64,000 nt of DNA from Calcarisporiella thermophila CBS 279.70 (lineage: Eukaryota; Fungi; Calcarisporiellomycota): assembly GCF_041956535.1 (NCBI RefSeq), contig NW_027192201.1, positions 672,206 to 736,205 of the forward strand. The letters are read 5' to 3'. Shown one piece after another: positions 1 through 64,000 of this stretch. How positions within the stretch are numbered: position 1 is the stretch's first letter; every line of letters starts with the position of its first letter. Position numbers and translations under genes: made by a program. The notes beneath the pieces were generated by a model that saw only the letters and a program-made list of their open reading frames with translations, did not search any database and had not been told where the DNA came from.

Positions 1-1417
1 GTCCTCGGCGTACACACGGGATTCGAAGGCCCACCCCTTGAGGCGGACATCCTCCTGCTTCAGGGCCAGGCGCTGTCCAGCAGCGACGCGGATCATCTGC
101 TCGACCAGGTCGATGCCCGTGATGTACTCGGTGATGGGGTGCTCCACTTGTAACCGGGTGTTCATTTCCAAGAAGTAGAAGTTCCGCTGCGAGTCGACCA
201 GGAACTCGACCGTACCCGCGGACTCGTACCCCACGTGCTTGGCCAAGGCCACGGCTTGCTCTCCCATGGCTCGACGCGTGGCCGCGTCCAAGTGTGTGGA
301 GGGCGCCTCTTCGATCACCTTTTGGTTGCGTCTCTGGATACTGCACTCTCGCTCCGGAAGATACAGCGTGTTGCCGTACTTGTCGGCGAGCACCTGGATC
401 TCGATGTGGCGGGGGTTGTCGATGAACTTCTCGATGAGCAGCCGGTCGTCACCAAAGCTGGACATCGACTCGTTCTTGGCGATCTTGAATCCATCGCGCA
501 CCTCCTGGTCATTCCAGGCAATACGCATACCTTTTCCACCACCACCGGCCGAGGCTTTGATCATCACGGGGTAGCCAATCTCATGGGCTTACGGAGGGTA
601 AACATAACAAAAAGGGGTAGGCGTTTTGGTTAGAGAGGGGATTCGCGTACTGAGAGCAGGCGTAGAGAGCGACTCACCTATCTGTAGAGCATGCTCCTCA
701 TCCCTCACTACACCGTTGAATCCGGGAATTGTGTTCACCTTTGATTCCTTTGCAATGATCTTACTCTGAATCTTGTCACCCATAGCGGCCATGGCGCTCT
801 GGTTTGGCCCAATGAAGGTCACGCCCGCCTCATCAAGGGCCTTGACGAAGGTAGCGTTCTCAGAGAGGAAACCATAGCCTGGATGAACAGCCTGAGCACC
901 AGTGTCCTTAATGGCTTTCAAAATGGCAGGGATATTGAGGTAGCTTTGACTAGTAGGGGGAGGGCCCTAATGAAGTAAATAAAATTAGCATCATCCCATG
1001 AGTATCCAGTGCGACGAACACGCACCACTGGGAAAGCCTCGTCGGCCATTTGGACATGCAAACTGTTCGCATCGGCATCGGAGTGGATGGCTACTGTTCT
1101 GATGCCCATTTTCCGGCAGGTACGAATTACGCGTACGGCAATTTCACCGCGGTTAGCAATGAGGATCTTATCGAATGCCTGTGGCCAGTATATGAGGAAT
1201 TAAAAGATCTCGTTAGAAACCATGTGGATACCAGGAGTCATCTCTACAAGCTACCAACCTTCCCATCCTGAACCACCGGAGGAACCTCATCAATTTTGGC
1301 ATAGGCAACCCGAGGTGATGAATGGAAGTGGCGCGCGAATAATGGGGAGCGGCGCGCAGCAATACGCGAACCTGCGCCTACTCCAGTTCTTAGGGATAAG
1401 AGGAGTGACGTTGCCAT
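1..1417 (-). CDS. PCCA: Propionyl-CoA carboxylase alpha subunit (biotin carboxylase), mitochondrial; runs off window start; multi-exon
   Basis: ATG 1417 with an Arg-rich presequence. [71 protein letters not shown] introns. Confidence 0.92.
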
Positions 1418-1670
1418 GGTGTGCAGTAGTGAGAAAGAGTGGGAGAAAAGGAAATGCGGGGCAAACAAATAACAAGAAGTACTTCCACGGCAATATTCAA
1501 GGAGGAGGGGGGGGAATCTTTCGGACTTTTTTTCCACTCTTGTCCCCACCGCTCGTGGGAAAGTTGCACTTGAAAAAATTATTGTGATAACTAAAGAAAA
1601 TCCTCCATAGTATTTCTTCCCCACACCCAGTTTTTTTGTTTTAGGCGTCTCTTTTGTGCAGATTCTGAAA
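1418..1670. promoter_or_regulatory. Putative bidirectional promoter between PCCA and PCCB
   Basis: 253 bp between divergent start codons of two subunits of one enzyme. Confidence 0.7.
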
Positions 1671-3675
1671 ATGCTACGAGCAGCACTCAGGGCTTCTTCA
1701 CTCGCGGTCCGAAGACATCATCTCCCGATTATCGCACCCACATCCACTATAATTCGTCACGCGTCGGGTGCATCGAAGGAGAATGTAAATACATCCATGC
1801 CAATTGTTCCTGCCTCCTAGAAAACTGAACCGTGTTTTTTTTTTATCCTACCAGGCCGCCATCAGAAGGATCGAGGAGAAGCGTGCAGAAGCAAAGCTTG
1901 GTGGAGGCGAGAAGAGAATCGAAGCCCAGCACAAACGAGTAAGTATCGTCTTTTTCTTCTCTATTCGTCTCGGCTGTTATTGTAACATCAGATATTGACG
2001 TGCCATGGCTTCCATTGTATAATAAAACAGGGCAAACTGACAGCTCGAGAACGCATCGAGTTATTACTTGATCCCAATTCCTTCCGCGAATATGATGCAT
2101 TCGTCGAGCATCAATGCGTTGACTTTGGAATGGATAAAAATAAAGTAATGTGCTTTTTTCGGATGGGTTCCAGTGTCATTTTCTCAAGTATTATTTTTTC
2201 ATTGAAACAGATTACTGGCGATGGTGTTGTCACGGGCCATGGTACAATTAACGGACGCAGAGTGTTTGTCTTTTCGCAAGATTTCACAGCCTTCGGAGGA
2301 TCTCTGTCCAAAATGCATGCACAAAAGATCTGCAAGGTCATGGACAAGGCAATGTTGGTCGGCGCTCCCATTATTGGCCTGAATGACTCTGGCGGTGCAC
2401 GCATTCAAGAGGGCGTGGACTCGCTTGCGGGCTATGCCGATATCTTCCAGCGAAACGTTTTAGCGTCTGGAGTTATTCCCCAAATCTCCCTCATCATGGG
2501 TCCCTGTGCGGGTGGCGCGGTGTATTCGCCAGCTTTGACGGATTACACGTTCATGGTCCGGGATACCTCGTACCTCTTTGTGACGGGACCTGAGGTTGTC
2601 AAGGCAGTGACGAACGAGGACGTGACCCAGGAGGAACTTGGCGGCGCCAAGGCGCACACGACGAAGTCCGGAGTGGCACATGCCGCCTTTGAGAACGACG
2701 TGGAAGCGCTGCAGCGGCTGAGGGATTTCGTAGACTTTTTGCCCCTGTCCAACCGTGAGCAAGCTCCAGTGCGATACACGGATGACTCGCCGGTGCGCGA
2801 GGACCAAAGTTTGAACTGGATAGTTCCGGCGGACTCGTCCAAAGCGTACAACATCAAGGATGTTATCACTCGGGTATGCACTGCTTCCACTTCTTTGGCA
2901 TCACGCCACGATGCAAATCAATTCACAGTGCTAATGGCTCTGCTACCTAGGTTGTCGACGACGGCGATTTCTTCGAAATCATGCCCGATTACGCGCGCAA
3001 CATCGTGGTTGGTCTGGCGCGTATGAACGGCCGCACCGTCTCCGTTATCGCCAACCAGCCCCTGGTGTCATCCGGTGTACTCGATATCAACTCCTCGACC
3101 AAAGCGGCCCGATTCGTACGCTTCTGCGACGCATTCAACATCCCCCTCATTACATTTGTCGATGTCCCTGGTTTCCTTCCCGGAACAGCCCAAGAGCACA
3201 ACGGTATCATTCGACATGGTGCCAAACTGCTGTATGCCTATGCTGAGGCCACCGTCCCCAAGATTACCATTATCACGCGTAAGGCCTATGGTGGAGCCTA
3301 CGATGTGATGGCAAGTAAACATCTGCGCGGCGATATTGTAAGTATATCTATGATTCACTGCCTGGGCTGACGTGGTTAACACGGTAATCCCCCCACCCCC
3401 TGCTACAGAACCTCTCCTGGCCGACCGGAGAAATCGCCGTGATGGGAGCCAAGGGTGCGGTGCAGATTATCTTCAAGCACGAGAAGGATCAGGCGAAGAT
3501 GGTGGAGATGTACGAGGAGAAGTTTGCCAACCCCCTTCCGGCCGCTCAGCGCGGATTCCTTGACGATATCATTCAGCCCGCACAAACACGCCGCCGCATC
3601 ATCGAGGAGCTCGAGCTGCTCAAGGACAAGAAACAAGAGAACCCTTGGAAGAAACACGGCAATATTCCTCTTTAA
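1671..3675 (+). CDS. PCCB: Propionyl-CoA carboxylase beta subunit (carboxyltransferase), multi-exon
   Basis: [58 protein letters not shown]-terminus WKKHGNIPL. Confidence 0.95.
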
Positions 3676-4033
3676 TCCCCCATGTTCATTAAATTTCTTT
3701 CTTTCTTTCTTTCCCACTTCTTCTGTGACGTTTATCTATATATATATGTTAGAAAATTGACGGTTTCTCTCTAGAGCGGATTAATACGATGGATATTAAA
3801 CCCATATGAATAGTTATTTATAAATTCCAAAGACACAACACGATTAGCGTAACAAACAAGCAGAGGAAAAAAAAATGATATTCGTTATAAAAAATTAATA
3901 ATGCTAGTATAATAGGTGATATAGAGCAAAGAAACAACATTAGAATAAAAATAGTTAAAACTAGCCATAACAGTGGAAGACCTAACCCGTGAGTCGAGAA
4001 AAAAAAAATTGCCTAAAAAAAAGGAAGAGGCAT

Positions 4034-5132
4034 CTAAAGGTCCTTAAGCTTCTTTGCTTTTGCCGCATTCTTCTTGTAGGTTTGGATGTAGAAGTTGATG
4101 AACAACACCAAGTAGCTCGTCAGCAAGTAGCAGCCAAAGAGAGCCGCACCCACCGTGCCGGAGCAGAAGCCCATGTTGGGAAGGAAGGGGAAGTGCGCGT
4201 GCGCAAAGTAGGTGTAGGAGCAGAAGTAGATCACGAACAGGTCGATCACGAACTGGGTGATTTGCATGGTGGTGAGGTAACGCTTCCACCAGATGCGATG
4301 GCCCATCGACGCGCGCATGTAGTAGTAGTACATGAGAACATGGACCAGGAGATTAAGGGTGATGGGCACCCACGACTAAGGGGCATCTTCGTTAGCGACG
4401 GGCGATCCAACTTAATATGCCAATAAAAGGATGCTTACCACGGAAGTGCGGCCAACCAATTGGGTATAACACAAGACAGCAGTCATGCTGTGATGGTAGT
4501 AGTGCAGGAAATCTAAAGGGGAATAGCAAGGGTCAACACCAAAGGCCCGCCTAGAACACATGGGCTAGCTGGGGCTCCTACCTAGCTTTTTCTTCTTTAA
4601 TACAAGGAAGAGTGTATCGATCAGCTCGTAGTATTTGTACAAATAGTTGATGTAGTAGAGGAGTTCAAGACGCTGGGTGAAGGCGGACTGATTGCACACG
4701 GCATACAAGAAACCCTGGCGGTAGACGATAGGGAAGAGCTGCTCGAAGAACAGCAGCAGCAGGCCTAGCGAGCCCACGGACAGAATGAAGTTGTGGGCCT
4801 GGAAGAGGCCGCGCAACTGGAATGGCTCACGATTGCGCATAAGATACTGGCCGCCAAAGATGATGACGAGGTAGAGAATGCAGGCAGTGAACACCTCCGT
4901 ATTTGTGGAGAGGGGGGTCTCGCCCTAGGGTATTTGGTTATGTTAATGCATTGCGAGAAAGGCATGGTGAGGGAGAGGAGGCGATGGGGATCGCCATACT
5001 AACCTGAATGAATGCAAATTCATCGGCCGATTTCCCCATCACCGAGTGGTAGGCCTGGGCAAAGTAATTGTCTAGGCTTACACCAAAGGGCTGCTCAGGG
5101 GTAAGGGTTGCATTCAAAACTTGGATGCTCAT
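4034..5132 (-). CDS. GNS1/SUR4 (ELO) very-long-chain fatty acid elongase, 4 exons
   Basis: [24 protein letters not shown] histidine box, [21 protein letters not shown]-terminal lysine-rich ER motif. Confidence 0.93.
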
Positions 5133-5599
5133 TGTGCTCACAAAATGCAATTGGGATGGTATCTATGGCGTCTAATGGAATGCAGGCGAGGATGAAATGA
5201 TAAACAAGCGGAATCAGAATAAAAAACTTCGGAGAAAAAAAAAAGAAGGGGAGTTCTTTCAGCTGAAAGGAGACAATGCCAATGAATAAGAAAGGAAAAA
5301 TAAAAAAAAAAAGAGGATAAAAATAATAATGAAAAAAAAAAGGCCGAAGCACGAAAAATATCAATAACAAAGCCCGCACCTGATTGGCCCAGGGGGAGAG
5401 GACCGAGGGCTTGTTAGAGTTTGACAAAGGAAGCGACGGCGATTCACTCGCAGTTGTCAAACCGATAGGCCGTGGCAGCGGCGACTATCGGGCGAAGCCT
5501 GGAAACTTTATTTGGCTTACACAGATGAATCAGGGTGGGACATTAGGCCTTTGGCGCACGCGTGCGCAAGGCGGGAAATCGTTTGGGGAAAGGCAAGCT

Positions 5600-6891
5600 T
5601 TATTTATTCACGCTGATGGACTCCAAGAACTGCTGCGGCGTCGTCACGCACCGCAGCGCCGCCCGGTTGCGCGACAGCATCTGCTGGAAGATGATCTCGG
5701 ACTGTTCCGTCTACAAGCAACGAGAACGGGTTAGCCTGCGGTTCGCCCCATCATGTGGCAGCAGGGCGCGCTTACCGTCTCATCGAAATACTGCAGCTTC
5801 GTCCACGGCTCGTTTTCCGCGAACCGGCTTGCGCGTGTATACGGCGACTTCTGGGTCGTCTGCTCGGGGTTGGCCGACTTGACCGAGACCTAATATGCAG
5901 CAATGCCGCGAAGTCGGTTAGGATTGGCGAGCTCACCGCGAGCGCTAGGCGGCGGTACTCACCGAGATGGACTTTGCCTTCGACGTAGACGGCTGCGGCT
6001 GCTCCTCGTCCTTCGACTCTTCGTCGGTGATGCGCTTTGTCGCCGCCTTGTACTTCTCGTCTATTTTATCCAAATAGTTCAGGTTAGGCCGCAATTGCAC
6101 GGAGCCGTGGATGGGCGTCAAGTGCAGCTCGTCTACATTCAAAAGATGGGCAGTTAGCTGGATGCGCCAGCGAATTCAAGCAGAATGGAGTGAGCACAGA
6201 GAGCAGCGGCAGTACCTTCCCGCAAAACCCCAACCATATACCGAGCAGCCGCGGGGACCAATTGGGATGATAATGTCTGTTTCTCCAACAATTCCTTCTT
6301 GTCTTCCTCCGTCTCCATCCTATCGTAGGCTGTCCTCACCACTCTGTCGCTGGTTCCTAGCGACAGCTCCTCGCCTCTCTCTTTATCATACAACGGTGAC
6401 TCTGTGTGCAGGGGGAGATCGAGTTCAATTAAACGCGCTTTTGGCTTTAGTCGCGCGGCAATAGGACCAGTCTCGGGCGTGAATCCGAGATTGCGCACGG
6501 GATATTGGAAAAGATGTAGATAGGATGCAAGTTGATGGGTTAGGTATATGGGGATTTCACGCACGATTTGGTCGGAGTCTTCGTTTTCTTCGGAAATGAC
6601 CGCTTCGACTTCGGCAGGGATGAAATCGATGTGGGGCACTTCCTCTTCCTTCACCTCTTTTTTGAACAGATCGGGATTGGCGGCCATTTTTTTGGCTCGA
6701 GCCTCTGCGGCCGCTTTGTGGGCAAGCTCGATGTTTCGCGCAATGGGATCGATCGGCTCGGGGTCAACCTCCATTGGCTCGGCAGCTGCCGATTTGACGG
6801 CATCTTTTGTGTTTGCAGCGCTGGGAGTCGGGGCGGGCGGATTTCTTTTACCTCGAGGCCCTGCCGTTTTTCTTGTTGTCCGGGTCGACAT
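5600..6891 (-). CDS. RPC5: RNA polymerase III subunit RPC5/Rpc37 (Sin-like N domain)
   Basis: IVREIPIYL...LHLFQYPVR...ARLKPK...YMVGV...ELHLTPIHGSVQLRPNLNYLD. Spliced to stop at 5600. Confidence 0.85.
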
Positions 6892-7154
6892 GGTAGTGTG
6901 TGTATGGGTAGAGTGCCTGTTTGGTTAAGAGTAAAGATTCTTGACTGTCTTTTTTTTTATGACAGCAAACTAGGCGCAGCTTGAAGATTCACATGTCCCT
7001 ACTGTGCAATTTCACTAGTATTAACAGTGTTCCTTGGACCCTTCGTTTCTTCTCGATTGGATCGCCTCTATCCACCCTCCATCCATAAAGTTACCTATCC
7101 CCTCTAACTGAATCGTTCGTGCTCGCTTTCTATTCTCTAAATAAGTTGAGGAAT

Positions 7155-8400
7155 ATGAGCACCGACAAAAACCCAAAGAACACCTCAGTCACCATCGATG
7201 AAGTCGATGATGATGAATTGGACGAGCTCCTTAATGGTAAACCATTTTTTAGATCAGTCTTTTGAGCAGAAGGAATGGTGCGTTTCAGCATCACCTTCCG
7301 ATTACATTTCGTGGATCATGGCCAATAGCTATTTTGGAATTTTAATATTTACCATTGCCCCCTTATCGATACAGAAACATTAAGCAACTTCAATGCTCCA
7401 CCCAAGCCCACACCAAATGCCGCGCCCTCTGCACAAACTTCCGCCGCTTCTTCTGAAAAGAAGACGCCCGCAGATCAAGGATCAGAAGAGGATGACGACT
7501 TATTAAATGACGCCTTTGCAAAACAGCTCGCTAAGGGAATGGAGGAATTAATGCAGCAAATTGGAGACGCGCCAGGAGGTTTTGACGCGTTGCTGAAGTC
7601 GTTCGAGGAATTAGAGGCGCCCTCATCGGCATCGGGCGCGAATTCAATGGGCGCCGTCCCGAGTGGAGAGGGTGGAAAGACCTTTAAGGACAAAATTGAA
7701 CAGACAATGAATAAGCTGAAGGATAGCTCAGAGCAAATTGGGGTAATTCGAGCATAGCTCTTGGACAGTGTTAACCACAACCACAATTAACGCATTCTGT
7801 AACTCTGTGTAATAGTCAAATATCTCAGAACAGGAAACCGATTCTCTAATGGCTGAAATGATGAAGCAGATGGAGAGCATGGCGGACACGGGCGAGTTCA
7901 ACGATATGCTTGAGGGCATGATGAAGCAATTGATGTCGAAGGATGTGCTATACGAGCCGCTTAAAGAGCTTTCTGAAAAGGTACCATTGGATATTTGAAT
8001 TGTTCTCTCCACTCTCTATCTAATGGGAATCTCTCCCGCCTATCCTCCCAGTATCCCCAATACCTAGAAGAAAATAAGGCCTCTATCCCGCAAGAGGACT
8101 ATGCGCGCTACGAAAAGCAATACCAGGTCGTACAGCAGATCGTGAGTAAATACGAAAGTGCCAGTTTTAAGGAAGACGACGAGGCTCAAGCAGAGGAAAT
8201 TGCTGAACTGATGCAAAAGGTAAATTATCCTCTTTAGGGGCTCATAGAACCTTGGACACTGATCCTTGGTCCCATTGTAGATGCAAGATTTTGGCCAGCC
8301 GCCAAGTAAGATTCTGGAGGATTTGACTCCAGAGGGGATGGAGCTCGATGAGAACGGGATTCCAAAGAACCCGGATGGCGAGCCCTGTTCTATCATGTAA
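7155..8400 (+). CDS. PEX19: Peroxin PEX19 (peroxisomal membrane protein chaperone), 5 exons
   Basis: N-terminal DDELDELL, MMKQLMSKDVLYEPLKEL, MQDFGQPP, C-terminal CaaX CSIM*. Confidence 0.93.
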
Positions 8401-8607
8401 TAATAATTTTATCTAATAATACTATTTTTTTTCTCCCTCTCAGCTAGAAGAGTGTTTGAAATTTCCCCCTTTTCTTTCTTTTTTTTTTGTTTTTATTAAT
8501 TTGAAATAATTCAAAGATACAAAATGGAAAAAAAAAAAGACTCTTAAAAATCAATTAAGTAAAAAGACAAAAATATATTGAAGAGAAAGCGTAGGCATTA
8601 TCCAGAA

Positions 8608-9223
8608 TCATTGATACCCGCCTGGGGGATGTTGCAAAGCTGCATTTTTTTTAAAAGGGGCCACGGTTAACAAGAGTCAAGACAAACGGAAAAAAAAATC
8701 ATGAACTCACATTGATAATATAGCGCTGGATCTTGTTGTTGATAAACACCCTCGTCTCCCTTCTCCTCTTTCCCTGGCGCAGCGCCCTGCGCACCCGCCG
8801 CAACAGTACCTGTCTGCCGCTCGATTCTGGTCGCCTCTCGGTATTTCGCTAAATAGATCTTAAGTGCTTCCGCGTAGTTTTCGAATCCAAGACTTTGCAT
8901 GGCCCAGAGGATGTCCTCTCCGTTAATAGTCTTGCGCTTCTCTTGCATGCATCGATCACTTGCCTCACTTGTAATAAACGCAATAAATTCGGAGACACAT
9001 TCTTGTACGCACTCTTTGGCTTCTTTGGAGATTTTCGCATTATCCGGTAGAGAACGCTTCATTATTCGAGAAACACTGTTTAGATATGAAAAAAAAGGCA
9101 TTGGGAAATTAATGGGGACAAAAAATCAATCTAATCCGAAGCGCCTTACTTTGCGATCGGGAGGAAACGATCTTGTTCCTTGATAATGTCTGATTCCTCG
9201 CCAGAGTAGGTGCCCTCAGACAT
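8608..9223 (-). CDS. HAP3: CCAAT-binding factor subunit B (NF-YB/Hap3/HapC)
   Basis: [10 protein letters not shown]|NVSRIMK...[30 protein letters not shown]...[11 protein letters not shown] histone fold. Confidence 0.95.
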
Positions 9224-9707
9224 CGTAGGTTAAGAAGAGGATAAAGAGCTATGGGGGACATTATAAAACAGTTAGCTAATTGAATACGAAAAGATGGGAA
9301 TTGGGATGGAGGGGAAGAATGGTTTAAAAAATTGCATTAACATGAATGACTTTGTAATAAAAGATCAAAAAAATAAAATGGGGGTTGTCAATCAATCATG
9401 AATTCATAAGGATAGAAAGGGTTTTTTGACATGGGCTTATATGAAAGGAAAAGGAAACCAACCAACCGTTTGGGAGCGTATATTTTTTTTTTTTGCAACT
9501 TTCTCACTTCTGGCCTCTCGTATCAAAGAAGGGGAAAGCGAGTTGTATGAAAGTGTAGCCTCAAAATATTATAAGCGGCCAGTAGTAGACAAGAGCCTGA
9601 AAACAGGGCAAAAGCAAAAAAGATCAAAGAACGAAAGAGAACGGAGAAAAGATGGGCGAATTAGATCATCTCAAAAAAATTTAGGAAAGGCTAAGCCACG
9701 GTTTGAT

Positions 9708-11521
9708 TCACTGCTTTTTTCCAAAGTACGACAATAAGCTCTTCTGCCCCGGCTTGGTGCCCTTCTTTCTTCCCTCGCTGCCCTCGTGTTTTGCCGGCTG
9801 GGACTTCGCCGTGGAGGAGGGGGGTTTTGTGGGGGGAGCAGACGACTCATCTTCCGAGAAGGATTCCCACTCCATAGCTGTTTCGGTCACTAAAATATTA
9901 AATCGGAGGGTTTAGAACGCCGCCACATGTCACCCATCCAGATAGCACCTAAACTCACCCAGCCGACCTCGCTCATCCTTATACGTCTTTTTCTTCATAA
10001 CCTGCCGCCTTCCACGTCCCTTCTTCGGCTGCGGAGCGTCGGCCTCTTTCATCTCCTCTTTCACTTCCTCTTTCTCTATTTCCATACTATCCTCCGCCTC
10101 TAATGGCTCATCCTGGTCCTTCTCTCCATGCTCTTCTTCTTTCTCCTCCTCCTTCTCCTCCTCCGATTCCAAGTTTGCCTGAGCTTGTCTAAATGAGGCG
10201 GTCATCCGTCGGTCAAGCTCTTCTTCGGATTCATTCTCTTCATCTTCATCTTCATCTATACATACACACATAAGCATCCTAGGAACTTCAATGGCGTCCA
10301 ATGAACAGGCTTACCTGAGTCTTGAATCATCTTCTTGCGTTTCCGCCGTGATTTGGACTGAAAATTAATGTGAATCGTTAGTATTTATTTAATAATGAAT
10401 GCAGTAGCCCGTGGTTTTTACCTGAATCTGTTGCTCATCCTCGCTCATTTCATCTGCTTTTGTCAATTCTACTTTCTTTTCCTCTTTCTTCTCCTTGGGC
10501 TTTTGTTTGCTATTTCAGAATGTAAAATAGATTGAGTCTATAAACGGGTATTACCAACTCGTCAATGGCACTCGATAAAATACCTATTGGCAGCCCCCTT
10601 TCCGAAAAAGTCCTGCTTTTTGGATCTACCCTTTGGCTTTTGCTGTGGTTTATCGCCCGACGGTTTTGTTTGCTCCGCCTACATCCAGTATTGCAGGCAA
10701 GGGGTGGTGAGCATTTTGCTCTACTATACAATCGCACACTTTCATTTATTTACCTTTTCTTCATCTGCTTTCTTAGATTCTTGCGCCAAATCGGAAGTCG
10801 ATGTTGTAGTTGGCTTCAATTTATTCTCTTCTTTTTTAACTGGGGCTGGGGTTGGTTCGGTGCGCCCTGATTTCTTCTTCAGCGTATCTTCCACGATTGC
10901 TCCATAGCTAACAATCAATAAAACATAGTAAACTCCCTGGAATGATATTCAAGAACAAGAACTCTTATAAAACCTTTGAATAGGCTTGCTTGTTATATTT
11001 ACAGCCTCGAGATTGGTGGCCACTATTAGGGTGGTATCAGATAGACGGGTGGGTTCAACTGAATATACATGCTCTCCTGTGATTTCTTTGAATTCTTTTC
11101 TAACATCTGTTCCCATTGAAATAGGTGAGTAAAATTAATAGACATCCATGCTTCGCTTAGATATACCCTCCAGCTCTTCCTCAGCTACAACGTAGACTGA
11201 ATGCGAGTTCGCTCCCTTAAGCCAGCCGCAAACACAATAAAGCGCGTGAACCTTATTATTCTGCTTGTACTCCGAGAGAAGTCTATCATAAAATCAGTAA
11301 GTCCAAATGCATTCACCCCTTTCATGAGCACAAGGACTTCTTACTCTTTCGCAGCCCTGACATCAATATCAAAATGTCTACTCAACCAACGGTAGGTTAC
11401 CTAGCCATAATAATCTGTCATTCTTCCCGTATATTCCCCAAAAAATAGAGAATGGATTTACGGTTTTCTTTTCTTGCTCCACCAAAACACTTAGCTCATC
11501 CAGGTGATTAGACTTGACCAT
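9708..11521 (-). CDS. POLD3: DNA polymerase delta subunit 3 (Cdc27/Pol32/POLD3), many small exons
   Basis: N-terminal KTVTYRWLSRHFDIDVRAAKE, HVYSVEP, KKKTYKDERGRLVTETAMEWESFSEDE, C-terminal PIP box QKSLLSYF. Confidence 0.88.
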
Positions 11522-11703
11522 TCCCACTCGCAATTTCACACTTTACTCACTTTGTACACGCTAATAAAAAAAAGAGAAAACGCGAAATTAGAGCGAATGT
11601 GGCTTAGTACGAGACAGTCATGAAATCACGAAGCGTAAACGAAGCGTCAGCAATTTTCTAGAGTCTTTGAGCTTCGATCTTCAGAAATCAAACTAATAAG
11701 CTA

Positions 11704-12804
11704 ATGGCCCAACAAGGCAGACAAGCAGTGAACAGGCTAAAGGGAATGTTCCCTAAAGGCAGCGGTAAGGGCCTGATCACCGGGACAGGCGCCCTCATTG
11801 GCCTTGGAGTTCTCGGATTTGGCATCAACGCAAGTCTTTTCAATGGTAATTATAAACTTAGGAGCTTGATTAAGACACGGCACCTAACAATATCGGTATT
11901 CCATAACAGTTGATGGTGGTCATCGCGGTATTAAATACTCCCGCATTTTTGGTGTCCAACCTACTATCTATGGCGAAGGTACCCATTTCATGATCCCCTG
12001 GCTGGAGACCCCGATTATCTATGATGTGCGTGCCAAACCCCGCAACATCGCATCACTGACCGGAACCAAGGACTTGCAAATGGTCAATATCCAATGCCGT
12101 GTACTATCGCGTCCCAGTGTCAGCCAACTTCCCACGATTTACCGGAATTTGGGCCAGGATTATGATGAGAGAGTGCTTCCATCGATTGTGAATGAAGTGT
12201 TGAAATCGGTGGTCGCTCAGTTCAATGCCAGTCAGCTGATTACCCAGCGTGAGCGTGTAAGCATGTTTGCTCATTATTAATGGGTGCTTGGCGAGATTTT
12301 AATTAATCGCATGTTGATTCTCCTAGGTCTCTCGTCTTGTGCGTGACAACTTGACCCGCCGCGCTCTCCGATTTAACCTCGTCCTTGACGACGTCTCCAT
12401 TACTCATGTTACCTTCTCTCCTGAATTCGCCCACGCTGTTGAAGCCAAACAGATTGCTCAGCAAGAGGCCCAACGTGCCGCCTTCGTGGTTGATCGCGCC
12501 AAGCAAGAGAAGCAGTCCACGATCATCAAGGCTGAGGGTGAAGCCCGCTCTGCCGAGTTGATTGGTGAGGCTATTAAGAGCAAGCCAGGTTTCTTGGAAT
12601 TGCGTCGTATCGAGACTGCACGAGAGATTGCAAATATTCTGTCGCACTCACCAAACCGAGTCCTCTTGGATTCTGACACCCTTTTGCTGAATGTGAACGA
12701 CTCGAGGTAAAGATGCAAAATAGGGAACCAACCTGCTCCTCTTTAGCTAATCTATTTTTAATTTCTCCTACTGTAGCAAAAGAGATGAGGGCAAGAAGAA
12801 GTGA
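11704..12804 (+). CDS. PHB2: Prohibitin-2
   Basis: [61 protein letters not shown]. Confidence 0.95.
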
Positions 12805-13036
12805 TAAGCTGAATGCTACTCAAAAATAAAATTTTTCTTTACTGCTTATTATATATTATATTTTGGAGTCACTTTTGAGAGGAGCTGAATAAAATATTGT
12901 TTAGAGAATTGAATGGCCAAGGTTCATTTCTACCCCATTAGAACGTGCAACATTTTCTAGCAGATTATTTTTTTATTTTATTAACGTAGGAAAAAAGAAA
13001 AAACATCGGAAAAATGCAACAGTGTCTTGTAATTCT

Positions 13037-13525
13037 TTACGCTCTCGAGGGGGGAGACACCTAAAACAATCCCAGGATTTAAACTCCATTTCCATGCATA
13101 ATCTGCTATATAAGAAGCTTACGAGAATTACGGAATCACCACGCACAAACAACATCTCGGACGTACGTTTCTCTGTCTAAATGAGAAATCGAGAAAATAA
13201 AATTAGATGCAAGCCAAAAGAATAAAATAGTTTAAAACCTACTCGCACAATTTCTTCCATAGTTTCCTCATTGATCTCAGCAATGGTGATGGTTTCCTCG
13301 ACATCACCTAGTACCATATTCAAATGCCCATCGAATGCCTAGAGGGAGAAGAAATAACTAATCTGTTTGGCCATCTATACTTGAAAAGGCTCAAAATTTT
13401 ACGTGGAGTTTTCCTTTAAGTTCCCGATCGCCTCGCAGCTTAACAAAGATCCGTTCGTCCAGTGACAAGCGCACAAGATCTAGCGGTTCTTCAACACCTC
13501 CACTTTCAACTTGAGGTTGAGCCAT
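13037..13525 (-). CDS. LSM3: U6 snRNA-associated Sm-like protein LSm3, 4 coding exons plus a likely 5'UTR intron (~13557-13614)
   Basis: [47 protein letters not shown]...[15 protein letters not shown]. Confidence 0.95.
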
Positions 13526-13723
13526 AGCAATTAGTTATTTTGATGAAGTAAAATTTCTAAAGAGTAGCCAGATTACAACTAAAAAGACAGTCACTTGCAA
13601 AAAAATCGGCTTACCTGAGAAAAAAATCATCTGCAGGATAATGTATAGGAGAAATAAAATGGTATGAATCCAGATGTTATCAGAAAAAAAACGGGCAGCA
13701 GATAATAACAATAACTCATAAGT

Positions 13724-14202
13724 TCAGGGGTTAGGCTGGTGAACTGAGATAACGGTGACAATAGCCGCCACAGCTCCTAATATTAGGACACAAGCAAGAA
13801 CGCTCCACCACGTACGCGCCCGCCGGTACCATACAACCTCACCCCCTCGTTTCTCGAAAGTGTCTTCCCGGCTAACTCGTTTATCCGCTTGTGAAGTGAC
13901 TTACGCAAAAAGTACATGAACTAATGAGACCATGACAATGACACTTTCAACTGTAATTGTACCATACCAGCTGTTTCCGCATCCCCAATACGCCGTCCCT
14001 CTGGTCTGATTCCAGCATGTTCGCTTTTTTTGCCCTCTTTGCCTGACTCTGAATCACCCTTTATTCGCAAATTCTTATTCCGCGGTGATTTAAAGTTAAT
14101 GTCAAGAATGTAAGAGCGACTCTTTGGATTATTGGCGTCGGCGAGGACAGAATCTTCAGGTAGGTCGACGCAAACGTTGATATGGGGGGGCGACTCGGCC
14201 AT
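13724..14202 (-). CDS. Small orphan protein with a C-terminal transmembrane helix (tail-anchored-like); splice junction uncertain
   Basis: ORF MAESPPHINVCV... followed by a frame encoding WYRRARTWWSVLACVLILGAVAAIVTVISVHQPNP*. Confidence 0.45.
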
Positions 14203-14732
14203 GGTTGTGATTTGCAAAGAAACGGGGAAAAAGAGGGCGAGAGAGGATGCCATAGAAATATATTGTGGCATTACGACCATTTTTGGGAGGGTGTCTGAAA
14301 TTATCTCGACTTCGTTGCCGCCGTTCTTCGATATCGAATCCGCCCCCTAAAAAGCCACAAGTAAGCCCAAGTGCGACACTGCTAGAGCCGAATTTTGATA
14401 GTCTAGTACCGTGCTATGCCTGATAGTGCCAAAAGAGACCTGCTTGTTATCTCCCGAAAATAAAAAAAATCCACATGCTCGGGTATTTTCAAGCTTTTCG
14501 GCTATTCAGCTTATTTTCACTTGACCCTGAATTCCGCCTCTGCAACGTTTCGCCCTTTGCGTGAACTCGACAACCTCTGCTCTCTTAGACCATCCAACTA
14601 GCAGTCAACCTGACGTCAGTAATATAATTCGCACTCAGCTCCCTCCAAGAAAAATTCCACGTCTTTATTTCGCGAATACTATTTCTAATTCATCGGATAT
14701 ATTTACCTCTCACTCGCTCCCCCATACAAGTC

Positions 14733-15439
14733 ATGGCTGTCCTTCTCATCTTGGGCTACGGCCTGATAATCGCTAATCTCTTCCTGGATGGTACACTACA
14801 CTTTGACCGTTCCTCAAATCGTCTTGAACTGGGTCCTGCCCTCCGTGATGAAGTCGGGGCAAAAAATGTCCTAATCGCATACGGAATCTCTCTCTTCATC
14901 CCCATTCTCTTTGCTATTTTTGGCGCAAATTATGACATGAGCTGGATGGGATGGTTTGGATTGAGTTTGATGCTGGGTGGAGGAATCCTGTGCGCTTGGG
15001 CCGCGAGAGTGAATCAATTTTATTACAGGGGAATCGTGCAAGCGGACCAGTATTTGTGCACCGAAGGAGTAAGTCCATCCCCATGTTTTAAGCGATTGTT
15101 TTAGGGTGAGACTAGTGCACTGATCATTCACTGATTAGCCCTATAAAGTTCTGCGCCATCCTGGCTACTTGGGAAGTGTGCTCGTCTGGATTGGCTTTGG
15201 GCTGACCAGCTCTCATTGGATTGTCGCTTTATTAGTGTCAGGTAGGGACATCAATACCCATTCTCTCTTCTCTCTCTTGTGATTCTTGGACAACTCATTC
15301 TCTGCTTTCACTAGTTATAATGGGCTTCAGCTACTGGAACCGAGCGCGCAGAGAGGAAGACGCTATGTATGAACGCTTTAGCGTCGACTACCAAGCCTAT
15401 GCCGACGAAACGGCTGCGTTCATTCCGTTCGTATATTAA
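14733..15439 (+). CDS. Isoprenylcysteine carboxyl methyltransferase / PEMT-family membrane protein, 3 exons
   Basis: Multi-TM; LCTEG|PYKVLRHPGYLG and RARREEDAMYERF..DY..Y.....FIPFVY motifs. Confidence 0.8.
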
Positions 15440-15794
15440 ATTGTCGCCTTCTCCTATATCGCAAATTTTCTCCTTCCTTTTCTCCTTTTTTTTCCTAATC
15501 TTTGCTTTTGTTAAGTCACTCCTCCTACAGCTTTCTATATATTGAAGTTCCTGTATTGAGAGTCGAATTCTTTCTCTCTCGACTTATACACACATATACA
15601 TGTCAACCTTTTCCACCCCTTGTTTTTTCCGGATACAGAGATGTTTTTTTTTTTTTGCTTTTTCCTCTGATACACATTAATATATATATTTTAACTCCAA
15701 GGAAACGATGATTTTTATTAGTTTCATACGTATATAATTGAGAGAAGAAGGAGATCTTGTCACGTCTTATTTTTGCGTAATATTGACTAAATAT

Positions 15795-18467
15795 TCACAT
15801 CTTCTCCGGCTTTTGGGTTTTTCCATGGTTAAATGCAAAAGCCTGGCTCTCCTGCAATCGCGTGAACTCGTATCCACCTTCGCCGTCAAAACGAAGGACA
15901 TATTCATGGTGACGAAGGAGTGTGGTGCGATGGGATACAGCTATGGTTTAAGCATTAGCATGTTATATAGAATAAGAGCAAATCGAGTGCGAGGGGAAGA
16001 GTGTGTCACTTACTAAAGAGTGTGATGCCAATCTCTCTAGCATATTGATACATTAGGGCCTCGACATCCACACTGACGGCACTGGTACATTCATCCAAAA
16101 TGGCAAACTCCGGCCGATGATAGAAGAGCCTTGCCATGGCAACCCTCTGCTTCTCGCCACCGCTCAGCACGTCGGCGAAATCTTGCACTGCATCAAACCC
16201 TCCCTCTCGATCAAGTAAATAGGTCAAATGAACACGCTTCAATAGCTCTCGCAAACTCTCGTCCGTATACCCCTTCTTCCTCGCCTGCTCTTTAGTGTCG
16301 GGGTAGATGATCTGGTCTCTGAAAGTCCCCACGGAGAGATATGGCTTTTGAGGGACATAAAACAATTTCTCAGGCTTTGGTTTGGTCACTGTGCCTCCAA
16401 ATAGCGGCCACAAGTCACCCAGAATTCTAAAGAGCGAGCTTTTGCCGCAGCCATTTGGGCCGCTGATCAAGCAGTTCATCCCCTCCGTCACCTTGAAACT
16501 CAGCTCCTTCACCAGCACATCGCGATTGGGGGTCACGATGGGTACCTTTTCGAAATGGATCACCCCATCCTGTAATTTGACTGTCCCACGTAGTTGTGCT
16601 GTATCTACCACTTGAGTTTTGGGAATATCCCCATGCTTGACACTCGTCGTTTCATAGTCTTCTTCATCTTTCTGCACCATGGTGCGCACATATCGTCCGC
16701 GATTCACATCTTCCAGTACGTCAAACAGCTCTGATACCCGGGAGGTATAGCCAGCAAACCGTGTAAGATCTCGGCCCGCAAGAATCAATCGACCAACTGC
16801 TTGCGAAAGGTTAATAAGGAATCCAGAATTTCGAGAATAATCTTCCATAATCTTGGTCGGGTCCGCATTCGATTTTCCCATAAACTCGGTTGCGTATTTG
16901 GGATCGAACACAGGTCGAGCCAACAGGCTAAATGAAAAGAAATGCAAAATAAGGTCTCAGCTCCGGAGAGAACTGGGCAAATAAACGGCGACATTACTAG
17001 TAGGCAGTCATGGTAGCTAAATATTTCACCATAATACTGTCGAATATCCCATTGAAAAATCTTAAAAGATAGACCTTGCGTACGTGACGAGCAATCTACG
17101 TAACAGAGCTATGAATATGAATAGGAAAAAAAAAACCAATGGCAGCCTGCTAACCCTGTCAAAACTCTCATTGGCAATATTCTTCTCGCGCATACCACCG
17201 CGATAAAATGCTATTTCCTCCGAATGAGTGATAATTCGTGACTGGATCATAAAATCACCCAAAAAAAACTTAATAAAATCATTCGATAAATCTTAAAAAA
17301 AAGACATTTACATGTGAGAATCTGTAGTCCCCTTCCAACTTCTGCTCTTGCGCCGTATCTAATAAATATGAAATGTTATTATATCAATTTCCGGTAGTAA
17401 GGCGTTAGAACATGAATTACATTTTCCAAAATGGGGTGAGAAGGCTCTCATAAAAGCCGCCGATGCAAAAAAGTACCCAACGATGTAAATAGGAGCCTCT
17501 TTGCCTAGCGCCTGCCCGAGTTTATAAGCGAACAGAAAGATATCCACAAGCGGTTTGGCAATATCGGAGTAGAGATGGCTAAGACTGTCGCTGAATTTGT
17601 CAATATCCTACAAGGCCGAATTAATAAATAGTTTTGAGTATGAAACTAGGAAATAAAAAATCAAACTAAAACTAACCTGAGTAAGAAGCTGATCAGCATT
17701 CTGAATACGGCCATCGAGGTTACTGACCTTATAGAATGTCATTTCTCCAAAGTATTTTTCATGGGCATACTATAGATTAAAGGTTACTAAGGTGAGCGTA
17801 AATCTAGCTCAATAACATAGTATGTACCTTGGTTAACCGGGTTCTGAACGCCAGAGCGAGAGCTCGAATGGTCAGTTTCAATGAGTTGTTGACAATACTT
17901 AGAGGCCACTAACAATCATTGCATATGTTTCAACACTGGTTACTAAAGGATATATTCATCCATTACCATCATGATTCCAAACTCTATAATCGCAAGCGCT
18001 ATAAATTTTTTACGGTCTCGCGACACGATAGCCTTGACAACCGAGCCGTTGAAGGCGGAGAACCCTTTATAGAGGGAAAAATCATGTGAGGATCTCCATA
18101 GTATTGTGATTCGTCAATATTTTCAGTTACATATATCGAGCCATGTTCTCACAATTAGAACAGCGGCTAGTGAGACAAGCAAACCAGCCTCGCTTGACCA
18201 AACACCTAGAAAGAGATACACGAAAAAGGGTTACTTAAGCAATTTTAGCCTCCATTTGAAATACTCACCGGGAATACAAATGGGTAGCAGCTTTCTCATC
18301 TGTTTGAGAAACTGCGCATTGACTCCTACTTTCGAGTGCGCCACCGACGGTTCAGATTTTTCCCCTGACTTTGCCTTCTTAACATAACGAGAGGTGATAA
18401 GGAGAAAGGCGAGGATGAGAGCGATGGATCTTGCGTGAACGGGTCTAAGGGTTGAAATGGCGGCCAT
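15795..18467 (-). CDS. Peroxisomal ABC half-transporter (ABCD/PMP70/Pxa family), multi-exon
   Basis: NLDGRIQNADQLLTQD, SEEIAFYRG, Walker A GPNGCGKSS, LSGGEKQRVAMARLFYHRPEFAILDECTSAVS. Confidence 0.94.
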
Positions 18468-19376
18468 TGGCGAGGAAAATTATATTATAAGCACTAGGTG
18501 TAAGGTATTAGCTAGGAAAAATACGTTCTTTTTTCACGTTGCCTTGCATGTTTTTTTTGTCTGTTTCAACATGTACTACGGAATAGGCTATATTACAAAT
18601 TATCAAAAACAAGGCAACGTTCGCATTTGTGCCACTAATTGAGGGGTTGAAAGCTACCATAAGGATTGGAACTATGAGCCCTCGTCTTTCCTTCTCGAGC
18701 GCTCGTGCATCAACTCTGATGGCTTGCTCCCAAGATTGGGCGGTTGGCCCAGCATATTGGTATTCTACGAGGCAATTTGTGCCATTGTCTTCTGTTCCAA
18801 ACGGTAGGTGTGATAAGCACAGCGTCAGTAATGGAAGGGCCCCAAAACGCTCCAGTACAAATAAACTTCGTGTAATACCACTTGGGCTTTGTAATCCTTC
18901 CACAGTAGCTCAGCAGCTAATCGAGTGAAAGTTGGGGAGGTTGTTTTGGATAACAGATGTAACCTTTCTCGGTTTTACCCTGATAGAATGGGTATCACTT
19001 GAAGAATTCCAGCTATCTTGCAAGAGTCAGGTCAATAGAATCCGCATGGTATGATATATCGGTCGGACGATCTGTACTTGCGTGTGAAAATGCCAATGTC
19101 GGAGTGTTTCTGTAGCACTCTAACCTAACCTACCTGTGAGTCTAAAGATGAAGAAACCCTACGCAATCGACATGACATAATATAATAACCTAACCTAAGC
19201 CATTAAAAATCCAAAAAAGAGCAGAAGGAAGTTTTTTTTTCGTTTTCTTTCTCAAAAAAGGATTTCTTCAATAAGAACGAAAACGCTACTTCCAAAAAAG
19301 AGGACGACTCGACACGCATTACATTTTTATCTTTTTGACAGACCCCTACCAACGAAACCTATAAATTTACTCCAAG

Positions 19377-20377
19377 ATGAGCCAACGCAACAATGAACTC
19401 GACGGCGTACCAGGGCAAGGGAGCTTCTCAGCCTCGGATCTTCAGCAGCCGCATCAGCAGCAGGAGGATCACGGTGGGACGAAGCGAGTACACGATGATG
19501 TTGAGGACGACTCTGAAGACGACGACGAGCGCCCGAAGGGGGCCAAGCGTACATCCATGGGGAGACGCAAAATTCGCATCGAATACATTTCGGGTAAATA
19601 ATTAAAAAATTTTTTTCTCCTGATCATGACTCAATTTTTTATTTACCTTGATTTTTGATTTGTATAGACAAGAATAGAAGGCACATCACATTTAGTAAGC
19701 GCAAAGCTGGCATAATGAAGAAAGCTTACGAGCTTTCAACCCTGACCGGCACCCAGGTGCTCCTGCTTGTGGTGTCGGAAACAGGGCTGGTGTATACATT
19801 CACGACGCCCAAGTTACAGCCGCTGGTGACTAAGCCAGAAGGGAAGAACCTGATTCAGGCATGCTTGAACGCGCCAGACCCGGCGACGTCCACAAATCCT
19901 TCCCAGCAAGAACAATCTTCACCGGTAAGGGAACTCTTGTGATAACTCATATAAACAATATGGGAGTCCTTTTTTTTACCATTTTTTTATTGTATTTGAT
20001 AGTCTCGTCCCCCTCTGTCTACATCCGCTGCCGCACCAAACTCTCTGGAGCCAGGAAACGACAGTCTCTACGGTGGGGGCGATGATCGTAGGGTAAATTA
20101 CCTCTAATTTCCAAATTTATTTTTCCTGGTGTTAAATAATTTAATTCAATGATAGGCAAGTCACCCACAACAGGGATCCGCTCCAGCAGGCGGTTCCTAT
20201 CTCTCAGGAATGAGTTATGGCCAGGGCTATCAAATGTCGGGCCAAATGCCATCTCTGCCTGGCGGAGGCCTTGCTGCACAATACATTAATTCTGCTCAGT
20301 ATCCTCACTACTCGCAATCCGCAGACAATAGCATGTACCGTCAGTCAGGCCAGTATCCACCTCCCTCCGGATACTAA
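19377..20377 (+). CDS. MCM1: SRF-type MADS-box transcription factor (Mcm1), 4 exons
   Basis: GRRKIRIEYI|DKNRRHITFSKRKAGIMKKAYELSTLTGTQVLLLVVSETGLVYTFTTPKLQP...GKNLIQACLNAP. Confidence 0.95.
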
Positions 20378-20706
20378 AGCGGCCTGCATCTGATCCCTTT
20401 CCATCTCATTGAATTTAAGAAGACAAAAAAGGTCTGACAAAGGCATAAACTGAGAATGGAAATAAAAAACTATATATTTCATACTAATTTTTTATTTCGT
20501 GTGTTTGTGTGTTATATCTTTTCCTCTTTTTTTCTGTGTTTATGTTTGATGCCTTGTGTCTCTCCTTTAATATATTTCCTTTTTTTTCTTATTCTTTACA
20601 TAACAATATTAAATCGCAGGCTGTTGTTGTTTTATATATATTAAATTTTTTTTCTACTCTTCCAATAGCATTAAAATATTACTTTATATCTTATATTTTT
20701 ATTTAC

Positions 20707-21497
20707 TTAAAATTCAAAGCTCTTGTCGCTATCCTTCTTCAATAGCTCAAACATTCCCTCCGGCAATAACGGCATTTCTTTGGCGTCCTTGTGTGTTTTC
20801 TGCCACTTGCTATCGGCGGGAACAGCGATATATCGGAAAGGAAGCACAACGGATTCACGACGCGAAAACCACACCTCCGGTGAGTCGATATAAGGAATTT
20901 TGTCTAACGGAACTAGAGAAAACAAAAAATAACGGCGTCAATATATAAACCCTTTATGCACCGAGGAAACAATAGTCTTAAGCTACTTTTATCTTCAATA
21001 ACACGCTTGGTAACATTCACAGCTGTGTCGGTTGACATTTGAATGGAACCAAGATGCCGGCCCTCAAAGCCCAGTTTGCGAAGCTCAGCAGTTCTATCTA
21101 AAATTACAAATCACAAAAGCCGATTTTAGCAACCAAATGATAAGAAGGATTATAAAAGTTTTGAATTTTCTTAGCGGCCCTTACCCCTTGGTGGATGATC
21201 ACCAAGGATCCCTCCAAATAGGAAATATTCAAACTTTTCTCCATCTTCGGGACTCAAAGCCTTTTCTGCGGCAGGATCTAACAAGCAAATTTTTTTCATG
21301 TCTATTCCAAGGCTCAATACATCCTCTGTCCGGAGTTGGGCGCCACGAAGACGTTCTGGTGCTGAAGCCAATGTTGTGGGTGTGAGATGGGTGAACCACA
21401 GATGTTCGCCTCCGATATTTTGGAGCATATGGTAGTACTCGGTCTCACACCATTCATGCATGCCCTCCTCCAGATGTTCGATTATATAGTTGTGCAT
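20707..21497 (-). CDS. SFM1: SPOUT-family protein arginine methyltransferase Sfm1 (DUF431)
   Basis: YIIEHLEEGMHEWCETEY, ICLLDP, FLFGGILGDHPPR|DRTAELR, RHLGSIQMSTDTAV, LPFRYI. Confidence 0.9.
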
Positions 21498-22079
21498 TTT
21501 TATCAAGTGTTGTTTGTATCTCTGTATGTAATTCTTAAAAGCAAGAAAAGGGTAGCATAGAATTTAATATTTGATGAACGAATGATAAACAATTCGAGGA
21601 ATAAAAAGTGACTGCAGAGTGACTATTTAGTGTCTATATTGTGGCAGTATCGATCGAACCTAGCATTTGAATATTCATTTGGCCCGAATCGAGCTTTCCA
21701 AGTACTTTTATTGTTAAATTAAATGTGGAAGTGGGTGATATATTCGTGTGCATTTTGACAAATGGTAGATGGTCATGAGTGGAAGTTTCTGAAAGGTTTT
21801 TGTACCTATCTCGATCAAAAAAGGACAAACTAATATTGAAAAGGCTATTAACTTGAGGTTAAGGTGAATTTTATTATATTGCCCCTAAGTCCTCTAGGAA
21901 ACAAGTTAGCAGTTCGGTAACCGCCCCAAAATCACCAAGTGAAATTTATCGTTTACAAATCTTTAGAAAGTGTGACGGTTTTTTCTGAAGATCCTTGGAA
22001 CTGCTAAGAAAACAGTAAAAAATCACACGCGTTGACATTCTAATTGCTACGACACTATAATTAGAGTTCATCACTACTT

Positions 22080-24479
22080 ATGGCCTCGGATGAAGCATCC
22101 CAAACCCTACGCCTGTCCTACCCGCCGTCTGATAAGCCTGTTGAGCAGTTAACCCATCATGAGAAACTTATGAAAATCGGCCGTAATATTCCATGCAATA
22201 CTTGCTCATGTAAAGGTTGGAGGCCAAAACCTCCCGGACCAGGGCGTGCAGATTCATGTGCATGCGGTCATAAACTCTCGTCTCATGGAGGGCAATGTTC
22301 TTCGGAAGAATTTGAGAGACGATTAAGAGTTGCAATAAGGATTGATGAATTACTGGAGGTAAATTATTGACTAGAACAATTGGTTTCTTACTGTTGAGAG
22401 CTGCCACATAATAATCGCACTTGAATTCATACGTAATAATTTGTTCTCACATTAGGAGATGGAAAAGCTCTTGGATTTTGACTACGAGGATGAGGACATC
22501 AGATCACTAAGAAAGTAAGTTGTCATATAATCTTTATTAAAAAAACATTGTCTGCAGAATGTCTGTCTGATCTCCTTTTGTCTAGACAAATGATATTACA
22601 GGATGGTACTCCATCCCCGCATAAATCTCCCTCGCTAAAAAGTATTAATGAAATGCTACTGTTGTCTATATTTTAATTCTAAATTCTTGAGGACTTTTAG
22701 GATCTCGTGAAGGATCTGTAGAGGATGGAGAGGGAGACGAGCCTATTAGTAAACGGGTCAAACTCGAGGGAGAAACTAATGGTGTCGCGAGTGTAGAAGG
22801 TAGTTGAATCAAGAGCTCTCATTTAGTGTTGAGATAGCATTGACCTTCTCATTCTCCCTAGATGGAGACCAAGAACCCAAGGATAAAATAACAAATGGAG
22901 CCGAAGTTTCTGAGGCAAGTATTAGTGGATTTTCTATTGCTGAGGCGAGTCAACATTTAACGCTCATTACGTCTGCATTTGTAGTTGTCGAAAAAGGAAA
23001 AAGAAGCAGTATTAGAAGAGAGAGCGGGGATTGTGGAATTTCGCGTGGTCGCCAATGATGGGACACGAGATAGCATGATATTCTTAACTGGACTCAAGAA
23101 CATCTTTCAGAAACAACTCCCGAAAATGCCTAAGGAATATATTGCAAGATTAGTTTACGATCGGTGAGGATAAGTTTGCTTATATTTGGAATCAGCAGTA
23201 ATAACAATTATGCAATGCTCTAGGAATCATGTGTCAATGGCGATTGTCAAACGGGATATGTCTGTAGTAGGGGGGATTACGTATCGCCCTTTTTATTCTC
23301 AAAAGTTCGCTGAAATTGTGTTTTGCGCTATTGCGAGTCAGGAGCAAGTTCGAGTGAGTGTCAAGTCTTTATATGTAGAAGATTACTATCTTATTCACAT
23401 TTTGCATTTTAACAGGGCTATGGTTCGCGTTTGATGAACCACTTGAAAGATTACATTCGATCTGTGAGCGACATTCAGCATTTTCTAACATATGCTGATA
23501 ATTATGCTACAGGCTATTTTGAAAAACAAGTAAATATAGACTACAATGGAGACTATTTTGATCCTCTTTTAATACCTAGAAAATATTCACTAGGGATTTA
23601 CGAAGGAGATTACCCTCGACCGCAGTATGTGGGTCGGATATATCAAGGATTATGAAGGAGGCACTCTGATGCAGGTATGGTTGTAGTGGCATGTATTACG
23701 GACCAAGCGTAAGAGTAGATTGAACTCCTCTGTTCTTTTCTCATGTATAGTGCTCTATGGTGCCGAAGGTCCAGTATTTACGAGTGCGAGAAATTCTTGC
23801 TATCCAAAAAGAGGTAATAGCCTATGTTGTTTTTTTAGTGCAGATTTGATAAATCTATCTATTTCTTAGGTGGTGTATGAGAAAATCAAAACTCGATCTA
23901 CTTCTCACATCGTGTACCCGGGATTAGTCGAATTCCGCGAAGGCTCAAAGGAGGTTGATCCTATGACGGTTAGAGGAATAAGTATATATTTCTCCCTTTA
24001 TTTGTATGGAAAAAATTTTTTATCTCACTCTCATTATTTCGCTCAGAGGAATCTGGATGGACACCGGAAATGGACACAGCGTAAGTTCTCAATATTTACT
24101 CCTTTTCACCTTATTCCACTGCTAACTATGGTCTCATAGACCGAACCAAATACCACGCAGCGAACATTACACTACGATGCGTCAACTCGTCAGCGAGCTA
24201 CAGAACCACAACAGTTCATGGCCCTTCTTGCAGCCTGTGAATAAGGATGACGTTGCTGACTACTATGAGGTGATCAAGGATCCAATGGACTTGGCCACTC
24301 TAGAATCCAAAGTGGAGGCCGATATGTACAAGACACTCGACGATTTTCAAGTTGATGTGCAGAAAATATTCGATAATTGCCGCACATACAATGCAGAGGG
24401 GACGCCGTATTACAAGTGCGCAAATCGGTTAGAAAAATACTTTAAGGATCGACTGAAGTACTGGCTTGAGCAAACCTAG
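22080..24479 (+). CDS. GCN5: Histone acetyltransferase GCN5 (PCAF-N-like Cys/His module, GNAT domain, bromodomain), multi-exon
   Basis: [64 protein letters not shown], bromodomain WPFLQPV..DYY..IKDPMDL. Confidence 0.96.
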
Positions 24480-25047
24480 TGTGGAACATTGCTTTCGAAT
24501 TTATCATTTGAGGTTCTATTTTTCTACCTGTTTTATTATTTGTAAATTAATGCGCTTTTTCCTTGTCGTTTGTTTCTTTTTTCAAATTTTTCTTCATTTT
24601 AGAACAATGGAATCTCTTCTATATCCTTTGAAACTTCCGACTCTTAACCTAGAGAAAATTACACACAGAAATAACAAAAAAAAAATAATATAATAAAACA
24701 TTCGGATACGAAATAAAAGTAAAATAAGAAAAATAAAAGGAATAAAAGCAGAAAATAAATGGTTCATACAAACAGAGATAAGAGGAAATAAAGTATAAAA
24801 TCACAAAAACGAGGATAGAGTAGAGCGATAGAGAAAGAAATTTACATTCAAATGATCAATAAGAAAAGAATATAAACCGAGGGCCAGTAAATCATAGCAG
24901 TTTAAAAAAAATTTCAGAAAATATAAAATGGAGCATCAATCTTGTCAATGAGCGAGCATATTTCATATATATTTGTATTAGAAGACCGTAGGCGTCAGAG
25001 GAAAGGCTAACAAGCAAGAAAGGTAAGCTACGCTTCTTCCAACTCGC

Positions 25048-25785
25048 TTAGCTTCTTATGATTCTACTTACATTTTCCATTACACCTCTTTCTCGCATCA
25101 AGGCCCACTCACCTGCACCAATGCCTACACACTTCATCGACACTGCTTGCATGATCCGTTGACTTGCTGGACTTATATTCTCGTCACGTGCAGTCACGTA
25201 ACCATAGGTAGTACCTGCCGCACCACGACGGAGAGCAGTCGTTGGAGGAGCACAGAGCATCTGGTTTTGTATCCTCCATGGAGGAGTGGCCTCTGCGATT
25301 CGCTCAGGCCGCCTCCATTGCTGAAGTTGAAGTGGGGAAGTAGTGGGACAAGATTGTGAGAGGATGCTGTTATTTGCATGGTTGGCAGATAGAGAAGTGC
25401 AGCCGCTAGTAGTAAAAGAGGTGTCGAGGTTGAAAGAGGTATCGATTGTGGTGTTGAAACTCGTATCCGCGCCACCATAGTCGTCCAGCGACGTCTCAGC
25501 ATATTCTTCAACGAGCATTGTCATATCCTCATCCTCTTCCATATACGGCTGCTGCTTCTCTTCATCCTCTGCAATCTCTTCGATCTCTTCCTCGATCTCC
25601 TCCTCCTCCTCTTCCTCAAATATATCCTCATCTTCGTATACGTTCCGAAGACCAAAAGCACGTGGTGGTTTACGCTGAGGGGATAGTAAGCTTTCCTCGT
25701 GTGGCTCGTCCAAAGGCGAGGACGGCGAAGAATACTCATCTACAAGAGAATAAGATCGCCGAAATGTAGGTGGGGTTCGTACCAT
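25048..25785 (-). CDS. Orphan acidic, low-complexity protein rich in SP/TP sites
   Basis: Single long ORF (MVRTPPTF...); poly-Glu tract; probable 5'UTR intron donor at ~25922. Confidence 0.65.
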   Translation of the reverse strand: MVRTPPTFRRSYSLVDEYSSPSSPLDEPHEESLLSPQRKPPRAFGLRNVYEDEDIFEEEEEEEIEEEIEEIAEDEEKQQPYMEEDEDMTMLVEEYAETSLDDYGGADTSFNTTIDTSFNLDTSFTTSGCTSLSANHANNSILSQSCPTTSPLQLQQWRRPERIAEATPPWRIQNQMLCAPPTTALRRGAAGTTYGYVTARDENISPASQRIMQAVSMKCVGIGAGEWALMRERGVMENVSRIIRS

Positions 25786-26024
25786 CTTCAGAGAAGGTGT
25801 TGGTTCCTCCTTAGAGAAAAAGTGCTTTGACTGACGGAAGTGAGAATCAATACGCGCGGGCGGCTTGTTTAACAAAAGCGACTTTATTAGGATGAAAAGA
25901 AATATAAACTTAGGCAACCTACCTGAGACCAAGTATAGCGTTTCACTCCAGCATTATTATCTTTCTGTATCTGTGATGATATGTTAACATGAGTAGCGGG
26001 CTCTAGCTCTAAGTAAATAGAAAA

Positions 26025-26584
26025 ACGCGTCAAAATTGGTTAGATTTACATTATATGCTTCACTAAACTGGGGAAATAAAATGGTGCTTTTCCTACCATC
26101 AGATGAACGCTTTATATTCCAAAATGAATCTAACCGTAACTGGCCTCCAACGGTAAGCCGTCTATAATGTGACATCCTCGCGTTTCCGGTATTTGCAATG
26201 GTGATGTTAGTCGACAAAATGCCTAAAAGCAAAGAAACACTGTCAAAATGGTTAGGAACGGTTAATATATATATGAGAACGGGCCAATATATTAACGCTT
26301 TATCGCGACAAAAAGGAGAAAAAAGAAAGTAAAATCTTTACCCTCCACTTAGCTAAGACTCTCCCCTCAAAAAGTATAAAAAACACGTATATATTATCGC
26401 GTTTTCCTTTACTTTTCTCGGGAATAGTTATAAAGGAAAAGGAATAAAAACGCGTTTGAAGAGTAAAACAGAAGAAAACAAATTCGGTGACCCTAAATAT
26501 ACAGCCTAGACAAGCCCCATATAGTATATCACCGAGAGAGGAAACGCGTAAAACGGTCTTCTGAGTTCTGAAATGGCGACGCGG
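26025..26584. promoter_or_regulatory. Cluster of 7 MCB/E2F-like CGCG elements upstream of the orphan gene
   Basis: ACGCGT at 26025, 26450, 26544; TCGCGT at 26178, 26397; TCGCGA at 26303; ACGCGG at 26579, all in AT-rich DNA. Confidence 0.6.
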
Positions 26585-26961
26585 ATCCAAATCGAGATAT
26601 TCCTATAAGTCAATTGGCGGATGAATATTTCCTAATTGTTGTCGCTCAAATGATTCAATAATAAAAATATTATTGCTTAGTTAACAAAGAAAATCCGCAA
26701 TATGATTACGGGTTCTATACGCCAGTTTAGGCTATACTACATTGAATTTTGAAATATTCGAACAAACATCAAATTAATTCCAGCAATTTTTCATTAGAGG
26801 ACCTTTTAACCTTTAGAACTCTTAAAATTAATAAAAAATTATATAAATAATTAAATAACCGTGAGATAAGAATGCAACATGTAAGAGCCTTGAGGTTTCA
26901 CTTCCAGGTTTTATTATGCCCGATGTTTATAAACGTTTTATATATCCAGTTTTTTTGTAGG

Positions 26962-27575
26962 GGCAAGATCCTCAAAAGGTCACGAAACTAGCGAGAATGG
27001 TATTTAACCTAGCTGATATTGACTTATGGTGATACTTATCTTATTATCATTCCCTTCATTATCCCACTCTTAGTTCAAATAAGAGTTCAAAGATTTCCTT
27101 CATACTTGAGGAGACTGGATAATTCTCGAATGGATCAAGTAAATTATCCATCATAGGCGTAAATTGTACTATATATATTCCTTGATGTTGAATTAAATAG
27201 AGCATTTTTTATAATAGGAGCGTACCAAACGGAAAAAGTTAAATCCAAACATACGTTTTCCGTGGAATTAAGCAAGAATACCGAGCACTCCACTTCAAGC
27301 AGTACAATAGAAGGTGAAATTTATGATAGCCATAAAGATGGTGACACACAAATTCAAGCTCGTAGCTCGAACAAGGGGATAAAGAGTTGCACTAGTATTA
27401 CAACCGAATATTTATGAGGGTAACTAACAAGGACTCTTATTCTTAATTTATTATTTTATGTTTTAGCTCGAAGGACTGCTAGAGACGCTGTAAACAAGGA
27501 ACAGTCCATTCCAAAGATACAACATTATGAGTTACGAGAGACGAGGCAAAGGCAAGAGAGGAGAATCGCCAACTG
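26962..27575 (+). pseudogene. Possible multi-exon gene remnant, unknown product
   Basis: GT-AG-bounded segments, last one reading ARRTARDAVNKEQSIPKIQHYELRETRQRQERRIAN*; no recognisable family. Confidence 0.25.
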
Positions 27576-27759
27576 AAAAATAGATATAAGGAGTGTTGAA
27601 ACTTTCCATATCCCTTCCTAGTCGTATTTTTCAACCAAATTTCTACGAATTTTCAAACAGTATTCTGCATCCAAGCTTTCTATAGGGATATACATTACAA
27701 GAAAAAGTAAGAAGTATTTCCTATCTGGCTGCTATTTTAGTTAAATCCTACCTTTTCTC

Positions 27760-29651
27760 ATTAAATACTCTCAATTTCAGGATGACAATAATAAGTATAG
27801 TAAATTAAAGAACTTCTATCATAATACATAGCCTTCACATCGGCAGGATGCTTCTCCACCAACTCCTTCACCACTTTCATATGCCCACCCATCGCAGCAA
27901 ATTGTAACAGTGACCATCAATTATTGTCCTTAGCATTCGCATCAGCATGATGCTTCTCCACCAACTCCTTCACGATCTCCATATGTCCACTCATTGCAGC
28001 AGCGTGTAACACTGTCCATCCATTATTGGTCCTAGCATTCATATCTGCCTGATACTCTTCTACCAAAAGGCACAAAATTGATGTATATCCATCTTTCGCT
28101 GCATAGTGTAAAGGCATTTGTCCTTCTTTGTCTCCTATCGCAATGAATTTTCTGAATATCTCCTTATATTTCCGTATGCTTTCAATGTCATTTCTCTGAA
28201 TCGCATGATGTAGGAGGGTTAAATCCATCCTACCGTATTCATATTTGACAGGTTGCACCTCAGCATTAATCCGTTTTGAATATTGATGCAGCCAATAACC
28301 CCATTTACCCGCCCCCAAAACCTTAACAAATCGATATTCAGTTAAATGCTGCATTGCAATATAGTCACCTCCTCTTGAAGCTTCTTCATAAAGCCGGGCT
28401 GCATCTCTACACCTATTCATTTCATCATATAAACCTTCCAGATAATGCAATGACGATCTTGTAAGATCGTGTTTTGTGCCAAGACATCTCTTGCGAATAG
28501 TAAATGCCATGCGACAATGCGGCTCTGAGTCTTCATGACAACCCTTCATGTAATGATGAAAGAATTGATTGCTTGCAGCCTTTGCTTTATGTTGTGGATT
28601 ACCCACTGACTTTGTTATTTCCACTGCATAATCTGCCAGTTCCTCAGCTTCTTGAAATTGTGCCCTGCTTGTAAAAAATACCACAGTGTGTGAGAGAACG
28701 GATGCGAGATTGATAGAATCAAGACCCAAATCTTGTCGCTTTACTAGCCGAGCAACATGCTGGATATGGGGTGCATAAAGCAGCATTGTCTCTTGAATGG
28801 TCTTGTCACTTGGTTCGTATTCACTGGGAATGCTGTTCTCCATCTCTTTACTCAAGGCAGATATTACGCGTTCATACCGCTTAGTACATATTATGTTCTT
28901 GTTGAGAATAACCCATTGAACTATCCGATGTATCGATATGGAAATGCTAGTAGAAGATTGTGTTGTATCTCCTCCCTTCGTACTTTGAATTAAGGAGTAG
29001 CTCTGGAGTAGTTTCATGGCCTTACGTATATAAGATGGATGTTCTTTTCCGCCAAGAATTGTTTGGGCATGGGTGTGAAGGAATGCGGCTGGGACATGGT
29101 CTGGGTAGAGCAATGCCATAGAAAAGAGCAAATTCACCGCCAAGGAACCTTCCCTTTGCTTTTTAATCCGCTCCAATGTGTTCTTGAACAGGATTGATAT
29201 TGTTTTTTTATACTTGATTCCTTTTTCCACTGGATTATCCTCTGAAAAATCCGTGGTTCTCTTGGTATTCATGGAGGTACTCTTGTATTGTTATTTCCTC
29301 CTGACGTAGTGATGCTCTGGCTAAATCAATGGCGAGTGGATAATATCCCAGCGCTTTAACGAGTTCCACTGCGTAAGCGTATTCTTTGGCCGTCCCCCTA
29401 TCTCTGAGTAGCAATTTCAATGCCTCCTCCAGCTTCATTCTATTCGTTTCATCTTCCAAATTGATACACAATCCATCATGTATAATATTGCAATCGCAAG
29501 TGGTCACCAATATGGTTCCTTTTGGCCCATCGGACCCATCGATTGTTGGAATATAGTTGGAAAGACAGTCTGGCTCATCGGTTCCCAACGTAAGAATATA
29601 ATTTTTACAAATAAAGCACGATTCGGGCTCCGAAGAGCCGATACCGTCCAT
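27760..29651 (-). pseudogene. Degenerate NLR-like gene: C-terminal half of NB-ARC + TPR/SEL1-like + ankyrin repeats
   Basis: GTILVTT, LVKALGYYPLAIDLA, LLQSYSLI, ISIHRIVQ; TPR AFTIRKRCLGTKH; ANK GQMPLHYAA, GWTVLHAAA. Frameshift near 29250, TGA at 27917-27919, no P-loop found. Confidence 0.82.
27847..28050 (-). repeat. Two tandem 102-bp ankyrin-coding repeats with high nucleotide identity
   Basis: gatgcttctccaccaactccttcac recurs at 27847 and 27949. Confidence 0.85.
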
Positions 29652-30123
29652 CCGGCTTCATTTCCCTTGTGCTTTCACCCAAAGGGAAATTTTACACATT
29701 GCCCTCGACAGTCTGAACCTGGAAGTATATGAACCATGCTTAGTAAAAAACGTATCTTTAGCTCTTTAAATTAAGGGATTTGACAAAATATTTTTGGAAT
29801 TATTGATTGTGTTATCTAGCTAATTTTGTGAATTGTTTTTATTAAATTGGCTTTTTATCTACTTGAAATTCGTAAGTTACTTTTTACTAGAAAACTGCTT
29901 GGAGTTACGGCTGAAATTGGTCTGTAGGCTTAAGTTTCTGAGACTTGGTTATTTTTTCGGTCCTCTGACCAGAGTCCATGTCCAATATACTATACCTGCT
30001 TTGGGCCCGATCATATAGACTATTGAAACTTTCGAAAGGCTCTTCAAATGGATTTAGCCAATAATCCCAATGAGGGCTTTATGTAGGGATATCCTATGAG
30101 AAATTATCCATCAAATGGCTCCG

Positions 30124-32085
30124 CTACGTTGTATTTCCTGACTTTGCCGTACTTTTGAAATTATACGCTTGAAACTCACTGCCAATCGCTCTTCCAATCC
30201 ATTTTGCATACTTCACAATATTTAAGAACATCTTGGGAATTTTTTCGAGTTGCTAGGTAAAATTTGTGGGCTCTTGTATTGTAGAAGGATTATGGGTGAT
30301 TCCCCGAAATGGTCCAAATACAGCTTGCCATTGCACGTAATTTCGCAGAACATCCATAATATGGAGATAAGCATTGGGCTGCACTACACCCTCTACTCCC
30401 GAAGTCAGGCCAGCATCTGTACCATCCAGACCCGCTGCTGAGATCGTGATAATCATGTCCGACCAACGGTTAAATTTATGCACTGTTACCCTCCACCCAA
30501 ATGGTTTCCCAGCTCTAATGAACATAGAAGTTGTGCTGGAAACTAGCACAACCATGTTCAATAAACTGGCTACTATGTACATCAGGGCTGCACCCCACTT
30601 ATCGGCGTCCAGTCTAGAAAGCACGAGAATAGCTCCGATTGTGGTTAGAGCAAATGCTAGCGATGAAAGCCCAGAAATCCAAGCTTGGTATTTCCTATGT
30701 CGCAATGGCCTGTTCACTCGTAATCCGAGATCCGTCCCACCTATCAACAAGAATGCATCATGTGGGATAGCAGCACATGTGAGAAGGATTGCTTGCACAC
30801 GAGCAGTCCTCCCAAGTTTTTAACCCGTGTCCTCAACCATTCTGCAAGCCCTAGCAAGTCTTAATCCTAGCAAGTTGCAAGAAGTGCTCAATATAGCTGC
30901 CCATAGCACCTTTGGTTGCTGCCATATTGCCAGTACGGTAAGAGTGGAGGCCAGTAATTGGATTCCAGTTTGAATTCCTAATAAATACCTGTTGTGATGC
31001 CACGGCTGCATCGGATCAGGCATTTCCACTACACAAAGCCTTGATCTAGCTCCTTCTTCCTGAACCAGATTCGAAAGCAACCATTTCTCTAAAATTCTAT
31101 TCTCCAAACTTGCTCCACCCCACCTGACACTATTTCCGTTGGTGTCAGCAGGAACTGGGTATGGGACTGCTGCGCGCCATGACACCCGCAATGCTCCAGA
31201 TGCACTCTCGATACCCACTCCCAAACTTTTGAGGGCTATAGTAGCACATCTCCAACTTGCTTCATGCAGTCCTATACCAATAGTCCAGGCCGGTATCCAA
31301 GGCGAAGGAGATTCTTGCAAGCTCTCTAATGCAGCTGCAGCCCATGGGCCAACCAGAAATGAACTTAGAATAGAGACTACTATTGAACCGTCTGACGTGT
31401 TATTTATAGATTCTTCAAGCAAACCAGCTCTAACAAGACGGAGGGATGATGCTGAAACTGCTATTGTCGACGATCTACTCATCCAGGCTCTTTGGTTCTG
31501 TCTCTGACTTGGTCTACTTATTGCATCTTTCAGCGTTGGCCTTGCGGCAGACTCTTCAACATAGCAGACACAATAATTCTTACCTGATTTGAGCATAATC
31601 AGGTATTCTCTCAGGACATACCCCATCTCCCACTTTGTCCATAAAGGACGTGTGCCTTTTTGTAGGCATCGTGTTGCGCAGTTTTCTATTAACCGCATGG
31701 ATTCTATGGCTTCTTTGGTGAAAAGCCAGTGCTTTTCTATCGATATATTGCCAAGGGACTATTTGGTTTAAAGAATATGTCGAAATATCCTCCTTGTTTT
31801 CCTCTGAATTTATCCTGCAAACTCGTTGGTTTGAATCTTGCGCATCACTACTGCTGCCGCTTTTTGCGCATCCAAAATTAGTATAACTAGCTTGATTGTT
31901 AGCAAATCCATGCTTCAACGTTCTCTATCTTCATAGTAATTCAACCTAACACGAAACATTAGAGTGTCAGCGAAAGCCGCCTGGTGTGAAGTTAATTTCC
32001 CAAGATATATAATGGCTAATGAATCTCACTTGACGAAGGCATCTTCACGGCCAAGACGCTCGAATGGATTCCGTAATGAAGGCAT
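30124..32085 (-). pseudogene. Multi-pass membrane protein gene of unknown family with in-frame stops
   Basis: ORFs 30820-31698 and 30253-30798 are in the same frame, split by one TAA. The frame continues ~42 codons past TAG 30253. Several hydrophobic helices. Possible first exon from ATG ~32085. Confidence 0.6.
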
Positions 32086-32739
32086 TTTAGAATAAGGCAA
32101 GGGTTATCACAAATCGTGATGACTTTATGTCTCAATTAACTAAAGGCTATAGATGAGAGTAGCGTTTACATGTTGTTGTTTATATCAGGCTTTATATGTG
32201 TCTTGAATAGATGCACACTTCACATATCCATTCATATGTTTACCATATATCTACTTTTGAACGAAAACCCAAGCTTTTCTCTCTGGAGGACATCGGCTAT
32301 CTCAGAACACAAATTGAGTTTTATTCATTGTATAGGGAGATAAATTTTGCGAGTCTATTCCGTTTCTTTTAGGTACAAGGAAAGTCAAAATAGAGCGTGG
32401 AAATTTTTTCAATCGGAAGAATGAGCTTATTGTAGCTTCCTGTGGCTTTAACTTATCCACAAAAGAGCTAGAAAGGCTATTCAAATTTTGGATTGATATG
32501 AACTAGGAGAGATATCAACACAACCACAATCAATAGGGCGTGGATCATATCTCGCTCCTCTCATAATTCCAGCTTAGTTGTCTGGTGAACATTTGATCAT
32601 GGTTTCGCTCTGATTTAATGTGTAAACTGGTATTAAATTAGAGCGTAATCTGTTGACTAACACCTGAAATTCAAATCTCTAGTTGGTAATAAGAGATTTA
32701 CTGTAATGACTCTTGTCGGGGTCTAGACCGATAGCAATA

Positions 32740-33265
32740 GTAGAAAACGGTGTTATATTGCCTCCCTTTGTGCTCTGAATTAGGGAGTATCATTAATGAG
32801 CGAGCGAATAGCTTTCCCAACATGACCGCAGGGCAGGCTGCATATGTAGCTTCCAGGAATGCAGCAAGTTGCCGAGAGGTAGTTACTCCGGTCCAGGAGA
32901 ACCCGAGCGCTACCCTAGAAATGTCCCTGACTTTCTTCCGCAAAAGCTCGAGAGTCATTTCCCCGTTTTGGATTTTGATTCCCAGATGTTCTATCTCTTG
33001 AGAAGGCGTTAGAATTGACTTTTCGAAATTGATCACAAAACCGAACTGCTCCAGTATATTGATCAACGTTTGAGAGTGCATCCTGGACTCTTCCATCGAC
33101 GATAAGACACCACTCCTATCCTTGCCTTCCGACACACCGTGAGGACTGGGCGTAGCACCTTGGTGAATATCCTGAGAAAGAAGGTAGTCCCAACGGAAGA
33201 ACTTTGAACTGACACTTTTTGCCACCCAGATGAACTGGAGGAATTTCCTGGACTCTTGGTAAGTG
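32740..33265 (-). mobile_element. DIRS/Ngaro-type (tyrosine-recombinase retrotransposon) reverse transcriptase remnant
   Basis: Across frameshifts: QESRKFLQFIW..CQFKVLPLGL..RIFTKVLRPVL..GVVSY[YxDD lost]..LEQFGFVINFEKSILTPSQEIEHLG..RQLAAFL. Confidence 0.8.
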
Positions 33266-33320
33266 ATGAAGGAGTTGGTGGAGGAGCATCGTGCTGATGT
33301 GAATATTACCGGCTGGAATA
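33266..33320 (+). repeat. Isolated ankyrin-repeat fragment, inverted copy of the NLR ankyrin unit
   Basis: 33267-33304 matches the reverse complement of 27935-27972 at 35/38 nt; encodes MKELVEEHRADVN. Confidence 0.75.
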
Positions 33321-34321
33321 TTATTAAAAAAACTTGAGCTAAAAATTTACCTTTAAAAAAAAACCTTAATAAAATAAAGTGCTTAAGTGAAAATATAAAT
33401 TATATTTTTAAATATTTTATCTTGTGTTAAACGGTATAAAATTCGTATTATAGATTTATTCATCAGAAGGAAGATTAGTAACGTGCTTCTTGTCGACGAT
33501 ATAAGCCGGCCCTTTTTGAATCCATCCAATACATCTATCTAGTACTGTCACTTCAACAAACTCCCTTGAGCCATGAGTGTTAAAGCTCCTTATATCATAT
33601 ATATTACTCTTATATTTGCCTGCCCAGTCCCCTAAGAAAAAACTTCTCAAGGAAACCTGTTAGAAATCAAAGCCATGGTTAACTCTGATAAAATACAGTT
33701 AAATTTGTTAAAAATAGGAAATTAAGACTAGTAAAAATAAAAATCATGGATAACGTTTTTTCACGTGACATTAATTAACATACTGTCAGTCTTTGAGTTG
33801 TATGTAATTCCTGCCATAAGGTAGAGGCGGATTTTGAGGTAATCCAAATTTCACGGTCGAAATTTTGTAACAATCTTGAAGGTTTTTAATTTTGCATGTG
33901 TTGTATAAATAAATCAATTTTCCATATATTGAATGCTCCAAGATATTTGATACAATTATAATCGTTAAATAAGAGTTCAAAAATATGTTTGATGGAATAA
34001 ATCAAAGAGTATAATATATGTATTTGCTAAAGAATATGCACTGTAAATTGAGGATAATAAAAAATATCCATAACAATCTTATTAAGAAAAAAAATAGTAT
34101 AAGATAATTTTGCAAAAAATCAACACAAGTATACCAGGATGTAAATCATCCATATAGGGATGTAAAGAAGAAATTAAAAAAAAGCAAACATAATAATGAA
34201 ACATTTGTATTTACAATATAGCAAAATAAAACCAGTCAAGTATTCCAATTATCATTTTAGGCTATAGACCTTCGTATTACAGAGTGGAAATGTTACAATT
34301 AAAGTATAGATGGGACCGCTA

Positions 34322-35387
34322 TTAATGTTTGAAACTTCGTTTACGCATTCGCACCCATCTTTTATTGTAGAGTTGCCGGGGGATGATTTCCAACATTCGG
34401 CCAATAGTGGCAAAACAGATGCATCCTGAAAATAATAGCCCCTAATAATTTTAAAGTGGCAAGTGATGAAGGTAAAAGATACAAATTAGTATAAAAGCTA
34501 TCCATAGATACATACCGGTATCCACGACTTCATTCCAAAAAAATCTGCTCTTGAAAATCTATAATATTAAAATGGATACTAAATATAATAGGATGTGACA
34601 GAGAAAACAGATGGTATAATTTACGAATAGAAGCCGTTGGAAACTAGAAAATATACTGCCACGGTGCCCAAGAAAGCAATTAGAGTCGAGGCCCCTAGCC
34701 CATGTACAGTGCGATCAAAAAGGAACCAGAGTACGAGGGACATTAGTAGTAACGTGAAGACAAGATGTAGATCACCAACGGTGTTAAGTTTCTAATTGAT
34801 GAAATTATGTCAGTTAAAGAAGAGGTCGAAGTAAACACAGGCGCATAGTAAGCGAGATAAGAATAATTACCGTCGCAGCATACATGATACTTATGAATCC
34901 ACCAAAACATCTATATATACCAAAAAAAAATCCAAAATCAGTGTCCAAAACCTTATGAGTCAAATTTTTAGTTGCATTACCTCAATGCATTCGACCAATC
35001 CGGCGGTGAAGGTGCATTTAATGTCCAATAATCAAACAAAGGAAACAGAGTCCCAACTAGTACAGCGGCACCTCCACATACGGGAGGAAGCCATTGTGTA
35101 ATACTTCCTTCGTCCGCATGGAGTAAAAGATCTGCAGCAACAGAAACCGCAAATCCAAGAGTAAAAAGCAGAGATGCACGTATAGGATAACGGAAAGGAC
35201 CATCGGCAAGAAGCACTAGATCAGGAATTTCATTCTCTTCTATGGATGTACGCCGAGAAGTTTTGGTGTGTGTAGCGGTTTGTATAGGAGTAGAAGGTGT
35301 CATGACGGGGATGAGCGAGCGATTTAAAGAATGAGGAAATGAAGCGCTACGGCGAAATGGCCGCTCTCTGACAAATAGATAGTCCAT
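34322..35387 (-). CDS. INSIG/Nsg family sterol-sensing regulator, multi-exon
   Basis: LLFTLGF, CGGAAVLVGTLFPLFD, DWSNALR|CFGGFISIMYAATKL, LWFLFDRT, GLLFSGCICFATIGR. Confidence 0.85.
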
Positions 35388-36411
35388 TAGGGAAAGTTCT
35401 TATTCTAAGAGTCAAGAGTATGAAGATAAGAATGTGCGAGATTTTGCAATGTCTGAAACTAATGCAAAGCTAGTGGCTGTTAAGCACATGATTTTCACTT
35501 TCGACTCTTCCCTTTTTTGTTGCTGGTGAGAAAATAAAGCTCACAGCATAGCACATGAAGGAAACGAATGCAACTCTAAAGAAAGCTACTATATGTGTCC
35601 ATTATCTGTCATATTTTCCTAATTATGTATCAGATATGGCTCTCGGAATTTTCGAAAGGCTTGAATTCAAAATATTCTCCACGTCTGATTTTGAAATGAA
35701 AAATTAATACTCTCATATATAGACTCGGGGCTAGCTCTAAAAAGACAAGCGGCCAGTCCACTTCTACTCTTATCTGCTACCCTACTCAAGGCCCCAATCA
35801 CTTGGTGGATGTGCTGAGAATCAGAGACAAATTTGTTTTTTGCCAGCTTTACATGTTTGTCTGCATATATGTTTATATAAGATGCAGATATTCCCAATCA
35901 TGAGCTACCTCTTATTTTATCTCTGAAGAAAAAGCCCCATGATACAATAAAGCCTATCCGCCCATATTCCACGCAGTAGTCTTCTGATACGAAATGTTCT
36001 AATAGGTATTGCAAAAATCCTATAATGAAAAAGAAATATCTAAAAAAAGACAACCAAACAGATGTCTTTCTTGCTACTATTTTTAATTAAATTAAGCAAT
36101 TAACCTCCACTGAAAACTTTATTTTGTTTGCAATGAAGGGCGAGAAATTGAGAAGTAAAGATGAAGATATTGCGTATACTTTATAATTATTGGTTTATAA
36201 TTTAGAAAAGCATTATAAATAACCATTTTTCTATAAGGATGACAAATCTGTGGAAATAAGAAAAATAAAATGTAAAAGGGCTGTTTTCTACAAAATTGAA
36301 ATATAAGATAGTCGTTTCATCTACTTCTTCGCGTAATTTGCTGAATCCATGGCTATGGTTATCACTCCTACAAATGCAATATAGTTATTAGGAATATCGA
36401 ATAAGGTCCCC

Positions 36412-38094
36412 TTAAACTGATCCTAGCATACCAATAACTATCTCGAATACAATGAGTATGATAACAATCCACTCTAATTGCTCGCCTAAATTCAAAAAAA
36501 TTGAGTGTCAGAAAAGAATTGCTCTCAGAAATGCACATCTGAATCACATTCATTACCATGAGAACTTGTCAAATGTTCCTTAAGCATATCCAATAAATCC
36601 GAAATTACCGCCACCCGCTGATTAAGCAACTCCACACGCTGAGAAATTTCAAGGTATCCACGTAGTGCCTGATAGAGGGGTTCTAGTGCAGGCTCACTCC
36701 AGAAAATCTCGGGTGTATCAAGAATGTTGCTCACAAGATTGACGTTAATACGCATAATGAAGAGTTGGCCGATTTTCTTCGTAATAGCGGTGTGGGACAT
36801 ATGCACCTTGCCGGATTCGGCCATTGTCTGTGGGATATGCTTTGTGGATTCGATGGTCTCCTCAATCAAACCCTCGAAAAGTGTCATCTATATTATAGAG
36901 AGATAAAATCTTAGTAAGAAAAAATCTTAATATACACTATCCGATAGCAAATGGAATCGTATAAATGCCTTAGTTGACTGAGCTATTGCGTGCGAAATGG
37001 TGAGCTTAACCATATAATTGTTAGGATGCCGAAGCGTAATCACATCGTTATAAATTCTATAAATTGAAGGTGATTTCAATTAGCATTAATATCTATCCAA
37101 AAAAGTGCTCAATCTTAGAAGCATACTTGGGTTGGTCATTTGCGTTATAATAGAATCGGAACTCTTCTGTTTCGACGTCCTCTTCAGCCAGCTTTTCATC
37201 CTCGAGACCAAAACTTCCTAACTCCCCCAGTATGCGCTGTTCTTGCCACTCCGTCATTCCCCACATTACCACCACGCCATAGTCGAAGAAAAAGAGCTCG
37301 GGTGCACTTATTTCACCATTAGCCTCCAAATAGTCGGCTCCTGACCCATCGGAATTATGTGAAGTACGATGGAAGTCGTCTAGATTAAGCATATCCATGA
37401 CCGAGGGTGGTTTTACGGGGGTGGAGAAGATATACGGTGTGTAAATACTATGGTTGACAAAATTATTTTCTGTTTCACTGCATCTCAACCTGGATTAGAG
37501 TAACTTACACCTCGTCTAAACGTTTTGGTGCTGTGCCATTGACCGTTCTTTTCGATTGTAAAAATCGCATTAAATCGGACATCCTATATTGTCTATATAA
37601 AGAATCATATGAAAACTTAAATCTTTTCTTTACTGCTATAGTGAAACTTACGATGCTGTACAATATGCAGTCACTCGAGGGAGTTTGGCGCGCTCAAGTT
37701 TAGAAAGCCGCTCAGTTTCAAAACGAGAGGTCTCGTGTGAAATCTGACCGATCTGGTTGTACACCTCGTCTGGGAAAATGCCCTCATTTTGCGGTACAGG
37801 AGTCTCATCAGGGAACAGCGCAAGTTTGTGGCTCGTCTTTGTGGTACCTTAATGAGATGTGTATGAAATCGGCACGTCAGTCGCAATACACTAACGGAAG
37901 TCAGAATAATTAGACCTACGATTTGGAAGTTTCTGTTTCGGACGGTCGTAAGGTGAGGGATAGCTTTGTGCAGGAAAAGGTACCGCAACAGTGCGATAGG
38001 GATCAGCAAGTAAGGGCGTGTCCTGGTTTAGCTGTGGATCATAGTGAACTTTACGACTGCGATTATTCCGTTTTGAATTTAAGCGCTTGCTCAT
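36412..38094 (-). CDS. RMD1: RMD1/Sif2 (DUF155) family protein
   Basis: RVTAYCTAS, FFFDYGVVVMWG, ISHAIAQSTK, INVNLVSNILDTPEIFW, YLEISQRVELLNQR, LEWIVIILI. Confidence 0.9.
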
Positions 38095-38371
38095 TGTTGT
38101 AACTATTTCATAAATACACACACAAGAAAGATGAAAATTGAAAAATGAAAAGGGTTAAACTTGTAATGAGATGCAATGCCAACGGTAATGTGTGCTAATT
38201 TATCTCCATATACAGCACATTCTATTCGACTACGAAGGGAAAGCTTGATATGAGGCGCAGCTTTTGTGGCGTATGCTATTGATTGGAATAATATAAGCGT
38301 AAACAAATCACTAGTTCCTTCTCTCTTCTTCTTTTATAGTACCACTTTATCAAAACAATCAAATTATAATC

Positions 38372-38754
38372 ATGCATTTAATGTACTATACCGATTCCAA
38401 CGGAAATCGCATATACACTCTGAAGGTATGTTGTCTCTATTATCCTATTATTCTCTCTTCTTTATGATGAACAATTTGTCCAACTGCTATCTGAAATATA
38501 TCAATGATGGCATGTATATATTAGCTCTACCTGATTTTTAATCACTTTTACTCTCAATGTCGTCTCTATTATTATCACGCAATCAACTAAATATTTTCGT
38601 TAATTTCCAATAGAAAACAACGCCAACTGGTGGAGTTACAAAGAGTGCACATCCAGCACGTTTCTCTCCTGACGACAAGTTCTCGCGTCACCGTGTCACA
38701 CTCAAGAAACGATTTGGCCTGCTTTTGACACAACTCCCTTGCAAGGAATTGTAA
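38372..38754 (+). CDS. NOP10: H/ACA snoRNP subunit Nop10, 2 exons (missed by the ORF track)
   Basis: [18 protein letters not shown]|[40 protein letters not shown]. Confidence 0.95.
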
Positions 38755-40645
38755 TTCATATTCTCCCCACCCATCCCTCTTTACGGCCTCCTTATTTTTG
38801 TATATTTTAGTGTTTTAGTGTTTTCTTTGCTTTTTTTTCATTATCTCAATTGAACTTTTTTCTTATTCTATATTAGACAATTGGACAGTGTGATGTATTG
38901 GAAAAATTCTCAAAGGAGAAAAAACTAGTTTCTTGGAATAACAGTTGGATTTTCTGTATAGAATAAGTTAGTCAACTATAAGATATTTTTCATATTCAAA
39001 GCTGGCTTCCCCACCCTGGATTGTCGTAGAAGAGTAAATATTGGAGATTCTATAAGGCTAGGCTATGCTCAGGATTATCAAAGTCTCAGTCCCTGTAGGC
39101 CCGAAGCAGTTAAAATCCTTTCCTTCTAACTTATATTTCCGAGTTTATTTGTTAAGAGAATGCAGAAATTGCAAAGCTCTGTTATCGAATTTGAACAACC
39201 TCGACTATATAATTCTAAAAACTGCGTTGACATCAAAATAAATATGTTTAAAATATAAAAAATAACACCTATAATAGGGTAGGACGTATTCAAAAGTTAC
39301 CCTATTCTCACAAAGCTTATTCAGGGGAACATCTCAAGAGGAAATATCATAAGCAATAGGATTCTATTATATTGAATTCGCTGGAAAGGGAAACTATTTC
39401 ACAGCTCTCCGGAAAAATGTGTGCTATAATAGGAGCTCGGCACATATTTATTGCTAAAGCATATTGTGTTATCTATATTGTGATACTTGCACTTCAACGA
39501 CAGGTGATCACGTTACTTCATCGCCGTAGCAATTTTACAATTTTCCAGTTTATACGTATTACGCAGAGTCCAGCCAAGAGAGACAATAAAAGTGCTTTAA
39601 TATATTGGAAGCCACATCAATATTTAGATTTGCTGATTGAAGGTAGTGAAAGTGGGACAAGAATACGTGTAATTGAGAGCCAAAAACCCAAATATTAGGA
39701 AATGTCTATTACGTGATGTCGAGAGAATGCAGGATAGAATTTGCAAGATGCATCCTCATGAAGATCCAGGGTCTAATGAATACAATAAACCAGACTCCAC
39801 AAGAATGGGTCACTCTACTAGTTCCTAAGCAAAGAAGCGACAAGAATCTGACCGCCCCGTCCCTTTCTAAATTGGTGTACCGTTGCCGAATAGTAGGGAT
39901 AAAGTTACCAGTAGAGATTGAAAAACTTCGAAAAAGAAGAGCCATCTTCGCAACTCCTCTCTCTTTGTCTCACCCGTTTAGGTTTGAATTCGTGGCAGGA
40001 TCGACAAAGCAAGAGATTATCGTTTCGAAAATTGAATATAGGGGCTCTTAGGTATTAAACTGGAATCCGACAAAGCGTGCTCAATTATTCAACTAGATCT
40101 TGAATAAAAGCTAGATGATAGAAATTATAATCAAGGTAATGGGAAGAGTCTTTGTTGGCAAGGATACAAATAAGAGAAGTTAGGGAGGATAAAAATTGGC
40201 TTGACTTTCTATTGTACATAATCCATGCGTCTTACCCTCGTGGTTACACACTACTGTGATTTTAGGTTGTTAATTTGTGAAATCACTATCAACGAAGGCG
40301 GGGTGAAGGTAAGTATTGCCAGCCCGATATATTTCAATTTCTGGTCATACCTGTGTATTCAGCCGCAATGATGAAAGTTGGATCGATTATTGGCAGCCTG
40401 ACTAATTCTTTCTATTCGCCATTATAGGTTTGAAGATTTGCGATTATATTTTTCCCGAGTTTTACACTTTTACGCATAATCTAATTTAAACTTAAGGTTT
40501 ATAGGATCTACGCTTATAATCCTCTAGCCTCTTCCCCTCTGTTCTTCAAAGTCTCTCCATTTCGAGTTTCTCATTCCCATCACAACTTGCTTCGTTCTTA
40601 TATACCAGTAGATACCTCCTGGCGACCTATTTATGTGGATTAGCA

Positions 40646-42025
40646 ATGAAGAGAATATTCGAGGATGCTTTTCAAGACACCCTTTATTTTTCGTGCCCAG
40701 TAAAATACAATCTTCTAGTGCGCCAACACCCTGAGCGTGCTCGACTATGTAGTTTCAGAGACAAAGGTTTTCTTGTTTCCGTCTAGAATTTCTCTCGACT
40801 ATCGATTGAATCTTCTCTACTTTCCTTTTTCCTATAGTTGACCGAAGGCCGATTGATCCACCTCCTATTGTTCAGCTTAAAATAGAAGGCTGTGTCAATG
40901 AGTAATGTCCTACCTATCCTCTCTCTTCTTTAAATTCCTTTAACGTATTTCTTCGTGTTACAAAAGAAACTATCTCCAGAATATTTACTACTTCGTACAT
41001 TGCAATCTTGTACATCCTGTTACGCTCGATGAGGTCAACTTTTACAACAGAAACCGAGTGTGCGTTGGAACAACTGTGCAGTCTCTCTATAAGCTGAAAG
41101 ATGTCGACAATACGGATGGCGGATTTTTCACATTTTCTGATATATCAATCCGAGTGGAGGGTGTTTTCCGGCTCAAATTTGTATTGTATGAAATTAGAGG
41201 GTAAAATTGTCTTTCTATAGGCATAACCTGTATTCTCATAGATTGCTTCCTCACTATATGTTTCACCAATACAGAATGGAGGCGATTGCACTCACAAAAT
41301 CCTATTCAAATCCCTTTACTGTGTATCCACCCAAGTTCTTTCCAGGGATGGCTGGTAAGCAGAGATCCAGTGTGAGAATGAATGAATAGCTGCAATTGAC
41401 CGTCTCTGGAAACGGACCGCTTTTATTAGAATCAACCTTTTTGACGCGAATGTTCTCTGATCAGGGAGTTCGGTTGCGTACCCGCAGAGAGAATCGTGCT
41501 CAGCCACTCAAGCAAAAGCATCCGAGCGTACAAGAGGAGCACCCTTCCACGCCAACTCTTTCTTTTCTAGATCAACCACGCACTCCACCCTATATGGGTC
41601 ACCCGGTTACTCCTCCTCCTCCCAGCCGATACGACAGGATGCACACACCACCCAGCACTCCTTCTCTTTCGTCCCTAGTTTGCTCTCCGGAATTTAAATT
41701 AAAGCAGCGATATGCGGTTGACTCAATTTCTTCCCATATTAACTACTCTCGCATACAACCGCAATATCCGTCTGCTCCAGCACAAAGCTGCCAACCACGC
41801 TCTTTATACTCCCCGCCTCAAACGCACTCCCGCACTACATTAATAGCTTTAGAGCCATTGCAAAAAGTTACTAAATCACTCGATTGCTCATCGGGGAGGG
41901 TGGAAGTAAAAATAGCCGGAGAAGTTGCAACAGCATCGGACTGTTTCGCAAAATTATTTTCTAGATATGCAAAGAGATATGCATCTTATACTAAGGAGCT
42001 ACCCACTTCGATAATTCGATGCTAG
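40646..42025 (+). CDS. Velvet-domain transcription factor (VosA/VelC-like), multi-exon
   Basis: YNLLVRQHPERARLC, DRRPIDPPPIVQL, KLKDVDNTDGGFFTFSDISIRVEGVFRLKF, PFTVYPPKFFPGM, STFLTRMFSDQGVRLRTR. Confidence 0.92.
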
Positions 42026-42369
42026 AAAGTTATTGCAGTTGCGGATGGCGTTTTAATCCCCTAATTTTGGCAGGAGAGTATCTTACCTTTTAATCCCATC
42101 CTATGCTATGTATTCTCGATGTCTATTCCATATGTACATATTGAGATTTCAAAATCAGTTATTAAAATCTTATTCAGTAGTGCCTGAGATAACCCAATAA
42201 AAATAATATTTAATTAATACCAAAAAAGCGTAAAAATAAATAAAATTATCATTTGTAAATATTCTTTACAAATATCTAGATAAATAAAAGAAAAAAAAAA
42301 TAATTACCTGAATATCAAAAATAAAAATTACAGGGAAATATGTCAAGAATTATTAAAAATCGCTCATTT

Positions 42370-43584
42370 TTAGACCACAATTCCGCTGTCACATCTCAAG
42401 TTTCGGCTATAGGATTGGGTAGGCGTGGGAGGAAGTTGATACATCTTGGTAAAGGGCTGAGATTGCTGATGGTGGTAAGAATAAGGATAATGCGAATATG
42501 GTGGAGTAACCGAGGTTCGCGATGGATATTTAACATAGTGCGATTTACCAATCTGCCAAATTGTGAGTTTTGTGAATTCCAGATGCTTTCCTGTTAGAAT
42601 TGAAAATGCTTTATTAATTACCTTCGGTTCATTATCAACCCGGAATTCTTGGGGTACTGGTGGAAGGGGATGAACACGAAGTGGCCGTTGTTGCAAATGT
42701 TCGAGTCGATTGTCTTGCTGAGTACGAATATCAGGTTGAGAATGAGGGCGCTGATTAAGGAGCAATAAAGAGAAAATTTGATTAAGGCGTATTGATATAT
42801 ATATATATATACGTTTGATAAATCCCTTGGTGTATTTACCTTACGCGGTGATTTCCTCTTCACATAATTATTAGATCTATCGCGCATTTCTACTCTTGGC
42901 CCGAGGTCACTATGGCACATGTACGGGGACTGTTCGGGAGAGCGTGAAACAGGACGGAGAACTTCTGGCATTTTGGGCTCACCGCATAGGATAAGTGATG
43001 GATTGGGCCTGTAAACGAGCTCCTCTCTGGCGGCAGGAGAATCTTCGAGGGTGAGCTATGTAAACACATTTCATTTAATATATTTTCCATGCCTTTTCGA
43101 AAAAATTAAATTCAAAACTATACCTTGCAAAGATTTTTGTTGGACTCCGACTTTGTCAAGGAGCTAGAGGGGTTCGCATCAAAATCCATTTGGATCGCTG
43201 CAGCGACTTCTGCCATTTGTAGGCGTAATTTTTCTCCCTAAATCAGGTGAAGAATTAGCATGAGAGTTAAAGTAAAATAAAAGAACCAGATAAACCTACA
43301 TCATACGGGATATTCTTCACCTCATTGGCTCCTATATGTTTCGTATGCTGGAAGTTGGTTGGCACGCCAATCATGTCCTTGGTTATCCGCTTTCCTTGTT
43401 TCGCTTTCTTACTCGCTTTTAGGGGCTCTTTTGTACTCTTTGCCTTTGTCTTCTTCCGTTCGTCCGCGTGAATCCAATCTGACCTACAGTTATTAAAGTT
43501 AGCATCCTCAATTATTTGGCTTACCTTCTGGTGATTCAGGTTTTTACGCGACTTGAAACTAGCTTTAAAGCACAACTGTCCCAT
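42370..43584 (-). CDS. CRIB/PBD-motif protein (Cdc42/Rac effector-like); 3' exon structure uncertain
   Basis: ITKDMIGVPTNFQHTKHIG CRIB motif; N-terminal MGQLC. Confidence 0.65.
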
Positions 43585-44143
43585 TTTTTGTGTAATGCAA
43601 ATTAAAAATGCTAGAAAATCAAGAAAGAATTTTATATTTTTTAAAAAATAGAGGTAGTCTATGAAATTCTTTGAAATCTTCGACGATGATTAAAGATATT
43701 GTCTGATTATGTTTGGAGGAAAAGTTATGTTGTCGAGGGAGACGCGTAAAAAACTCACGTTAGATCTCGATTCCAAAAATGGCAAGACTCAACCTTGATA
43801 TTTCGTCATATTCACTTTTACATAGAGTGTCATTATCGTTGTTTTGCTTACTCTTTTATGTATATTATTTGGGTTTTGATTATTGCATTAACACTAAGGC
43901 TGTAGGGGAAAGTTGAAACTTCACTTTGAGTACTCAGCCAATATAGAATTGTAATAATATGCATATACTCTCATTGTGTTTATAGGATTTTCAAAACCAT
44001 CGTATTGAACATCCGAACACAAGCCACTGAGTGGAAGAACAAAACTAGCTAACATCCTCTTTACTTGTTCCTCCTCTCCGAATACGTCTCGGATTTTCCA
44101 ATAAATAAGGAAAGGGATATGTGAGTATCTTTAGCCTTCGCAA

Positions 44144-44167
44144 CCATCCATCCATCCATCCATCCAT
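44144..44167 (+). repeat. (CCAT)6 microsatellite in the RPS2 promoter region
   Basis: Six perfect CCAT units ~80 bp before the ATG. Confidence 0.9.
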
Positions 44168-44248
44168 GGGAGATAAGAGTGTTGAGAGAAGAGGTCGGAT
44201 GCTTTAATTGGCACGGATTGACTGACTCGTTTTTGTCTTTAATAGCAA

Positions 44249-45275
44249 ATGGCTGACACTACACCTTCAGCCGATAATCGCGGCGGTATGTATTCTCAAA
44301 TACTATTATTGTAGTTTTCATTTTGAAGCAGATGGAAGGGAAATGGGAGGGCGATGCGGTAGATTGAGTTGGCCATTTCTGTTTTGTTTTATTTGTTATT
44401 ATGTTTTGCGCATTGGATCATGATCGATTGTGTTTGCTCATAATCCATATATTGGCATAATAGGGCGTGGTGGTTTTGGACGTGGACGTGGGCGCGGACG
44501 CGGTGGTCGTGGACGTGGTCGCGGTCGCAGGGATGACGACAAGAGCGAATGGTAAGTCCAAACAACATGGCCATGTTCCACCAGTTCCTCATCGACATTA
44601 TTTTCCTCCTCAACTAGGGTCCCGGTCACCAAGCTCGGCCGCCTCGTGAAGGATGGTAAAATCAAATCCATGGAGGAGATTTACCTCTTCTCGCTCCCCA
44701 TCAAGGAGTACCAGGTTGTCGACTACTTCCTGCCCAAACTCAAGGACGAGGTCATGAAGATCATGCCTGTCCAGAAGCAGACCCGTGCCGGTCAGCGCAC
44801 TCGCTTCAAGGCTTTCGTTGTCATTGGTGACTTCGACGGGCACGTCGGCCTCGGTGTTAAGTGCTCGAAGGAAGTGGCTACCGCTATCCGTGGTGCCATC
44901 ATCCTCGCCAAATTGAGCGTTATCCCCGTGCGCCGTGGATACTGGGGCACCAAACTCGGTGAACCTCACACCGTGCCAGCTAAGGTCACCGGCAAGTGCG
45001 GTTCCGTCATTTGCCGTCTGGTGCCTGCTCCCCGTGGTACCGGCATTGTCGCTGCCCCCACTCCCAAGAAGCTGTTGCAACTCGCCGGTATCTCCGACTG
45101 CTACACCACTTCCCGGGGCTCAACTCGCACGATGGGCAACTTTGTTAAGGCGACCTTTGCTGCCATCGGCAATACCTATGGCTTCCTGACCCCTGACCTT
45201 TGGACCGAGACTACCTTCACCAAGGTTCCTTACCAGGAGTTCAGCGACTTCCTTGCTCAGAAGCAACGCAAATAG
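44249..45275 (+). CDS. RPS2: 40S ribosomal protein S2 (uS5), 3 exons
   Basis: RGG-rich N-terminus, [31 protein letters not shown], strong codon bias. Confidence 0.98.
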
Positions 45276-45829
45276 AGGATTTCCTTAAAGGGGGAATAAA
45301 ACCATGAACACTTTATCCTTTTGATGATCTCTCTTGGTATATCTTTTTATTTTTTCCTTTACTCATCGCTTCCCCCTTTTTTTGGGTGTTTTTTCTCGTG
45401 TGATGAAGTTGTTGACGCGGAAAATATTAAAAAATAAAAAAATGGGCCTAGTGAAAAATATTTCAGATATGGCATGGTGCAGTTTGAAGTATATTAAATG
45501 TGAATATAAAGCGAACTATAAGATCCATTACTATCAGTTTGACCCCAAGGTTTTTGTTGTATTAGCTCCCATGTAGCCACCATGAGTCTGTTTTCATTCA
45601 GAAGTGTGAAAAACAGAGTGCTCCCCCAGACTTAATTGGTTGGAACAGCTTTGGTGATCAAGTACGAAAATTCCTTGAAATTATAAAAAAAGTCGTCACA
45701 AAGCTATAAAGCGGAACTTCCCAAGATTAGTGCTATTCATCAATCGATGATTTCTAATTCCAGCATTTAATTCTCCAATATTCATCACGACTATATCAAG
45801 AAAACTTCATTCTATTTTGGTTATTCAAT

Positions 45830-46033
45830 ATGGACACAACAGATATCATTCGGCGGGGCAATCCGGCCTGGAAAACTCTCGCAGAGTGGAGGAAACCGAA
45901 TGCCCAATTCACCGTCGAGATCGACCCGACACCCCTAGCCGAGCCCGAAGTGAAAGCTGATGAGCCTGATGGGTGGGGGGCTGACATCGTAGAAAAGCCG
46001 TGGTGTGAGAATTTCAATCGAACAAATAATTAA
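45830..46033 (+). CDS. Putative anaphase-promoting complex subunit Apc13-like small protein
   Basis: 67-aa ORF with an MD(T)..R...WR...I....LAEPE...E.PW pattern recalling ANAPC13; GC-rich relative to flanks. Confidence 0.5.
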   Translation: MDTTDIIRRGNPAWKTLAEWRKPNAQFTVEIDPTPLAEPEVKADEPDGWGADIVEKPWCENFNRTNN

Positions 46034-46290
46034 TGGAATTCATTTAAATATTGATGGTTTAGGTATACTTTAAACCCATGGGTTATTAATTCTTTAATAA
46101 CCACTTGCATTCTCTTCACATGTTCTATTATCAATGATTGTATCTGATTTTTTTTGTTTTTTTTTTGATTTTATATTATATATTGGCTTCTTTTCTGTTG
46201 ATGTCTAACTCTATAGCCTATTTATTCGTCCACTCAAATAAATCATCCATAATATCCCAAGGTATTGCTTAGTGCATTTTTAGAGCCCTA

Positions 46291-47862
<1,572 letters not shown>

Positions 47863-48076
47863 GTTTAATTGATGTAGTATAGTGGAGGTTAATGAAATTG
47901 AGGAGAGAAAAGTGCTTTGCAGGTAAAAAAGGGGTGGCGATCGAATCCTTTCAGCTCGCATGACTCGATTTTTTCTCACACTTTTTCCCACAGTCTTTTT
48001 TTTTTTCACTTGTCAAACGCTTATTTTCACAAATTAACGCTCTTGTAATGATAAGTCATTTTATTTTTGTATTCCT

Positions 48077-50855
48077 TTAGAAGCGGCGCTTAGGCTGCTT
48101 GGCTTTAGTTTTCACGTCTTCGACCGCTTTGCTCGTTACTTCAGTAGGAAGCAATGGATTTCCTATGTTGTATACAGATATCTTAATGAGCCCCGTCCAT
48201 CTTTCATCTTAAAAAAGAGAAGCACTTACGCTCTTTATCCATCAAACGTTCAGCCAAATCGCTAATAATTCCACCCGAGAGGTATCGCGTTGACGTTCCT
48301 CGGGGCATGAGTGGCTGTGCCAGCATGGATTTCAATTGTGCTTTCCATTGTTTGACCTGATGCTTCTTATTATCCCTTTGTTCGTTATCTGAAGCTTTTC
48401 CTTGGAACCTTTTAAGTTGTAAAGCACAAGGGTCAAAATAATGCACAATGGTTATACACAAATAATGAATAGATTCATACATGTCATCATCAAGGATAAT
48501 GCCCATTTCATCGGCACTTTTCCGGAGCCAATTGTCTTCATAGTTCGTCTATCAGTGTAATATGTAAGCAAGAGCTTTCAATGAGGTATAAATAGTGAGA
48601 AGCAATACCTTTTGCATTCTATGCTCAGCTTCGTCTATTTTCCTTGCGAGGCTTATATGCTCTTTCATCTTAGTAAGAATTCCTCGATCTACGGGAAATT
48701 CGGGATATCCGTTTTCTTGAATAAAAATGCAATGTAAATTAAAATTCAGAGCCGCTTTGCTAAAAAGCCCTTACCTCTATTTAGCGCGTTACATATTTTT
48801 TTATACTGCCCGATCTCTTCTGGGCTATTGAGCATCAAGCTGATGCCCTCGCGTTGTGCTCTTGCCGTTCTACCACTGCGATGAACATAGATTTCACCAG
48901 TGCGCGGGAGCTGGTAATGGAGCACGTGCTCGACAAGGGGAATATCTAGACCTCTGGCAGCGACATCAGAAGCAACAAGGATAGCATTTTCGTTTGCCTT
49001 GAACCTGAAAAATCAAGGCATACCAAATTATATTTCAAATGTGGAATGAATAGGATAATATAAAGGCATTTACCGATCGAGATTTTTTAATCGCTGTCGC
49101 TGTTGCATTTGAGCATGTAAACTTAAAACCTCCACGCCTAGTAACCGGAAGACAGGCACCAGTCTCCGGATGGAATCGATGCTGTTGACGAAAACTAGTG
49201 TTCTGCCAGGGTATCGTTTAATGAAATAGTACATATATGCGTCCTTGTCCTTCTGCAGGCAGTCTACTCTAGCTTCGACAAGATTAGAGGCTACTGCAGT
49301 AGAGGTGGTGAGATCGATGAAAGCGGGTTCGGGATCGGAGAACTCAATGCGGTCCATCAATTCTTTAAGTTTGTCTGTCTCATTGGCATTATCATTTTTC
49401 CTACGTCTGTACTCCATAGTGAGAGATCTGGTCATGGTGGCGCTGAAAATGAACGTTTGACGGGGCGAAATATCTTCAGTGATTTCCTTATTTTCTTCGT
49501 TTTGCATATGCTCCGGCCATTCGTTGGTATCGCTATTATAGAAGATAAATATTCGCTTTCAATGACTGTCTAGAAGCTAATAAATATGTAGACTTTACTC
49601 ACGTTCTCTTCCGTGACAGAACCTGGAGAATATTCTGTAATTCTCTGAAGTGGCCCGTTTCTAACATACGGTCTGCTTCATCAATTACCAGAAATTGGAT
49701 GCGCTTTACCAATCCTAAGTATTCGTCATTCTAAAAAAAATACACCAAAAGTAATAAGCAAATGGTGAAGGCTCGATTATACGAAAAATAAGCCTACCTC
49801 CGAAAGCATTTCCCACACACGACCTGGTGTTCCGATGATCACGTTAGGACCTCGTGCCAATAACCTTCGCTGCTTCTGTGGAGCCATTCCACCCACTAAT
49901 GTCATGATGTGGGCTGAAGTAAATTGAGCAATCGCAGTAAAATGGTCCTTCACTTGGATAGCAAGTTCACGAGTCGGAGTGAGGACGAGAGCAACGAGCG
50001 AGTTTTGGGAGGGTGGAGGATTTTGAGCGATGTGATGGATGATGGGAAGCCCAAAGGCAAGAGTTTTACCGGAGCCCTATTAAATACAGTCGTTTGTTTG
50101 TATTCGAAGAAGTTTGTTACAAGAGATGAAATAGTTACCGTTTCCGCCGCACCGACGACATCTCGCCCCGCCATCCCCATCGGCAGAGCTTTCTCCTGGA
50201 TTGGAGTTGGAGTAGTGAAGTTGAGTTTTTTCAAAGCGCGGATAATGGGCCTTGCAAGTTGGTATGGATCCCAAGCTGATATATCTACATCCACCTTGTC
50301 CCATTCTTCGCCGTTATCGTTGTTTGCTGGTTCCTCTTCAACTTCCTCCTTTCGCCTAGGCTCATTCTGAGTATCTTTGTCTTCTGATTTAGGTTCTGAA
50401 GACGCTTCGGTTTTATTTATTTTACTCTTCTTTTGCTTGTTGTTTTTAGCAGTTTTTTCCGTCGACGGCTTTTGTTTCTTTGTTGCTCGCTCAACTTTCT
50501 ATGTTTGAGAATAGTAGAAAATGCGTGCTCAGAATGGACATTAGAAAAGCGAAGGTATATAACAACTCACTTTGAATTTGATAATGCGCCCAGTTTTTTC
50601 ATCCCCTTCATACTCTACATCCACTCCATCGATTTCTTCCAAACTCAGGAACCCACAGCCATCGTCGGAAGCGCCCAGAAACAAACTGTCTGGGCAGCTT
50701 ACTTGTGACCAGCCTAGCGTTTCTTCAGCTTCGCTGTTTTCGTCCGCCGCAAAGAATTTGCGCTTTTTGGATTTGGACTTTGATTGAAGAGGTGAAGTAG
50801 TAGCTAGTGTTGAAGTAATGGACTCGCCAGTTGCCGTATCCGTCACTTCCCACAT
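48077..50855 (-). CDS. MAK5: DEAD-box RNA helicase Mak5/DDX24
   Basis: [50 protein letters not shown]; N-terminal [11 protein letters not shown]. Confidence 0.92.
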
Positions 50856-51029
50856 TTTAATTTTGATTAATATTAATATTGGAATGTAATAATATCGAGG
50901 TAGTTTAAGAGAGTAAACAATTTTAACGTGACTGCTACTGTAATGAATTGGCTCCTCCAGTCCAATATTCCTGTCTGGTAAAACAAGAGACGCGATCAAA
51001 AGTAAATTGGTTAGTCCTCAAGAAGAATA

Positions 51030-52825
51030 ATGCAGACACCCATTCAGGTATATAAATTGATTCTTCTAGATCTAAAACTTCTGCTCATTTCTCACCTAAT
51101 CTCGATCCACTTAACGCCATCGTAGGCGCTCGGTGGTCGACACACCCCCCAGACGCCTGTTCAACGCATTCCCGGTCAAGCCCCTCTCCAGCCGCCACAG
51201 CAACAGATGATGCCAGACGGTCGAGTGATCGGGAAGCGGCCAAGTAGTGGACAACCTAGCGAACGGCAAACAAAGTAAGAGATTATTTTTCAATGTCTAT
51301 TTTTCAACCACTGTATCATTTATTTTTTTGGATTTATTTGCACATTTAGGAAATTTTTGGCCGATCGAACTATTTCATCAAAGGTCGAGACGTTTGTGCC
51401 AGAATCAAGATTATATAATGAATTGGTCGGCTTTGAGAAAAAACTTGACGCGATCATCATGCGAAAGAGAATAGATATACAGGAGGCGATGAGGAGTCCA
51501 CCCAAAGTATGATAAATATAAAAAAATAATTATCATTGATTGGTTGGATTAATTATTTTATTGATGTAGATGAAACGAACGCTTCGTGTCTTCATTTCTA
51601 ATCTTGCCTCCGATCAACCATCTCAGCGTGGAGAAAATGAAGATGATGAAGGCGATGTGGATGCAACTGTGAATCCACCTTCTTGGACTCTACGGATCGA
51701 AGGACGCCTACTAGAGGTATAGTTCAGTTAATTTGAGAAGGATAATTCTGTGGGTATACAAGTTGACACATTTCAATTTCACTCTGTACAGCCCTCCTCT
51801 TCTTCTAGCAAAAATCGCCCGCCTTCCAAAAAGTTCTCTTCGTTCTTCCGCAGCATTGTGGTTGAACTCGAACGCGATCCAACACTCTATCCAGAAGGCA
51901 ATCTTGTCGAGTGGGTGAAAACTCCTACCTCCCAGGAGGTTGATGGTTTTGAAATTAAGCGCAAAGGTGATGCAAATGTAAAGGCACGAATTATGTTGCA
52001 TCTGGACTACTCGCCTGCGAAGTTTAAGTTGTCGCCAGAGTTGGCAGACCTTCTTGGGGTTCGCGTGGATACGAAACCACAGGTTCTCTTGAATTTATGG
52101 CAGTATGTGAAGGTAAGTGCAATTGAATAATGACTTTTACTCGAATTCTAGTCTAAAAACTCTTCATCCTTAGAATAACAAACTGCAAGACAGCCAAGAT
52201 AAGCGTATCATCAATAACAATGAGAGGCTTCGTAAAGTACGTAGACCTTTGTGGAAATAGATGTGATGTGTAGTTATCTTTATTTACATATGCATTATAT
52301 TTGCGATGTTTACAGATTTTCCTCATGGATCGCATGATGTTTTCTCAGCTCCCTGACCTCATCAATCGCCACCTACTTCCTCCGGATCCGATTGTACTTG
52401 ATTACCTAATCCGTGTAGATAAAGATTATCACCTCTCACGACATGCGTGCGACATCGAGGTTGAGCTTGACGACGCACTACGCCAGAAGATGGCGGCCGT
52501 TATTTCGACAACCCCCTCACAAAAGGAAATTCAAACCCTTCATGATCAGATCACGCGGCTGCTTCACTCTATTGCGCAAACTAAAATGAAGAGAGACTTT
52601 CTTGTGCAGTTTGCCAAGCAGCCTGCAGAATTTGTACGGCGGTGGTGCGAGAGTCAATCGAGAGATTTACAGGTGATCCTAGGTGAGAGCCAGGTAGGGT
52701 TAGAGGAGTCACGGCGTTCGGAGTTCTATCGACAAGAATGGGTCAAAGAGGCAGTATTTCATTATATGCACTCGAAAACTGTGCTGCGAATGCAAGAGCT
52801 CTTGAATGCTAGAGGACAACAATGA
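51030..52825 (+). CDS. SWI/SNF-RSC subunit SMARCD/BAF60 (Snf12/Rsc6/Ssr3), SWIB domain
   Basis: LVGFEKKLDAIIMRKR, RTLRVFISN, WTLRIEGRLL, KFSSFF, DGFEIKRKG, LWQYVK, SQSRDL. Confidence 0.93.
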
Positions 52826-53135
52826 AAGATGACGCGGAGTGCTGCTTGCTTTTATTTTTGTAATAGTTTTTCTGGCATTGTTTAATATCATTCTCAGTTT
52901 TAGTTAACGAAAAAAAAAAAACAATCAAAAAGTCCATTTATAGCATTGGTACTGACATTAATTCGCAGAAAGAGAAGGCAAATGAAAAAAAAAGAAAGGA
53001 AAACGGAAAACAGAAAACAGAAACAACATTAGAAGAGGAACGGGGTTGAAAGCAAATATACAACGGAAAAAATATGGACATATAGGATACATAAATAGAA
53101 TTGGTGATATAGCAATTATCTGGAGGGGCCAAAAA

Positions 53136-54381
53136 TTACACAATTAATTCCGCCTTCTCTCGTCGCTTCTCTTCGTCTTTCGCTTCCCAGTCTATATCTC
53201 GCTTGCATAGAGGGCAGGATTTATCCCTCAAGAGCCAGCTATCCACGCACTCTTTATGAAAATAGTGGCGACAAGGAAGTAATCGCATCACTTCTCCCAA
53301 CCCATATTCCCCCAAGCATATAGCGCACGCTTCTGTTTCAATGGACTTGGTATATACACATTCGTCGAGTCGGTTGAGCATCTCTTTGTTAGCGGCGCGT
53401 GTGGGATTGGGGGAGGAGGAAAATATGTGAAGATAGAGGACCAGAATGCACGGGAGACAGCAGGACATCACCGCCCACACGATGACTGCTGAGACCTGGA
53501 TGAGGATCTCATAGAAGGCTGTAGTAAAAAGGGCGTCGTCAATCAGGAGACAGTTCCCAAAGTCTCTCCTCTTATCGCCACTCGTGGCGATGGGGCTCAG
53601 CGGGCGGGAGGATGTGAAAACGATAAATCCACCAACGAGCGACCAAATGATGAGGAAGATCAGCGAGAGACGGCGTAGATAGTCAGTAGGAGGGAATGGA
53701 TGGCTTTGATAATGCAGAAAACGGAGACACGCAAGAATGTTCAACGGAAGCAGTAGAGTGTGGATAAGGAACCATGCAAGTACAGACGTGTCACAGGAGG
53801 TCCTAAAGAATAAAAGTTCGTCAGCCTCAAAGTGCTACTTTTTCAGAGATATCGAGAGCGCGTACTGGGTTGTGCTTAAGACTAAAATATTGAAGAGGGT
53901 GACGGGCAATGCGTATATCAAAAAGCAGACATTCCACAATCTAGCAAAATGGTATTGGATTAAACTCGCCTTCCGAATATCGCATCAATCTAAAAAATAA
54001 GAGCTCTCACCTTCCTTCAAACCATACGCCAGCCGTATACTGTGCGGTTACCGACATTTCGGACACAATGACCACAATAACGTCCATATCGATGACTTGG
54101 CGCATAATCGAGCCTGGAGAAAAAGGCATGGTCGGCTGAGTCAAGAGAGGAGGCTGCAAGGCGGAGAGGGGGGCATCCTGTGACTGATTAGAGATAGGTA
54201 TTCGTTGAGAAGATTGGGGAGAGTGTAGTGGAAAAGACACGGGAGCAAGGTTCAACGCCGGCGATTGGGAGAGGGCTGGGTAGGGAGAAGGGCGCCGTCT
54301 CGTGGGAGCTATAAGCTCGTCGCTCTGCTCGTTGTTGCGACAGCCATGGTCACCATCAGAGCGAGAGGGGATGGGCAGCAT
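53136..54381 (-). CDS. Transmembrane RING-H2 E3 ubiquitin ligase
   Basis: TM helices then CAICLGEY...LPCRHYFHKECVDSWL...CPLC; start uncertain. Confidence 0.82.
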
Positions 54382-54518
54382 TGGGAACGAATTGCAAGCA
54401 GCGCTCTAATTCTCACAAAAATGACCAAGGATTTATTAAGTGAGAAGGTAATTGGGAAAAGAGATAGGCGACCATATATGAAAGGGCATTTGCGCCAATG
54501 ATTTCACAATAAATTGAG

Positions 54519-56095
54519 CTAGGATTCAAACTCAGACCAGCCCATTTCATCCACTTGACACATTCGTGTGAAATCGCAGCCAGTATTGGCCAGCCAAGAG
54601 GCCTCGGCTGTCTCCCACTCGCACCAAGGACTCTCGCACCCAGGTATGTGGATCTCCTGCTCATTCAGAAGCAGTCGGATCCTTGCGCCTTTGTCCTTGC
54701 AGCGCCACACTTCTAGCATAATATTCGCGGCAAAGGGCGATATGAGAGCTCCTCGGAAGAGTCGGCCGTGGATGAATTCAAGGGTGCTGTTGGCCAGAAG
54801 CGGCTGCGAGTCCCGATAAAGGCCGAGAATCGTGACGAGGAAAAAAATCGTCTCGCTGTGCCCAAATCGAAACACGGCCTTCGCGGGCTCCGTTGCGTTG
54901 GCTCCCGGTGGGGATAGAACGGCCCGGATGTCGTTGACGAGACTGGTTAAGAGCTGGCAGCCTATATGCTCGTTCAATTCATTCCCCTACAAATGAGAAC
55001 AAACGCAATACAAAAAAGAATAAGATACACGATGGCGACTTTGCATACAAAGGCAGCAATACATGTCCATATTCGTAATAATGTCCCAGATCATTGGCAT
55101 ACTCCATTAGCAGTATCTCATCCTTTTCAAACATGTCGCACCAACTCCTTTTCTTCCAAGTCGCGTACTCGAACCCACATAACTTGTACATACTTTTAAT
55201 CTCGTCCAGATCGAAAATTGTCGAGCCAAGTACAGAATTGAGGCGTGAGGCTATTGGCTTTAGGGTCGCGCCATAGTGGAAGAGTTGGTCTTTGGCACGA
55301 GTATGCGCATAGGCCAGCCAACGCGGACAGGCCAATTTCATTGCTAACTCCTTATCCTCTCCCTATTGATGGTAACATTAGAGAGTTTGCCAGTATGGCG
55401 GAAGCACACGCTCGATACCTTTGGAATAGTGTGAATATACATCGGCCTCTGCTTTCCAAATCCAATCTCTCCTTTCCCCTCAAAGGCTCCTATGGAAAAC
55501 GCATATGCACTCTCCCCACTTCTCGCAAACTCTGAGCTACTTACCCTGACTTCTGTAGATCCCGCATTATCCAGCAACTGGGCATATCGCTGAGAAACAC
55601 GTTTACCTAGTAGATACATGTCTTGTTCTCCACGAGGAGAGAGACGGTTCTCGAGCTCAGGAGGAAACGGATTGTTCCAGCGAGAGAGCCAGGTGAACTG
55701 GGGAGGAAAGGTAAATTTGCTGATAACAGCACTAAGGCGGGTAAAAGCGTTGATATCTCTTATACTTGGGTATCGTGCACCGTGTCGTGATATCTGTTAT
55801 ACAAACACTATTATGAAATTTGGTAGAAGTGCTACAACACTACGCTATCGTATACAATTTGAATATGCACGAGGTCGCACCCTTCCGGCCCTTTGGCAGG
55901 CTCCGCAACTTCACCGCCCAGGGGATATGGGCTATTTGTACCGAGTCGACGTGCTATCCATTCTTCTTCTTCGTTGCTATCCTGTGGTTGTTTCGGTCTA
56001 GGAAGGGTAATCAGTGGATGGGCAATAAACCAGGTGATAATGGCGAACAAAATGCAAAGAACGAGAATGTGAAGTCGTTTCCTAGTCTCCATCAT
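54519..56095 (-). CDS. Histidine acid phosphatase, MINPP1/phytase-like, with N-terminal signal anchor
   Basis: RHGARYP catalytic motif, FGHSET (MINPP-type HxE), PFAAN, RLLLNE. Confidence 0.88.
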
Positions 56096-56468
56096 ATGAA
56101 TTGCGAAATTCGGGAGGGAAACAAGGGGGTTCTAAGTGTATGCAATATGGGAGATTTCTAAGGTCTTGTGATTAGAGATTTCATGTGGAGGTCGATATGA
56201 AAGGATATAAAAAAGATATAGAATCGAGATTATTTTTGACTTTGTTGGGCTCCAATCGCTTGGCTCACGTGTAACCATTATGAGATTTGTCTCGTTAGAG
56301 TATCAATTTATATTTGGAATAATGAACAATTTATATCAAAAACTTCTAGTTATTAGTTTATTATTGTAGTCGCTTACTCTCTTTTGAAGTCACCCGGTTT
56401 AATCATATGGACAAGAGGGGGGGGGAGGGAGGAAGTCGAGGAGAGGATTTACCATATTGAATCTCTAT

Positions 56469-58316
56469 TTAGCTTTCTACCCATTTAAATGAACCCATAA
56501 TTAAATATTTTTTCGGTAGTCTTCCAGGAGAGGGTGATAGCACAGTCATTTTGCGTTTCGCCTCGTTTACCTCTGACCTATTAGAGCAATAAAAGAGGAA
56601 GGAAAAAAAAGAAGGTTTCAGAAATGGGGTATCTAATAAATCATCGCACAATGCGATTACATACACATAAACAAAACCAGCAACGTTGGCCTCAAGTACT
56701 TCCTCCTCGCTTGTTGCATTTGATAAAGCAAGTACCGAATGCAGGAGAATGTCGCCTGGATCTACGGGCATCAATTGTGTTTCGCTAACGGTACGGTCGG
56801 ATCCGAGAGGTAGCGCAGAAGAAGGTGCAAGAGAGCCTTTAAATCGTAACAAAATGGTTAAAAATCCGAGATTCTGTATAAAAATAGCAAAGTTGGATAT
56901 AACCTCCGCCCACACGATATATTACTACATCGCTAAAATGGAGAATGACGCTATACGGTGACAGCTCTGATTTCGGTGTCCCATAAAAATACTCTTTAAT
57001 TTTTGCCATTTTAGCCTGTCGAAGAAATGCAGGCTCCCTTTGGACCACCCCTCCTGATTTGGCTAGTTTTACGACTTGGAGCGTAGAATTGTCCTTATAA
57101 ATATTAAGCATATCGCTATAGAGACGCTCGTGGCCCAGGACCAGAAGTGTTGTGACCATAAAGGATTGGATAATATGATCGAGTACTGAGTAAGCACTCT
57201 GGTCAATAAAGCCGCAAGTGTCGATAATTAAACCCGATACACGTGCTAGAAGAAAATATTAAATGGGGAACATACCGGGCCAAAATGAGGTACAACACAT
57301 ACCATCTTCGTCATCTGCCATACGGCATTTTACAGCATGACTTAAGCGCGATACAAGTAATTTGTAAAGCTTTTCATTATCGCTAATGGATGTGTACCCA
57401 TAATAATATGAAAGTGGGGAAACTGAGGACCCTGTTGTGGGAACTGCACCTAATCCGAATGCCTCGTCTACCTCAACGATATGAGAAAGGGCAGTTGCTG
57501 AAAGTGTACCAGGCATGGTAATAGTTCCCTATAAAAAAAGAGGGGAACTCGTGAAAAATCCCCAGTAAATTACAATGGAGTATATCAACTTACCTCATCC
57601 GAATCCAAATTGACGTAGATAGGTCGCCTCCCCATACGTACACCATAACACATAAGTAGTTTACAAAGTGATGTTTTTCCAACGTCAGTTGGCCCTAACA
57701 CGAGAACTTTGGGACCTTCTTCACCTTTTTCCTTCGCATCCTCGCGTCGTTGTTCAAGAGCCATATGTGTGTTAAGATAACTTATCATTGGTGTTTCATT
57801 AGCCTGGTATGCTACACTACAATTACCAGTGATGTGTAGTCCAGAAAGAGAGAAAAATGGTTAAGGATAAAATAAAACTAAGGAATGCTAATTAGTATAT
57901 GCTAAGGGTTAAAAGCAAAAAAAAAAGGATATCTGAAGGTTGCAACCATGCCATGTGAATAAGGCAATTTTGGTGCCAGAAAAAACATATTCTGGTCCAA
58001 CAGCAAGTTCAGCACCAAAAATCTCGGCCGTTCCAGATTTAAGCTGTAAATGGTTTATAAAACGTGTAAAAATTATAGAGGAATTGCATATTTTAGATCA
58101 GTGGTTCCACATTTGATTGCTACCTTTAACTTGATGCGCTCTCCAAACTTTACTTCTAGTCGTAGTTCGCATTCGGCTTCAAGTGTCCATTCTTTTGTCT
58201 CCGTATTCTACGTGAATAAATCAGGGATATATCAGTTGAAATATATAATCTCTGCAAAAACACATGGTGTTGCCTTTCGACAACTTAGCATGCCGTACCT
58301 CAATTAATTTTGACAT
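56469..58316 (-). CDS. CLP1: Polynucleotide 5'-kinase / cleavage factor subunit Clp1; contains an AT-AC intron
   Basis: GTAEIFGAEL, IALFTWHGC, TPMISYLNTH, P-loop GPTDVGKTS, GLIIDTCG, KSGGVV, NVAGFVYV. Confidence 0.95.
57834..57932 (-). other. U12-type (minor spliceosome) AT-AC intron in CLP1
   Basis: 5'ss ATATCCTTT, branch TCCTTAAC (57867-57860), 3' end CAC. Splicing joins WHGCNLQ|ITGNCSVAY in frame. Confidence 0.9.
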
Positions 58317-58469
58317 ATTTCCCTCCCTTTGACATTAGAAAGTAGGCTCGGGATAATATTGAAGTTGTACGTGTAGCAGTTCTATTTAAATCCAAGCCAC
58401 TCGTTAAAGATTCATGTGGATTAAGGCAAAACGACTTGATCTACCTTTGCTGAATAAACAAATCAAAGA

Positions 58470-58916
58470 ATGCATCCAACATTGGTCCGCTCAGCACTTC
58501 ACAAACATGTGCCACTAATTAAGTTCCTTGGACCAAGGAGTAAACTCGCTCAGGGTAAACATCGCGTTTAAATGTCTTCATAACCTTCATTTTAAAATTG
58601 AATCTGCTTTTGTCATGTTGTTAGAACACCTCCCGGCAGGAACTATGCACCCCTGTGCTCCTGATAATATCATCGAGGGGAATCCACGATCTTCACCCAA
58701 GCCCACGGCAGCGTCGCAAGTAAGCAAGCAAACCCAGGCTCAGGCTTTGGATTGGACAGACCTCCCCACAAAATACACAAGGCGCGGATTATCGAATGAG
58801 GAAATAGAGGCAATAGAAGTAAGTGGACGAACAATCTCTTTTGTAATATAATTGAACATTTAATTCAATGTTTTACTCCTTAATCATAGCTTGGCGGGGC
58901 AACCATCATTTATTGA
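58470..58916 (+). CDS. KGD4/YMR31/MRPS36-family small mitochondrial protein, 3 exons
   Basis: HVPLIKFLGPR...LPTKYTRRGLSNEEIEAIE|LGGA. Confidence 0.82.
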
Positions 58917-59748
58917 ATTTTTAAAGGTTTACGACTTTTTTGCAATTAAATACCATTACTTTATAGAATTTTTAGAAACTTAGTGGAAATGAGTTTTAAG
59001 CATTAAGAAAGAACTCTCTTTGTTGAGGGCACATCTGATATAGAACTTGAAATCCTTAATCCATATGAGTAAAGAAGAGCAAATTATTAAATACAGGCAT
59101 AAAATTAATATTTGAATTTTACTAAAGATTACGTGGCGCAGTAATCATCATGGCGATTAACTTATGCTATTTAGATAAATAATTGCCTGTTTAAATAATA
59201 GTAAGCGTCGAAGAATCTTTCAACGAACTTCGCCTTGCACCGCCTTGGCCCTTTATATCAAGTTGATAGCATGCGCATTGGCCGGTGTTTTCAACAAGAT
59301 CGCGCCGAGTTCATCGCTCAGCGTTTCATTTGAGAAGGCACACCTATGGGAGTAGCGAACAGGAAATATCAAAGCGCTGCTTTGGACTCTACTTCGCGTA
59401 AATAGTTAATTCCATTAGGTTTTATATTGCAATGATTTAGTTTAAACTCGAAACATATATTAAATGACCCAAATAGAACATCTTTTTCTACTATTTCTAT
59501 CGGTGAGTTGAATTGGGCCGCACCACTAAAATAATAGCGCGGCTAGATATGTACTTTGAGGTAAGAAAGAATGCTAATCAAACATATCCCTCAGAGGAGT
59601 TCCAATATATTGAGAATAATGGGCTCCGAGGAAGAAAAAATCCGTCAAAACACGAAAATTCACCTATATTCACGTGATATATTATATAAAATAATCTCCA
59701 CTGGTTTCATAGGCCTGACAAATATTCTTTTTTTCATTTTGAAGCGTA

Positions 59749-60966
59749 ATGGATAACAGAAAAGTAGTGATCGTTACGGGATGTTCCAAGAATGGCATTG
59801 GTAAATGAACTATTGTCTCTCTCTTTCGTGTCAATCCGTATTCTAATATCCCAAGCTGATTAACCACCAGGGTATTCCCTTTGTGAGGAATTTGCAAAGG
59901 TACGCGTATTAAATAGTATTCGTAATATGGTCTAATTGCATTATCGCCCCATTACTAATAATTGACTAATATACAGAACAATTGTCGTGTATTTGCCACC
60001 GCTCGGCGCGTAGAAGCTATGGAAGGGCTTGAAGGTTATTTGCTTATCATATTTCATTATAATACCTAATCGTACATGATCTCATTGTCTTACAAAAATA
60101 GCATTGGGAATTGAGAAGCTGCATTTGGATGTGTGTGACCGCAAATCCATCGATAAAGCCGTAAAAACCGTGATAGAGCAAGCTGGTCGCATCGATATCT
60201 TGGTTAATAATGCGGGAGTTCTCAAAGTAGGGCCCATTATAGAGATGCCATTGGAAGAGATCAAGAGTATATACGATGCAAACGTGTTTGGGGTCATATC
60301 CGTAATACAGGCGGTAGTCCCATTTATGGCCAAACAAGGATCGGGTAAAATTGTCAATGTTGGGAGTGTTGCAGGAATCCTTAACTATCCGTTTGGAGGG
60401 GGATACAACTCATCAAAAGCTGCTCTACATTCCCTATCTGATATCCTGCGATTGGAACTCAAGCCTTTGAATATCGATGTAATGGTGATTGCTCCTGGAG
60501 CTGTGGCTACCAGTATTGCAAAAAATGCTAGCGATAATCAAGGATACGAATTGAGTTCAGGTATTTTGTTACATCTAGCGCTCATTCCCAGGAGAGAGCC
60601 CGGTTGTCTAAGACTAACAGTATGAAATTGCACTTGGTAGATTCACCCTATTCGACTATTAGGAACGCTATTCAAAAGGCCATTGTTCAAAGGATAAATA
60701 TATCCCAAGAAGGCACTAAAACTACTTCTGAGGCGTTTGCCAAAAATATTGCTCGACAGATTTTGCGGAAAAATTCTCTTTATATTTTCGCAGGCGACAA
60801 CAGTCTTTTAGGTTATATTGTAGGCTACTTTTTCCCCAGGTGGCTCTTGGTAAGTTGGAGCGTATTTATGGACTCACCTGCTCGATATTTATCTATAATT
60901 TGTGGGTTCCAGGATCTCTATTTCTTGAGGCTATTCGGACTGTGGGGTTTAAAGAGACGCAACTAA
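59749..60966 (+). CDS. Short-chain dehydrogenase/reductase (Ayr1-like 1-acyl-DHAP reductase)
   Basis: VIVTGCSKNGIG, VFATARR, LDV, LVNNAG, YNSSKAAL, LRLELKPL. Confidence 0.88.
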
Positions 60967-61314
60967 ACCAGGCTTGGATTCTTATTCAATAGCACTTTAG
61001 TACCCGCTTGCATTTTCCAAAAATTATCGTGAGAGTGTCGATTTATCTTTTTGGTCCCTATAGACCTCGATAAGATTTTAGGTACTGTACTTAGTTATAT
61101 GTTTAAATTCATGTCCAGGTTTACCGCAAGGCAGATATTGTATTTTTCTTTTTTGTTTCATCCAATATATCGAATAGTTCTCTGAAATTTCATTCAAAAT
61201 TCGTACTCATGATTGATTCCCCATGAGGCACAGTAAATTTTCAGAATGTTAACGCGTTAAATTTGTGAAAAAATAGAGAACGCGGTTGTCATTATATATA
61301 AATTAACAACAAAC

Positions 61315-62027
61315 ATGAAGCGCTCGGCAAATCCCTCAGCCTCCACTCGCAGCAGATTACCTCCTCCGTCTAACCGAATTGCTCGTACTACGCGTACTAA
61401 CGGAGCTAGATCTGCAAACGCTGATACGACTCTACAGTTTGACCCTTCTGAATCTAATACCACTACATTTCTGCAGCCGCGACGTTTGCGTGGTCCTAAT
61501 TCCACAATGATTAGTGGCAACTCAACAAGTATACTGCGTCCATCATCTCGATCCGGTGGTACTATCAATAACCTCACCTCTACAGCCAATTCGGAGATAA
61601 CACGTTCTATAGCTACCAATCCGCTCCAAATTAAGAAAGAAGAAAAGCTAAAAGAACTTAACAATCTGTTATTGCTAAGAGGAATGTCGGAAAAAATGGT
61701 AGGGTATTTTGAAGAAATTGGAAGAGGGATGAGTGAACTTTCGGAAGGATGTGAAGGTAATTGCCTATTGATGAGTTTATTGCTATCTTTACTAACTTCT
61801 TGTTGGTACACGTTACTTTATCTTTTGGTAGCTGTTGCGCAAGTATTAAATAATTGGCAGAACGTCTTCCGTACTATTTCATTAGCATGTAAGTTTTTAT
61901 GTTTATCCTTCCAGACGATATATTAGCTTAATTCTCTTATACTTGCTCACTAGCACAAGGGCCAAAAGACGACTTGAACGGGGAGCGGCCACCAACACTT
62001 GTTCAAATCCCAATGGGAGAATACTAG
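61315..62027 (+). CDS. DAD2: DASH/Dam1 complex subunit Dad2 with a long disordered N-terminal extension
   Basis: KEEKLKELNNL...ELSEGCE|AVAQVLNNWQNVFRTISLA...PPTLVQIP. Confidence 0.8.
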
Positions 62028-63717
62028 TGCCCATTACTTTAATTGTGTATTCACTTGTGTAATTATTTGTTATTTGTGAGCCTTATTCTTTACAATATAG
62101 AAGTTCCAGTATATATGCTTTCCTAAGAACGGTTCGAGCTCACGCGCTATCCTCTTTTTATTCAATCTTTTTTTTAGCTCAAATGATATTAAGGATTTCC
62201 AACTTCTATAAAAGCTTAACAATGATATTTAATTGTGAAAGATATCTAGCCCAGCCATCAATGATTTGATAATCGTATGAGGTCTGTGAAAATACATGGG
62301 CTTAATACATGAATTCGAAGCACTCTAAACATTTCTATTGAAGTGAAATACATAATTTTATTCTTTTTATTTAGTTTTATTTAATAACAAACAAGTGAAG
62401 CTACTCCTATTCAACCTTTAAATAACTTATATTTTTGGGTGATTTCCAATAGCCTACTTCCTTTAAGTAGGCATATTCTTCTTATTCTCTTCTCTTTGTC
62501 TATAGAATCTAAGATGTGATATGTACTAATATGTTTTGAAAATTGGATGACATCCGAGTTTCAGCACATATTTATACAGTTTGACGCGTAAAACACCATT
62601 ATAGAATATGATAGGAAGGGCTTAATGCAACGAGTGACTTTTCAGATTTTTGCGTATTAATTCAAGATTAATCCAGATAAACACAAACCTATCGTAGGGA
62701 AGGGTATATCGTAAGCCAGTGTTCAAACACCAGAATTTAACATATGAAAACACAAAGCTTCCTATTTAGGATCATTTTCTTGAATTAACTACAGGCATAT
62801 TCGTCCAAGCAGATACAATTATTAGCAGCTCCTGGATTACTAGCAAAAAAAAAAAATTCAAACATGATCACTTCTTTTTGAAGATGCATTAGAGCCAGTA
62901 CTCCTTGATAAAATAAATTTTCTTGATATCATGATGTCTTACCAATTCTTGTTGCTCTCCGGACCAACCTCTTACCCCTATAATAATTGTGATATTTCTG
63001 ATCGAAGTCGATGGAGGTTCTTAGGGGAGGGAAAAAATGTGTAAAATGATTGAAATAGACTGTAGTTTTGGGCAGAAGGAAGAGTAAAGTGTGCTAGCAT
63101 CAAATACAGAATCTATTTTGGCCATTAGTGTGGTGAAAGTACTAGCAGAGACTTGTTTTGCACCCTTTTCAGATTTTTTGTCAATGATGTGATAAAGGTG
63201 TCATTGGCACAGAGAAACCTACAAAAGTTTTCACTGGTACAATAGTACTCTCCGCTCAGACAATGATCAGTTTATTTAATTTTATTCGATCCAAGAAAGT
63301 AGATCGACGGATGGTTTATTGGGTTATACTGTACTAAACAACAGAGTGTATGGCAATTGTCAATATAAACATGGTGCCTCTTTTCATTCTATGTTGAGCT
63401 CCTATTAAAGGGAATCGCCTCCAAATAACGTTTATACATTTTGTAATTTTTTGGGTAATATGCAGTGTTGCTTGCTCTTTTCATATTCGCACTGTATATT
63501 ACAAGATTGACGTTGAATTTGCATGCTCCAAGTGCGCTCAAGATTTTCGTTTTAATTAGACAATGATTTGACTTTTTGGAAGCCATATTTTACATTAGGT
63601 TTCTGGTTGGCGCGAGTTAAAATGAAAAAAATTTTCCAGCCATATATAAAGAGAAAAAATTTCACAGTCTGTCACATTCTTTTCCATTAATAACAGAGCG
63701 GCAAAAAATCGCTCAAA

Positions 63718-64000
63718 ATGTCAAGGGATTTGAGAAAAAAGGTGGCCAAAGCCGCCTCGCGCCAGCGTTCTGGCCAAAACACACCCATTGTCCTTTCTCC
63801 CAATGGAAGCCGCTACAACTCTGAAGACGAGGACAACTGGTCCGTATACTCGGGCGACAGCCAGGATTCTTTTGTTTCCTCTGTTGCCAGCCGTGCCGAC
63901 GCGAGCGAGTTAGAAGAGATCACAACGTGGGAGGATGATTTGAAACAATGCGTCGATAATCTTAATGAAAAGCGAACTAGGTAATTCAATGTGTGCAAAT
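63718..64000 (+). CDS. IFRD (interferon-related developmental regulator)-domain protein, 5' part
   Basis: Basic N-terminus, Ser/Asp tract, WEDDLKQCVDNLNEKR; intron donor at ~63981. Confidence 0.65.

Follow-up and report, generated by a model that had tools for sequence, protein, structure and literature searches.

Introns of the minor (U12-type) class persist in fungi outside the Dikarya (PMC10639083, PMC2846911, PMC2396436). Minor introns and minor snRNAs were described earlier from Rhizopus and Phycomyces (PMC2396436, PMC2846911), and in a survey of more than 3000 genomes Rhizophagus had 205 of them and Basidiobolus 249, whereas no convincing minor intron was seen in Dikarya; in most species, the majority of minor introns are of the GT-AG type (PMC10639083). 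Calcarisporiella thermophila, whose genome (JAZGQU000000000) is described in PMC11393059, is placed by the NCBI taxonomy in a phylum of its own, Calcarisporiellomycota, and a literature search returned no paper linking Calcarisporiella and the minor spliceosome. With the early-diverging fungi known to host U12 introns (PMC2846911, PMC10639083) it shares the intron motifs, candidates for the four minor snRNAs and minor-specific proteins, but it differs from them in belonging to Calcarisporiellomycota and in a strict motif census in which AT-AC introns outnumber GT-AG introns. On purely computational grounds, the analysis presented here adds a fungal phylum to those in which the minor spliceosome is apparently complete. 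Since minor introns outside the Dikarya were already known and the public gene model at this locus was already correct, the known picture is left unchanged.

The intron considered here lies in CLP1, whose product is a polynucleotide 5'-kinase subunit with a role in mRNA 3'-end cleavage. The window, that is, the whole stretch of 64,000 nucleotides that was analysed, comes from a contig of 890,265 bp (C11) within a searched assembly of 28.16 Mb in 116 contigs. The public protein VTP21DRAFT_1435 (P0172, Calcarisporiella thermophila, 433 aa), retrieved by a search with exon 6 and then by a query with a full-length chytrid orthologue, is the CLP1 product and maps onto the window free of mismatches, with its CDS at 58316..56469 on the minus strand. 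The protein carries PF16573, PF16575 and PF06807 in this order (CLP1_N, CLP1_P and the Clp1 C-terminal domain). CLP1 exons were searched singly, and individual exons matched Pfam CLP1_N and CLP1_P above the cut-offs; all full-length comparisons relied on the public protein. The features to which the text refers are as follows.

56469..58316, minus strand: CLP1 coding region, 8 exons and 7 introns, from the exact mapping of the public protein
57933..58043, minus strand: CLP1 exon 3, 37 codons, ending ...WHGCNLQ; CLP1_N profile positions 22-59
57834..57932, minus strand: predicted U12-type AT-AC intron (CLP1 intron 3), 99 nt, phase 0, from motifs, public model and orthologues
57924..57932, minus strand: 5' splice site ATATCCTTT, then a T run; 9/9 match to the U12 consensus /RTATCCTTT
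57860..57867, minus strand: branch-site box TCCTTAAC; 8/8 match to the U12 consensus TCCTTRAC
57834..57835, minus strand: 3' splice site AC, 26 nt past the branch box, the sole nearby in-frame AC
57594..57833, minus strand: CLP1 exon 4, 80 codons, starting ITGNCSVAYQANETPM and including the P-loop; CLP1_N positions 60-92 and the start of CLP1_P

Intron 3 is the longest of the seven introns of the gene and the sole U12-type one. Exon 3 ends with ...TGC AAC CTT CAG at 57933, the intron starts with ATATCCTTTT at 57932, followed by the T run, and ends with ...GGACTACAC at 57834, where exon 4 opens with ATC ACT GGT. The branch box is followed by 26 pyrimidine-rich nucleotides, devoid of AG, up to the 3' end. 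Splicing of 57932 to 57834 yields WHGCNLQ|ITGNCSVAYQANETPM, and because exon 3 covers CLP1_N positions 22-59 and exon 4 resumes at 60-92, the join is seamless in profile coordinates. If unspliced, the intron reads ISFFFCF and reaches a stop as its eighth codon, before the P-loop (GPTDVGKTS, within exon 4). Use of either of the two further AC dinucleotides upstream would shorten the intron, to 94 or 97 nt, and shift the frame. The preliminary description of this locus had proposed an AT-AC U12 intron on these grounds, and its splice site, branch box, length of 99 nt, colinearity with Clp1 proteins, retention stop and frame-shifting alternative ACs were all borne out. The same junction, 57932..57834, is exactly the third intron of the VTP21DRAFT_1435 model; the deposited annotation therefore already contains the AT-AC junction.

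Two other accounts of these letters had to be weighed. The first supposes that no splicing takes place and that the locus is a pseudogene or encodes a truncated protein, with the motifs present by chance. Taken singly, each motif does occur in the window at about chance frequency (RTATCCTT, 7 found against 5.7 expected; TCCTTAAC, 2 found against 2.2 expected). The motif pair of intron 3 falls exactly on a conserved exon boundary, and at the six further RTATCCTT sites of the window no fitting combination of branch box and exon context was found. Moreover, the copy is intact, with eight open exons that match the Clp1 domains in order, retention would end translation at the eighth codon ahead of the P-loop, and the joint motif is enriched genome-wide (see below), all of which leaves this account with a negligible probability.

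The second supposes removal by the major (U2-type) spliceosome, either through a nearby GT/GC-AG pair or as a rare U2-type AT-AC intron. A yeast-like TACTAAT is found inside intron 3, and weak GT/GC donors (57946 and 57943) and AG acceptors (57812 and 57804) are available around it. We listed each GT/GC-AG and AT-AC pair within 58000-57780 that leaves an open frame. Every in-frame GT/GC-AG pair deletes 7-20 conserved Clp1 residues, 12 in the case of the best alternative (57946/57812), and the residues at stake are retained in the public protein and in all orthologues; among the listed pairs, 57932/57834 alone retains every conserved Clp1 residue. U2-type removal thus appears very improbable. 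Taken together with the orthologues described below, the sequence evidence indicates that 57932..57834 is, with high probability, a genuine U12-dependent AT-AC intron in CLP1, and one that is ancestral rather than new.

To place the intron among its relatives, Clp1 loci were fetched, each public protein was mapped exactly to its DNA, and the introns were laid on one protein alignment. At column 137 of this alignment, in phase 0, Calcarisporiella and four other fungi have an AT-AC intron starting with ATATCC. It measures 70 nt in Rhizophagus diaphanus, 80 nt in Basidiobolus meristosporus, 91 nt in Phycomyces blakesleeanus and 111 nt in Batrachochytrium dendrobatidis, so that all four share with Calcarisporiella the column, the phase, the ATATCC start and the AC end, whereas the remaining sequence of the Calcarisporiella intron is unrelated to theirs. 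In Massospora cicadina, the accession of which was identified through PMC9584336, ATATCCTTTT...TCCTTGAC...TAC stands at the matching codon. Syncephalis has ATATCCTTT three codons downstream of the Calcarisporiella position, with a frame-restoring AC. The codon boundary of intron 3 is occupied in Chytridiomycota, Zoopagomycota, Glomeromycotina and Mucorales. CLP1 of Umbelopsis, Mortierella alpina and the chytrid Gaertneriomyces is without an intron at column 137, and the sole non-fungal locus that was examined, from the plant Cardamine, has GT-AG introns on both sides and none at this column. As the AT-AC intron is common to chytrid and zygomycete lineages, it predates their split. The simplest reading of this comparison is a single ancient U12 intron that dates back at least to the chytrid-zygomycete common ancestor, followed by several clean losses.

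The nearest available relative by Clp1 sequence is Jimgerdemannia, with 58% identity in exon 6. Both of its loci (L045, RBNJ01008423; L046, RBNI01006403) end inside CLP1, and the intron region is missing from them. Because the contigs stop within the gene, the public Jimgerdemannia protein is a C-terminal fragment of 247 aa whose N-terminus is spurious.

These comparisons bear directly on a reading put forward in the preliminary description, namely that the U12 intron may be a recent gain of this lineage and may gate Clp1 as a rate-limiting step, through which minor splicing would be tied to mRNA 3'-end formation and tRNA processing. Mammalian minor introns are spliced slowly, which counts in favor of such a gate, as does the fact that intron 3 is both the only U12-type and the longest intron of the gene. 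The gain, however, is refuted, since five other fungal lineages, represented by Batrachochytrium, Basidiobolus, Rhizophagus, Phycomyces and Massospora, have a homologous AT-AC intron. Gating is argued against by the three fungal lineages that lost the intron and kept CLP1, which makes the intron dispensable, and also by the splicing of minor introns in Rhizophagus, for which no link to proliferation was seen (PMC10639083). We consider the combination of recent gain and gating improbable, and favor an ancestral intron instead. Being old, common to many early-diverging fungi and already present in the public model, the CLP1 intron is in this respect ordinary. Its deep conservation nonetheless makes it usable as a marker of whether early-diverging fungi have kept or lost U12 splicing.

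One trait in which the Calcarisporiella intron stands apart from its orthologues is the position of the branch box. In human and in the animals studied, the optimal distance from the branch site to the 3' splice site of U12 introns is about 10-20 nt. In CLP1 intron 3 it amounts to 26 nt when counted from the box end and ~27 nt when counted from the branch A, in spite of a perfect TCCTTAAC, compared to 14-16 nt in most of the orthologous introns. A box closer to the 3' end and better than TCCTTAAC was sought in intron 3 and not found. Frame-preserving candidate U12 introns across the Calcarisporiella genome have distances of 7-34 nt, and about five of them have at least 25 nt, so that the spacing of 26 nt sits in the upper part of the range of this genome. 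The earlier remark that the distance is somewhat long was accurate. In one of the candidates (L018), the first 45 nt contain a single AC, at a distance of 30 nt and beyond a long pyrimidine tract.

The candidates come from a census of the whole genome, in which we searched for ATATCCTT (or its GT form) followed 20-200 nt further on the same strand by TCCTTAAC, with the reversed motif as a control. The AT form was found 25 times compared to 6 in the control and the GT form 13 times compared to 2, giving 38 pairs against 8. Frame restoration at these loci was assessed by cutting at an AC or AG located 7-34 nt past the branch box; among the 38 loci (L005-L041), most of the short ones give frames that are open to the edges of the fetched flanks. 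AT-type pairs exceed GT-type pairs in this strict census by 25 to 13. As observations in their own right, box-to-3' gaps of 25-34 nt with pyrimidine tracts recur among the loci (for example, L010, L018, L029 and L035), and both these long gaps and the excess of the AT type are unusual in comparison with U12 introns elsewhere.

The 5' splice site motif on its own is also more frequent than in the reversed control, with 686 against 415 genome-wide occurrences of ATATCCTTT and 347 against 297 of GTATCCTTT. A U12-rich genome with 'hundreds' of AT-type minor introns was considered on these counts and rejected, given that only 2-4 of 40 sampled sites resemble real introns, a proportion that marks the reversed motif as a poor null. 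The minor introns of Calcarisporiella more likely number in the tens than in the hundreds.

If the intron is U12-dependent, the genome should encode the corresponding machinery, as the preliminary description had supposed. Rfam models for U11, U12, U4atac and U6atac were run over the whole assembly, and one end-to-end candidate was obtained for each of the four. The U11 candidate scores 53.1 bits (Rfam cut-off 39) and has AAAAAGGGC at its 5' end and an Sm site, and the U6atac candidate scores 47.6 bits (cut-off 33). The U12 candidate, at 44.4 bits, is below the Rfam cut-off of 53, with its branch-binding GAGUAAGGA box and Sm site intact; it measures just 100 nt, as it is without the 3' stem-loop (~45 model positions). 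The U4atac candidate, at 42.9 bits, is likewise below its cut-off of 53 and has the 5' stem and a terminal Sm site. The four candidates lie at the following positions.

C1:926673-926772 (L001:1501-1600), minus strand: U12 candidate, from the Rfam search
C2:193832-193964 (L002:1501-1633), plus strand: U6atac candidate, from the Rfam search
C11:412021-412144: U4atac candidate, from the Rfam search
C6:999547-999746: U11 candidate, from the Rfam search

When folded together, the U4atac and U6atac candidates form the intermolecular stems I and II, in which several positions are changed on both strands with respect to the human sequences; such two-sided changes argue that both are real partners. The search for minor-specific proteins covered PDCD7 and SNRNP25. 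A PDCD7 (59K) domain was located on C24 with 33.9 bits, and the SNRNP25 (25K) ubiquitin-like domain was located on C31, split over two exons with 38.9 and 27.5 bits, all above the Pfam cut-offs. With four snRNA candidates and two protein domains in place, the expectation that minor-spliceosome parts are encoded in this genome was supported. Both the U12 reading of the intron and the presence of a minor spliceosome can be regarded as well supported, as judged from sequence and comparison. Points that weigh against the U12 reading are the spacing of 26 nt behind the branch box, the scores of the U12 and U4atac candidates below the Rfam cut-offs and a U6atac candidate devoid of AAGGA.

The candidates also fit the CLP1 intron itself. 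The 5' end of the U11 candidate, AAAAAGGG, is complementary to the 5' splice site of intron 3, and GUAAGGAUA of the U12 candidate can pair with the branch box and two upstream bases, leaving one A bulged. In the splicing pathway that we propose, a U11/U12 di-snRNP would recognize intron 3, with U11 AAAAAGGG pairing with CCUUUUUU of the 5' splice site and U12 GUAAGGAUA pairing with UAUCCUUAAC, so that the branch adenosine would be bulged. The U4atac/U6atac.U5 complex would join next, and the AC at 57835-57834, ~27 nt beyond the branch A, would serve as the 3' splice site, joining ...NLQ to ITG... in phase 0.

The U6atac candidate is atypical in that it has GUCGA right before the AGAGA box and lacks AAGGA, the box through which most U6atac snRNAs pair with the 5' splice site. 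A second, canonical U6atac was not found by a search with the pattern AAGGAGAGA..GGTT.GCAC at up to 2 mismatches and a subsequent cmscan of nine candidate loci. A 'CC variant' of U6atac with [GU]CCGA in place of AAGGA is known in cnidarians, Acanthamoeba, Physarum and oomycetes, whereas Rhizopus and Phycomyces have the ordinary AAGGA (PMC2396436). The Calcarisporiella candidate resembles this variant (PMC2396436) in being without AAGGA and still pairs with U4atac, but its box reads GUCGA and not [GU]CCGA. One could join these traits into a single reading, in which minor splicing is atypical in this fungus (GUCGA U6atac, short U12 without the 3' stem-loop, AT-AC majority and tolerance of pyrimidine-rich gaps of 25-30 nt) and the CLP1 intron, dating from before the chytrid split, is kept because it ties the dosage of Clp1 to the activity of the minor spliceosome; we regard this reading as unlikely.

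The survey of orthologues also flags mis-annotated CLP1 models in two other fungi. The preliminary description had expected standard gene predictors to mis-model the intron, and this turned out not to apply to Calcarisporiella, for which VTP21DRAFT_1435 is correct, but to apply to the public proteins of Massospora and Syncephalis. In the Massospora model, an intron of 66 nt (L043:1816-1881) is translated, which adds 22 extra residues. The public CLP1 of Syncephalis sp. (L042:3290-3445) uses a GT-AG pair that skips the conserved FTWQGC; this gene apparently lacks one T in a run of Ts immediately upstream, with a frameshift as the result.

Finally, faint U12-like traits were noticed in another intron of the Calcarisporiella gene. 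Intron 6 (56837-56903, minus strand) is a GT-AG intron that starts with GTTATATCCA and contains TTTTTAACC at 21 nt ahead of the AG, and its counterpart at this column in Batrachochytrium starts with GTATCCAATT. A plain GT-AG intron fits both the public model and the orthologues, and the U12-like traits may be due to chance or may represent a relic of an old switch of intron type.
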